Source: Eledone cirrhosa | Taxonomy: Eukaryota | Assembly: GCA_964016885.1 (NCBI GenBank) | Contig: OZ024740.1 | Coordinates: 413,354,001 to 413,418,000 of the forward strand | Reading direction: 5' to 3' | Length of the DNA stretch: 64,000 nt | Part shown: in pieces, positions 1 to 64,000 of the stretch | Position numbering within the stretch: position 1 is the first letter of the stretch | Layout of the letters: each line of letters begins with the position of its first letter | Notes under the pieces: generated by a model | What the model was told of the DNA's origin: nothing | Seen by the model: only the letters and a program-made list of their open reading frames with translations | Databases searched by the model: none | Made by a program: the position numbers and the translations under genes

Positions 1-544
1 GGGTTAATCACTTCGATTTGAACAATTACAGGACGTACATACACACCAAGTACCTACTAGGAATGGAAACATTGAGTGCGTAGTTCCAAAAATTGGAGAA
101 ACAGAAAGAAGTGCTCGATAAGCACTGCTTTCGTGTACATTATACACATTCTACATTTTATGTGAATATAGATAACTGTTGCCTCTGTTAGTGTTTATTA
201 AAAACCCGCATCGAATGTATTTCTGTAGTCTACATTGCAACAAACACATGAGTCTCCCGATGAATTCGAACTGGCACTTCGAACAATTGAAAAATACTCA
301 AATTATCAGAGTAACTGCGGGATTGTATCGTGGTGAGCTAATACGTGATCAATACACCACTGGTATGGCGATGTCTATTATATCCCTACTGCCATATAGG
401 ATGCAGCATTCTTGATTTTTGTGCAGGCCAATGGCGTATATTAAGCCATAACATTTCCCGCGCTTGAAACAAGAACATCAACACCTGCAATTTCTAAATC
501 CAAATGCCGCTATATTTCTGGTATTGCTATCCACATCCAAAGTT

Positions 545-676
545 GTGGGTTAGCAGAATTGGCAGAGAATCAGATATATGCCATTGCAGCATTTGTTCTG
601 ACACTTGAGTTCAAATCCAACCGAAGTCAACTTTGCCTTTCATCCGTCCGCAGTTGATACAATTTAATACCAGTTA
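545..676 (+). mobile_element. Diverged tRNA-derived SINE (Nin/Deu-domain family)
   Basis: B-box GAGTTCAAATCC followed by GTCAACTTTGCCTTTCATCC...GATA...TACCAG, the core shared by >15 copies in the window. Confidence 0.7.
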
Positions 677-1424
677 CTAAAGTTAATTTAATCGATAACA
701 TTATGGGTTACTTATAGTGTTGGCATATTCCTGAGTAGTATGCAATGTCCATACATTATTGCCTTGACCTCAGTACCATGATTCTTTGGGGCAGAGTATA
801 TTTTTCAGAGATAACAACTTCGATACATAATGGAATACGGTAGTTTATTACCGGATCATATTGGGAATTCCAAGCATCGAATTTCATCGTAATCTCTTAT
901 AGCATGAACATGATGAGGATTGAAATTTGACACGAATATATCCACTCCCATGAATTATGAAGATAGTAAACAGGATCATTTCAATCAGCTTTTATCTAGT
1001 TTCGCTGTTAGAACACACACCATCAAAAACATTCTATCCGAGTAACATAGAATGTATACATTTGAGAAAAATATTTCATATCTGCTTAACAGTCTACACA
1101 CGAAATGCTATCCACATGTAACTTACATACTCTATGCCAAACCTGGATCATTAACATTTCGATGACATAATGATACATTTGTTGCACTTATTAAGCAAGT
1201 ATTCTTGTTACCAACCATCTCTACCCATAGCTTTAAACGTAGCTTTAAAGGTCTCAATATAGACAAAAATGTTAGATTTTCAGAAAACATAATAAACTTC
1301 TAAAACTACATTACATTTATGATACGTAATATGGTTTTAGGACCCGGGCCACCTACACGTGGGACAATTACTGACACTATAAACTTTTACATGCGGTTCA
1401 AGTTAAAGTAATATTTACATATCT

Positions 1425-1530
1425 AAGGCGCGTGGCTGAGTGGTTAGAGAATTGAATTCGCAATCGTGAGGTTGTGAGTTCGATTCTCGTTATGTCCTTG
1501 GGCAAGACACTTTATTTCACGTTGCTCCTT
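1425..1530 (+). mobile_element. tRNA-derived SINE 5' part, CORE-like family
   Basis: A-box TGGCTGAGTGG, B-box GAGTTCGATTC, then TGTCCTTGGGCAAGACACTTTATTTCACGTTGCTCC, also at 29.98 kb. Confidence 0.7.
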
Positions 1531-1623
1531 CTACCTGGAGTTGCGACCGATATAAAGTATTAGCAATTAGAAAGACCAACGGAAATATTGTTTCCTCGGT
1601 CCGATTTGACGAACGTCGATCGA

Positions 1624-1656
<33 letters not shown>

Positions 1657-2681
1657 AAGACCAATCAACCGATACAGCTTTTGCCATACGCAAATAGGGA
1701 TCGTTCGGCTTTTTGAGAATAGTTCATTTACTAAAATGCTATAATCACAGGTTCACATATGTGATAGAAATCTTTTTGAGTCTCATGAATATATTGTGAA
1801 GGCATTTGCTCCTTTGATGTTCATTCCTGCATATCTCATCCTTCCATACTCGACTGACGGAACCGATTTATCTTCTCCCGTTACGACCGCTGTGCTTCTC
1901 AAACTCTTCCTCTAGATAGTGCTACTTAGAAAGGCAATGCGTAAAAGAAACCGCGTTGCCACACGTTTCTTTGCTGTAGTCGATGTCCTTAAATTGTCTG
2001 AAAACTGACGTATATTGACTCTTTACTTCAGCCTCTAGCTAATATTGATGTAACGGCTAACTAAAAAATGGACATATCCAAACAACTTTGTATGAAGCAA
2101 TTGTGCTTCTTTCAATACCTTTACGTAAGAACGTGACCACAACTAGAAGTTGAGAAGTTGCCTAAATATCGAAAAGTCCAAAACTAATATCTAAAACGAA
2201 GAGAAAATAATTCTAAAAAGGTTCTAGAATTTAACAAAATTGAATATCGGGAATGTGACGAGTAAATTTAATGAGATTATCTTCGCTAACATGATAATAC
2301 TATTAATATTTGATTAATTTATTTTTTAGATTAATTACTATCAATATTGGTGGAACAAGTGCTCACCCTTTTAATCTCCCATTTATTTGTTTTCTAGTGA
2401 AACTCATTTTGACATTTTCCCATCAGTTGTTTTATTGATTATTATTTGTTAAAATATTTCTAAAAGACTTAATCATTCATTTTACGGTTGATATTTTAAT
2501 GTTTTTATTCTTTTAAAAGTGTGAATTTTTCCGAATATCTACGAGCGACGAACTTTGATAAAAGTATTCCCAATGAGATGGATATTAATCAATCTATAAC
2601 ACACACATACACACATACATACCCGCACACACACTTACACACACGCACGCACACACACACAAACCCACACACCCACTCACC

Positions 2682-2715
<34 letters not shown>

Positions 2716-3165
2716 AATATATACATATATATTTATATATATATATATAGTAATAATAGTAATAATAATAAAATTGAAGACTAAAATCCAAAGAGGGCTC
2801 GATAAGGATAAATATATATCAAATATATAAGAACCGTAGACTACGACTTCTGCTATACCATTTACGTGGTTTTGATTTTGCGTGCTATTGTTCTCCACGC
2901 TCCACATATGACATATTATCTTCGTTTTTTCGTTCATTGCCAGAGAACGTCTCTATGCACCACCTAAGAGAACATTAGTCTACGACCTCTTTTATACCAT
3001 AAACGTGGTTCTGTCTTTGCGCGTAATTGTTTTTCACCGCTCCTATTAATGACGTATTATTCGTTTTTTCCCGTTCTTTGCCAGCGAACGTTTCGACGAA
3101 CCAAAGTATCGTCTTCCTGTCTTCCTCCGGTTGCAACATTTTTTGAAATATCCACTTCTGCGTTT

Positions 3166-3241
3166 ACAGATTGACTTTGTTAGTTTCAGAAGATCCCGTT
3201 AAGGGTGAAAGCAGTGATTCTTTGCTTAAACTTTAATCTGT
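3166..3241 (+). ncRNA. Type I hammerhead ribozyme fold, non-canonical CAGAAGA core
   Basis: Stem I AGTTT/AAACT extended by ACAGATTGA/TTAATCTGT; core CAGAAGA; stem II CCC/GGG; GAAA; stem III GCA/TGC; CUU site; AATAAA follows. Confidence 0.7.
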
Positions 3242-3274
3242 TATTTAATAAATATTTGCTCTACGGTGCATTTG

Positions 3275-3884
3275 CTCTACGAAACATTTTCCCCCTACAC
3301 ATAAATATAGTAAAATTTTTAATAGAAATACTATTAAGATTTCTTACTCTACGACTCCTAACCTTGCACATAACATCACAGCTTCAAATTTAGCTAAACT
3401 ACCTAGCCGTAGGAACACGTGCAACCCTGTAGTTAGTGCTAACTGTAATTGTAGGAATCGGGCTGATTGCCCCCTATCCGAGAAATGCCTCTCTAGTAAC
3501 ATTGTCTACAAATGTAAGGTTGTAACACCCACGTCCCGTAGGGCCTACATAGGGTTAACCGCCAATAGTTTCAAGCAGCGTCTTTACATGCATACCCATT
3601 CTTTTCGTTACCCTCTAAGAAGGAATATGACGTCACTTTCAGCTTATATCTGGAGTCTAAAAGACAACCACACCCAATATAAGTTACACTGGGAGATCCT
3701 AGCTAGGGCTAGATCGTATAACGGAAATAAAAGACCATGTGACCTCTGCGCCGCTGAGGCCCTGGAAATACTCTATGCCACAGACCACATCTTAAACAAA
3801 AAATCTGAGGCAATTTCGGCTTGTAAACATAAATTGCACAAAACTTTCCTGTATTACAGCCCAACGTTATACCCTAACGGATAG
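3275..3884 (+). pseudogene. PLE ORF C-terminus: linker plus GIY-YIG endonuclease
   Basis: ISYSTTPNL...CNCRNRADCPLSEKCLSSNIVYKCKV...AYIGLTANSFKQR...WEILARARSY...CDLCAAE...LNKKSE...CKH; open from ~3345 and in frame with ORF 3588-3884, frameshifted upstream. Confidence 0.9.
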
Positions 3885-4802
3885 TACGATCTATACGTGG
3901 ATATTTTACGTCTTGATGTGGTAGCTAAGTATATGTTTTGTTTATTCCTTTACTTATTTGCATAGGTAAGTATATATTACCCGTATGTTTTGTGAAGGTA
4001 TGTATACCTTCTCGTACGTATATTTGATTGTTATGGCGTATAATTTTTATATATTCTGGTATTTAGGGCTTGGCTATGTGTATACGGGAGTTTTGCCTCT
4101 GCGTGAGTATGCAGGTTCGTACGTATGGTGGGTGTGTGTATATGTGTACTTCTTGTTTTAGTTGACTTACGTCTCCGAACATTCGTGTATTTATATGTAG
4201 GTATGTGTGTGCGCTTGTTATATACGTATTTATTTACTTATATACGTTTATATAATTATTTATTTATTTCTACACAAGCATACACACACACACATATTTA
4301 CATGTGCGTGGTTTTGTATACCTATGGTAAAGTTTTGGGTATGCTTGTGTATGTACGTATTTGTTTGCGTGTGCGTATTTATTTATTTCTATTACTTCTG
4401 TATTGTATTTATTTACTTTGTTCTTAACTCTGTAGCGGAGATTCATTTGGTCTCCTAGTTAGAATTTTAGTCTACGACTTCTGCTATACCATTTACGTGG
4501 TTTTGTTTTTGCGTGCTATTGTTCTCTACGCCCCACATATGACTTATTATCTTCGTTTTCTCGTTCATTGCCAGAGAACGAGAACGTCTTTATGCACCAC
4601 CTAAGAGAACATTAGTCTACGACCTCTTTTATACCATAAACGTGGTTCTGTCTTTGCGCGTAATTGTTTTTCACCGCTCCTATTAATGACGTATTATTCG
4701 TTTTTTCCCGTTCTTTGCCAGCGAACGTTACTACGAACCAAAGTATCGTCTTCCTGTCTTCCTCCGGTTGCAACGTTTTTTGAAATATCCACTTCTGCGT
4801 TT

Positions 4803-4878
4803 ACAGATTGACTTTGTTAGTTTCAGAAGATCCCGTTAAGGGTGAAAGCAGCGATTCTTTGCTTAAACTTTAATCTGT
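4803..4878 (+). ncRNA. Type I hammerhead fold, CAGAAGA core (second pLTR)
   Basis: Near-identical to 3166-3241. Confidence 0.7.
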
Positions 4879-4904
4879 TATTTAATAAATATATATATAT
4901 ATAT

Positions 4905-5557
<653 letters not shown>

Positions 5558-8229
5558 TGAGTATGTGTGTGGGGGGGGGGCATATATAGAGAGAGAGAGA
5601 AAGAGAGAGAGAGAGTGGTATCAAACGTTGTAAAAGATAACATTTGAAAACAGCCGTGTTTGGTGTTTTGTTATTACAGATTGTATTTTATGAGAAATGA
5701 TATTCAATTAGTTGCTGACTGAGTGCCAGTACTTACAGTGTACTGGTCCCATTTTTCTGTGTTCAAATTCCAGCTGGAATTGTTTTAAAGTTTCTTCACT
5801 CTTGAATACATAAATTTCATATCAGCAATATCACCTTCGATTGAATTGTTTAAACAACTAACCTAGAACGTTGTATCTATGGCAAAATTCAGTATTACCT
5901 TATGTTGTCCACTATCTTTGTGTAGTGTATGTATACGTGTGTGACTGTATGTGTGTGTTATTGTATATGTGTTGTTCCTATGAGTGTGTTTAAAGTTGAG
6001 AATGCGTATTTAAGGATGTGTATGCGGTGAATGATCTATATTAAGATGTAAATTGACACTTTGTCAACAACTCATGATATTTGATATTCTTTGATATTTC
6101 ACAAAGCGTTGGTGCCCAGCATGGATGGAGTCTAATATAAAAGAGTAGAAGAATGTATATATAATATATATTAAAACACGTAGGAAGATCCCATTCACCA
6201 TATTATTTCTAGGCAATTTGTAGCTGTGGGTATTTATACGTATGTGAGCATTTGTGATTGTATATATACGTGGCATACAGAAGGAGGTAAAGTTTCAGCC
6301 AATTTGAAGCCTATACATGCCACATATGCTGCCAGTGTGGTATCTTTCTATGTTTCACATAATTGCAGTAATTGCTTAGAGAAAAACTGAAATCTTAAAG
6401 TTGTATACTTTTCGCCATGCATATCCTTCATCACTGAAGGAATGAAATCGGATATGAAGTCTCAGTTTCCATTAGATTTAAGCTCTATAAATTCCTTTCT
6501 ATTATGCAGTGTCAATATGAGGCATTACTTTTAAAATATAGTAAAATTGCTGCGGAAGAGTTGTCTCTATCAAGAAGCCATGCTAACATTTTACAGATGC
6601 GAATTTAAGGTTTACTTCGATAGAGTGTAGTAGCATACAAATGATGTTATGAATACCAAAATGTCAGAGACGCTGAGATATTATTTTAGCTTCAAAACAA
6701 TATTTATGATTTAAGTAATACTTTTAATTTCCTACGATATAAAGTTAGATTTATATGAAATAAAAGAGTTATTTCATACATCTCATTCCTAAAATTCTGT
6801 CGTCTAATAAATATAATGTATACAAAACTATTTACGTGGTGACTTTTAGATTTGATGGAGTAACAAAAGAACCTTAGGAAGTTCACATATATGAACCCCA
6901 GAGGCGACAAATAAAGAAATGAATTTACTAGTGATTCGGCAACTGGTAAAGAAATATAGTGTTAGAGATTCCAATGAATAAATAGTATAGCTTGATTATA
7001 TTTCAGATTCGTTCTTTATTTCCGCTGTACAAACTCCAAATCTACTTCTTTAATATGTATAAAGACTAAGATAATTTCTACTTCACGCTTTACATTTTGG
7101 AAATTTATCACATTTTTCGATATATCCAAGAACATACAAAAGCTAATCTACACTGGTTGAATTGACAGAGAACATGGTTACATGATATGTACGTTTTGTT
7201 CGTTCCATAATATATTAAATAAATATACGGCGTTATTGATAAACAGAACTGCTAATCAAATGTTTATTACAAGAGCAACGTATTTCGCCCGGAAGTCATT
7301 CCTCTTCTTCTCTATAATGACTAAATATATAAAACGGAATTCCTTATATAGCTTTTATTCGAGATCTCATAAAAGTCATTGAAGAAAAGTGCAGCAGATC
7401 ACATTAAATGATGCAGATATAAGACGAAAAACGAGTGTATGAATTATTAAATACGGAAGGAGGTAAAGACGATGTTTTCATAAATGGGTAAGTAAATGTT
7501 TTCTACCAATGACATCAAGAAATATTAATTTAGGAATGAAAAGCAGCCTCGAATTCTAGATCTATTAATGTAAACATGAAATGAAGCGCCTGTATTAATT
7601 ATCTACCAGCATACTTTTCTTTGAAAGGGCGTAAATTTATTGAAAATGTAGACTGATATCCTAATTGTATTTAGTAGTTTCCCCAAATATTTGACGTTCG
7701 ATTCCTGCTAATTTCGACAGTTCATTTACTTGTGACGTAGGTAAAAGCACTGTAGTAGTTGTGAATTTTAAAAATATATTAGAAATCTAGTTGCATGGAG
7801 TTGCACCAAGTGCCTTTGGATGTTTTGATTTCCATGGAGTTTAGCGATGGAATCCTCTGTTTCTCTGCTTATGCAGATTATGTATGTATGGACTTGTAAC
7901 TCCTGAGTGTATCGTAGGAGCAGCATCGTGAGATACGGGATGAGCAGTTTACGACGAGAGCCCATCTGCTCTAGGTTTGTACTCAGTCGATTTTTTTCTT
8001 CGATAATATGAAAGGCAAAGTAAATAAATGTGGCATTGAACATAGAAGGAAAAGATTCACAACAAATATCGTCAAGCATTCTATCCAACGATCAAATGAT
8101 TGGTAAATCACCGACTCTAAGCAAATATCTTCTATTTTCTAAAAGCGACACTATCCATTACACAACAATTAGACGATTGAAGTAATTTGTCAAGATAAGT
8201 AAACCGATGGAGCCGGTGGAATAAAATAA

Positions 8230-8414
8230 TAATTGTTTCTACTTTTGGCACAAGGCCAGCAAATACCCAGTGCATTATTGTACTTTATTTTATCGACCCC
8301 GTAAGGATGAAAGGCAAAGTTAACCTCGGCGGGATTTGAACTCAGATCATAAAGGGAGGTAACTCTATGCTTCAAAGCATGGCGTCTGACCCTCTACCGA
8401 TACTCCCAATCCAC
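8230..8414 (-). mobile_element. tRNA-derived SINE (Nin/Deu-domain family)
   Basis: Reverse complement of the 33195-33383 family consensus, ending GCCAAAAGTAGAAACAATT. Confidence 0.85.
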
Positions 8415-8901
8415 ATACATGTATGTATGCATGTATGTAGGGAGAGATGACCCCCTAGCCTTTGTCAAGGCAGAATTCTAGGAGAAGTAAAACTCTGATA
8501 TAACACCTGCAACCCTGATGGTATCCAATGATGTTGACTTGTTATTCCTTTTCGTAAATATCATCTTGGTTAAGAGAGTGGGACTGGCTTTGTGCAGTGC
8601 CTTTGCTCACTATAAAAGCTTCACGGCACAGGCATTGCTTTATATCTGGAGATCTCTCTGCACTTGTCGTTACATGGTACCATGGGCCCAGCACTATGTG
8701 TCAATAATTGTCACAAGTGTAGTGTCTGTACCAGAGTTTTCATGTCGCTGGCTGGACTAAAAAGTCACACTCGTTCAGTGCATCGGTAGGGTTTCTCCTA
8801 CATGGATATAAAGTAGTGGCCGTACTCGAAAACTAGTTGGCAGCCACCATGTATGTATCCCTATATTATTAACAGACGTGAGTGCGTACTTAAGTACTTA
8901 G

Positions 8902-8964
8902 TTCTTCTTCTTCTTCTTCTTCTTCTTCTTCTTCTTCTTCTTCTTCTTCTTCTTCTTCTTCTTC
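8902..8964. repeat. (TTC)n microsatellite, possibly the tail of a GC-richer retroposon at ~8440-8900
   Basis: Perfect TTC run. Confidence 0.9.
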
Positions 8965-11691
8965 TAAATAAATAAATACGAGAAAGCGCTATTATGGGAA
9001 GAGATCAATTTGTGAAGTTATTTCACTCTATTAGACTAAGAATTTTGATGAAAAAGCATCAATGCAACATTTTCTATGGTTGTCTTCCTTTAAATATATT
9101 TCTTGCGTCTATACAAAAATGTAAAATTATTCATTGCAAAAGAATGATAGAAACTGTGACTTACTGCTTTACTATTTATTGAGAGCCTATATATTTTCAG
9201 TACAGACCCTGTCATAGGCCCATACATCTTTTATGGTAAGATCTGCAAAAAACCTCTTTATTGGCAATGAAAATCAAGGTTGTCTGGTTATCGTCCAATA
9301 TCGTTTATTGTATTCTCTCTGGTGGATGTAGTTGTTTCTTTTAGTTCACGGTTCTTGTTTATTGTTGTTCATGCTGCTGTATTTATATGAGCACGTATCG
9401 CCACTTATTTCACTACGTAATCGTGTCTAAAGAACTAGAGAAAACCAAACTGGCGTAACAAATGTCAATTAATTATTTCTTGCCTCAAGTACGAAAATAC
9501 TAGAGAAACCTTTGTGACAGTATTATTTGATTACAGTAATGCAACTTTATAGTATTTCCCTCTCGTGTTTAATGAAGTGATTGATTTAGAAAATGTAATG
9601 TTTATCGTAGTAGACGTTATCGAAAAACTCACAAACGTATTGTCATCACTTAAGTTATTTGCAAGTACGATTGTTTCTAATATTATACATATTTCAAAGG
9701 GATAGTCTAAAGAAACAGTTTGTATGGCCATTTGCTTCATTTGACACTAATCCACTGCCATTTGAATTTACAAAATGTATATAGTATGGTCTAAAAAGGT
9801 AAGGAGTCGTGGACATTGCTTCTCGAACCCTTGAATAAAATGTCGTTCCTTCATGCAGCATGTAAGGAGTGCTACAAATAACTGGGCATTGGCGAAAACA
9901 TAGCGCAGTAAGCATGACCAAATAATATACCAGACTTCACAAATATGCAAATCAGAACAATATACTTACAACCCAATACCACGTAAGGCATTTGCAGTAC
10001 CAGTATGAATGGTAATATCTGGGATACTTGACTAAAAAAGAGGAATTGCAATATATATATGAAAATCCGCCTAAACCTAACATCAAATGGAAGATTCTAT
10101 AAAAATGTGATATCTGCAGGTTTAACCAAAGTTGACAGGGAGTGCAGGCTTAACATAAGTACAGACACATTTTGTATGTGAGATGTTATCGTTTCGAGAG
10201 CATCTGCTAAGCAATAACTGTGAAAAATAAATACGTTAACCAAGTGCTCAAAATTGAAATGAACAACATTCTACAGGTCGGTGGTGAAGATGTACTCACT
10301 TCCAGATTGCAAAAGAACTACCTAGAAGAGAAACACATTAGATACCAATAAAATGTTACTTATATTGCATACTTGGCATGCAGTGAAATCTCCCATTAAC
10401 TCTTGACCGTTACATCACGTGACATATCGAATGTTGTGCTTTTGCAATACAAGAATAAAATATGGCTAGGAAAACATCAATGCCAAAACATGGAAGGAAG
10501 CTCTTAAAGTCCCAATATACAAACGAAGATATTGAATATGTACTGCAAAAGGTTAGCTTCCATCTTATATATTCATCTTTTCCGAAATGAAAAATAAACC
10601 GATTATTTTCTGAGAATTAATTCTAAACCTTTAGCTCTTTTATTCAAGTTATAATATAAATGCAGATATATCCATGAATATTGTTGTACTTAACTATGTT
10701 AGTAAACGTCTAAATAACAATTTGTAAAGGTTAGGGCTTTCAGGCGAACCAGTTGAACAACTATACATCTATATGTATAACAGTAAAATTATACAACTGA
10801 TTTTTAAAGTTAAACAGGGGAACATTGTTTCACACAAACTCCGGCGTGATGCATTGTTTCCTTGTGAGAAATCGGTTCCAACATCACATTCAATTAAAAT
10901 AATTAAACTGATGTCTAGAATTGAAAAAGAGAGAATTAGAATAAAGTACATAGCGAGGAAGGATTATTATTAAATGATCAATATTAGCTTTTCTTTTTTT
11001 TTCTTTTTCTTTTCGGGGTGGGGAGTTTCTTTCAGTTTTCTGGCTAATGTCAGAGTCAAGTTCAGAATGATTTCCATTCTTTCGGCATCGATATTCTGTG
11101 AACTCATAGCCTAATTGTAACACGTTAAATTGTAAAGATCGCATTTAAATGTAAATATACAGAGATGTAGATTTGTTGGCTTAATTAGAATTGCTTGAGA
11201 ACTAAATAATTCTGAGATGTTATCTTTATTATAAACTGTAGTTACGTGCATGTCAATACATCTAAACCAAGGAAGATTACAAACTAAAGTCAAATATAAA
11301 GAGCTATAAGAAAATAGTTTATATAGTCATTGTTTAGTATTGTAGAATCTGTTCAGTAGAAGAAACGGAAGATAGCTCGGGGGACGTATCTACCTTATTT
11401 GTGTTGCTTTTAGGATTTGAAAATAAAATGACTGTAATGGATCAAAATTTAGAACAAGTTACATGGATAGAAATGTGGCAAAATATCTGAAAACTAAAGA
11501 GTATTTGACGAGAATGAGATAATGTCAAGAATAGGCCATTTATATTTTTCTTAACTGAATAGTTGATTTAGAAAGATATTCCCGAAAGAATGAAGCCAAA
11601 GCATTAAGAGGAAATGATAATATAATACTTAGATTATATGTCGTGGTCAAAGCTAGGAGATTATATGTAGAGGAAATTTCTATGAATATTT

Positions 11692-11920
11692 ATTGGAGAC
11701 TTCTTGTGTCCTTGGCCCTAGGGCTACCTCCATACTCACCACCATAGGCACTGAGCTGCCCAGCCGCAGCTGTGAACCTCGCGAGCTGGAATGGCTTTTC
11801 CATCGTGTATCCCTTGCCGCCCTCCGGGAAAACGCCTTCTCCATTCTGTCCGCCGGGGCTGTGGGGAGGCCACCAATATGATTGACTGACTTGTCATTTT
11901 ATCAGTCAGATGTTCTAATG

Positions 11921-11925
<5 letters not shown>
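11692..11925 (+). mobile_element. 3' end of a CRE-type non-LTR retrotransposon (restriction-like endonuclease C-terminus)
   Basis: ETSCVLGPRA...IG...EPRELEWLFHRVSLAALRENAFSIL resembles the ETxGxxG...WLxQRxSxAxxRGNA motif; GC-rich island; second copy at 29.25 kb. Confidence 0.7.
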
Positions 11926-11959
<34 letters not shown>

Positions 11960-13399
11960 GTTAATAGTTTTCACATATCTTCGAGGAGGATGTGTTTTCT
12001 TTAGTGAAGTATAGCTAATTAATATGGATTACAATGTAAAACAGAGTTAAAAGCTGTTGGATGTTTCAGATATTAACAAAGAAAAATAAATTAGGATACG
12101 CCTTATGAAAGTAGATATTAACATGCGCATGTTTAGTAACTCAACTATAAGTGGCGGGATTCATATCGAAACTCCCTTTCTGTCTCTTTTACCTCTAGAG
12201 CACGAACTACAGAGGTTCAAACTGAACATTAACTCTATCGATTTAACAAGTCAAAGTTCATACACACTACCACTCTTCCACACACTAAATAATAAAAATT
12301 CTGTAAATTTTCGATGCCTCGATTAGTAGCAAATCACACCATAAACGTGGTTAACTGTTATTCTGTCAGATCTCAATGACAATGTCACCGAATACCAATA
12401 ATATATCAATCCATTTTTTTCATAAGTGTATTTATCTTTATAACATCAGAGAAAATCTAGCCTTTCTTGCAGGCTGCAGGCGGACGATGATTTTCTTGGT
12501 AATTTGCCAAATATTTTGTTGCAATCTCACCATTTCTTTCCCTCTGCAATTCTTTCGCCTCGCCGATATAAATTATGAGTCATCAATATCAAGTAACCTC
12601 ACTACTAGAGATTTAATTTTGAAACTATATTCTTCTCAGCTTATCAATATTGATTTCTTAAACAAAACATCAAAGGAGAATTACGATTGTATGGTGCTCA
12701 TGCTCTTCACTAGTATATTCTGATACAAATGAAATGATATGACTGAATTGGTCTGCCGTCTAATATAATGATATCTAGCTAAAGCCTACACATATCCATA
12801 AGAAAGTAAAATTCACAATATGTGAAATACTTATATTTCAAAATGAGACCTAATCTAGTAGATTTATGTTCATACTACAGTGGTTGCAAGCTCATCGATA
12901 ATGTATCCCATTATAGAGTCGGGAGATGGTCAGATTGAATGTTTTGCTGGCTACGTTAAAATTCCTTTGAGACCAATTTTGGTTTTTGCCATGTTGGTAT
13001 CGATATATGAGGCACCTATTAAGTACTTGAGGGTCTATTTCTCTCGCTCTCTCACTTTCTCTCTCTTTCTCTCTCTTTCTCTTTCTCACATTTGCTTTCT
13101 TTATATATCTCCCTAACTACCTCTTTAACTCTCTCTCTCTCTCTTTCTTACTCCCTGGAATAAATAAATTTGGAGAGGGATTGGTTGCACCAGGTTTAAT
13201 TACTCAAAAGATGCTGCATAATACGGCAGCACCTTTACGACTTTATCAGACGCGAACGTTAGAAAATAGCAGGTAACACCCTTCACGTATTGAAAATTAT
13301 CTGAAGGACTAGAATCAGCGTTATTTAAACAATGTTAAATCTAACAAAAGTTGATATCACATGTATATAAAAATGTATAAATCCTTTATACTAGAGTGT

Positions 13400-13897
13400 C
13401 TCTATCCCTCTCTAGGGCAGGTGAAATTCCCGAGATCCATGGACGAGTTCTCTCCAGCGGTATCTGTCCCTCATCATCGCTGCCACGTCCTGCGTCTCCA
13501 AGAGACCAGTGTCTGTCCTTAGGACATCAACATACGTTAACCTCGGTCTCCCTCTCCCTGTGTGTCCATGCATGGGCTCCCACATGAGCACTGCGGGCAG
13601 GCTCAACTCTGAATGTCGGTGAGCATGTCCAGCTAACCTCAGTATCCTCTGGGCTATTCTCGAGCTGACTTTTGGGAGGCTCCCGTACAGCTCTGAGTTC
13701 TTCATCCTCAGTGTATACTGATTAATGTTCAGAGCCATCCTCAGCATTCTCATGTAACACCCATCCACTATTGGAGTGAGCTTCTTGGTCCGTGTCCAAG
13801 TCTCAGACCCGTACAGCAGCACAGACTCCACTACAGCAACAAAGAGAGAGACGGATCTTCAGGTCTCCACGAAGGTCCGACTTCCACACCGATCTCA
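13400..13897 (-). mobile_element. 5'-truncated RTE-clade LINE with 12-bp target-site duplication
   Basis: ESVLLYGSETWT...RMLRMALNI...RLAGHAHRH...GRGRPRLTY (RTE C-terminus); ATACTAGAGTGT at 13388-13399 and 13898-13909. Confidence 0.9.
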
Positions 13898-14623
13898 ATA
13901 CTAGAGTGTTTAAAACTATAATGAACGCTCTCTCTTCGACGTCTAGTTATAATACACTCAATATAAGTTCTTCGATAATGTACACTTCTAGTCTTAATAT
14001 CTGTACACTACCACCATTCGAGGTTTGGTATCAATTTTAATCTTAGTGCGAGCATAAATTATGTGATTTCTTTGATTTGATTTTTTTTTTTTCTGTCTCG
14101 TGAAAATAAGTTTGCGATATATATACCGCATTATAAAATGCTGAAATATTTCCATTATTCTCATATCAATGAATGTATAATGAATATATAATTATTTTCT
14201 ATAATATCATATTAATATTCTAGCTTAATATCTCAGCTGTCTCCGCATTACGCAAGAAGTTATAGACAACAAATAAAATGTATAGCCATTTGGTTAAGAA
14301 ATTCACTTCAAAATCACATATTTCGGGTTTGATCTTTATACACTACATAGGGTGGTGCATTAAAATATTAGTCTACGCTTTGAGCTTGATTTATCTATTA
14401 CATTTATCCCACGTAGTAAATAATATAAAACAACGATCTGAAGATAGAAAGGAACAAGTATAGCCATTGAGAATGTCACAGAATATGTGCTGAATTATCT
14501 TAGACTATTAGGTATTCATCCGGTTACTAAACTAACGGAGGAAGGGTATTAGTTACCTGAATAATACTAAAATAGAAGTTAAAGTTGTGTTTCTATTAAC
14601 ACCATAAGCGCACAAAAGAATAA

Positions 14624-16090
14624 AAACTCCTTTAACCATCTTTTGTTCTTATATATATATAATATATAAGAACAAAAGATGGTTAAAGGAGTTCCATGTA
14701 TTTTATTATGCGCATTTCAAAAACAAACATCATCATGCAATAATATTTGTGTTTTCATCAGATAAAACAGGAGGACATGATATGAAGGCTAAAAAACACT
14801 TGTGGATAGTGCAGTTTTAAATCAACATATGAGAAGTAGTTTTAGATTGATGTGTGATATTGGGAAAAATATTTTATTTAGAGGGGGGGGGGGAGGATGA
14901 AAAAAAGAGGAGGAGATAAGAGTGAAGGTGGAGAGGGAGGAATATAATGAGGAAGGATGAGATAGGAGGAGAGATGGGTGATAGAGAGAGAGAGATAGTT
15001 TTTATAACTGAGAAAGATATATTGTTTTACATAGAGAGGTTGAAAACCGTTGGAAGATAATGTATAAATTAAAAGAATTTGAAAATTAACGAAGGTAAAA
15101 ATATGTGCGAAGAAGGAGAGGGAGTTAATATGTATTGAGAATAATGAGTTTGATGATAGAGAGAAGAGAATAATGAATTGCGGATGAATATTCTAACGTC
15201 AAAAAAAAAAATGTATATGTTTACGAAGGATTTTTATAAGGTGATATAAATTTTGAATGTGTTGTATTATGTAATAATTGATTCTATGTTAGGCAAGAGT
15301 GAGAAAAGGTACAGATTAGGGGTTAGATATTAGAGGAGAGGAAAAGGAAGTGATAAATATGGGTGGTGTAGAAAGAGTCTACAAGTATTAAGGAAATTTG
15401 AAAATTAACGAAGAGAAAAAAAAATGTAAAGTTAAGGTTTGTATATTGAAGGATTTGAGCAAATAATGTGAAGTTAAGGTTTGTATATTGAAGGAATTGA
15501 TAATATGTGCGAAGAAAAAGAAAATGTTAATATGTATTGAGAATGAGTTAGATGATAGGGAGAAAAAAATAATGAATTAAGGATGAATAATCTTGCGTCA
15601 AAACAAATGTATATGTTTACGAAGGATTTTACATGGTGAAATAGAGTAAGGGTAATGAGTAAACAAGTATTATAGAGTGTATAATACCCTTTGAAATAAG
15701 GTAGGAAGATGGGTATATTTTAAAAGAGGTGTATGTATATGTGCCTTTGAGAAAAAGATTCTAAATTGATAAAGAATTGAATATTAGCTGTATACTTTGT
15801 GAAATGTTTTATGGAATTTATGCAAGTAGATAGAAAACAAGACAGTTCGTCTATTTATTATAGAATCTAGATTAGAGATAATGGTAAATTTTTCATTTAG
15901 GCAAAGATTGCAGATTTTAGATAGAGAACTGTTCAAGTATATGGACGCAGAAGAAACCTTCTTCCAAAAGATGGTATATTTAAAGTTTTTGTTCTTATAT
16001 ATTATGTATACTCCAGTCCTACAAACTGTAGAGTGCTTCTTATCCGATATCTGCATTGCTTTATTGTGCTACAATAAAACTCACCTCCTA
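14624..16090 (-). mobile_element. Decayed PLE 3' end: GIY-YIG tail (15784-16056), pyrimidine-rich 3' UTR, HHR and terminal fold-back
   Basis: YTIFWKKVSSASIY...KICNLCLNEKFTII...IINRRT...LH matches the C-termini of the other PLEs here. Confidence 0.75.
14699..14769 (-). ncRNA. Type I hammerhead ribozyme with long stem II
   Basis: TGTTTTAT-CTGATGA-[~16-bp stem II with G-U pairs]-GAAA-TGCGCA-TA-ATAAAATA; canonical core, palindromic stem III, AUA site. Confidence 0.85.
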
Positions 16091-16091
16091 C

Positions 16092-16145
<54 letters not shown>

Positions 16146-16184
16146 CGAAACAAGTCAATTGCATGAACTCATAATCCTTTATTT

Positions 16185-16240
16185 ACTGCTATATATATTT
16201 CGATGATTGCCATAGAATGGCTATGACCTCATCAGGCAGT
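16185..16240 (-). ncRNA. Type I hammerhead ribozyme in the 3' pLTR
   Basis: ACTGC-CTGATGA-long stem II-GAAA-TATATA-TA-GCAGT, followed by AATAAA. Confidence 0.88.
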
Positions 16241-17271
16241 TAGTCAGTTCTTAGATATGCCAGCTCTGTGTTTATAGTGTTGATGCCTTGGGACATATGA
16301 GCTTGTTAGGGATAATTTAATGTTGTCAGCAGGAATAATCTTAATTCTCATTGGTCAGTTTGTAGATGCTAGTAGGGTTGGTATTTGACCTCAAAGAGGC
16401 AGGTGGTGTTGTAAAGTTCAAACCATCAGGCAAGATGACAATAGTTCCATATGACTGATTTTCACAAAAAGCATTCCGTGTCAGATATATATTCAATTAA
16501 GGTTAATAGTATGAAAGAGATACAGGTCATTCTTACATGGAGGAATTTATGTGGAGTTGTGCTACTGAAAATTATGGTTAGAGTAGAACATTTACAAATA
16601 AAAAGACTTATGTAGGTTGGCTTGCATGTACACCCATCACACCCACCTCCACAGACACACACACACACATCCACACATACATATTGAGGAATTAATGTGG
16701 GGTGGTAATACTTAAAATAATGGTTAGAGTCAAATACTTAGATAGTTTAGAAAAAATTTATAAATAAAAGGCTTATGTTGGTTGACTTGTACATACACTC
16801 ACACCTGCCCCCTCAGACACACACACATCTACACACACAAATCCTTACAGGTATGTATATATGTATATGTACGCACAAGTATATATATATATATATATAA
16901 AATACATATATATATATAAAACATATATATATATAAATTATATATATGTATAAAATATATATATATATATAAAATATATATACATATATAAAATATATAT
17001 ATATATAAAATATACATACATATATATATACAAAATACATATATATATATATATATATAAAATACACATATATACACATACAAAATATATATATACACAT
17101 AATATATATATATAACATAGAGGTTCAATAAAACTTGGTTTTGATGACTCCTAACCAGTAGAGGATACGGTGGACCATCCACCATAGGAACCACAAACTA
17201 TGGGTGGTTGTTGTTGTCCATTGGTCATTGGTACCTACAAGGGTGCGTTGTTGGAGGCCTTAACCGGGGTT

Positions 17272-19903
17272 TATCCATATAGCTTGAGGAAAGTTCCCGT
17301 CCTTAGGTGTCTGTAGGCATCGAATAATTCGGCCCTTCTGTTTAATAGCTTGGTTCCGCCATGAAGAATCGCGAGTGTCTCACTAAGACAGAGGTTGCAA
17401 ATACCAGACCCGTCTCTGTCGGGGGGAACCTTTCTAACCACGGACCAGACCAGAGAGTGCGGGGTCTTTTCAACTTTGACTTCAGATCAATTCAGAAAGG
17501 GCCGTACATTTCCTCTTATCTATTCTGTTAAAGGAATTGCGATGGTTATACCACCGATCTTTGAAGCTCGTCGCTGTAGATCCTATGTAGTGGTGCTCCG
17601 AGTTAGGGGTTGTGACCTTGCACCTGTAGACTACGTTTTTCGTCATGCATTCATTACTAAGGGGGCATAGTGATGGGTCTCTGCAATTACATGACTTCTT
17701 AAGCCCCATCACATGTACCGCCTGGTTACCATCACTCGGGGCTGGCTGGGTAACCTCCGCAATCAGCACAGGGTCATTGGATTCCGGTGTGCTAGTTGGG
17801 CCTGTCCAGGTTCCGGTGCGTCCCCCGTGCTGGTTCTGTTAGGTGGCTCAAGGGTTTACGGTGGTATTAGAGGCAGTGAGCCTATTCCTATATATGCCAG
17901 CTATGTGCTGGGCTACGGAGCGTGTGGTTGAGTCGGAAAGTTTCACTGTGTGCCTGTTGAATATTTTATGGTATGTGTGGGCCCTAGCGAAACAATTATC
18001 CAGTACTCTAAAGAATATTCTAGCCATGCTGGTATGTAGACCCACCGAATACGGAGGGTTATACCATGTGACCTTCCTGGTCCTATCCTTGCGGGGTTGT
18101 TGGGTGTCCGCCGTGGTCCATCGCGTGGTTGTGCACAGCTCAAGTCGAGCCCGGTTGGTGTCACTCAGGTGTGCGAAGCGGTCACTATCCTGAGGGTTAT
18201 ATGGGCCCACCGTGGGGCTATAAACATGTGAGGTGCGGCCTCCCTGCTCAATTAGGATTCGACGGGTGGTGGGGCCGGTGCAGGAGTGCCTATGCTCCTC
18301 AGCACAGTGGTCTTCAGCGTTGTAGGTATTAGACCGGTGGGGTAGGGTGGACCTTCTACCGGGGGGGGGTGACGGATAGGGGTCTGGGAGTGTTACTACT
18401 GGTCACCGGGGTATTAGGTGGGCGACTCATTCCCCTGAGGGTATTGGTATGGGGTACCCTTGGGTCATCTCGATCATGCCCCTTAGCTGATTTTATGGCT
18501 GTGGGACGCCTTGGCATGCGTTGAGTTATAGTAATTAGCGTTACTATTGAAGATCTCTTTATTGGCCGACAAGTTAGAGATCCTGTCAGAGACACTCTTA
18601 ACTACGGCCTTAACTATAGATCTAGGGTGATTGGACCCAGCGTTGATATACACCAGCCTCTCATTGGGTTTATGATATGGGTGGTGTAGCATGGTGTTGA
18701 GGTTGAGGGTGGTGTCCAGGAAATTCACTACTTTTCTATTGGGTTCCATCTCTACTTTAAGTCCTACTTTAAGTGCCTAATTCTTCTCTTCATATTTTCG
18801 AACATTGTGGTGCTGTGGTCCACTACGGTGAAGAGTGAGTCGTCTCGGTACAGCCCGCCACCCAGGTTGGGTATTTCTCTCCTGATCTCGTAGAGTATGT
18901 ATATCCCAACCAAGTCCCTTAGCTGCGCGGAGTCACTGGAGCCCATTGTAATGTCAAAATTATTTGGCCTATCGCTCCGGGTCTATATATCCCCACCGAA
19001 TGGGATCAGGGTCTTTCTGGCGGCGTGTATGATTCGGACCTCGTCGTGTGTTAGGTCTGTCCTATTCGTCGCGAATATGTGTGCATTGTTCTGGACTATG
19101 GGCGAGATAGAGGAGACGTAATTGTTGATGTCTAGATGTATGAAGCTAGTCCTATGTTTGTCAGGTAAAAATGTAAACCAGTCCAGCACCTGGCTGGTGC
19201 AGGACCAGAGTTGTAACTTTATTTTACTCTTAAGTGTGGGCAGGATCCTATCTAAAATGCTTTTGCTAATAACACCCATGTCCGACCGGGATGGGGCTAT
19301 CAGTCTGACCGGCACGTTAGACTCGAAGTTTGGTTTGTGGTCCTTAATGGTAATCCTCGGCTCCCTTGGTTGGTATGGGGCCATCATATCATTTATACCG
19401 AGACCAGATACGATCTCATAAGCCTTGATGTTGATATCCTCCATGGTAGCCTCGGGCGTTTTTTTGTAGCTTTTTCTCAATTCCCTGAGGATTAGCCCAT
19501 GGTAAAGTTGAACGTCCATTCTGTAAAGGTTGTTGGTTTTGTCGGCATGGACGAGTATTCCTGTGGATTCCTTAAGCTCGGTAATTCTATTTTCCAGTCG
19601 TCTAAGGAATTCTCGACCCCGATATGTTGGTCGGAAAATTTGATGTTGGAGATGATGCCAATCATTTCGTTCTCGAACTCTTCCAATAGCCTGTTGTGGG
19701 GGGGGGGGGGTTCTTCTTGATCTGAAGAGGCACTCAATGGTTTTTTGGATATTAATATTGGGGTTTCCTCTATCAAAGTGATAAGCCCTCCACCTCATCC
19801 TGCATATTAGGGAGTCAGTACTTCTAGTGAGATTCGTGGTGTATTCTCTTTTACCCGGTAATGGGATGTCCTTCAGTGATGCCAGATTGGTGAGTTTATT
19901 CAT
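17272..19903 (-). pseudogene. PLE reverse transcriptase-GIY-YIG polyprotein with frameshifts and stops
   Basis: RMRWRA; ADKTNNLY; KDHKPNF...VRLI; LDINNY; MGSSDSAQL; GLYRDDSL; VNFLDTTLNL; SNHP; WYNPPYS; CNCRDPSLCPLSNECM; VVY...YIG; CNLCLSE. Confidence 0.93.
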
Positions 19904-20081
19904 ATTGGCTGTGGTCCGCTACTGTATGAAGCGCTCAACAGCGTGTGGAGCATGGGGTAAGCATGTTGGTAAAATCCAGTACTTCAGTATGCGGATAGGG
20001 AGCACTCAACGAAGATATAAGTTCGGAGTTATAATAGTGATGAAACATAAGTCAATTGAATGAACTCATAATCCTTTATTT

Positions 20082-20137
20082 ACTGCTATATATATTTCGA
20101 TGATAGCCATTGAATGGCTATGACCTCATCAGGCAGT
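20082..20137 (-). ncRNA. Type I hammerhead ribozyme in the 5' pLTR
   Basis: ACTGC-CTGATGA-GGTcATAGCCAT tca ATGGCTATcATC-GAAA-TATATA-TA-GCAGT. Confidence 0.9.
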
Positions 20138-20961
20138 TAGTCAGTTCTTAGATATTCCAGCTCTGTGTTTATAGTGCTGATGGTATAGAGCCTTGGGACA
20201 TATGAGCTTGTTAGGAATAATTTAATGTTGTCAGTAGGAATAGTCTTAATTCTCATTGGTCAGTTTGTAGATGCTAGTAGGGTTGGTATTTGACGTCAAA
20301 GAGGCAGGTAGTTTTGTAAAGTTCAAACCGTCAGGCAAGATGACAATAGTTCCATATGACTGATTTTCACAAAAAGCATTCCGTGTCAGATATATATTCA
20401 ATTAAGGTTAATAGTATGAAATAGAAGCTACAGGTCATTCTTACATTGAGGAATTTATGTGGAGTGGTGCTACTGAAAATTATGGTTAGAGTAGAAAGTT
20501 TACAAATAAAAAGACTTATGTAGGTTGGCTTGCACGGACACTCACACCCACCTCGACACATCCACACATACAAATTGAGGAATTAACGAGGGGTGGTAAT
20601 ACTTAAAATAATGGTTAGAGTCAAATACTTAGATAGTTTAGAAAGAATTTAGAAATAAAAGGCTTATGTTGGTTGACTTGTACATACACTCACACCTGCC
20701 GCCTCAGACACACAAATATCTACACACAAATCCATACAGGTGTGTATATATATATATATGTACGAACAAGTATATATATATATATATATATAAAATACAT
20801 ATATATATATAAAATATATATATATAAAATACATATATATATATAAAACATATATATATATATAAAATATATATATATATATAATATATATACATATATA
20901 TAAAATATATATATATATATGAAATATATATATATATAAAATATACATACATATATATAAA

Positions 20962-21032
<71 letters not shown>

Positions 21033-21057
21033 ATATATATATATATAGATATATATA

Positions 21058-21826
21058 TATATTTATTAAAATAACAGATTAAACTTTAAGCAAAGAATCG
21101 CTGCTTTCACCCTTAACGGGATCTTCTGAAACTAACAAAGTCAATCTGTAAACACAGAACTGGATATTTCAAAAAACGTTGCTACCGGAGGAAGACAGGA
21201 AGACGATACTTTGGTTCGTGGTAACGTTCGCTGGCAAAGAACGGGAAAAAACGAATAATACGTCATTAATAGGAGCGGTGAAAAACAATTACGCGCAAAG
21301 ACAGAACCACGTTTATGGTATAAAAGAGGTCGTAGACTAATGTTCTCTTAGGTGGTGCATAGAGACGTTCTCTGGCAATGAACGAAAAAAACGAAGATAA
21401 TAAGTCATATGTGGAGCGGGGAGAACAATAGCACGCAAAGACAAAATCACGTAAATGGTAAGCAGAAGTCGTAGACTAAAATTCTAACTAGGAGACCAAA
21501 TGAATCTCCGCTACAGAGTTAAGAACAAAGTAAATAAATACAATACAGAAGTAATAGAAACAAATAAATACATACACGCAAACAGATACGTACATACACA
21601 AGCATACGCAAAACCTTACCATAGCTATACAAAACCAGGCACATATAAATATGTGTGTGTGTGTATGCTTGTGTACAAATAAATAAATAATTATATAAAC
21701 GTATAGATCGTGCTTAAACTTTAATCTGTTATTTTAATAAATATTTGCTCTACGGTTCTTATATATTTGATATATATTTCCCTTATCGAGCCCTCTTTGG
21801 ATTTTAGTCTTCAATTTTATTATTAT

Positions 21827-21830
<4 letters not shown>
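21058..21830 (-). mobile_element. Solo pLTR and 3' UTR of the 2.8-4.9 kb PLE family with inverted tail; CAGAAGA HHR at 21074-21149
   Basis: 21058-21705 is the reverse complement of ~4240-4890; 21711-21830 is an inverted pLTR end. Confidence 0.85.
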
Positions 21831-21859
<29 letters not shown>

Positions 21860-21872
<13 letters not shown>

Positions 21873-21910
21873 CACATATATACACATATAAAATATATAT
21901 ATATATACAC

Positions 21911-21952
<42 letters not shown>

Positions 21953-22389
21953 CAGCTTCAATGAAACGTGGTTTTGATGACAGTAGAGGATCCGGTGGAC
22001 CATCCACCATAAGGACCACACACTATGGGTGTTTGTTGTTGTCCATTGGTCATTGGTACGGGGTGTAGGGGACCTACATGAGGGGGGGGGCTGTGGGAAG
22101 CCTTAACCGGGGTTTGTCCATATAGCTTGAGGAAAGTCCCCATCCTTAGGTGTTTGCAGGCACCGAATAATCGACCCTTCTGTTTAATATCTTGGTTCCG
22201 CCATGAAGTATCTCAGGTGTCTCACTAAGACAGAGGTTGCAAATACCAGACCCGTCTCTGTCTGGGGGAACCTTTCTAACCACGGGCCAGACCAGAGAGT
22301 GCGGGGTCTTTTCAAGGTTGAGCTTCCAGATCAATTCAGAAAGGGCCGTATATTTCCTCTTACCTATTCTGTTATAGGAATGGCGATGG

Positions 22390-22393
<4 letters not shown>
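21860..22393 (-). mobile_element. Second 3' fragment of the 16-21 kb PLE family (GIY-YIG C-terminus plus UTR)
   Basis: Highly similar to 17050-17550; IWKLNLEKTPHSLVW...ICNLCLSE. Confidence 0.85.
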
Positions 22394-22443
<50 letters not shown>

Positions 22444-22500
22444 ACGTGGGAAAGTAAAAAATCGGAGAATAGACCGTTAAAACATGTTTATTTAAAACAA

Positions 22501-22540
22501 CACCTACGTACGTTTCGCCCAGTTGGGATTCTCAAGGGCA
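22501..22540 (-). ncRNA. Minimal hammerhead with TTGAGAA (U3-A8) core
   Basis: TGCCC-TTGAGAA-tCCCaactGGGc-GAAA-CGTACG-TA-GGTG. Confidence 0.6.
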
Positions 22541-22841
22541 TAAATAATCGCAAGTGTTCCTTATATTGCTCGGAAAGAGTGTTTGGGGTTAAATCTACAT
22601 CAAGATTCATTGCTCGCAAAAATATCTTGTTTTGATTTTGCAGCAGGTCAGGGGAGGTAACTCTGGTCGGTGTTAGTGCAGTCTTTCCCGGACAATTTCT
22701 TCTTTTTTTTTTTATATCCCTTGCCGCAACTGTTTGTCTGAGGCTGTGTCTGGTACGCAAGGATTGTTTCCTGGGTGTTATTTTGCAGCGCCTGCCCGCC
22801 GGGGTGTTAAGAATTGTTGCCGGGAGATCCGGTGTACGGTT

Positions 22842-24045
22842 TCACTCCTCATCCTTAACCCATCTGAAGAAGGATATTTTTAAGCGATGTGTACAACTTA
22901 TCGCTGTTTCAGCTCTGCTGTTGATGAGCTCGTGGGGTGCAGTTATGATGTGGTAGAGCTCCATGAGGCAAAGATCGCATTTCCTCTTGAAGTTGTACGG
23001 TGCAGCCCTGCTGACAATCTCCCAGTGCGTGGAGAAGTTGATGTTTAATTCCTTTAGTGATGTGATGTAGTCCGCGAGCGAAGTGGAGTGCCTTAGTTTT
23101 CTATTTGTGGAAGAGTGGAGATGTGTTCGAAACCTAATTTTGAACGGGCCAGAGGTAGCCCCTATATAATGTTTAACGCTATTGTGGCTGGTAATAGTGC
23201 ATCTATATATAACCCTATCAGTCAAGCAGTATCATCTAAGGGTGCAGCGTCTTCTGTCGCGGCAGTTGCAATTTCTGTCGCGGTTCCGTCTATTTCCCAC
23301 GGTAAGGCTATCATTGTTGCTGCCTACGTTGTTACCTACGCTACCGCAGTTGTCGTTAGCACCATTTCAACCCACAGCACGCGGGGTGGTGCGATTGATA
23401 CTCCGCACGTCATGTCCTGCATGGTCTCCAGTCATTTCGCGGTTATGCTGGTTGCGTCTGCGGATGCCGTTGCCAACACTATTGGATGCTACCAGGGAGT
23501 TGTTAAGGCCGATATAGTTATTGTCAGGTGTAGGTGCGTCTGTGTCGAGGTGTTGTGTCTTGGTGATCTTACTGTGGTTCGTTGTTCCTATGATGTCTGC
23601 TAGGTTAGGAGTAGTGGAGTTGGATATTTTTATATTGTTCCTATTAAGAATTGTTCTATACCTATTGTTGGGCGGGAAGTTCTTCTCTAAGGCTTCGAAG
23701 AACATCCGGGGTATGTTGGAGGCCACACTCCGAGAGTAGGGGTGTGGAACCATAGGACGTTACGGTGGCGATTACGTGTCCTTGTACTTTTGCTACGGGT
23801 GGTTCCATCTAGGTGACCACTCTTATGTGTGTTAATGCGCAGTCGCCCGCTCAGTGCCCCTTTCACTTTATGCTCGGGTGCACTCTTCCTACCTCTTCCA
23901 TGTTTATGTACACGAAGATGATGGTTGGAAGGCGTTGGTAGTAGGCCGTCGCCTTTGTTGGTTTTGTAATAGGGGAATAGTTCGAGTAATCTACAGTGTT
24001 CACCGGCGCCGGGGTCGTGATCTTTGGTGCGATTATCTATTCTAT
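22842..24045 (-). pseudogene. PLE thumb/linker plus GIY-YIG fragment, frameshifted
   Basis: NVLWF..PYSRSVASNI...FPPNNRYRTILNRNNIKIS; CNCRDRRRCTL; VIYRC...YIGATSGPFKIRF...CDLCLME...CTH. Confidence 0.88.
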
Positions 24046-24337
24046 TATATCCGGATCTCCCTGCAACAAGTCTTAACACCCCGGCGGGCAGGCGCTGCAA
24101 AATAACACCCAGGAAACAATCCTTGCGTACCAGACCCAGCCTCAGACAAACAGTTGCGGCAAGGGGAAAAAAAAAAAAAAAATTGTCCGGGAAAGACTGC
24201 CCTAACACCGGCCAGAGTTACCTCCCTTGAACTGCTGCAAAATCAAAACAAGATATTTTTGCGAGCAATGAACCTTGATGTGGATTTAACCCCCAAAACT
24301 CTTTCCGAGCAATATAAGGAACACTTGTGATTATTTA

Positions 24338-24377
24338 TGCCCTTGAGAAGCCCAACTAGGCGAAACGTACGTAGGTG
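24338..24377 (+). ncRNA. Minimal hammerhead with TTGAGAA (U3-A8) core
   Basis: TGCCC-TTGAGAA-GCCcaactaGGC-GAAA-CGTACG-TA-GGTG. Confidence 0.6.
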
Positions 24378-24640
24378 CTGTTTTAAATAAACATGTTTTA
24401 ACGGTCTATTCTCCGATTTTTTACTTTCCCACGTGCTTACGCTCTGCTAACTCTCTAGCCCACTAAATATTAACACTTCGAATATTTAATACTGCCGGCA
24501 CTAGTATCGAGCACCTTTGGCATACGCTACTTGGCGTATGCCAAAGGTGCTCGATACTAATAACTATATGTATCACCTATCCTCCCCTTTTTTTTCTCTT
24601 TCTCGATACGTAAATACTGTATATATATATATATATATAT

Positions 24641-25373
24641 GAAAAAAGTTTGTCTTTCATCAGTGATCTTCCAACTATCATAGGCATTTCATCGCTTTAA
24701 AGACCATTTTTTTCATATGTAACCCATTTGCAACTCCGCAGCGCCCTTATTATCATATTTACACATATTTTTTCCTCTGCTGCTACACCGTTTTTTTTCG
24801 TTCTATGTATCTTTACCCTTTCTAGCAGTCTCTCTCTCTGTTAGCCTCTTCCTCACCCTTCACTCACTCATTCTCTGTCACTACCTCTCCTCTTCATCTT
24901 TCTTCCCGTTTGACCTGTGAGTAATTCTTTTCTCTCACATTCTCGGCCAAACTGGTCGGAATTTTTTTCTCTCTAGTCTACGATTTCACAGAATTTATGT
25001 TTACCGAATTCGCAGACCAGACCCCTTTTCCCTCTCGTTAGACCTGTTCGAAATTCCTTCCTTGCTCACATTTCAACCAGGTTTGATGGTCTTTATTCTC
25101 TCGTTCACGATTTCACCGAACTTAAATTCATAGAAATCTGGGACTTGTCTCCTTCTTCCTCACTTTCTGTTGCTTCACCATTTTGTTTGTTTACCCTCGC
25201 GTCCCCTTTATTTACGTGTCCCAACGACTTTGTTTAGCCGTTGCTCGCACCAACCGGAGGTATATGGTCTTTAAAGCGGTGAAATGCCTATGATAGTTGG
25301 AAGATCACTGATGAAGGACAAACTTTTTTCATATGTAACCCATTTGCAACTCCGCAGCGCCCTTATTATCATA
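24641..25373 (+). mobile_element. Non-coding pLTR-like insert with inverted (24641-24706 vs 25265-25330) and direct (24711-24757 vs 25326-25373) terminal pieces
   Basis: Repeats visible directly; (TA)n flanks; carries GAAA...TA-TGAT...ATCA-CTGATGA. Confidence 0.55.
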
Positions 25374-25527
25374 TATATATATACATATATAGAGGTATAG
25401 ATATATATACTTGTGTGCGTGTGAGTGTCTGAGTGTGTGTTTGCTAACGTGTATGTATGGGCTATCATGTCTTTCTGTGTGTGTCTTTCCCTATGTATGC
25501 TTCTGTAAAGATACGAATTTATGCATG

Positions 25528-25571
<44 letters not shown>

Positions 25572-25628
25572 TATATATATATATACACACACATATATAT
25601 ATATATACACACACATATATATATATAT

Positions 25629-25677
<49 letters not shown>

Positions 25678-25728
25678 CATACATATATATATATATATAT
25701 ACATATATATACATATATCTATATATAC

Positions 25729-25761
<33 letters not shown>

Positions 25762-25869
25762 CATACATACAGGCAGACAGACAGGCGCACAGACACAATC
25801 ACACATAGAGACGCACACTGGCACATACATACACACATATATATACATACATATATATATGTGTATATT

Positions 25870-25935
<66 letters not shown>
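25371..25935. repeat. Compound (TA)n/(CA)n/(TG)n microsatellite block
   Basis: Direct inspection; source of the long YI/HT/CV ORFs. Confidence 0.9.
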
Positions 25936-26278
25936 TCTATGCCTGTTTGTCTCTATGCGTGTTTGTCTCTGTGCGCCTGTCTGTCTGTGTATATCAGTGA
26001 AATACATAAGCTACGGTGAGGAAGTCGATAGCAGTTGATTTCGAATTAAAATCCCTTGTAGAATTTATACTTCACCAATTTGACTGGTGCAATCATATCA
26101 TTCTCCGCATTGATTCCATAGTAAACCTATGATTGGTCCATTGGGTATCAGTTGCTTATGTCGTTGCTCAAATATCTGATATACAATATCAGTTGATTGA
26201 CGATTACGTTCTATGTATATTATACTACAACTCATTCTCTCAAACGTCTACTACCTACATACATTATTAAATTTTTAA

Positions 26279-26468
26279 TGGTGGTGGATTGGCAGTATCG
26301 GTAGAGGGTCAGACGCCATGCTTTCTAGTATAGTTATATCCCTTTATGATCTGAGTTCAAATCCCGCCGAGGTTAACTTTGCCTTTCATCCTTACGAGGT
26401 CGATAAAATAAAGTACCAGTTATGTACTGCTAATTGCTGGCCTTGTGCCAAAAAGTAGAAACAATTAT
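26279..26468 (+). mobile_element. tRNA-derived SINE (Nin/Deu-domain family)
   Basis: A/B boxes plus family core; ATTATTAAATTTTTAA on both flanks, consistent with a TSD. Confidence 0.88.
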
Positions 26469-27660
26469 TAAATTTTTAACACGACCAACTATACATACGT
26501 TCTATACATAAAATTACTGCTTTACAAAGCCATGTATGGAATATATTTACAGATATTTAGACAAGGCCACTTAAATTTTGAATATTGTGGCTGTTAACAT
26601 ATCATCATCTCAATGATGGCTTATCAATGAACAACTTTCATTTTGAAAGTCAAACAGTCTATTGAACCTGTCAGCTATTTTTCATTTCATTGTTGACACG
26701 CAATTTACTTTATTCCATTCAAGTAGAGCAAAAATAGGTATTTTATCTCATTACCCACATTTAATGTCATAGTTAAAATAATTACCGTCTATTCATAGTC
26801 CTGAACATATAACCATTTGCCTTATGATTCATAGCCAATGTTACTATGTATAATTAAATCTCTTTCCCTTGATCTTTAACATTTTTATAAACTTTGCACT
26901 TTCTTAAGGTAAAACCGATATCCGACGAAGTTATTTCTATTCTAAAGTCCCCCGACATCACAGCCACAATGATATGAAAGACAACAGCGAAAAATTAATG
27001 GAATCTAAGATACAAATCTATTGTGAATATCAGATAAAAATCCATCGTTTCAGTTTGTAAATAATTTAACATCCAGCAACCGACAGCCTACTGCTATATT
27101 TCCAGTGTGGTGCATAAAATAGACAATCAATATATTATTTTAGTTTCTCAATGGAAGGTGAATGGCAGATCTCAATTATGTAACTCCCAATAAAGAAAAT
27201 TATAACTGAGAAGCGACTTTTGCATCAAATTTGTCTCTCTTTCTCTCCCTTTCCCCTCTATAATTTTTTTTTCTATAGTCCGAAATATTACAAATATACA
27301 GTAATTAGTAATTCGCTTTAATATATTAATTAAGCCCATCGTCAGAAATTGATTATTTGTGGGAAAACCTACAGCATCTATCAGCAAGAACAACATCCAC
27401 TCTGCGCCTGCCAAAATGCCAACGTGTCTAGTTCTTTTAAAGTATTTCAACGGCAGTTGAAGTAGCTCAACAATTATACTCTCTTTTAGTTAGGTTTCTA
27501 TAAAACCTTAAATGTCTTATATTAAATGGAATTTTGTGAATAATACAACATCGGTTACAGGCCTCCATCCCATTTGTTTCCATCTCCAACAGTATACTGT
27601 ATATCCAGGTTATATTAGCGATGCTTACAAATTCACCTATATATGTGTGTATATATATAC

Positions 27661-27709
<49 letters not shown>

Positions 27710-27723
27710 TTTTAATATAGATG

Positions 27724-27774
27724 AGATTCTACAGGACTAGAACTGTTTCATTCTTTAGAAATCATCAGGAATCT
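27724..27774 (-). ncRNA. Type I hammerhead ribozyme in a ~140-bp insert within (TA)n
   Basis: AGATTC-CTGATGA-tTTCtaaaGAAt-GAAA-CAG ttctagtc CTG-TA-GAATCT; GUA site. Confidence 0.8.
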
Positions 27775-27850
27775 GGGTATCAAAAAATAAGTATGGTATT
27801 ATAGGTCTCTTCAAGTGGTAGGAGAGGATGGGGTGTGGGATGGGTGTCGG

Positions 27851-27897
<47 letters not shown>

Positions 27898-28453
27898 GCA
27901 GGCCTCCGTCAAATTTCCATCTGTCAAGTTCCATTCGGAAAAGTTGAGTAAAACCTAGGCTATGGTAGAAGACATATACTTCAGATTTAGAACAGTAGGA
28001 TCTAGTTTCTTTCTTACTACGAGTCTATGATTTGCTGTATTTTAATTCACTGGTGTTTAATTGCTTACACTTTTATGGCATTTGATATGATCTAAAAGCA
28101 TAGGCTATTTGGCAGGGGAGGGGCCAAGATCCCTATGTAATTTTCAACAAGAAAAGATACGATAAAATAAATTATGTAATATATAATACAAATCTGATGA
28201 TTGGTTGGTTGGTCGATTGGTTGGCTGGTTGATTGGTTCGTTTGTTCGTTCATATTTTGTTACCTCGGCTTTCCGATGTCACGTTTGACAACACAAATAT
28301 AGAGAGGGGGAGAGTGTAAAAGAGGAAAACATTTGCAAAAGAACAACTGTGTGTTCAATTAGGATATATGTTGAAGTAGTAATATGATGAACTGATGCTA
28401 GAGCTGTGAAATCATGCATAGATTAATTTCAGTTCTTATTATTATTAACTTCG

Positions 28454-28645
28454 GGGCGGTGGTTTGGCAGTATCGGTAGAGCGTCAGACACCATGTTTGC
28501 AGCATAGAATTATGGCCCTTTGCGTTCTGAGTTCAAATCCCGCCGAGGTTAATTTTGCCTTTCATCCTTAAGGAGTCGATAAAATAAAGTACCAGTAATA
28601 TGCTGGGTAATTGCTGGCCTTGCGCCAAAAGAAGAAACAATTATT
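28454..28645 (+). mobile_element. tRNA-derived SINE (Nin/Deu-domain family)
   Basis: Family match; TTATTATTAACTTC on both flanks (TSD). Confidence 0.88.
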
Positions 28646-29249
28646 ATTAACTTCATTGTTTCTTTTCAGAGACTGTGTACAAAAATAAACTTCATTTTGT
28701 CATTCGATGAGAGTATCTTAATCAGCCTATGATCTTGCAGCCTGTGAACTTTGCAGCCTATGAATGTTTCAGGTGACCCTCATACACACTTACTGAGACT
28801 TATACTCACATACACACATAAGCACTCACACACACTCACAAATACATACACAAATGCCTGTTGAAATTTGTCGTCTTTTCACTCTTTCTTAATTATTTTT
28901 CATGAATGGTGTTAACATATATAAACATATATTTTCCTTTTCTCAAATCGCTGTTTATTGTATTTCGGTGAGGTTCAGTGTGAGCAATATATATCTTTTT
29001 AAAGTTTACAGATACAGTGCATATATATTTTTTTTATTAATACTTTATTCTGTATTTACCTACTTTTACCTATAACGGCAGATATATACACCACATTTAC
29101 CTGTCACATGACGGGTAAGAAACAATTCATATACCACACACAATAAATAAAGGGGTTCTACTAGCTATTCTTTTGCGATATTCTATAAATATATAGATAA
29201 CATAAATAAATAAAACTTCACGTGCTCACAGTTGGCTAATCAGTTTAAC

Positions 29250-29345
29250 TGATAAAATGACAAGTCAGTCAATCATATTGTTGGCCTCCCCACAGCCCCG
29301 TAGGGCAGAATGGAGAAGACGTTTCCCCGGAGACGCAAGGGAGAC
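29250..29345 (-). mobile_element. Second CRE-type 3' end fragment
   Basis: Reverse complement of ~11810-11904. Confidence 0.7.
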
Positions 29346-29896
29346 GCGCCGGAATATCTTCCGACTTCATAGAAGACGGATATATTTTTTACATTTTGAT
29401 AGAAGTTTATATATTTTCAAACAATGTTTAGGAACTTATATGCAACGGCTAGTGTTCAAAATTGTTGTTATGAGAAACACCGCCAATTTGCAACGTCGTT
29501 TGGGAATAAAGCACAGCCGCATGTGAATCTGTTCCTGCTCACTGCGCTCTGAATTTAAATCACACAGAGATTAAGTTTGCTTACTATTCTTTCTCGTTAA
29601 TTAAAGCAAATATCAGTCGAGATCTCTAGATTGGAGGAATTGTTATAGAGTCCCATGAGATGCCTTATGTTATTTGCTCAGGCTCTTTGACTTATGATAT
29701 CAAGTCCCACTATTGATTACATGTGTGCTAGACTTAATCACCACCAACTGAACCTCAGGTGTCTTTAGTGGTACACACTAGATGGACAGCATTCGCAACA
29801 GGTTTCTTGTTTGAAAATTCGTTTCTGAAACGCTTCTACTACCTTCTGAAGCCCTGGAAATGTTTGTAGTTACTGATTTGCCTCCATCTACCTATG

Positions 29897-30240
29897 AAGG
29901 AGCTTGCCTTAGTGGTTAGCACATTGGGCTTGCAAACGGAAGGTTATAAGTTCGATTCTTAGACCAGGTGATACGTTGTGTCCTTGAGCAAGACACTTTA
30001 TTTCACGTTGCTCCAGTTTACTTAATTGTAGAAATGAGTTGCTACGTTACTGGTACCAAGCTGTATTGGCCATTGCCTTTCATCATCGGTGGCGTGGGGA
30101 GGGGAGGATGGTATGTATGGGTGGCTGCTGGTCTTCCACAAACAACCTTGCCCGGATTTGTGCCTCAGAGAACTTTCTAGGTGCAAATCCCATGGTCATT
30201 CTAAATCAAAGGGAATGTTTTTGCCTCCCTCTCTAAAGAG
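29897..30240 (+). mobile_element. tRNA-derived SINE, CORE-like family
   Basis: A/B boxes, then GTGTCCTTGAGCAAGACACTTTATTTCACGTTGCTCCAG. Confidence 0.7.
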
Positions 30241-30802
30241 GAAAAAAAAGCAATTACAAAACAAATCAGTTAACCTTTATCTAAACATTTTATTATAATG
30301 AGTATCTTCTGAACTTGTTTAAGCATCTCTATCATGTCAAAGGAAATTGATCTCACGTGAAGATTGTCGGATTATAGAGATGTTATTGAAATATATTCAC
30401 TAAGAATAGAAAAGTATTTTTAATAAACAATTTCTCCAAATTGTCAAGCGTAAAATTAAAGTGATTAGTTGCCAGAAATATTGAGTAATGAAGCTGACAG
30501 AAATAATCCAATGTTGTCAGCGCAGTGATATGATTAATATATCAACATTGACTACACTGCGTTACAATTAATATCCCTCACATAACACCTCAGAAAAATT
30601 CCCGTATACGTGATGAAGTGTGGTATTATATTTAGGTATCTTAAGCGTTTGTTCAAAGTAATCATACTACGCATAAATATTGCCGTTTACTTAATATATG
30701 TGTATACAAACTTTCTATTGAATACATATTATGAACAAAATACACATACACACTTTGACACAGATTCACACACAGAAACACAGACATATATATATATATA
30801 TA

Positions 30803-31265
30803 TACGAGGTGTGTCAGAAAAGTTGCAGGACTGATGTCGCAAAAGATTTATTTCAAACCCAAACTTCACACTAAGAGTTTTCTCCTTCAAAGTAATCCCC
30901 CTGGAGTCTAATGCACTTTTCCATCCTTTTCTTCCTCGCTTGCATGCACTCTTGGAAGGATTCTTCCGGGATCCTCCGCTGTTCCGACGTCACGGCCTTT
31001 TTGATGTCGTCCACGTCTTCAAAACGGGTTCTCTCCGAGTAGTACTAGAAGATGCATGACTCATCACCGGTGATGATTCTCCCTAGCAAGACTGGTTCGG
31101 TTTCAAGACGCTCGAGAATGTCCTGGCACACTTGCATGCGTCGATCCTTCTGGTCATCGTTCAGCAGTTTTGGCACCATCTTCGCGCAGATTTTCCGCAT
31201 GTCCAAATCTTCAGTGAGAATCTTCCAGACGCTGTCCCGATTCATGCCCAGCACATTTGCCATCG
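30803..31265 (-). mobile_element. Internally deleted mariner transposon remnant
   Basis: SVWKILTEDLDMRKICAKMVPKLL...IITGDE joined to RFEDVDDIK...KCIRLQGDYFEG; TIR-like TA-CGAGGTGTGTCAGAAAAGT; rest of the DD34D domain deleted. Confidence 0.88.
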
Positions 31266-31334
31266 CTACGCATCATCTGCATTAGATGCCGGAGAAAATA
31301 GATGAAACAGGAATTTCCCATTAAAATTGAACTG

Positions 31335-31550
31335 AGAGTAATCTGTGAACGCAGAAGTAAATATTTCGAGAAACGTTCCAACCGAGCGAAAACGGGAAGA
31401 CGATATTTTGGTTTGTGAATACGTTCCCTGGCAATGTACGGATAAAAAAGCGAGGATAATACGTCGTTATGTAGAGCGGAAGAAGAACAATTTAATGCAA
31501 AGACAAGACCAAATTTATGGAATAAATGGAGTCGTTAGACTAATATTCTA
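31335..31550 (-). mobile_element. Diverged copy of the 2.8-4.9 kb pLTR family
   Basis: Aligns by eye to 21140-21345. Confidence 0.6.
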
Positions 31551-31754
31551 TTTAAAATAACAGAATCATTTCCAGCCCCGGAGTTTAAGAATGATGTAAA
31601 TAAAATTGAAAACGAAAATGACAGAGGTTTTTAAATAGTAAAGTAAATAGTGAAGATTTAGGCCAGTACATACGTATGCCCCGACGGACATACACATACA
31701 TACGCACACACAAATACACCCCCCCCCACACACACACACACACGAGCGCGCGCG

Positions 31755-32189
31755 TGTATAAACTTTATGCATTTCTACAGTATTTTCACCAAACTTAAGA
31801 CATAGGTTACTTATGTACTCCAGATGGTCATGAGCACTTTCATTTTTACAGATATTGATTATAGGGCCTCCCGGCAGATAACCCCCTTTAACCACTTTCT
31901 TCGAGTCGATTGAAGCACTGCAGTGCAATGCAAAAAAACGTCATAACTTCTGGGGTTCGCAACCGATTTTCACAAAACTTGACACATGGGTTACGTTTGT
32001 CCTACAGATGAATGTGAACTCTCAGAATTGGCACATATTGAGTAGGGGACCCCTGGGGGCAGGAACCCCCTTTTGGAAAAAGCCGATGATTTTGTAAAAG
32101 TATAGTTTTCGAAGCAGCACTGAAGTATTGACATAAATGGTATACATAACTGGTATTTAATACCCGAGCAGCGCCGAGTACCTCTGCTC

Positions 32190-32191
<2 letters not shown>
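31755..32191 (+). mobile_element. Non-autonomous Helitron-like element
   Basis: Ends in hairpin ACCCGAGCAGCGCCGAGTA then CTCGT (a CTAGT variant); internal duplicated block ATTTTCAC-AAACTT-ACAT-GGTTAC. Confidence 0.5.
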
Positions 32192-32227
<36 letters not shown>

Positions 32228-32937
32228 CGTTACGTGCGTGTTGGCACATATTCATACGTGTGTTTCATATGAGTGTGGTATATAAAGGATTAGTGGAAAC
32301 ATCTATTTATTCAGTTAATTTTAGCTAATACCACGGATATTAGAAAGCTAATTTAAATGATTATGCCAAGAGGAGAAGAAAACAATAGAAGTAAAAATAA
32401 ATTAAGAATTGTATATTCATTTTGAAAGCATTGCATGAGGCAAAGCTATATACATTTTGTACTTATACTGAGCTAACAATAATATTAGAAGCGTCACTGC
32501 ACTTAACTAAATAACAAAATATTCATTAAATAAATGTAAAGTCTTTTTAATTACAGATATTTCAGGGATAAATAATAGCATCCACCAAACTCCCACCCCT
32601 AAAAAGGGGGAATTTATGTTAACATGTTTAATGAACAGAGTATTAAAATGCTGATGAGAAACACCAAACATTAGTGAATAATTAATAACCTTTTATATTT
32701 TTACATTAATTCCTCGTGACAATCCTCGGTGCTTCTGAACGCACCTGCGAACGATAGCCTTCATCTTACTTATTGAATTATAGCTGATAAATCACTAAGT
32801 AAACGTAGAATTAGATATTTTTGTTTTCCTAGCCAACATTTGGTGCATGGAGTCAAAATTACAGTAAAATATGACCAGGGCTGATTCGGGTTCTTGACAC
32901 TGACTAATACTGATTTAGAGATATTGATCATTATTAT

Positions 32938-33383
32938 CGGTGTATTGGCCGTATCGGCGGAGGTTCGGACGCCATGCTTTGCAGCATAGAGCTACGCCCC
33001 TTTACGGTCTGAGTTCAAATCCCACCGAGGCTAACTTTGCCTTTCATCCTTATGGAGTCGACAAAATAAAGCACCAGTAATACACTGGGATAATTGCTGG
33101 CCTTGTGCCAGAAGTAGAAACAATTATTATTAGTAGAAGTTTTTGCTGCTCCATACATTAAATATTGATATTATCATAACTGTTGTTATGTTAAGGGCGG
33201 TGGATTGGCAGTATCGGTAGAGGGTCGGACGCCATGCTTTGACGCATAGAGTTACGGCCCTTTCCATTCTGAGTTCAAATCCCGCCGAGGTCAACTTTGC
33301 CTTTCATCCTTACGGCGTCGATAAAATAAAGTACCAGTAATACACTGGATAATTGCTGGCCTTGTGCCAAAAGTAGAAACATT
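32938..33383 (+). mobile_element. Two adjacent Nin/Deu-family SINEs (32938-33128 and 33195-33383)
   Basis: Both match the family; the second is flanked by TTATCATAAC(T/C)GTTGTT. Confidence 0.88.
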
Positions 33384-34355
33384 TATCATAACCGTTGTTT
33401 TACATGCAGCTGGTTTGGGGGAATCTTATAATATGAAACCTGTTTCTTCTGTTGTGTACTTTACATTTCATTTACAAAAAAAAAGAATATTGCAAATATC
33501 TCCTTATCAGTATCGATTACAAATAGATATTGCTTTGTAATCGGAACAGTATCTAAAAATTTAGTAGTAATACTCATAGCCGCCGTTGTTGTTGTTGTAG
33601 TAGTAGTAGTAGGAGGAGGAGGAGAAGTAGGAGGAGTAGACAATATAACAATAATCACCCTGATCAGTTCTACCTGTGTCATAGCATCACAAAATTCAGC
33701 GACAAAATGTTATTCGTTTTAACTTGATGGCATTCATGTTTAGTATGTAATGTGACAGGGAAATGAAACAAAACTGACTGTTTAAAGGACGTAAGGAGAC
33801 ATATTTCAACTGAGGTTCTCACGACGAAAATTATGCCCCGCTCATTTTATGTGTTGAAACAAGAAGATGATTTGATCGAGACACTTGCTCTCAAGTCAAA
33901 CGAAGGAAATAAGCCTTTCGATGAACCATGTGAAATGGGAGAGGTATAACAACGCAAAGTAAGTCATGAATTTTGACTAACTTCGATGGGTGCGTACTGA
34001 CAGCCTCCAGGGTCATTTAAGCGATATTTGTACTGCAGAATCTATACTAGATTTAATGGTTTTCAAGTTCTTTAGTAAATAAATTCTATTCTATTTCAAT
34101 TATCGTATTATATATGATTTTCATATTTATATATCTTTTTATCAATTGCAAAGAGTAACAGAAAGAAAATCACCAGCTAGTTTGCTTGCGAGATAGCCAT
34201 CACAGCGGAAAAAAACGCCACAATCTTCCCAAGAACGGAGAAATGCCTTTACACGGCTTTAGGATCCGATTATAATATCAACGCTACTGCTAAGAGCTTA
34301 ATAATGAGTTAAACGGTATTTGAAGCACACTGCGGGATGTACACCACCAACATTA

Positions 34356-34540
34356 TGGTGGATTGGAAGTATCGGTAGAGAGTCAGACGTCATGCTTTCT
34401 AGCATAGTTACGTCGCTTTACAGACTGAGTTCAAATCCCAAAGGTTAACTTTGCCTTTCATCGTTACGGGGTCGATAAAATAGAGTACCAGTAATGATCT
34501 TGGTAATTGCTGGCCTTGTGACAACAGTAGAAACAATTAT
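34356..34540 (+). mobile_element. Nin/Deu-family SINE
   Basis: Family match. Confidence 0.85.
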
Positions 34541-35007
34541 TACCAATTCCTCTAAGGCAACGGCAAATCCAACAACAATATCAAGAGTAGAATATAGAAC
34601 AAACCAGATGCAAAAAAAAGAATATTGTTTGCAAGTTCTGTAAGAATCAGAGAAAAGTATGAGCTAGAATCGAAGACTAAAAGGAAGCAAGGCAGATGCT
34701 TCGAAATAATGGAAATAAAGTAAGCCTAAATATGTGACATAGCCAAATGACCCAGGCGCGTATAAGGTTACATCTCTTTTCATTGGACTCAAAACCTAAG
34801 ATTTGAAAGAGCTGAACAAAGCCAAAATAGTGAATGCTTGAAGCTTGTGTGGCAGCAAGAAGATAATTCTTACAGCAATACCTATAGCCATTTCTGAATC
34901 GACTATCTTGCAATCTTTTATTTATGGCGGCAGAGGACAGGTAAATGAATGAGCTTCCAGAGATACGTTGTAACCGCAACAGCGATCGAATTTGAGGCGC
35001 TCTTAAA

Positions 35008-35144
35008 TATTTGTTTCTACTTTTGGCAAAAGGCCAGCAATTATCCCTCCCAATGCATTACTGGTGCTTTATTTTATCGACCCTGTAAGGATGAAAGGCA
35101 AAGTTAACCTCGGCGGGATTTGAACTACTGCCAATCCGTCGCCT
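35008..35144 (-). mobile_element. Nin/Deu-family SINE, deleted between the A and B boxes
   Basis: Family match with ~50 bp missing. Confidence 0.8.
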
Positions 35145-36937
35145 AATTATTGTTGACGTGACAAGCTCCAGGGCTACGCCATACATAGTGTGCATATAAA
35201 ATAACCCTAGCTAAAAAGGCAGATAACATGAAGACACCAGAGGTAACAGTAGAAACTGCATTACCATCATAAGAAGTAACAATAGCAAGGGAACCCAATC
35301 ACAGGAGAAAGGGCTACCGAAACCCAGACAAATTCATTTCCCGTTTTTGAAACCTCCATCAAAACATTAACATCTAGGAGAAACTTTTTAAAATCAGGTC
35401 GCTCCCTCTAGAGAAACAATCTCTAATAAAACCAGTACCACAAACAACAATAATCACACACCAAACCACACCAATAGCCATAAGAAAACACACAGATACA
35501 ACATTCTTCAGAAAAAGAGAAAGAAAAGGGACTACAACATACAGAGCTACACACAATTTAAAATTACAAGTAGGATTTGATGTTTTAGATGAAAACATGA
35601 AATAACAAAAAACAATAAAGGACGTTGAGAAGTCGTTTCCCAGTTTACACTCTGGACTTGTAATAAAAGTCACAGAACATATCTAAATAGAACATTCTGA
35701 AAAATCTCAAAATGATGTAGGTGTTTTCCGCAACAGATTGAGCAAAATATTGGTGGGTAGGTCTTTAAAGGAATACTTCCATCTTAACTGCAGGAAGACA
35801 GATAATCACATTTTTCACAAGCCTTCGGGTAAGTGACTTCTCTCATCTCGTTTGACACCCTAAAATGAGTTTCCTGGGAGTAGGAAATATAAATCAGGTG
35901 AGGGAAAAGCAACTTTAATTATTTATCGACCTCAATTCCTGAGATCTTTATATGGTTGGTTGCTATAATTTCTGAGTCATTCGTATTAGTGCCCATATTC
36001 GAACTCTTTACTTAGTAGGTCAGGACCGCTAGATCCAGTAGCAGTACGGTTTAGGATGTGTCACTGATTCTTGACGAGAGCGTTAGCGACAGCAGTGCAT
36101 TTCGGGTATTAGGTGTCTAATCACTGATGGGTTAGAGCGGCTGGATTTCTTTCATGCGTAAGTTTAGCAAACAGAGATACGGTAGGGTGACTATATTTTC
36201 AAATTCTCGGTCAAAACAGACAACCTAAACAGCTGTCCTATATTACAGTGGCCGGATACACGAATTAGTTAAGTGGTAGTTGACGTGGATATTGCGGGGT
36301 AAGTTTTCAAGAGAGTAATTAGAATACAATCAATAATCTTTAGTAATGTAGTAGTAAAAAATAAAATCGATTTAAAGGCCTACAGGTTACATTAGAAAAA
36401 GCGATTAGAAAATAAAATGCATAGGGATCTACATGCTAGTGACAACACTGAATGACGTTTGACTAGTTCTTTAAGATACTATTCGTGTGGCTTATCTGTG
36501 GTACTTTTCTAAACTACTTCCAGGCTTGTGGTGGTCCAGAGAGGCTAGTGGACTTTAATGACTGCCTCGATGGCCAGTCACTTATCGCATGAAGCGATTA
36601 CTGCGAAAGGACGATAAAAGCCGCAATCGGTTATACGATGGACAATTCAATTCGTTTCGTTATCCTTCCCTGTTTACAGATGTTTTGCTAGGTATCGGCT
36701 GTAAATGGCATTCACAACTAATTGTCTGTTGATTGTTATTTTTGTTGTCATGGCACCAGCAAGCAGTCAAATCTCTATTAGAAAATATTTTCAATATATT
36801 TGCTTTATATATTGATACATTGATATCCATGTTTATTCGTTTATCGCAATGTGAGATTCAGAGAGAAGATTAGGGCACATGACACCCTTGAATGCGTATA
36901 TATATATGTATATTATGTGTGTATATAAATATAAATA

Positions 36938-36994
<57 letters not shown>

Positions 36995-37000
<6 letters not shown>

Positions 37001-37415
37001 CTTGGGGAGGGTCATATTTGTGTAATATTGCCAGAATTAATAACAGAACACACTCACTGTTTGGTTGGTTTTCGCTTTTTGCTTCTGTGTCTTTTATATC
37101 TGTTATTTAATTTATTCGGTCCTCAATGTTGCCATTGACTGACCAACGGTCAAAAATACAGATACAATATAGACACAAACACATATATATAGTCTATATA
37201 TATAATAGACTATATATATGTGTTTGTGTCTATATTGTATCTATATTTTTGACCGTTGGTCAGTCAATGGCAACATTGAGGACCGAATAAAGTAAATAAC
37301 GGATATAAAAGACAGAGAAGCAAAAAGCGAAAACCAACCAAACAGTGAGTGTGTTCTGTTATTAATTCTGGCAATATTACACAAATATAACCCTCCCCAA
37401 GTATAACAATATTTA
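36995..37415. repeat. ~200-bp-arm fold-back of the 5.2-5.4 kb repeat family
   Basis: Arms are reverse complements centred near 37202, with a few mismatches. Confidence 0.9.
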
Positions 37416-37455
37416 TTTCGACACACGATTTCATATAAAAACCTCGCAAAATCTA

Positions 37456-37490
<35 letters not shown>

Positions 37491-37496
<6 letters not shown>

Positions 37497-37648
37497 TAAT
37501 AAATTTGAAGACTAAAATCCAAAGAGGGCTCGATAAGGATAAATATATATCAAATATATAAGAACCATAGAGCAAATATTTATTAAAATAACAGATTAAA
37601 GTTTAAGCAAAAAATCGCTGCTTTCACCCTTAACGGGATCTTCTGAAA

Positions 37649-37652
<4 letters not shown>
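37491..37652 (-). mobile_element. pLTR end fragment of the 2.8-4.9 kb family with CAGAAGA HHR (37591-37650)
   Basis: Direct similarity; bounded by (TA)n. Confidence 0.8.
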
Positions 37653-37695
<43 letters not shown>

Positions 37696-37697
<2 letters not shown>

Positions 37698-38057
37698 GTT
37701 TGGGTTTGTTGGTTCACCACTGGATAGAACTGGTCATTCCGTATAGTCAACCTTGATGTAATATTAGGGAGAGCACTCGACGTAATGCAACTCACCCGTC
37801 TTCGTCTGTGTTGTTGGTGGTTCGAGTACGGAGTTAATTATAATAAAATAATAGGAGGCTGGACTGGTGTAATTCCTTAAAGTTTATTAGACCATGAACA
37901 TTTCATGGACCGGGTTCAGTATGAATCCGTTGACATCGTCAGGTATTCGAAATTTAAGAAAGGAATATAATGGACTCAATCCATGGGGCTGAAAAGGCAG
38001 AGAGACAAGAAGGCGGCCAAACATTTAGTAGTTTCTAGTCCGGTCAGTCACCCTCAA
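37696..38057 (-). mobile_element. pLTR remnant with decayed HHR (37888-37946)
   Basis: CTGACGA-long stem II-GAAA-TGTTCA-TG then AATAAA; GGGAG(AG)CACTC...CGGAGTTA resembles 19997-20032. Confidence 0.45.
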
Positions 38058-38153
38058 TATATATCACACATTTCGCCCGAAGTTTTTGTATCGCTTGTTT
38101 GCAGTGACCGTTTCTGCGCATGCGCGTTCATACGGTGTTTTTCCTGTTCCAGT

Positions 38154-38194
38154 CCGAGCTGAAGATCCGCATAAGGTGAAACAATTGTTCTCGG
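38154..38194 (+). ncRNA. Minimal type I hammerhead ribozyme
   Basis: CCGAG-CTGAAGA-tCCgcataaGGt-GAAA-CAATTG-TT-CTCGG; GUU site. Confidence 0.8.
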
Positions 38195-38217
38195 TATGGT
38201 GAACTAACTGTTGTGTT

Positions 38218-38254
<37 letters not shown>

Positions 38255-38256
<2 letters not shown>

Positions 38257-38412
38257 GTGGGAAAGTAAAAAATCGGAGAATAGACCGTTAAAACATGTTT
38301 ATTTAATACTGCCGGCACTAGTATCGAGCACCTTTGGCATACGCTACTTGGCAAATAACTATATGTATCACCTATCCGCCCCTTTTTTTCTCTTTCTCGA
38401 TACGTAAATACT
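38255..38412. mobile_element. Fold-back junction fragment of the 22.4-24.6 kb PLE pLTR and tail
   Basis: 38255-38304 equals 22444-22493, joined at TATTTAA to sequence equal to 24483-24618. Confidence 0.8.
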
Positions 38413-38448
38413 ATATATATATATATATATATATATAAGTATATATAT

Positions 38449-38499
<51 letters not shown>

Positions 38500-38508
38500 T
38501 ATATATAT

Positions 38509-38565
<57 letters not shown>

Positions 38566-38673
38566 TATATATATCCTATTTCCTTTTTCCTATTTCCCAC
38601 TCTACTACTCTAAATATTGAGTACTCTGGTGCGTTATGTTCCATCTGGTTCCTTACCACAATTCCTTTGTTAA

Positions 38674-38715
<42 letters not shown>

Positions 38716-40134
38716 TATTAGAAGATCGTATTTGTCTTACAGTATCTATGACTTAGGATTCATTTCTTCTTTTCTCTCCACTGTTTGACTGCCTATATGA
38801 CTATAGTTTACACTATATGTGAATACATAGATGTTTAGTTTACCTTCAACTACATACATATGTTCACACAATATTCAAACTTTATCTTCTTTCCACATAT
38901 ATTGTTTTTGATTTTCATTTTGTATATCTATATTTATCTGCATCATATGATTTAAACTGCTATTTTTGTACGTTCTACCTACTAAATCAAAGATGTCAAT
39001 GACCTTTGTCGTGTATGCAAGCGTATAATTATATGTCTTGTCTGATATCCAACACTTCGAGCAGTGGATGTTTAAACGATAAATCAAAAGAAAACAAAAT
39101 ATCACCATGAAAATTGCCATATTTACAATTTTATCCTAGAGTGTCTCCTTATATCAACAAACCTACAGTAAGTACATTACAATTCCCTTTCCTTGTCAAA
39201 AGAAACATATTCTGTTGATGTTATCCTGCGTTCACTTAAGAAGGAAAACATATTTAATTATTTCAAAATAATGGTGTATCAATTTTATTTCTTAGGTTTA
39301 TATAATTGAAATAACCTCCTGTGAGAAACCATAACTATGTTGTATTTAGATAATTGCAGTCATATATGAATACCTTCAACGGTAATATTTAAGAAGGGAG
39401 ACAGTTCATGTATGTAATTTTCTAAATGTCTTACATCTGCAATATTTGCTCGCAAGGGACAGCATTTTACATCTGTCAATCTTCTTTTATGATCTGATCT
39501 ATGAGGCACTAATTTCTAAATCTAAACATTAACTGTTTTTATATAGTTCCTTATAGTACCCACATTGTCAGAAGTATTGAGGTCAGAATCGTAGACAGTA
39601 TTTGATTTGTGTACGACTTTATGTACTTCTTGTAATATCTTCGATTAAAACAGAATAACAGTTACAAATGTTTCAGTTTTCCTCGATTCAATTTCTAAAA
39701 TCGTAAACAGAACATTTTTTATTTATTGTTCGGAATTACATTTTATAAACCATTTACTTTAATTGGTTATCTACGAATAACTTCGAGTAAGTGTTTTTAT
39801 GTCAGAATATTTAATAGAAATTATTTGAATTCAGTCAAAGTCGGTTATGTCTTCCCGACGACTTTCCGCCGTGTATTACATATTAGTTTAGAGAGCACAA
39901 TAGGATAATATCCACCTTGCGACTATTTACGAACAATACACGCCACAATATTCAATTGGTCAATAAGGGACAACTAGTAGAAACCAAAATCACCATCGTC
40001 AAACGAACAACTATACGGCAGATTTTGAGTGTTTAACGACCAGTTTGTTGTACACAGTAATGAAATATAATATATTTGCAACGCTTATACAAACATACAT
40101 CTATCTATTTATCTATTTATCCCCACTCTCTCTG

Positions 40135-40197
<63 letters not shown>

Positions 40198-40242
40198 AAG
40201 TTAAATAAACAGTCAAATGTTTAAAATTTAGCTTCGTTTATT

Positions 40243-40297
40243 ACTGCTATATATATTTCAGTGACAGCCATCTTTGGCTGTGACCTCTTCAGGCAGT
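40243..40297 (-). ncRNA. Type I hammerhead ribozyme in a solo pLTR related to the 16/20-kb pLTRs
   Basis: ACTGC-CTGAAGA-GGTcACAGCCA aaga TGGCTGTcACT-GAAA-TATATA-TA-GCAGT; stem II covaries with the 20-kb copy. Confidence 0.88.
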
Positions 40298-40434
40298 CCG
40301 AATTAGTGTGGTATAGACAAGTACATATGTTGTTGAGGTGTATAATTTAGTCAATACTCTGATATGGCCAGTTCCTGGTTGGGTTGTTATTTCACTGAGG
40401 AACTGGAATCATATACAACTAACATATACTCAAA

Positions 40435-40518
<84 letters not shown>

Positions 40519-40589
40519 AGAAATAGGACGAAGGTAAACAGTTACAAAAGGATTTAATCCACGTATTAACAATTGTTTCATCAGAATTA

Positions 40590-42732
40590 AAAACCCACCC
40601 ACTAACCCTCTACTGGACGCCTTTGAACAGGACTTACTTAAGATGGTCATGAATACTAAATATAAGAAGTTCAAAAGCAATAAGCTTCATAAAGACATGG
40701 ATACCTTTCTTAACAAGCTGCGCACTACTAACGGGATTATTGTCAAAGCGGATAAAACATCTAACGTGTACATAATGAACATTAATACCTACCACGACCT
40801 TATACGGAAGGAATTACATAAAAATATAAGAAAACCAATAACCAAGCACTAGTTAACATCAACAAACAAGCACACCATATTGTCAAAAGGCTAGAACTTG
40901 AAGATAGAACTGAGCCCATGACAACTTGCACCCCCACCTTTAATCTTAAGGACCACAAATTAGATTTCCTAGATAAACCTACAATTATATTAATATGCCC
41001 TTCTAAGTCAGATATTGGTAAAATTAGCAAGCATATTTTAGATAGAATAATAATACAATTAAGGAATAAACTAGTTATTAAACTTTTGCACAATACTAGC
41101 GACACAATTAAATGGTTTAATAGTATAGATAACAAAAATACCTCTAACTTTATACAATTCGACATTAATGACTATTACTCCTCCATATCACCCGATACTC
41201 TAAACAAGGCACTAGCATTTGCGAAAGCCAACTCTGACTTAACCGACGACGAAATAAACATTATCCTAGCAGCTAGAAAGACGATAATTAAATTTGAAAA
41301 TAACTTTTGGGTACGTAAGGATAGAATAGGTAACTTTGACATAACTATGGGTGGTAATGACTCAGCACAAGTTACGGATATTGTTGGTATTTACATAGCC
41401 CACACCTTACATAATACATTTAGTTACCTTCAAGGCGGAATAAATAGAGATGACGCTCTCCTTTTAGTTAAAAACATGAATAAACAAAACATAGAGCTAA
41501 CCCGTAAGAGCATTAGAAGAACCCTTGATAGCCTTGGCCTTAAAATCACCTACGAATATAGTACCAAAGTAGTTAACTTCCTAGATGCCACCTTCAACCT
41601 CAACAGCCAAATTATCACACCTTTTCACAAAAATAATGACAACCTCACCTACATCCACACTAGCTCTAACCACCCACTATCTATTATAAGGTCCGTGCCA
41701 CATAGTATATCACTTAGAATATCCCGCCTCTCATCTAACCAACAAATATTTGATCAACACGCTGAATATTACAACACTGCATTAGAACGGGCTGGCCACA
41801 CCGACAGACTAGAATACATAGATCGACACAACCATAAAACACATAACCATAGACACGCCAAACGCCCCACAAACACCCGCACACACGCATCTAGACCCCC
41901 TAATACTAACCACACCACAAATACAACAGCAACATCAAAGCAAAACAGAACACGGAGTAGATCTTACATTTGGTATAATCCTATTTTTAACTCTTCTATT
42001 AGCTCTAACTTACCTTCCACATTCTACGAAATTATAAGAAAATACTTTCCAAATTCACATTAATATAGTAGTATGCTCAATACCAAAACAATTAGACTAT
42101 CTTGTTCCACTGCACCAAACCTAGACGCACACATTAAGATGCTCAACGTCAAAAAACTCCGTAACAACAACACCCCAATCACTCAACACAATAATACACC
42201 TAATACACAACCACCCACTAACAAACAGTATGCACAAAACACACTCACACACACATCCCAGCCCACCTATAACTCCACCACTGCCCATAACAGAAATTGT
42301 AATTGCCACCTTCCAGAGACTTGTCCATTGAATAACGAATGTTTGCATTCAAACCTACGGTACAAGGTGCTCGGTTGAGTCGGACAACCAAACCTGGCAC
42401 TACATAGGCAGCACTGCAAACACATTCAAAACTCGTTGGTACACGCATCGTTACACAATAAAGCACCCCCAACACCGTTACGTAACGACCCTCGCCGACA
42501 AAATTTGGCACTTAAAAAGGAGTAACCGACAATACACCCTTAAATGGACCAAACTCTCACATGCTCCTCCATACTGGAGTGGGATGAAAACGTGCCCGTT
42601 GTGTAATATGAGCTCTTCCATATCCTAAGCTCAGGCCACCAACTACTCAACAACAAAATTGAAAGGTCAATCTTTTGCCAGCATAAACTGAAAGCGAAAT
42701 TCTCACATTTCAAACCTTCAACTAAATCTTAA
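40590..42732 (+). pseudogene. PLE RT-GIY-YIG ORF with stops and frameshifts (longest piece 40918-42063)
   Basis: KADKTSNVY; LKDHK; FIQFDINDYYSSI; FDITMGGNDSAQV; GINRDDAL; VNFLDATFNL; SNHP; WYNPIF; CNCHLPETCPLNNECL; YIGSTA; CPLC. Confidence 0.93.
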
Positions 42733-43009
42733 CACTACTTTTCTACCCTAAATAACAATTCTACACTCCTAAAAATAGACTATATATGAAATTTTATACT
42801 TTCTTTCTTCACCTATTCTCTGGTAAAACTTTTGCCTGTCCACTACCAAATGCCACTTAAAATTCTATCTTCCTTATCTCTCCCTCTACTCATCACAACT
42901 TTTAGCACACAATCCTCCTCCCCCTCCCTTCTTGTAACTTAACTATATTCTATACAAATCCTCTCACACCACCCTATCTCTTTCTCTTTCTCTCCCTACC
43001 TCCGTCCCT

Positions 43010-43086
<77 letters not shown>

Positions 43087-43156
43087 CCCCTCTCTCTCTC
43101 TGTTTCTCTATTTTACACTACTACCCTTATTTCATTTCCTAAGGTCATTTCAACTT

Positions 43157-43257
43157 TGTATTTTGAAAATTCGGATGTCAGTATCTTTCTTGATTGCCTA
43201 TTATGACATAGTGTAGCAATAATGGACTGAAATTCTGATGAAACAATTGTTAATACG
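43157..43257 (+). ncRNA. Type I hammerhead fold with TTGAAAA (U3-A8) core and ~70-nt stem II
   Basis: TGTATT-TTGAAAA-tTCGGA..TCAGT...ACTGA..TCTGAt-GAAA-CAATTG-TT-AATACG. Confidence 0.6.
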
Positions 43258-43434
43258 TGGATTAAATCCGTTTGTAACTGTTTACCTTCGTCTTATTTCT
43301 CTTTTTTGATTACACTCCTCGTTTGTTCGTGTTTCCACCACAGAATCCCTACCAACCTGTTGAGTCACCTTACTTATGTTGATAACTTTCCTCACAACTT
43401 GTTCTACCAAGCTTTGGAATATTCCTAATTACTG

Positions 43435-43502
<68 letters not shown>

Positions 43503-43519
43503 CAGTAATAAGGAATATT

Positions 43520-43583
<64 letters not shown>

Positions 43584-43589
<6 letters not shown>

Positions 43590-43890
43590 TAATACAATAA
43601 CAGAGAAAGCCGTAAGCTAAACTCCGACTGGTAACCATCTCACTCAACAAACATTAGGATATACGTTAGTATAATCCCAATTTTGTGTTTGGGGTGCTAA
43701 CTATATGTATTTTGTGGAAAGCCAGTTGCATTATTTTATATGAGATATAATTAAAATTAAAATATATCTCTCTTTCCAAACAATTGTTTCATTATAAGTT
43801 TTCTACAAGTTGGGAGAATTTTTCCAGTTTATGTAGAAGCCTTACATATTTTCCTGTAAGAATATATGTAGGTGGGCACTTATAAATCAT
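43584..43890 (+). repeat. ~305-bp segment duplicated at 44830-45136, directly upstream of U2
   Basis: Near-identical direct repeat. Confidence 0.9.
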
Positions 43891-43934
43891 CAGTGGATGC
43901 CCATTAAACTTTGATATAAGAAAACATTTCTTAC

Positions 43935-43959
43935 CGCAGTTATTTTTCGTGTCCGCCAT
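43935..43959 (-). CDS. Candidate first coding exon of a host gene (MADTKNNC...)
   Basis: gacATGGCGGAC...TGCG followed by donor GTAAGA, just downstream of a CpG-rich patch; no downstream exon identified. Confidence 0.35.
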
Positions 43960-44075
43960 GTCATCCCTTCACGCATCGAATGACCGCCAAATTTGAAATT
44001 CCAGCAGTCTTTAGACTGAGGAAATATCATAGCGTCACGAAGCGGAAAAGGGAGACAATCGCGAGTCACGAGAAA
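43960..44075 (-). promoter_or_regulatory. CpG-rich candidate promoter/5' UTR
   Basis: Local CpG cluster with GCGGAA (ETS-like), TCGCGA and CGTCACG motifs in AT-rich surroundings. Confidence 0.3.
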
Positions 44076-44088
44076 AGTAAAATAATAT

Positions 44089-44839
44089 ACACGTGGGTTA
44101 ATTAGTTTTTTCAAAAACATTATCAATCCTGCGTGTTAAGAACTCAATTAATTTTTAAAAAATAAATGTATGCATGTATTAATTACACACGCATATAGAT
44201 ATTTTCTTAGGCTAAACACAGAGAAGTGATACCTAAATAAAAAACCAATATCTCATAACAGTAATAAATACGGAAAGTTACGTTTAAAAGGCATCTGGAA
44301 ATATAAATCTCTGGCCAAATTAAGAGTAAAATATTTAATACACGTGGGTTAATTAGTTTTTTCAAAACCATTATCAATCCTGTGTGTTAAGAACTCAATT
44401 AATTTTTAAAAAATAAATGTATGCATGTATTATTTACACAAGCATATAGATATTTTCTTAGGCTAAAAACAGAGAAGTGATACCTAAATAACAAACAATA
44501 TCTCATAACAGTAATACATACGGAAAGTTACGTTTAAAAGGCATCTGGAAATATAAATCTCTGGCCAAATTGAGAGTAAAATATTTAATACACGTGGGTT
44601 AATTAGTTTTTTCAAAACCATTATCGATCCTGCGTGTTAAGAACTCAATTAATTTAAAAAAAATAAATGTATGCATGTATTATTTACACACGCATATAGA
44701 TATTTTCTTAGGCTAAAAACAGAGAAGTGATACCTAAATAACAAACAATATCTCATAACAGTAATAAATACGGAAAGTTACGTTTATAAGGCATCTGGAA
44801 ATATAAATCTCTGGCCAAATCAAGAGTAAAATATTTAAT
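44089..44839. repeat. Three tandem copies of a ~250-bp unit
   Basis: ACACGTGGGTTAATTAG at 44089, 44340 and 44590. Confidence 0.93.
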
Positions 44840-45154
44840 ACAATAACAGAGAAAGCTTTAAGCTAAACTCCGACTGGTAACCATCTCACTCAACAAACAT
44901 TAGGATATACGTTAGTATAATCCGAATTTTGTGTTTGGGGTGCTAACTATATGTATTTTGTGGAAAGCCAGTTGTATTATTTTATATGAGATATAATTAA
45001 AATTAAAATATATCTTTCTTTCCAAACAATTGTTTCATTATTTGCTTTCTACAAGTTGAGAGAATGTTTCCAGTTTATGTAGAAGCCTAACATATTTTCC
45101 TGTAAGAATATATGTAGGTGGGCACTTATAAATCATCTTATAAATCACTTATAA

Positions 45155-45341
45155 ATCACTTCTCGGCCGTTTGGCTAAGATCAAAGTGTAGCATCTGTTC
45201 TTATCAGCTTAATATCTGATATGGTCCCTATATGGGACCATCGATATTAAACTGATTTTTAGAACTTGGCGAAGAGTTAGGGGCTTGCACCGCCTTTGCC
45301 ACGTTGGCCTGGTATTGCAGTATATCCAGGATTAGTCCCAT
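45155..45341 (+). ncRNA. U2: U2 snRNA, full-length variant or pseudogene
   Basis: ATCaCTTCTCGGCCgTTTGGCTAAGATCAAAGTGTAGcATCTGTTCTTATCAGCTTAATATCTGATA; stem IIb TGGTCCC/GGGACCA; Sm-like ATTTTTAG; SLIV CCTGG-TATTGCAGTATAT-CCAGG. Confidence 0.93.
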
Positions 45342-45345
45342 CTAT

Positions 45346-45387
<42 letters not shown>

Positions 45388-45674
45388 AAATAACGAAACG
45401 AAATTACATTTCGTTTCGTTTGTAACTCACTTTTGTATGACTGACGCTTAAACAATTAAGTTAAAAATGTACATCCACATATGTATACTGAAATACTAGT
45501 ATGCATATGAATACACACACGTATACATATGTAGATGTACCAAGTTTTTCACTGGTCACTTTACTGTGAGTGTCCAGCTATTCTGTATGTAAACACACAG
45601 ACAAACCGGTTTTTAGAGTCATACTGGTTTTTGAGGAAACACCTTTCCTCTATTCTCCAGAAAGCCAGACAAGG

Positions 45675-45719
45675 AATATTGAACTAGTTTCGTTGTTGTT
45701 ACAACTCATCAGCAATATT
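45675..45719 (-). ncRNA. Minimal type I hammerhead ribozyme
   Basis: Reverse complement of 46053-46097. Confidence 0.88.
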
Positions 45720-46052
45720 TACCTATTTTCCGGCCTTTCTGGAGAATCGTAAAAGCACATATCGTTATATGCTTTTTCTATGAAAATTAGTAGTGGGCAG
45801 ACTAATTTGCATAGAGTGTGAGTACGTACCGGTTCAACGGAGACGATAAAAACAAATAACGAAAAGAAATTACATTTCGTTTCGTTTGTAACTCACATAT
45901 AATTTCGTTTCGTTATTTGTTTTTATCGTCTCCGTTGAACCGGTACGTACTCACACTCTATGCAAATTAGTCTGCCCACTACTAATTTTCATAGAAAAAG
46001 CATATAACGATATGTGCTTTTACGATTCTCCAGAAAGGCCGGAAGATAGGTA

Positions 46053-46097
46053 AATATTGCTGATGAGTTGTAACAACAACGAAACTAGTTCAATATT
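46053..46097 (+). ncRNA. Minimal type I hammerhead ribozyme
   Basis: AATATTG-CTGATGA-GTTGT aaca ACAAC-GAAA-CTAG-TT-CAATATT. Confidence 0.88.
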
Positions 46098-46345
46098 CCT
46101 TGTCTGGCTTTCTGGAGAATAGAGGAAAGGTGTTTCTTCAAAAACCAGTATGACTCTAAAAACCGGTTTGTCTGTGTGTTTACATACAGAATAGCTGGAC
46201 ACTCACAGTAAAGTGACCAGTGAAAAACTTGGTACATCTACATATGTATACGTGTGTGTATTCATATGCATACTAGTATTTCAGTATACATATGTGGATG
46301 TACATTTTTAACTTAATTATATATATATATATATATATATTATTA

Positions 46346-46535
46346 AGGCGGTGGATTGGCAGTATCGGTAGAGGGTCGGATGCCATGATTTTAAGCATAG
46401 AGTTACCTCCCTGTATGATCTAAATTCAAATCCCGTCGAGGTTAACTTTGCCTTTCATCCTTCCGGGGTCGATAGAATAAAGTACGAGTAATGCATTGGG
46501 TAATTGCTGGTCTTGTGCCAAAAGTAGAAACAATT
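46346..46535 (+). mobile_element. Nin/Deu-family SINE
   Basis: Family match; TATATTATTAAG on both flanks. Confidence 0.88.
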
Positions 46536-46573
46536 ATATTATTAAGTGGTAACACAACAGTTAGTTCACCATA

Positions 46574-46613
46574 ACGAGAACAATTGTTTTACGTTAGCGG
46601 ATCTTCAGCTCGT
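46574..46613 (-). ncRNA. Inactivated hammerhead, same family as 38154-38194
   Basis: ACGAG-CTGAAGA...AAAA(for GAAA)-CAATTG-TT-CTCGT. Confidence 0.65.
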
Positions 46614-46650
46614 ACTGGTCTTGCGTATACAGAAACAGATATATATATAT

Positions 46651-46687
<37 letters not shown>

Positions 46688-46851
46688 AACGAGTAGGACC
46701 CCGACGGCTGAATCCAGTGCAGATTTAGCCGTCGAACGGCTTTAGCTCAGCCGTCGGGGACCTACTCGTTCCTATTACCCACTCTAATACCCTAAGTATT
46801 GAGTACTTTGGTGCGTTATGGTCCACCTGGTTCCTTACCACATTTCCTTCG

Positions 46852-46918
<67 letters not shown>

Positions 46919-46929
46919 AATATATATAT

Positions 46930-47222
46930 AGTAATAATAAATGTGAAGACTAAAGTCCGAAGAGGGCTCGATAACGATTAAATATATATAAACTTGTAGA
47001 TCAAATATTTAATATAAGAACAGATTAAAATTTCAGCAATGAATCGGTGCTTTCATCATTAAAGGGATCTTCTGAAACTAAAAAAAAGCAATCTGTGGAC
47101 GAGGAAGTAAATGTTTTCAAAAAATATTTACATCTGCGTCCACAGATTGATTTATTTTTAGTTTCCGAAGATCACATTAACGGTAAAAGCAGCGATTTTT
47201 GCTTCAACTTTTATCTGTTCTT
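46930..47222. mobile_element. Diverged fold-back of the CAGAAGA-HHR pLTR family
   Basis: Minus copy ~47020-47097 and plus copy ~47142-47218 of the 3166-3241 motif. Confidence 0.7.
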
Positions 47223-47723
47223 ATAATATATATATGTAGGTGTGTGTGTGTTAGTGTGTGTGTGTGTGAGTGTGTGTGTGTATGTGCGTGTGTGTGTGTG
47301 TGTGTGTGCAAAAAGCCACTTTTCTAAAGCATTGTCAGTAGAATGAGCCCCTCGTTTTTACTCTTGTGTTGGCATCTAAACAGAACTGTAGAGACCAATG
47401 TTTCTGGGCATCCCCCTTCATCAGTGCAATTCACTGTTCACCTGCCAACTGCCAGAGCTAGTGAAAATATATATTTTCAAAAATATACATTTTCAAAAAT
47501 ATACAGTGACTGATCGGCCTGATTTGCATATTAGTAGACTGATTTGCATTTTAGAAGATCCACTGGTCAGCCAAATTTGCATATCAGCAGATAGGCCAGT
47601 CACTTTCTTGGATACGAGCGATTAATATACGGGTATAATTCCAAACGAATCGAATATTATTAATATTCGAATAACTCAGATTACATTTATTGTATTCAGC
47701 CATGTAGAGCGGCAACTTTTTGT

Positions 47724-47759
<36 letters not shown>

Positions 47760-47798
47760 GGAGGAGGTTATAGTTCACTTGAAGCATTGTGTAATGAG

Positions 47799-48367
<569 letters not shown>

Positions 48368-49835
48368 GTGCGCGTCTGTGTATGTGTCTAGCACTTTTAT
48401 GCTGTTTTGTTTCGAGTGTTCTTTGTGCCACGAAATAAAAAAAAAATTATATATAGATTTTTCTATATCTATAAAGATGGATAACAAATATACATGCACC
48501 TATATGTATACACACTTATGCACGTGCCTAAATATGTGTGTGCGCATCTGTGTAGGAGTGTATTTGTAAGTGTTCTTGAATGCATGTGTGTGTCTGCACA
48601 TATACATGCATACCTCATATGTCATTTGCAAAATGATGTGATAGAAAGGTAACATTGCTCTGTTCATTTATAATATTGTGATGAATTGATTACTGTGGAA
48701 CAGAGTTCACGTCGACTCATTTATTAAATCATTGTAATTCGTTTTCTTTATCTATCCATGATAATTTAGAAAATCAATTTTAACTATAAATCACGTAATT
48801 CCTGTTTGACAATTGGCTATGTATTTCTTAATGAAAGCTATTTGTATATATAATATTGTCATGACGTCTAATCAATTCTATTTACACATTGGCAATAACA
48901 TAACCGTTTTACTTGTTATCGAAATGTTCTATATAATTATTTAACGAGGAGTGTATCTGACTAAGCGATACAAATGAATCCATTATCTACTACCAACAAT
49001 TAAGAGTGGGTCACCTCTTCATTATCAATTGTAATATAGTGTTAAGGATAATGTTCATGCATTAACCATATCAAGCCATTCATAATAGATATACATTAAT
49101 ATAGATGAGTGCATTATTTGTTCCTAGCATTGAATATATTCTGCTATAAATTCTCACAAATTCCTTAAAATCTAGGAAGTAATGAGATAGTTAATTATAA
49201 TGGCATACGCTTTCGAATGGCAATTGTCACGGAAATAAGATATTTTCAGAATAAAATCAAAATTACAACTCACATCGTTTTGCCTAGTGTTGGTTTACAT
49301 CTGTTTCCGTCTCATCGTTGACTCGAACAGGGTGGCATACGTATTCTTAGAAAATAGCGATGTGCATGGTGGCATATATGATATCTTTATGTATCCCAAA
49401 CAGATATAGGCCTTCATATACATCGTTATTATGAAAAAACTTTCAAAGGAAGTTGTCCCTGAAATGTGAATACAAATGGAATAAAACAAGTTTCGCGTGA
49501 ATCGAAGCACGTGTTCCCGAGATATAGGGTTTTCTGGGTACTTTCATAAACAGAGAGAGAAAGAGAAGGATAGAGAGAAAGAGATAGTGGTTGTAAGAAA
49601 GTAGCTTGAAAGGAGACAGAGAAGGAGAATAGAAGAGAGAGAGCTGGTGGTGTTTTTCTGTATATATATATATATGTAAGTGTGTGTGTGTATATATATA
49701 TGTGTGTGTATAAGTGTGTCTGTCTATGACCAGTGTATATAAATCACAGACACCAACATATATATATATAAGTATATTTTGAAACAGTGAGCAGGTTTGA
49801 AATTAGAAAATAGAATAGCTTTCACCGCATGTTTT

Positions 49836-50147
49836 ACTAAAGAAATGTTAGCCTGATAATGGTGTTTAGAACCCTCAGATAAATAAAAAAAAAAGATGAG
49901 TATTGACGTACATGGCAGTCGAGTCCACATTTTGGTTATCCAGACCACAGTGCTACCATTACACCAACACATCATGTGTTGGTGTAATGGTAGCACAGTG
50001 GTCTGGATAACCATGTGTTGGTGTAATTGTAGCACAGTGGTCTGAAGAACCAAAGATGTGGGTTCGACTCCCATGTACGTCAATACTCATCTTTTTTCAT
50101 TTATCTGAGGGTTTTAAACCCCATTATCAGGTTAAAATTTCTTTAGT
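49836..50147. mobile_element. Head-to-head pair of tRNA-like elements (49904-49973 minus; 50013-50082 plus) with a 39-bp head duplication
   Basis: Cloverleaf-like: A-box TGGTGTAATGGTAGCAC, B-box GGTTCGACTCC, acceptor GATGTGT/GTACGTC, oligo-T downstream; anticodon loop differs between copies. Confidence 0.7.
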
Positions 50148-50938
50148 CATATATATATATATACACACATACATAAATATATATATATATATATATACAT
50201 ACACACGCGTATATATACGGGTCTCCCAGTTTCATTTCACATTATATACATGCCTATGTATATTTTAATTATTTAAAAATTATTTTAAGTGAACATGATT
50301 TTTTTTTATATTTTGAAGTGAGCGTGACACAACGGTGGTCTAGTTATATATAAATATAAGTTACACAAACACAGATACACACATACACAAACGTGTGTAG
50401 CCAATTCACTATACATATACATACACGCACAGGTGTAGCCATTTTAGACGCTACTTAGACACCCCTTCCTCTCTCAGTCGACGTAATAACTCTTTCTTTC
50501 CTCTGTCGACGTAATCTCACCTTCCTTCCTCAGGCATCTCTAGTGTGTGATGGACAAATACACAGGGCTATTATAATATTTGATGCTACGTTAGTGCTGC
50601 TGCTGATTAATCCTAGCCACTCAATCTCGCGCTATATGCAAATGAGCATCCGGAGCAGATGTTTCAGACGCAAAAGGTGTATAACCTATGGCTTATTCTT
50701 GTCTCAGTTCTGAGTAGTTAAATCTGAGCGTGGATGGATAAATATCCTGAAACTCTTGTGTGTTGTTTATTACACGTCCCTGAGACATATGTGACTTGAT
50801 CATAGATTATAACAACAGAAGAGGAATGAACAGTCGGCAGCTGCTTACGAGACATTAATCTTCTTCAAAATGAAATAACTCTGTACACATTACCAATGCT
50901 TACAGATATGATTTTACAGATATGATTATGTATCTCGT

Positions 50939-51110
50939 ATGGAGAAAATGCTTTGCTGAATTTATTCAGGGTCTTTCGGTTGTGAGTTCAATTCCAGCCA
51001 AGGTCTACTTTGCTTATCATCCTTTCTGCGTTGATAAGATAAAGTACCAGTAATGCACTAGCGTCAATTTAATTCCCCAAAAATGTTTGGGTTTGTGCCT
51101 AACTAATAAA
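50939..51110 (+). mobile_element. Diverged Nin/Deu-family SINE
   Basis: GAGTTCAATTCC...CTTTGCTTATCATCCTT...GATAA...GTACCAGT; ATTATG(T/C)ATCTCGT on both flanks. Confidence 0.65.
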
Positions 51111-51169
51111 CTACTATTATGCATCTCGTCCTGAACAAGAAGAGTTCAGGACGAGATGCATAATAGTAG
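51111..51169. repeat. Perfect 26-bp-arm palindrome with a 7-nt loop
   Basis: CTACTATTATGCATCTCGTCCTGAAC-aagaaga-GTTCAGGACGAGATGCATAATAGTAG. Confidence 0.92.
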
Positions 51170-51477
51170 CATTATTTATTGCTTTACTAAAAGTGATAGT
51201 TGGAAATTAAAGTAAAAGAATCACGTGAACAACAGAAGATTTTTGAGACCTGTAATATTGCTAGAAATCAGTAAATGATATACACTATAACCTAGAATAT
51301 TCCGCTGTAACTAAATCCTAATTTCAGCTAGGGGGATTTGATATATCTTTAACATATTTCATTAACGGTACATCAAAAGTCTAATTCCATATATTAATGT
51401 CGCACAAAGTAATTGTATTAGTAAATAAATATGGTTTTTTTTCGGTAACAGATGGAAACAACCTCAGAGAGTTTTCT

Positions 51478-54400
51478 GTCATGCTCTTATAATATAAGTA
51501 AGTGAAACAACTTCAGTCTTACTCTATATTATCAGTAAGTTACACAACTTCATTCTTACTCTTGTAATATAAGTAAGTGAAACAACTTCAGTCTTACGCT
51601 ATATTATCTGAAAGTGATACAACTTCAGTCTTACTCTATAATATCAGTAAGTGAAACAACTTCAGTATTACTCTATATTATCAGTAAGTGAAACAACTTC
51701 AGTCTTACTCTATAATATCAGTAAGTGAAATAACTTCAGTATTACTCTCTAATATCAGTAAGTGACACAACTTCAGTCTTACTCTATATTATCAGTAAGT
51801 GAAACAGCTTCAGTGTTAATATATAATATCAGTAAGTGAAACAATTTCAGTCTTACTCTTATAATATCAGTAAGTGAAACAACTTCAGTCTTAATATATA
51901 TTATCAGTAAGTGAAACTACTTCAGTCTTACTCTATATTATCAGTAAGTGAAACAAATTCAGTCTTATTCTATAATATCAATAAGTGGAACAACTTGAGT
52001 CTTACTCTATATTATCAGTAAGTGAAACAACTTCAGTCTTACTCTATATTATCAGTAAGTGAAACAAATTCAGTCTTACTCTATAATATCAGTAAGTGGA
52101 ACAACTTCAGTCTTACTCTATAATATCAGTAAGTTAAACAACTTCAGTCTTACTCTATAATAACAGTAAGTGAAACAACTTCAGTCTTACTCTATAATAT
52201 CAGTAAGTGAAACAACTTCAGTCTTACTCTATATTATCAGTAAGTGAAACAACTTCAGTTTTACTCTATATTATCAGTAAGTGAAACAACTTCAGTCTTA
52301 CTCTATATTATCAGTAAGTGAAACAAATTCAGTCTTACTCTATAATATCAGTAAGTGAAACAACTTCAGTCTTACTCTATAATAACAGTAAGTGAAACAA
52401 CTTCATGTTTACTCTATACTATCAGTGAGTGAAACAACTTCAGTCTTACTCTATAATATCAGTAAGTGAAACAACTTCAGTCTTACTCTATAATATCAGT
52501 AAGTGAAACAACTTCAGTCTTACTCTATAATATCAGTAAGTGAAACAACTTCAGTCTTACTCTATAATATCAGTAAGTGATACAATTTCAGTCTTACTCT
52601 ATAATAACAGTAAGTGAAACAACTTCATGTTTACTCTATAATATCAGTAAGTGAAACAACTTCAGTCTTACTCTATAATATCAGTAAGTGAAACAACTTC
52701 AGTTTTACTCTATAATATCAGTAAGTGAAATAACTTCAGTCTTACTCTATAATATCAGTGAGTGAACCAACTTCATGTTTACTCTATAATATCAGTAAGT
52801 GAAACAACTTCAGTTTTACTCTATAATATCAGTAAGTGAAATAACTTCAGTCTTACTCTATAATATCAGTAAGTGAACCAACTTCATGTTTACTCTATAA
52901 TATCAGTAAGTGAAATAACTTCAGTCTTACTCTATAATATCAGTGAGTGAAACAACTTCAGTCTTACTCAATATTATCAGTAAGTGAAACAACTTCAGTC
53001 TTACTCAATATTATCAGTACGTGTAACAACTTCAGTCTTACTTTATATTATCAGTAAGTGAAACAACTTCAGTGTTACTCTATATTATCAGTAAGTGAAA
53101 CGACTTCCGTCTTACTCTATATTATCAGTAAGTGAAACAACTTCAGTGTTACTCTTATATTATCAGTAAGTGAAACAACTTCAGTGTTACTCTATATTAT
53201 CAGTAAGTGAAACAACTTCAGTGTTACTCTATATTATCAGTAAGTGAAACAACTTCAGACTTACTCTATATTATCAGTAAGTGAAACAACTTCAGTCTTA
53301 CTCTGTAATATCAGTAAGTAAAACAGCATCAGTGTTACTCTATATTTGTTTCTACTTTTAGGCACAAGGCCAGCAATAACCCAGTACATTACTGGTACTT
53401 TATTTTATCGACCCCGTAAGAATGAAAGGCAAAGTCAACCCCGGCGGGACTTGAACTCCACCGTAAAGGGACGTAACAAAGCTGGAAAGCATGGCGTCCG
53501 ATCTTCTAACGATACTGCCAATCCACCACCTACCGATACTGCCAATCCACCGCCTTGTTACTCTATATTATCAGTAAGTCATACAACTTCAGTCTCACTC
53601 TATATTATCAGTAAGTGAAACAACTTCAGTCTTACTCTATATTATCAGTAAGTGAAACAACTTCAGTCTTACTCTATATTATCAGTAAGTGAAACAACTT
53701 CAGTGTTACTCTTATATTATCAGTAAGTGAAACAACTTCAGTGTTACTCTTATATTATCAGTAAGTGAAACAACTTCAGTCTTAGTCTATATTATCAGTA
53801 AGTGAAACAACTTCAGTCTTACTCTATATTATCAGTAAGTGAAACAACTTCAGTGTTACTCTTATATTATCAGTAAGTGAAACAACTTCAGTCTTAGTCT
53901 ATATTATCAGTAGGTGAAACAACTTCAGTGTTACTCTTATATTATCAGTAAGTGAAACAACTGCAGTCTTAGTCTATATTATCAGTAGGTGAAACAACTT
54001 CAGTCTTACTCTATAATATCAGTAAGTGAAACAACTTCTGTCGTACTCTATAATATCAGTAAGTGAAACAACTTCAGTCTTACTCTATATTATCAGTAAG
54101 AGAAACAACTTCAGTGTTATTCTATTTCATCAGTAAGTGAAACAACATCAGTGTTACTCTATATTATCAGTAAGTGAAACAACTTCAGTCTTACTCTATT
54201 TTATCAGTAAGTCAAACAACTTCAGTCTTACTCTATAATAACAGTAAGTGAAACAACTTCATGTTTACTCTATACTATCAGTGAGTGAAACAACTTCAGT
54301 CTTACTCTATAATATCAGTAAGTGAAACAACTTCAGTCTTACTCTATAATATCAGTAAGTGAAACAACTTCAGTCTTACTCTATAATATCAGTAAGTGAA

Positions 54401-57400
54401 ACAACTTCAGTCTTACTCTATAATATCAGTAAGTGATACAATTTCAGTCTTACTCTATAATAACAGTAAGTGAAACAACTTCATGTTTACTCTATAATAT
54501 CAGTAAGTGAAACAACTTCAGTCTTACTCTATAATATCAGTAAGTGAAACAACTTCAGTTTTACTCTATAATATCAGTAAGTGAAATAACTTCAGTCTTA
54601 CTCTATAATATCAGTGAGTGAACCAACTTCATGTTTACTCTATAATATCAGTAAGTGAAACAACTTCAGTTTTACTCTATAATATCAGTAAGTGAAATAA
54701 CTTCAGTCTTACTCTATAATATCAGTAAGTGAACCAACTTCATGTTTACTCTATAATATCAGTAAGTGAAATAACTTCAGTCTTACTCTATAATATCAGT
54801 GAGTGAAACAACTTCAGTCTTACTCAATATTATCAGTAAGTGAAACAACTTCAGTCTTACTCAATATTATCAGTACGTGTAACAACTTCAGTCTTACTTT
54901 ATATTATCAGTAAGTGAAACAACTTCAGTGTTACTCTATATTATCAGTAAGTGAAACGACTTCCGTCTTACTCTATATTATCAGTAAGTGAAACAACTTC
55001 AGTGTTACTCTTATATTATCAGTAAGTGAAACAACTTCAGTGTTACTCTATATTATCAGTAAGTGAAACAACTTCAGACTTACTCTATATTATCAGTAAG
55101 TGAAACAACTTCAGTCTTACTCTGTAATATCAGTAAGTAAAACAGCATCAGTGTTACTCTATATTTGTTTCTACTTTTAGGCACAAGGCCAGCAATAACC
55201 CAGTACATTACTGGTACTTTATTTTATCGACCCCGTAAGAATGAAAGGCAAAGTCAACCTCGGCGGGACTTGAACTCCACCGTAAAGGGACGTAACAAAG
55301 CTGGAAAGCATGGCGTCCGATCTTCTAACGATACTGCCAATCCACCACCTACCGATACTGCCAATCCACCGCCTTGTTACTCTATATTATCAGTAAGTCA
55401 TACAACTTCAGTCTCACTCTATATTATCAGTAAGTGAAACAACTTCAGTCTTACTCTATATTATCAGTAAGTGAAACAACTTCAGTCTTACTCTATATTA
55501 TCAGTAAGTGAAACAACTTCAGTGTTACTCTTATATTATCAGTAAGTGAAACAACTTCAGTGTTACTCTTATATTATCAGTAAGTGAAACAACTTCAGTC
55601 TTAGTCTATATTATCAGTAAGTGAAACAACTTCAGTCTTACTCTATATTATCAGTAAGTGAAACAACTTCAGTGTTACTCTTATATTATCAGTAAGTGAA
55701 ACAACTTCAGTCTTAGTCTATATTATCAGTAGGTGAAACAACTTCAGTGTTACTCTTATATTATCAGTAAGTGAAACAACTGCAGTCTTAGTCTATATTA
55801 TCAGTAGGTGAAACAACTTCAGTCTTACTCTATAATATCAGTAAGTGAAACAACTTCTGTCGTACTCTATAATATCAGTAAGTGAAACAACTTCAGTCTT
55901 ACTCTATATTATCAGTAAGAGAAACAACTTCAGTGTTATTCTATTTCATCAGTAAGTGAAACAACATCAGTGTTACTCTATATTATCAGTAAGTGAAACA
56001 ACTTCAGTCTTACTCTATTTTATCAGTAAGTCAAACAACTTCAGTCTTACTCTATAATAACAGTAAGTGAAACAACTTCATGTTTACTCTATACTATCAG
56101 TGAGTGAAACAACTTCAGTCTTACTCTATAATATCAGTAAGTGAAACAACTTCAGTCTTACTCTATAATATCAGTAAGTGAAACAACTTCAGTCTTACTC
56201 TATAATATCAGTAAGTGAAACAACTTCAGTCTTACTCTATAATATCAGTAAGTGATACAATTTCAGTCTTACTCTATAATAACAGTAAGTGAAACAACTT
56301 CATGTTTACTCTATAATATCAGTAAGTGAAACAACTTCAGTCTTACTCTATAATATCAGTAAGTGAAACAACTTCAGTTTTACTCTATAATATCAGTAAG
56401 TGAAATAACTTCAGTCTTACTCTATAATATCAGTGAGTGAACCAACTTCATGTTTACTCTATAATATCAGTAAGTGAAACAACTTCAGTTTTACTCTATA
56501 ATATCAGTAAGTGAAATAACTTCAGTCTTACTCTATAATATCAGTAAGTGAACCAACTTCATGTTTACTCTATAATATCAGTAAGTGAAATAACTTCAGT
56601 CTTACTCTATAATATCAGTGAGTGAAACAACTTCAGTCTTACTCAATATTATCAGTAAGTGAAACAACTTCAGTCTTACTCAATATTATCAGTACGTGTA
56701 ACAACTTCAGTCTTACTTTATATTATCAGTAAGTGAAACAACTTCAGTGTTACTCTATATTATCAGTAAGTGAAACGACTTCCGTCTTACTCTATATTAT
56801 CAGTAAGTGAAACAACTTCAGTGTTACTCTTATATTATCAGTAAGTGAAACAACTTCAGTGTTACTCTATATTATCAGTAAGTGAAACAACTTCAGACTT
56901 ACTCTATATTATCAGTAAGTGAAACAACTTCAGTCTTACTCTGTAATATCAGTAAGTAAAACAGCATCAGTGTTACTCTATATTTGTTTCTACTTTTAGG
57001 CACAAGGCCAGCAATAACCCAGTACATTACTGGTACTTTATTTTATCGACCCCGTAAGAATGAAAGGCAAAGTCAACCTCGGCGGGACTTGAACTCCACC
57101 GTAAAGGGACGTAACAAAGCTGGAAAGCATGGCGTCCGATCTTCTAACGATACTGCCAATCCACCACCTACCGATACTGCCAATCCACCGCCTTGTTACT
57201 CTATATTATCAGTAAGTCATACAACTTCAGTCTCACTCTATATTATCAGTAAGTGAAACAACTTCAGTCTTACTCTATATTATCAGTAAGTGAAACAACT
57301 TCAGTCTTACTCTATATTATCAGTAAGTGAAACAACTTCAGTGTTACTCTTATATTATCAGTAAGTGAAACAACTTCAGTGTTACTCTTATATTATCAGT

Positions 57401-60400
57401 AAGTGAAACAACTTCAGTCTTAGTCTATATTATCAGTAAGTGAAACAACTTCAGTCTTACTCTATATTATCAGTAAGTGAAACAACTTCAGTGTTACTCT
57501 TATATTATCAGTAAGTGAAACAACTTCAGTCTTAGTCTATATTATCAGTAGGTGAAACAACTTCAGTGTTACTCTTATATTATCAGTAAGTGAAACAACT
57601 GCAGTCTTAGTCTATATTATCAGTAGGTGAAACAACTTCAGTCTTACTCTATAATATCAGTAAGTGAAACAACTTCTGTCGTACTCTATAATATCAGTAA
57701 GTGAAACAACTTCAGTCTTACTCTATATTATCAGTAAGAGAAACAACTTCAGTGTTATTCTATTTCATCAGTAAGTGAAACAACATCAGTGTTACTCTAT
57801 ATTATCAGTAAGTGAAACAACTTCAGTCTTACTCTATTTTATCAGTAAGTCAAACAACTTCAGTCTTACTCTATAATAACAGTAAGTGAAACAACTTCAT
57901 GTTTACTCTATACTATCAGTGAGTGAAACAACTTCAGTCTTACTCTATAATATCAGTAAGTGAAACAACTTCAGTCTTACTCTATAATATCAGTAAGTGA
58001 AACAACTTCAGTCTTACTCTATAATATCAGTAAGTGAAACAACTTCAGTCTTACTCTATAATATCAGTAAGTGATACAATTTCAGTCTTACTCTATAATA
58101 ACAGTAAGTGAAACAACTTCATGTTTACTCTATAATATCAGTAAGTGAAACAACTTCAGTCTTACTCTATAATATCAGTAAGTGAAACAACTTCAGTTTT
58201 ACTCTATAATATCAGTAAGTGAAATAACTTCAGTCTTACTCTATAATATCAGTGAGTGAACCAACTTCATGTTTACTCTATAATATCAGTAAGTGAAACA
58301 ACTTCAGTTTTACTCTATAATATCAGTAAGTGAAATAACTTCAGTCTTACTCTATAATATCAGTAAGTGAACCAACTTCATGTTTACTCTATAATATCAG
58401 TAAGTGAAATAACTTCAGTCTTACTCTATAATATCAGTGAGTGAAACAACTTCAGTCTTACTCAATATTATCAGTAAGTGAAACAACTTCAGTCTTACTC
58501 AATATTATCAGTACGTGTAACAACTTCAGTCTTACTTTATATTATCAGTAAGTGAAACAACTTCAGTGTTACTCTATATTATCAGTAAGTGAAACGACTT
58601 CCGTCTTACTCTATATTATCAGTAAGTGAAACAACTTCAGTGTTACTCTTATATTATCAGTAAGTGAAACAACTTCAGTGTTACTCTATATTATCAGTAA
58701 GTGAAACAACTTCAGTGTTACTCTATATTATCAGTAAGTGAAACAACTTCAGACTTACTCTATATTATCAGTAAGTGAAACAACTTCAGTCTTACTCTGT
58801 AATATCAGTAAGTAAAACAGCATCAGTGTTACTCTATATTTGTTTCTACTTTTAGGCACAAGGCCAGCAATAACCCAGTACATTACTGGTACTTTATTTT
58901 ATCGACCCCGTAAGAATGAAAGGCAAAGTCAACCTCGGCGGGACTTGAACTCCACCGTAAAGGGACGTAACAAAGCTGGAAAGCATGGCGTCCGATCTTC
59001 TAACGATACTGCCAATCCACCACCTACCGATACTGCCAATCCACCGCCTTGTTACTCTATATTATCAGTAAGTCATACAACTTCAGTCTCACTCTATATT
59101 ATCAGTAAGTGAAACAACTTCAGTCTTACTCTATATTATCAGTAAGTGAAACAACTTCAGTCTTACTCTATATTATCAGTAAGTGAAACAACTTCAGTGT
59201 TACTCTTATATTATCAGTAAGTGAAACAACTTCAGTGTTACTCTTATATTATCAGTAAGTGAAACAACTTCAGTCTTAGTCTATATTATCAGTAAGTGAA
59301 ACAACTTCAGTCTTACTCTATATTATCAGTAAGTGAAACAACTTCAGTGTTACTCTTATATTATCAGTAAGTGAAACAACTTCAGTCTTAGTCTATATTA
59401 TCAGTAGGTGAAACAACTTCAGTGTTACTCTTATATTATCAGTAAGTGAAACAACTGCAGTCTTAGTCTATATTATCAGTAGGTGAAACAACTTCAGTCT
59501 TACTCTATAATATCAGTAAGTGAAACAACTTCTGTCGTACTCTATAATATCAGTAAGTGAAACAACTTCAGTCTTACTCTATATTATCAGTAAGAGAAAC
59601 AACTTCAGTGTTATTCTATTTCATCAGTAAGTGAAACAACATCAGTGTTACTCTATATTATCAGTAAGTGAAACAACTTCAGTCTTACTCTATTTTATCA
59701 GTAAGTCAAACAACTTCAGTCTTAATCTATATTATCAGGAAGTGAAACAATTTCAGTGTTACTCTATATTATCAGTAAGTGAAACAACTTCAGTCTTACT
59801 CTATAATATCTGTAAGTGAAACAACTTCAGTCTTACTCTATAATAACAGTAAGTGAAACAACTTCATGTTTACTCTATAATATCAGTGAGTGAAACAACT
59901 TCAGTCTTACTCTATAATATCAGTAAGTGAAACAACTTCAGTCTTACTCTATAATATCAGTAAGTGAAATAACTTCAGTCTTACTCTATAATATCAGTAA
60001 GTGAACCAACTTCATGTTTACTCTATAATATCAGTAAGTGAAACAACTTCAGTCTTACTCTATATTATCAGTAAGTGAAACAACTTCATGTTCACTCTAT
60101 AATATCAGTGAGTGAAACAACTTCAGTCTTACTCAATATTATCAGTAAGTGAAACAACTTCAGTCTTACTCAATATTATCAGTACGTGTAACAACTTCAG
60201 TCTTACTTTATATTATCAGTAAGTGAAACAACTTCAGTGTTACTCTATATTATCGGTAAGTGAAACGACTTCCGTCTTACTCTATATTATCAGTAAGTGA
60301 AACAACTTCAGTGTTACTCTTATATTATCAGTAAGTGAAACAACTTCAGTCTTACTCTATTTTATCAGTAAGTCAAACAACTTCAGTCTTAATCTATATT

Positions 60401-63400
60401 ATCAGGAAGTGAAACAATTTCAGTGTTACTCTATATTATCAGTAAGTGAAACAACTTCAGTCTTACTCTATAATATCTGTAAGTGAAACAACTTCAGTCT
60501 TACACTATATTATCAGTAAGTGAAACAACTTCAGTGTTACTCTTATATTATCAGTAAGTGAAACAATTTCAGTCTTACTCTATATTATCAGTAAGTGAAA
60601 CAACTTCAGTCTTACTTAATATTATCAGTAAGTGAAACAACTTTAGTCATACTCTATAATATCAGTAGGTGAAACAGCTTCAGTGTTACTCTATATTATC
60701 AGTAAGTGAAACAACTTCAGTCTTACTCTATATTATCATTAAGTGAAACAGCATCAGTCTTACTCTGTATTATCAGTAGGTGAAACAACTTCAGTCTTAC
60801 TCTATATTATCATTAAGTGAAACAACTTCAGTCTTACTCTATATTATCATTAAGTGAAACAACTTCAGTCTTACTTTATATTATCAGTAAGTGAAATAAC
60901 TTCAGCCTTACTCTATATAATTAGAAAGTGAAACAACTTCAGTCTTACTCTATGTTATCAGTAAGTGAAACAACTTCAGTGTTACTCTATATTATCAGTA
61001 AGTGAAACAAATTCAGTGTTACTCTATATTATCAGTAAGTGAAACGACTTCCGTCTTACTCTATATTATCAGTAAGTGAAACAACTTCAGTGTTACTCTT
61101 ATATTATCAGTAAGTGAAACAACTTGAGTGTTACTCTATATTATCAGTAAGTGAAACAACTTCAGACTTACTCTATATTATCAGTAAGTGAAACAACTTC
61201 AGTCTTACTCTGTAATATCAGTAAGTGAAACAGCATCAGTGTTACTCTATATTTGTTTCTACTTTTAGGCACAAGGCCAGCAATAACCCAGTACATTACT
61301 GGTACTATATTTTATCGACCCCGTAAGAATGAAAGGCAAAGTCAACCTCAGCCTTACTCTATATAATTAGAAAGTGAAACAACTTCAGTCTTACTCTATA
61401 TTATCAGTAAGTGAAACAACTTCAGTCTTACTCTATTTTATCAGTAAGTCAAACAACTTCAGTCTTAATCTATATTATCAGTAAGTGAAAAAACTTCAGT
61501 CTTACTCTATAATATCTGTAAGTGAAAAAACTTCAGTCTTACTCTATATTATCAGTAAGTGAAACAACTTCAGTGTTACTCTTATATTATCAGTAAGTGA
61601 AACAACTTCAGTCTTAGTCTATATTATCAGTAAGTGAAAAAACTTCAGTCTTACTCTATATTATCAGTAAGTGAAACAACTTCAGTGTTACTCTTATATT
61701 ATCAGTAAGTGAAACAACTTCAGTCTTAGTCTATATTATCAGTAGGTGAAACAACTTCAGTGTTACTCTTATATTATCAGTAAGTGAAACAACTGCAGTC
61801 TTAGTCTATATTATCAGTAGGTGAAACAACTTCAGTCTTACTCTATAATATCAGTAAGTGAAACAACTTCTGTCGTACTCTATAATATCAGTAAGTGAAA
61901 CAACTTCAGTCTTACTCTATATTATCAGTAAGAGAAACAACTTCAGTGTTATTCTATTTTATCAGTAAGTGAAACAACTTCAGTCTTACTCTATTTTATC
62001 AGTAAGTCAAACAACTTCAGTCTTACTCTATATTATCAGGAAGTGAAACAATTTCAGTGTTACTCTATAATATCAGTAAGTGAAACAACTTCAGTCTTAC
62101 TCTATAATATCTGTAAGTGAAACAACTTCAGTCTTACTCTATATTATCAGTAAGTGAAACAACTTCAGTGTTACTCTTATATTATCAGTAAGTGAAACAA
62201 TTTCAGTCTTACTCTATATTATCAGTAAGTGAAACAACTTCAGTCATACTCTATAATATCAGTAGGTGAAACAGCTTCAGTGTTACTCTATATTATCAGT
62301 AAGTGAAACAACTTCAGTCTTACTCTATGTTATCATTAAGTGAAACAGCATCAGTCTTACTCTGTATTATCAGTAGGTGAAACAACTTCAGTCTTACTCT
62401 ATATTATCATTAAGTGAAACAACTTCAGTCTTACTCTATATTATCATTAAGTGAAACAACTTCAGTCTTACTTTATATTATCAGTAAGTGAAACAACTTC
62501 AGCCTTACTCTATATAATTAGAAAGTGAAACAACTTCAGTCTTACTCTATTTTATCAGTAAGTGAAGCAACTTCAGTCTTACTCTATATTATCAGTAAGT
62601 GAAACAAATTCAGTCTTACTCTATAATATCAGTAAGTGAAACAACTTCAGTCTTACTCTATATTATCAGTAAGTGAAACAAATTCAGTCTTACTCTATAA
62701 TATCAGTAAGTGAAACAATTTCAGTCTTACTCTATAATAACAGTAAGTGAAACAACTTCATGTTTACTCTATAATATCAGTGAGTGAAACAATTTCAGTC
62801 TTACTCTATAATATCAGTAAGTGAAACAACTTCAGTCTTACTCTATAATATCAGTAAGTGATACAATTTCAGTCTTACTCTATAATAACAGTAAGTGAAA
62901 CAACTTCATGTTTACTCTATAATATCAGTAAGTGAAACAACTTCAGTCATACTCTATAATATCAGTAAGTGAAACAACTTCATTCTTACTCTATAATATC
63001 AGTAAGTGAAACAACTTCAGTCATACTCTATAATATCAGTAAGTGATACAACTTCAGTCTTACTCTATAATATCAGTAAGTGAAACAACTTCAGTCTCAC
63101 TCTATAATATCAGTAAGTGAAACAACTTCAGTCATACTCTATAATATCAGTAAGTCATACAACTTCAGTCTCACTCTATATTATCAGTAAGTGAAACAAC
63201 TTCAGTGTTACTCTATATTATCAGTAAGTGAAACAACTTCCGTCTTACTCCATAATATCAGTAACTGAAACAACTTCAGTCTTACTTTATATTATCAGTA
63301 AGTGAAACAACTTCAGTGTTACTCTATATTATCAGTAAGTGAAACAACTTCAGTCTTACTCTATATTATCAGTAAGTGAAACAACTTCAGTCTTACTCCG

Positions 63401-64000
63401 TATTATCAATAAGTGAAACAACTTCAGTCTTACTTTATATTATCAGTAAGTGAAACAACTTCAGTGTTACTCTATATTATCAGTAAGTGAAACAACTTCA
63501 GTCTTACTCTATATTATCAGTAAGTGAAACAACTTCAGTGTTACTCTATAATATCAGTAAGTGAAACGGCATCAGTGTTACATTATATTTGTTTCTACAT
63601 TTAGGCACAAGGCCAGCAATAACCCAGTACATTACTGGTACTATATTTTATCGACCCCGTAAGAATGAAAGGCAAAGTCAACCTCGGTGGGACTTGAACT
63701 CCATCGTAAAGGGACGTAACAATGCTGGAAAGCTAGGCCTCTGATCCTCTAACGATACTGCCAATCCACCACCTACCGATACTGCCAATCCACCGCATTG
63801 TTACTCTATATTATCAGTAAGTCATACAACTTCAGTCTTACTCTATATTATCAGTAAGTGAAACAACTTTAGTCTTACTTAATATTATCACAAAGTGAAA
63901 CAACTTCAGTCTTACTCTATATTATCATTAAGTGAAACAGCATCAGTCTTACTCTGTATTATCAGTAAGTGAAACAACTTCAGTCTTACTCTATATTATC
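51478..64000. repeat. 37-bp satellite array (consensus ATCAGTAAGTGAAACAACTTCAGTCTTACTCTATATT) with ~1.82-kb higher-order repeat; runs off the window
   Basis: Monomer counted directly; identical ORFs recur at 53346, 55165, 56984 and 58840 (periods 1819, 1819, 1856). Confidence 0.97.
53347..53555 (-). mobile_element. Nin/Deu-family SINE in the satellite; amplified copies at 55166-55374, 56985-57193, 58841-59049, 61254-61349 (truncated) and 63590-63798
   Basis: Family match, 14-bp TSD TGTTACTCTATATT, shared 24-bp head duplication. Confidence 0.92.

Follow-up and report, generated by a model that had tools for sequence, protein, structure and literature searches.

A type I hammerhead motif with A at core position 4 in both pLTRs of a Penelope-like element: a conserved fold at a probable mRNA 5' end

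The closest described relatives of the motif analysed here are the hammerheads of Penelope-like elements (PLEs). As reported in the text of Cervera & De la Pena 2014 (PMC4209133), these are type I motifs residing in both pLTRs, they occur in thousands of mostly truncated copies and their expected activity is low, and the motif of the present report is alike in all these respects. Their function is treated as an open question in the passages of PMC8557442 and PMC11167929 that bear on it. In the anole PLE, unprocessed RNA was found to be the main template and cutting needs protein (PMC11167929). Among the natural core variants described by Perreault et al. 2011 (PMC3088659), the U10.1-U11.1 pair is a known tolerated variant and position 4 varies as a viroid U4C, which is slow yet viable; our motif shares the former and also departs from the consensus at position 4. 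The window, that is, the whole stretch of 64,000 nucleotides of Eledone cirrhosa DNA that was analysed, contains a long-form type I hammerhead in an upstream pLTR (3166..3241, forward strand) with A at core position 4, where U is normally fixed. Our reading, which we consider about evenly balanced between right and wrong, is that this A4 hammerhead, present in both pLTRs, is likely to make up the mRNA's capped 5' end, and that it is a slowed ribozyme, as predicted from its core, whose fold is still under selection.

The carrier is a Penelope-like element with RT and, C-terminally, a GIY-YIG endonuclease, and its hammerhead is present in both pLTRs (Table 1). A single ORF encodes RT and then GIY-YIG, with the YRDD, YIG and Cys/His motifs found, and the pLTRs, the tail, the inverted and truncated 5' ends and the microsatellite targets are hallmarks of PLEs; the identity as a PLE pLTR hammerhead, proposed in a first-pass annotation made from the letters of this DNA, was borne out. 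A Pfam search of the element protein returned no match, and one of 143 protein homologues is named GIY-YIG endonuclease (best identity 56%, others at most 45%). The Cys linker before GIY-YIG and the (TA)n targets would fit a Neptune-like element, as the Neptune clade is described with both features in PMC8557442. In a near-complete genomic unit, L521, the first hammerhead core lies at 1427, the ATG at 1624 (641 codons) and the second hammerhead at 4686; both hammerheads carry A4, and the ORF stop falls within the endonuclease. The order in the near-full unit is hammerhead, 5' UTR without upstream ATG, ORF, hammerhead, with a period of 3,259. The pLTR also has an internal duplication of ~130 bases with 77% identity (2837-3103 and 4461-4740), which precedes the probable start and may be a promoter repeat, and a relative of the upstream pLTR (~75%) at 31340-31604 (−) diverges just before the hammerhead, a junction that recurs in a contig of run X6.

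Table 1. Coordinates of the element, its hammerhead and related copies in the window
Feature	Positions	Strand	Remarks
Inverted tail (5' UTR start) at the 5' junction	2760..2840	−	adjoins (TA)n
Upstream pLTR and first tail bases	2837..3267	+	96% identical to 4468-4892
Distal stem I	3166-3174/3233-3241		
Probable start of transcription (+1), at the base opening proximal stem I	3182..3182	+	suggested by 5'-end hotspot with extra G
Proximal stem I	3182-3186/3228-3232		
Core positions 3-9	3187..3193	+	A4 at 3188, N7=A at 3191
Stem II region	3194..3206	+	U10.1-U11.1 mismatch, 3 C-G pairs, 5-nt loop with A last
Stem II C-G pairs	3195-3197/3203-3205		
G12-A15.1, stem III, 9-nt loop, C-U-U triplet	3207..3227	+	
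Stem III	3211-3213/3223-3225		
C-U-U triplet	3225-3227		predicted cut after 3227 (hammerhead consensus)
5'-truncated ORF: RT end, Cys linker, GIY-YIG endonuclease	3278..3884	+	
3' UTR and downstream pLTR	3885..4892	+	contains the second hammerhead (4803-4878) with A4 at 4825; terminates in (TA)n
Young 5'-truncated copy	21059..21705	−	A4 core 21122-21128
Comparison canonical-U4 family, same build	27710..27805	−	core 27762-27768, probable +1 27774
Short copy starting at ~+1 directly after (TA)n	37494..37652	−	A4
Old head-to-head pair	46928..47238	.	A4 copy (−) and C4/G12A copy (+, core 47165)

The window holds several other features. At least three further canonical hammerhead families lie in or beside other Penelope-like ORFs, at 16235, 20132, 40292 (−), 38159 (+), 45659-45730 (−) and 46042-46113 (+), the last two sitting in an 865-base inverted repeat. 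A U2 snRNA gene or pseudogene (45155-45345, +; 159 bits) adjoins repeated upstream blocks at 43581-45137, and an inverted repeat at 49836-50147 includes a tRNA-like match at 50012-50082. A tandem array occupies positions 51473-64000; its short unit measures ~37 bases and its higher-order period ~1.8 kb; a 190-base SINE-like repeat is found in this array and also at 8225, 26280, 28455, 32940, 33200, 34356 and 46346.

The type I stems and the C-U-U site were located in 3166-3241 as the first-pass annotation had described them. Three stems surround a junction that is open at stem I, and both strands of the stems are kept between subfamilies. C3, G5, A6, G8, A9, G12, A13, A14, the A15.1-U16.1 pair and H17 are all present, and loop II ending in A and the U-rich bulge of stem I are common to all subfamilies. 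Besides A4 there is a second deviation, the U10.1-U11.1 mismatch (3194/3206), which replaces a G-C pair and leaves this position without the usual purine-pyrimidine pair. The motif does not have the tiny or absent palindromic helix III and the long helix II of the minimal dimer-type PLE hammerhead. A loose pattern matched the window 7 times against 1.04 expected from shuffles, and the core CAGAAGA was confirmed in five copies, at 3187-3193 (+), 4824-4830 (+), 21122-21128 (−), 37639-37645 (−) and 47068-47074 (−). A sixth copy with C4 is present as claimed, but it gives no evidence for a C4 lineage because it is decayed and also carries G12A; the A4 copy at 47 kb is likewise decayed, with G17 and a broken stem II. 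The AATAAA noted downstream is also present, and copies either end there into (TA)n or run on into the tail, which is the start of the 5' UTR, so that these ends lend no support to a poly(A) function of AATAAA. Standard models overlook the motif, as had been expected: Rfam had no family matching it at E<=1, and in the same run two canonical motifs (45659-45730 and 46042-46113) matched HH9 below the gathering score. The folding energy is ordinary (z −0.24 to −1.57 in four copies), and in 2 of the 4 predicted structures the junction is not formed, the two strands of the core being paired together.

Position 4 was tabulated over the genome with an exact 35-base pattern in which this position was left as N. 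Among its 13,711 matches A was found in 13,593 (99.1%), in agreement with the suggestion that the variant was in the actively copying master element, and CTGAAGA was far from being the majority form. The first 100 of the 118 non-A copies comprise 39 G, 36 T and 25 C, which is a point-mutation spectrum, and in contigs from four public runs no letter other than A reached 1% at 3188. Runs labelled organisms B and C contain a few low-depth contigs with A4, too thin a basis for placing the family in further species. We also scanned 278 sequences (1.08 Mb, in which the A4 family is enriched) with a descriptor that leaves position 4 open, and obtained 234 distinct matches: 122 of the A4 family, 99 in 12 other multi-copy families and 13 singletons. 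All 99 copies of these 12 families from the same genome have U4, and therefore A4 is specific to the A4 lineage among the families sampled. The U10.1-U11.1 mismatch, on the other hand, also occurs in U4 families of this genome.

A U4 sister with the same stems was sought with a looser U4 pattern. It gave 122 matches, and nearly all of the 100 listed were revertants within A4 subfamilies, several apparent U4 copies being fold-back junctions; no U4 ancestor of the A4 lineage was found among the matches listed. Pattern matches in metagenomes (108) were taken as chance, since in none of those checked did stem II occur together with the 3' part of the motif. Families L009, L010, L059, L065 and L079 of this genome show the U3-A8 core covariation, which is already known. 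At position 3210 (A15.1), A>G reached 1.5% of depth in run X4 against ~0.15% in X1 and X2; the hammerhead-to-ORF depth ratio is much higher in X4, and RNA with editing is one possible, weakly indicated explanation from this one contig run.

Whether the fold has been maintained was judged from older subfamilies. Old copies were found by the 3' flank alone, without use of the core (90 of 138 examined); 35 of these 90 loci had a readable core, and the 32 not flagged as fold-back had A in 29, G in 2 and T in 1, the lone T4 copy lying in an inverted arm. Over 1,504 nt, one of the old copies shares ~74% identity with the young ORF. We compared column majorities between 30 young copies and 40 old ones that by visual inspection extended into the core, excluding nine positions fixed by the search. 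None of the 45 paired or core positions has a different majority, against 7 of the 22 unpaired positions (Fisher p=2e-4), while old copies deviate by ~9% from their own majority within the motif, and N7 and the length of loop II are variable among them. Because of this difference between paired or core and unpaired positions we infer that the fold stayed under selection after A4 arose, and it would have been kept while the lineage diverged by roughly 15% or more. Retention of A4 itself, in contrast, is expected by chance at the estimated old-young divergence. The first-pass annotation had proposed tabulating stem covariation; the stems proved to be conserved on both strands, but no compensatory pair was seen within the A4 lineage (old versus young subfamilies), in which the stems are invariant. 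The U4 family of the same build has other pairs, but it did not align to the A4 family.

The position of RNA 5' ends was suggested by the junctions of inserted copies. The 5' ends of old copies accumulate where proximal stem I begins, and many of them follow a G. Young copies with a non-T base before this position number 1,940 genome-wide, and in the first 100 of them this base is G in 54, A in 26 and C in 20 (G excess, p=3e-9). True junctions to unrelated or inverted DNA were seen in 28 of 30 loci, 22 of them with G, and in three loci the inverted arm also ends on the complement of the extra G. By an arithmetic estimate, ~1,800 copies have their 5' end precisely on the base that opens stem I, compared with ~180 per base near the cut site. 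In L1, an extra G at full-length 5' junctions is reported to reflect capping (PMC11702581). The canonical-U4 family of the same build has a TATA-like box ~30 bases upstream of its probable +1, and at least 2,096 of its copies start at G plus the first base of stem I (G in 79 of the first 100; junctions in 12 of 15 loci); an ORF of this family was not found. Since ~1,800 ends lie at stem I, mostly behind G, and the canonical family is alike, 3182 is probably +1 and the A4 hammerhead probably the capped 5' end of the mRNA, although the extra G could alternatively be an addition by RT at a structure-induced stop. Of six other families, three had too few copies and the remaining three were without a clear pile-up at the stem I start, so that a start at stem I is not universal.

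With this start, the hammerhead would be the first 51 bases of a 5' UTR of ~202-203 bases, which has no upstream ATG in L030, and short capped RNAs from solo pLTRs appear to have been copied in bulk. Copies starting at stem I span the cut site, indicating that their template was uncut or religated. As the canonical-U4 family has the same start pattern and has also spread from uncut RNA, U4A is unneeded for such spread. The location of the start also bears on an explanation that we regard as very unlikely, namely that A4 was selected for a role in the core promoter (at +7, in a second initiator-like C-A) or because it supplies the A of a splice acceptor, the ribozyme being a passenger. Position 4 does sit 6 bases past the probable start, A4 makes a C-A-G behind a T-rich run resembling a pyrimidine tract, and an intron end in D. 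virilis is mapped to the 5' end of helix I in PMC4209133. However, all stems are conserved on both strands while the loops vary, and spliced junctions were found neither among 30 loci nor in contig joints.

Ends left by cutting were looked for in the genomic copies. We estimated 381 copies (572 x 20/30) starting at −2..+1 of this site, against 378 (755 x 15/30) at upstream and 811 (1,106 x 22/30) at downstream control positions; a spike of copy starts is thus absent in the A4 family. This would fit a hammerhead that has lost catalysis but retains its three-way fold for a different task, for example RT binding or protection of the 5' UTR, a reading that we find possible but rather improbable. 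It is in line with a core that deviates from the optimum at three points (A4, U-U and C-U-U), and with the reports that PLE clades without hammerheads thrive (PMC8557442) and that dead-hammerhead mutants of the anole PLE still insert in vitro, the activity being dispensable there (PMC11167929). Yet the other catalytic bases are unchanged between subfamilies in 11 of 11 cases, although for these bases alone the comparison with the 7 of 22 unpaired positions gives p=0.07. In addition, the cut-end test cannot show the death of the ribozyme, because the canonical-U4 family, in which at most 89 copies start at the cut site against 2,096 at +1, is also without a spike and the test therefore has no positive control.

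Cleavage sites of the N-U-U type are slow. Published variants allow a rough estimate of what A4 itself may do. In systematic mutagenesis, mutants of the CUGA U-turn had low activity and were not rescued (PMC9901934). No U4 mutants were reported among 50 escape clones in PMC4075628, where U4 is described as the most tolerant of the conserved positions. Taken together with the slow viroid U4C and the tolerated U-U pair, these variants point to a slow rather than a zero activity of the A4 ribozyme, by analogy. A fully working core variant, in which tertiary contacts or an element protein would compensate for A4 and cutting would equal that of U4 families, seems to us distinctly unlikely. The core and stems have been conserved while the ORF diverged by ~25%, loop II closes with an A in 37 of 40 old copies and in all 30 young ones though the loop length changes, which fits a loop-bulge contact, and both the tolerance of U4 and the protein-assisted cutting of the anole PLE are compatible with it; the unrescued U-turn mutants and the U4 kept in 99 of 99 copies of the 12 other families speak against it.

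Between the natural active variant and the tuned-down ribozyme that the first-pass annotation had offered, we favour the latter, and the slowed, still selected hammerhead could act as follows. Transcription would begin at the first base of stem I (3182), ~202-203 bases before the ORF ATG, so the 5' hammerhead copy would be left with a 5-bp stem I and only the 3' copy would have the long stem. Cleavage of the 5' copy, at +46, would take the cap off the mRNA, whereas cleavage of the 3' copy would detach the ORF from the 3' ends at which copying starts. A reduced cutting rate, supplied by U4A together with the U-U pair and the C-U-U site, would leave more intact mRNA and template, and less cutting would cost little, perhaps even help, while the fold would still be required. 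A variation on this scheme, which we think unlikely, is that the hammerhead works with A4 and serves as a switch at the cap: in some PLEs transcription would start at the first hammerhead base, so that the 5' copy would lack the long stem I and stay off, and the element's protein could turn the 3' copy on, deciding between mRNA, template and circle.

The genome offers a natural comparison, since it contains a dozen U4 families as well as a U4A lineage that spread in several waves with its fold kept. Should the A4 motif cut, a new core has to be added to the hammerhead consensus and to search descriptors; should it fail to cut, the fold must be retained for some purpose besides cleavage. From DNA alone, the extra-G junctions indicate where transcription probably starts in two PLE families and place the ribozyme at the cap, and they suggest that the RNA copied in vivo is capped and uncut. 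A natural U4A was not found in the literature searched, whose figures and supplements may contain A4 examples, and in the same texts no PLE hammerhead was found to be described with a cap site on its first base. As far as these texts go, PLE hammerheads, U3-A8, U4C and U-U are already known and a natural U4A is apparently new.

Compared with the PLE hammerheads of PMC4209133, where U3-A8 is the only core change named in the text, our motif differs by A4, by the 3-bp helix II and by the U-U at 10.1/11.1, and in place of the minimal dimer type it has a true helix III, whose 9-nt loop is non-palindromic. The natural variants in the text of PMC3088659 are rare single cases that include no U4A, whereas here the variant is fixed in more than 13,000 copies and several subfamilies. 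The PAc Poseidon hammerhead (Frangieh et al. 2024, PMC11167929) is alike in its uncut template, the two 3' ends defining a tail and the AT-rich targets, but it is described with a canonical core overlapping the start codon, unlike our motif, which lies ~200 bases before the ATG at the probable cap site. In the D. virilis Penelope promoter, as described by Schostak et al. 2008 (PMC2377424), the start is likewise inside the pLTR with the ORF downstream; that start lies 46 bases before an intron ending at helix I, whereas here no intron was seen and the probable start is the first base of helix I itself.

Follow-up and report, generated by a model that had tools for sequence, protein, structure and literature searches.

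The 935-bp insertion described here probably belongs, at a rough probability of 80%, to a young and non-coding family of 466-nt hammerhead retrozymes whose copies take the form of tandem and mirror-image arms in (TA)n tracts, with the reverse transcriptase (RT) and GIY-YIG endonuclease functions of a Penelope-like element (PLE) likely supplied in trans. As a single locus it is ordinary, since both the kind of element and its Penelope-type layout were known before. The family offers a small and defined substrate, with two exact starts, a strand-skewed record of variants and ongoing spread, and is well suited to asking whether A-to-I edits become inherited via retrotransposition. Two of its features are new here, namely an A>G skew of inherited variants on the ribozyme strand and the lack of any arm that stops at the cleavage site. 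The origin of PLE tandems and inversions, the strand that is copied and the mobilisation of retrozymes are all left open in several papers (PMC8557442; PMC3846280; PMC7229834; 10.64898/2026.07.22.740005), and the family would serve for testing all three. No publication on the present family was found in the literature on cephalopod retrozymes and hammerheads or on inverted non-autonomous Penelope tandems, with subscription papers mostly outside that search.

The window, meaning the whole stretch of 64,000 nucleotides of Eledone cirrhosa DNA that was analysed, is animal DNA rich in AT microsatellites. The parts of the insertion and its nearest neighbour are given below, with unit positions q1-q466 counted from 45896 along the minus strand.

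45155..45345, plus strand: U2 snRNA copy, a neighbour outside the element, 39 bp upstream of the insertion
45352..45383: (TA)n target tract, left
45384..46318: whole two-armed retrozyme insertion, 935 bp, between (TA)n tracts
45384..45896, minus strand (RNA-sense): long arm, 513 nt or 1.10 units, 3' end at q47 (family end A, q47-52)
45384..45453, minus strand: ~70-nt "tail", q444-q47, between the family's two fixed 3' ends, with a hairpin at q11-39
45431..45896, minus strand: one full 466-nt monomer, q1 = 45896
45653..45746, minus strand: type I hammerhead of the long arm, extended stem I, core start 45712, predicted cut after 45682 (GUU)
45805..45812, minus strand: ATGCAAAT octamer, q85-92, kept in related family B
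45876..45897: arm junction, long arm to q1 and inverted arm from q22, 21 nt unpaired
45897..46318, plus strand (RNA-sense): inverted arm, q22-443, 3' end at q443 (family end B, q442-448)
46026..46119, plus strand: type I hammerhead of the inverted arm, core start 46060, predicted cut after 46090 (GUU)
46319..46340: (TA)n target tract, right

The arms pair as an inverted repeat of 422 bp (45454-45875 and 45897-46318) with 4 mismatches and 21 nt between them. The original prediction had described arms of 419 bp with few mismatches, and these arms are real once their length is corrected. It had also taken a 47-bp direct repeat as the sign of a tandem monomer. The repeat exists (45384-45430 and 45850-45896, 1 mismatch, spacing 466), as do 466-nt tandem arrays in the genome, but it is simply the excess of the 513-nt left arm over one 466-nt unit and does not mark a monomer boundary. 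G and C make up 165 of the 466 positions in the unit, and the longest stop-free frame in the tandem unit spans 57-60 aa; the proposed absence of coding capacity thus holds, with no frame in the unit exceeding 60 aa. The window copy carries 3 changes from the family majority and has no derived variant common to both arms. Because both of its flanks are (TA)n, a target duplication is unreadable at this copy.

As had been proposed, each arm carries an intact type I hammerhead, with a core that runs in the order CUGAUGA, stem II (5 bp with an AACA loop), GAAA, stem III and GUU. Stem III has 2 bp and is palindromic, and stem I has 7 bp followed by a bulge and then by a long helix, which encloses the hammerhead in the predicted fold just as was suggested. 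The Rfam model HH9 gives the two window hammerheads 37.7 and 33.4 bits (E 1e-07 and 2.4e-06) against a gathering score of 52, and an Rfam search of the window at the gathering threshold returned no hammerhead match. Rfam microRNA matches lie far under their gathering scores and were dismissed as hairpin noise. Elsewhere in the window, at 16235, 20132 and 40292 (minus), there are three minimal type I hammerheads of an unrelated family that have a short stem I, a long stem II and an AT-palindromic stem III. Two of these end near (TA)n, and all three are likely PLE stubs.

Metazoan type I ribozymes that function as dimers typically have a short palindromic helix III (PMC4209133), and the 2-bp palindromic stem III of the present hammerheads therefore makes it likely that they act as dimers. 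Among nine predicted Xenopus retrozyme dimers, eight gave no cleavage in vitro (10.64898/2026.07.22.740005). For the present family, self-cleavage and circle formation are predictions drawn from modelled structures. When folded as a circle, the monomer reaches a predicted -155 kcal/mol compared with -92 +/- 6 for 60 shuffles, and we infer a circular RNA by analogy with other families of this kind (PMC7229834). With one ribozyme per strand, the window copy cannot release a monomer on its own. Two or more successive units that each carry a ribozyme occur in the tandems of the family and not in this copy, which is likely a dead end, and any RNA circle could only stem from tandem arrays elsewhere.

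Read-through of the window copy in either direction would yield a predicted fold of about -765 kcal/mol. This agrees with the suggestion that such a transcript would bury the ribozyme, since in the predicted hairpin of ~420 bp the core is paired with the other arm. Long near-perfect inverted repeats make up over half of the sampled copies, which would be a large potential source of dsRNA if read through. The only candidate driver of read-through that adjoins the element is the U2 snRNA copy, but it looks dead and was rejected in this role. It lacks the TCAGT motif that the inspected U1 and U2 genes have ~55 nt upstream, as well as the downstream sequence of U2 genes, and is therefore an unlikely driver; its substitutions, one of which falls in GUAGUA, add to the indications that it is likely a pseudogene. 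The U2 copy is preceded by an 11-bp repeat present 3.5 times and by 300 bp duplicated at 43581-43880.

Evidence that the window copy is one member of a large family comes from genome-wide counts. An exact 31-nt core occurs 5,142 times in 3.0 Gb and its reversed control never, and this abundance is therefore not due to chance. The exact junction of end A with (TA) occurs 2,128 times (control 1), which provides a lower bound on the number of insertion ends, and instances in which this tail continues into a following unit number 6,559. A genome search with the unit returned 607 candidates, and the 40 of these that were scored contain 137 matches, most of them 98-99% identical and many standing in head-to-tail runs. 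The search for tandem arrays that had been recommended was run, and head-to-tail 466-nt arrays are indeed present in this genome. Together with the lack of a PLE frame at the sampled loci, these arrays uphold the idea that the unit is a hammerhead retroelement which is non-autonomous and whose tandem monomer measures 466 nt. Arms range from a few bases to 27 units in length, and the longest locus holds 27 + 9 units (~36).

Three sets of loci, amounting to 84 loci altogether, were mapped. The first comprises the 38 loci most similar to the window unit, the second comprises 27 loci picked according to position among the first 100 core matches (C1, 0-56 Mb), and the third comprises the 19 loci most similar to a 468-nt variant. 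Sets one and two have one locus in common, and two of the three sets were chosen by similarity. At locus L109, all 18 full units are identical, and this 468-nt unit recurs with 100% identity at 3 other loci. The family is therefore very young or still active.

Related families help to place these observations. Sister family A' (L201-L213) has a 469-nt unit that is ~88% identical and has the same tail end, and its ribozyme carries a compensatory pair in stem II and a GUC triplet. Family B, which is called older than the present family (A), has a unit of ~423 nt and 4,362 candidates, with 92-94% identity among the best matches (for example, L137:1392-1900, which is G000:C28:7797891-7798399). It has the same two-end layout, with ends ~50 nt apart and inverted arms, and it keeps the core, stem III and a GGUA bulge, with stems I and II rewritten. 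Retention of the core while stems change across A, A' and B offers the best sign here that the ribozyme may be under selection.

The promoter of newt satellite 2 uses an octamer. In the present family, the octamer is present in 181 of 236 units, and ATGCAAAT is gone from the youngest 468-nt variant through three A>G changes. Like newt satellite 2 (PMC2220036; PMC7229834), the family has a tandem hammerhead repeat with a very short stem III. It also has an octamer in the unit. An snRNA-type promoter in the unit is not supported by comparison with U1 and U2 upstream regions. Alignment of the unit with U1 upstream regions gave nothing significant (best p=0.07-0.08), with only a TCAGT pentamer shared, the region upstream of the window U2 copy gave no significant match, and the octamer is absent within 300 bp of the 12 U1 loci examined. 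The pentamer lies in the tail at q453-457 (45440-45444, minus) and is kept in families A, A' and B; the occurrence of the same five letters some 55 nt ahead of the inspected U1 and U2 genes could be a coincidence.

In this family, insertions normally take the form of a fold-back, which is also a known footprint of PLEs. The original prediction was right that the unit is folded back on itself, but this is routine and not a special feature of the site. Of the 27 loci chosen by position, 16 carry an inverted arm of 130 nt or longer, 10 show exact cores on both strands, and 19 show both fixed ends, as judged by motif, with some second arms measuring only 10-20 nt; the corresponding counts for the similarity-chosen sets are 24/38 and 14/19. 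One arm stops at q47-52 and the other at q442-448, with both ends facing outward and ~70 nt apart. At end A, (TA)n is present in 23 of the 27 position-sampled loci, and target duplications of 12-15 bp are seen at 4 loci outside (TA)n (L046, L065, L066 and L110).

Palindromes are common assembly and library artefacts, and among the pieces listed from independent sequencing runs none spans the junction in the window. An artefactual fold-back, or a DNA rolling-circle (Helitron-like) satellite, is nonetheless a very improbable source of these data. There are 4 differences between the arms, which stop at two distinct termini shared across the family and whose flanks are unrelated, and the layout recurs at dozens of loci with differing junctions and target duplications. 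With respect to a DNA satellite, conservation of the ribozyme and the strand skew of the variants imply that the element passes through RNA.

The two arms of a locus are closely related. A derived variant is common to both arms in 29 of 39 two-armed loci, and both arms therefore come from one template variant. Full units differ on average by 0.47 changes between arms of one locus (181 pairs, mostly from two large loci) and by 12.3 changes between loci (6,213 pairs). No between-locus pair in that comparison is identical (0/6,213), which might be taken to mean that each insertion had a unique template and hence a circle, but this argument is refuted by the L109 unit that is identical elsewhere. 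Since identical source arrays exist, a linear template could also come from a homogeneous array. A 496-letter contig from one sequencing run, with a whole unit in permuted order, was rejected as RNA evidence, because a tandem array in trace genomic DNA gives the same contig.

Inner ends join positions that are more than 25 nt apart in 42 of 48 reliably called junctions, and 1-5 nt of overlap (microhomology) is seen at 28 of the 48. From the original 56 rows, 8 (q11/q33, including the window copy) were dropped as mis-called on the tail hairpin; an excess of close junctions that appears when they are kept (14/56, p=0.004) is not trusted. In rotifer Penelope, fold-backs have been proposed to arise by snap-back self-priming, possibly on an antisense template (PMC3846280). 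Such a model would suit the window junction, which sits in the tail hairpin with 21 nt between the arms, and the 6 of 48 junctions that are near-palindromic (within 10 nt; ~2 expected), and snap-back may produce a minority of junctions. As the general origin of the layout it seems improbable, given that unrelated positions are joined at the 42 junctions noted above, that both outer ends are fixed RNA-sense 3' ends, and that the skew described below is A>G on the sense strand, where an edited antisense template would give T>C. The scattered inner ends with overlaps fit better with two separately primed cDNAs that are joined mid-way. L1 twin-priming inversions likewise have head-to-head arms, outward RNA 3' ends and a join at microhomology. 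The present family shares all these features, and differs in that both starts are fixed and internal, poly(A) is lacking, and the arms overlap and repeat the unit.

The inner ends also bear on the nature of the template. None of the 112 inner ends (all rows) lies within 5 nt of the predicted cleavage site, which makes a linear ribozyme-cut monomer an unlikely template; the template would be a circle or an uncut multimer. Variants that recur every 2 or 3 units in one arm only (L119, L123-L124 and L161-L162) suggest multimeric templates or block-wise growth of arrays after insertion, and periodic variants specific to one arm are also present at L053. Array length was not accepted as proof of rolling-circle copying, because these arm-specific periodic variants fit later expansion.

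The element is not itself an autonomous PLE, for it has no RT/GIY-YIG frame, but candidate enzymes of the appropriate type are numerous in the genome. A search with the Pfam PF01541 profile found 10,596 GIY-YIG candidates (150 of them scored), and RVT_1 and GIY-YIG were both matched in 7 of 9 long PLE-type frames scanned. One resident PLE family encodes RT, CxxC and GIY-YIG in a frame of up to 938 aa (L125, L126, L130, L133, L134 and L137), carries a U3-A8 variant of the hammerhead, shows two ends on (TA)n separated by 62 nt, and is a candidate for the class of helper. A protein-atlas search with its protein returned generic GIY-YIG/HTH_animal clusters. No PLE with ends homologous to the unit was found among the matches listed for 43 loci from the GIY-YIG candidates or in 20 loci sampled by end A, although so small a sample does not rule out such a partner.

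If the unit were the pLTR of some autonomous PLE, its copies would be 5'-truncated stubs and tandems made from linear RNA, with no circular-RNA life. The ends, tail, inversion and target bias are as in PLE stubs (PMC8557442), opposite-strand hammerhead pairs 100-700 bp apart have been tied to truncated PLEs (PMC4209133), and an anole PLE uses unprocessed RNA in vitro (PMC11167929). This explanation is improbable for the present family, since the unit continues into a PLE frame at none of the 84 mapped loci and at none of the 20 additional loci sampled by their ends, the arms consist purely of units in tandem (up to 27 of them), no unit frame exceeds 60 aa, and A, A' and B all persist as non-coding units. 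At the sampled loci, a unit that is always the terminus of a PLE and never tandem, which the original prediction had named as the outcome that would overturn it, is the opposite of what was found. Copies near PLE frames at L136, L137 and L205 (the last frame being PLE-like by eye) were considered as pLTRs and proved to be complete insertions in flanking (TA)n. A 1,040-aa frame at L098 was rejected as a partner PLE, because it belongs to a separate insertion of an APE-RT LINE (Pfam RVT_1 + Exo_endo_phos). This LINE (L098:3788-6910) has a PHD finger inside its RT region, and pieces of the family lie on either side of it.

At the sequence level, the unit has the features of metazoan non-LTR retrozymes (PMC7229834; 10.64898/2026.07.22.740005), including a non-coding tandem unit of low GC with one type I hammerhead of the canonical kind, thousands of copies ranging from monomers to multimers, a predicted circle with strong self-pairing, target duplications of more than 4 bp, and PLEs in the same genome. 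Its 466 nt lie a little over the range of 150-450 bp in one account (PMC7229834) and fall within the 51-972 bp of another (10.64898/2026.07.22.740005). The accessible parts of these two papers describe no two-armed insertions, no two fixed ends with a tail and no strand skew; in the latter, "inverted" occurs in a reference title alone and "tail" is absent. For published retrozymes, expression and circles have been demonstrated, whereas the present family is known from DNA alone, and Xenopus retrozymes have pLTR homology to a partner PLE of a kind that was not found in the loci sampled here.

Like insertions of EN+ PLEs, those of the family combine a partial tandem with an inverted 5'-truncated copy and have a tail at one end (PMC8557442; PMC3846280), and they share a (TA)n bias, target duplications of ~10-15 bp, a hammerhead in the repeat and two fixed RT starts. 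The tail concept comes from work on PLEs (PMC8557442; PMC11167929). In vitro, an anole PLE introduces nicks into both strands of AT-rich targets, and its reverse transcription begins at two internal positions that delimit the tail (PMC11167929). Unlike EN+ PLEs, the family has no RT/GIY-YIG frame, either arm can span many units, and stem I of the ribozyme is long and bulged where PLEs have a minimal form. Its tail is ~70 nt long, compared with 30-40 in EN+ PLEs and 62 nt in the resident PLE family.

The most informative evidence on the template comes from the variants themselves. Across 83 loci, a variant was scored as inherited when it occurs in every copy within a locus and as private when it occurs in a single copy. 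On the ribozyme strand, the 62 inherited variants include 27 A>G, 9 T>C, 4 C>T and 6 G>A, and the 240 private variants include 23 A>G, 31 T>C, 30 C>T and 38 G>A. The excess of inherited A>G over T>C (p=0.002) differs from the pattern of private variants when rare inherited variants are compared with them (Fisher p=0.002), and the ratio of A>G to C>T is 27:4 for inherited and 23:30 for private variants (p=8e-5). Outgroup polarisation by family A' leaves 21 derived A>G changes and 5 derived T>C changes (p=0.0014), and polarisation by tree, with 14 ambiguous columns dropped, gives 13 and 5 (p=0.06). Counts of A>G and T>C elsewhere are small, at 6 vs 3 in family A' and 2 vs 0 and 7 vs 3 in family B. 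Variants within the ribozyme make up 1 of 62 inherited and 14 of 212 private changes, a difference that is not significant (p=0.20).

A skew on one strand that is limited to inherited changes argues for an RNA stage on the ribozyme strand, and sense-strand RNA is probably the template. A-to-I editing would be the simplest source of the skew, and whether it lies behind it is a matter of about even odds. Editing has been named as a possible cause of heterogeneity in retrozyme circles (PMC7229834), and for ADAR marks in retrotransposon copies, the matches listed include no title on PLEs or retrozymes. Three A>G changes are clustered in one hairpin of the 468-nt variant (q85, 89 and 90). The sites do not have the neighbour preference of ADAR, as 5' G is not depleted (4/27 vs 23/149), and 20 of the 27 convert A-U to G-U pairs, which selection for structure could favour.

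These last observations are the basis of a reading that is a variant within the preferred one and concerns its details, in which the PLE copies an uncut linear array, arrays grow by unequal exchange, and the skew arises from structure selection that tolerates G-U pairs or from transcription-linked mutation of the source, not from ADAR. It is a strong contender, with somewhat less than an even chance, and is favoured by the identical units at 4 loci, the periodic variants specific to one arm, the pairing kept as G-U and the missing neighbour preference. However, C>T changes also keep G-U pairing and yet account for only 4/62 inherited and 30/240 private variants, which speaks against structure selection, and the cluster of A>G changes in a single hairpin is less readily accommodated.

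For a PLE-mobilised retrozyme family, the following sequence of events might be envisaged. Tandem arrays would be transcribed on the ribozyme strand. Paired hammerheads, which likely act as dimers, would release monomers, and a host ligase would seal these into circles with extensive base pairing. A PLE protein would then make two nicks ~12-15 bp from each other, one in each strand of an AT-rich target, and one cDNA would begin at each of the two fixed RNA sites. Reverse transcription would run past the cleavage site, either on a circle or on an uncut multimer, and midway joining of the two cDNAs would give the head-to-head fold-back. Any A-to-I edits of the ribozyme-strand RNA would be fixed by reverse transcription and would produce the A>G skew. 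In its fullest form, the proposal is that a self-cleaved, ADAR-edited circle is copied from two fixed starts into both target strands by a borrowed Penelope enzyme, with editing as the main source of heritable change and with thousands of very young two-armed copies as a genomic record that fixes the sense template, against antisense self-priming. This combination is offered tentatively and is perhaps rather unlikely to be correct in every part.

The surroundings of the insertion in the window include several other repeats. A tandem repeat of 250 bp lies at 43989-44842 (3.1 copies, 95% matches), and a small inverted-repeat element follows a (TA)n tract at 46686-46772, with similar sequence present in L134. 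Three spaced copies of the octamer ATTTGCAT lie at 47509-47591, followed by a second inverted repeat (47800-47980 and 48044-48224) that has 181-bp arms at 97% and ends at (TA)n. A 37-bp satellite occupies 51488-64000 in about 326 copies, with a higher-order period of ~1.8 kb.
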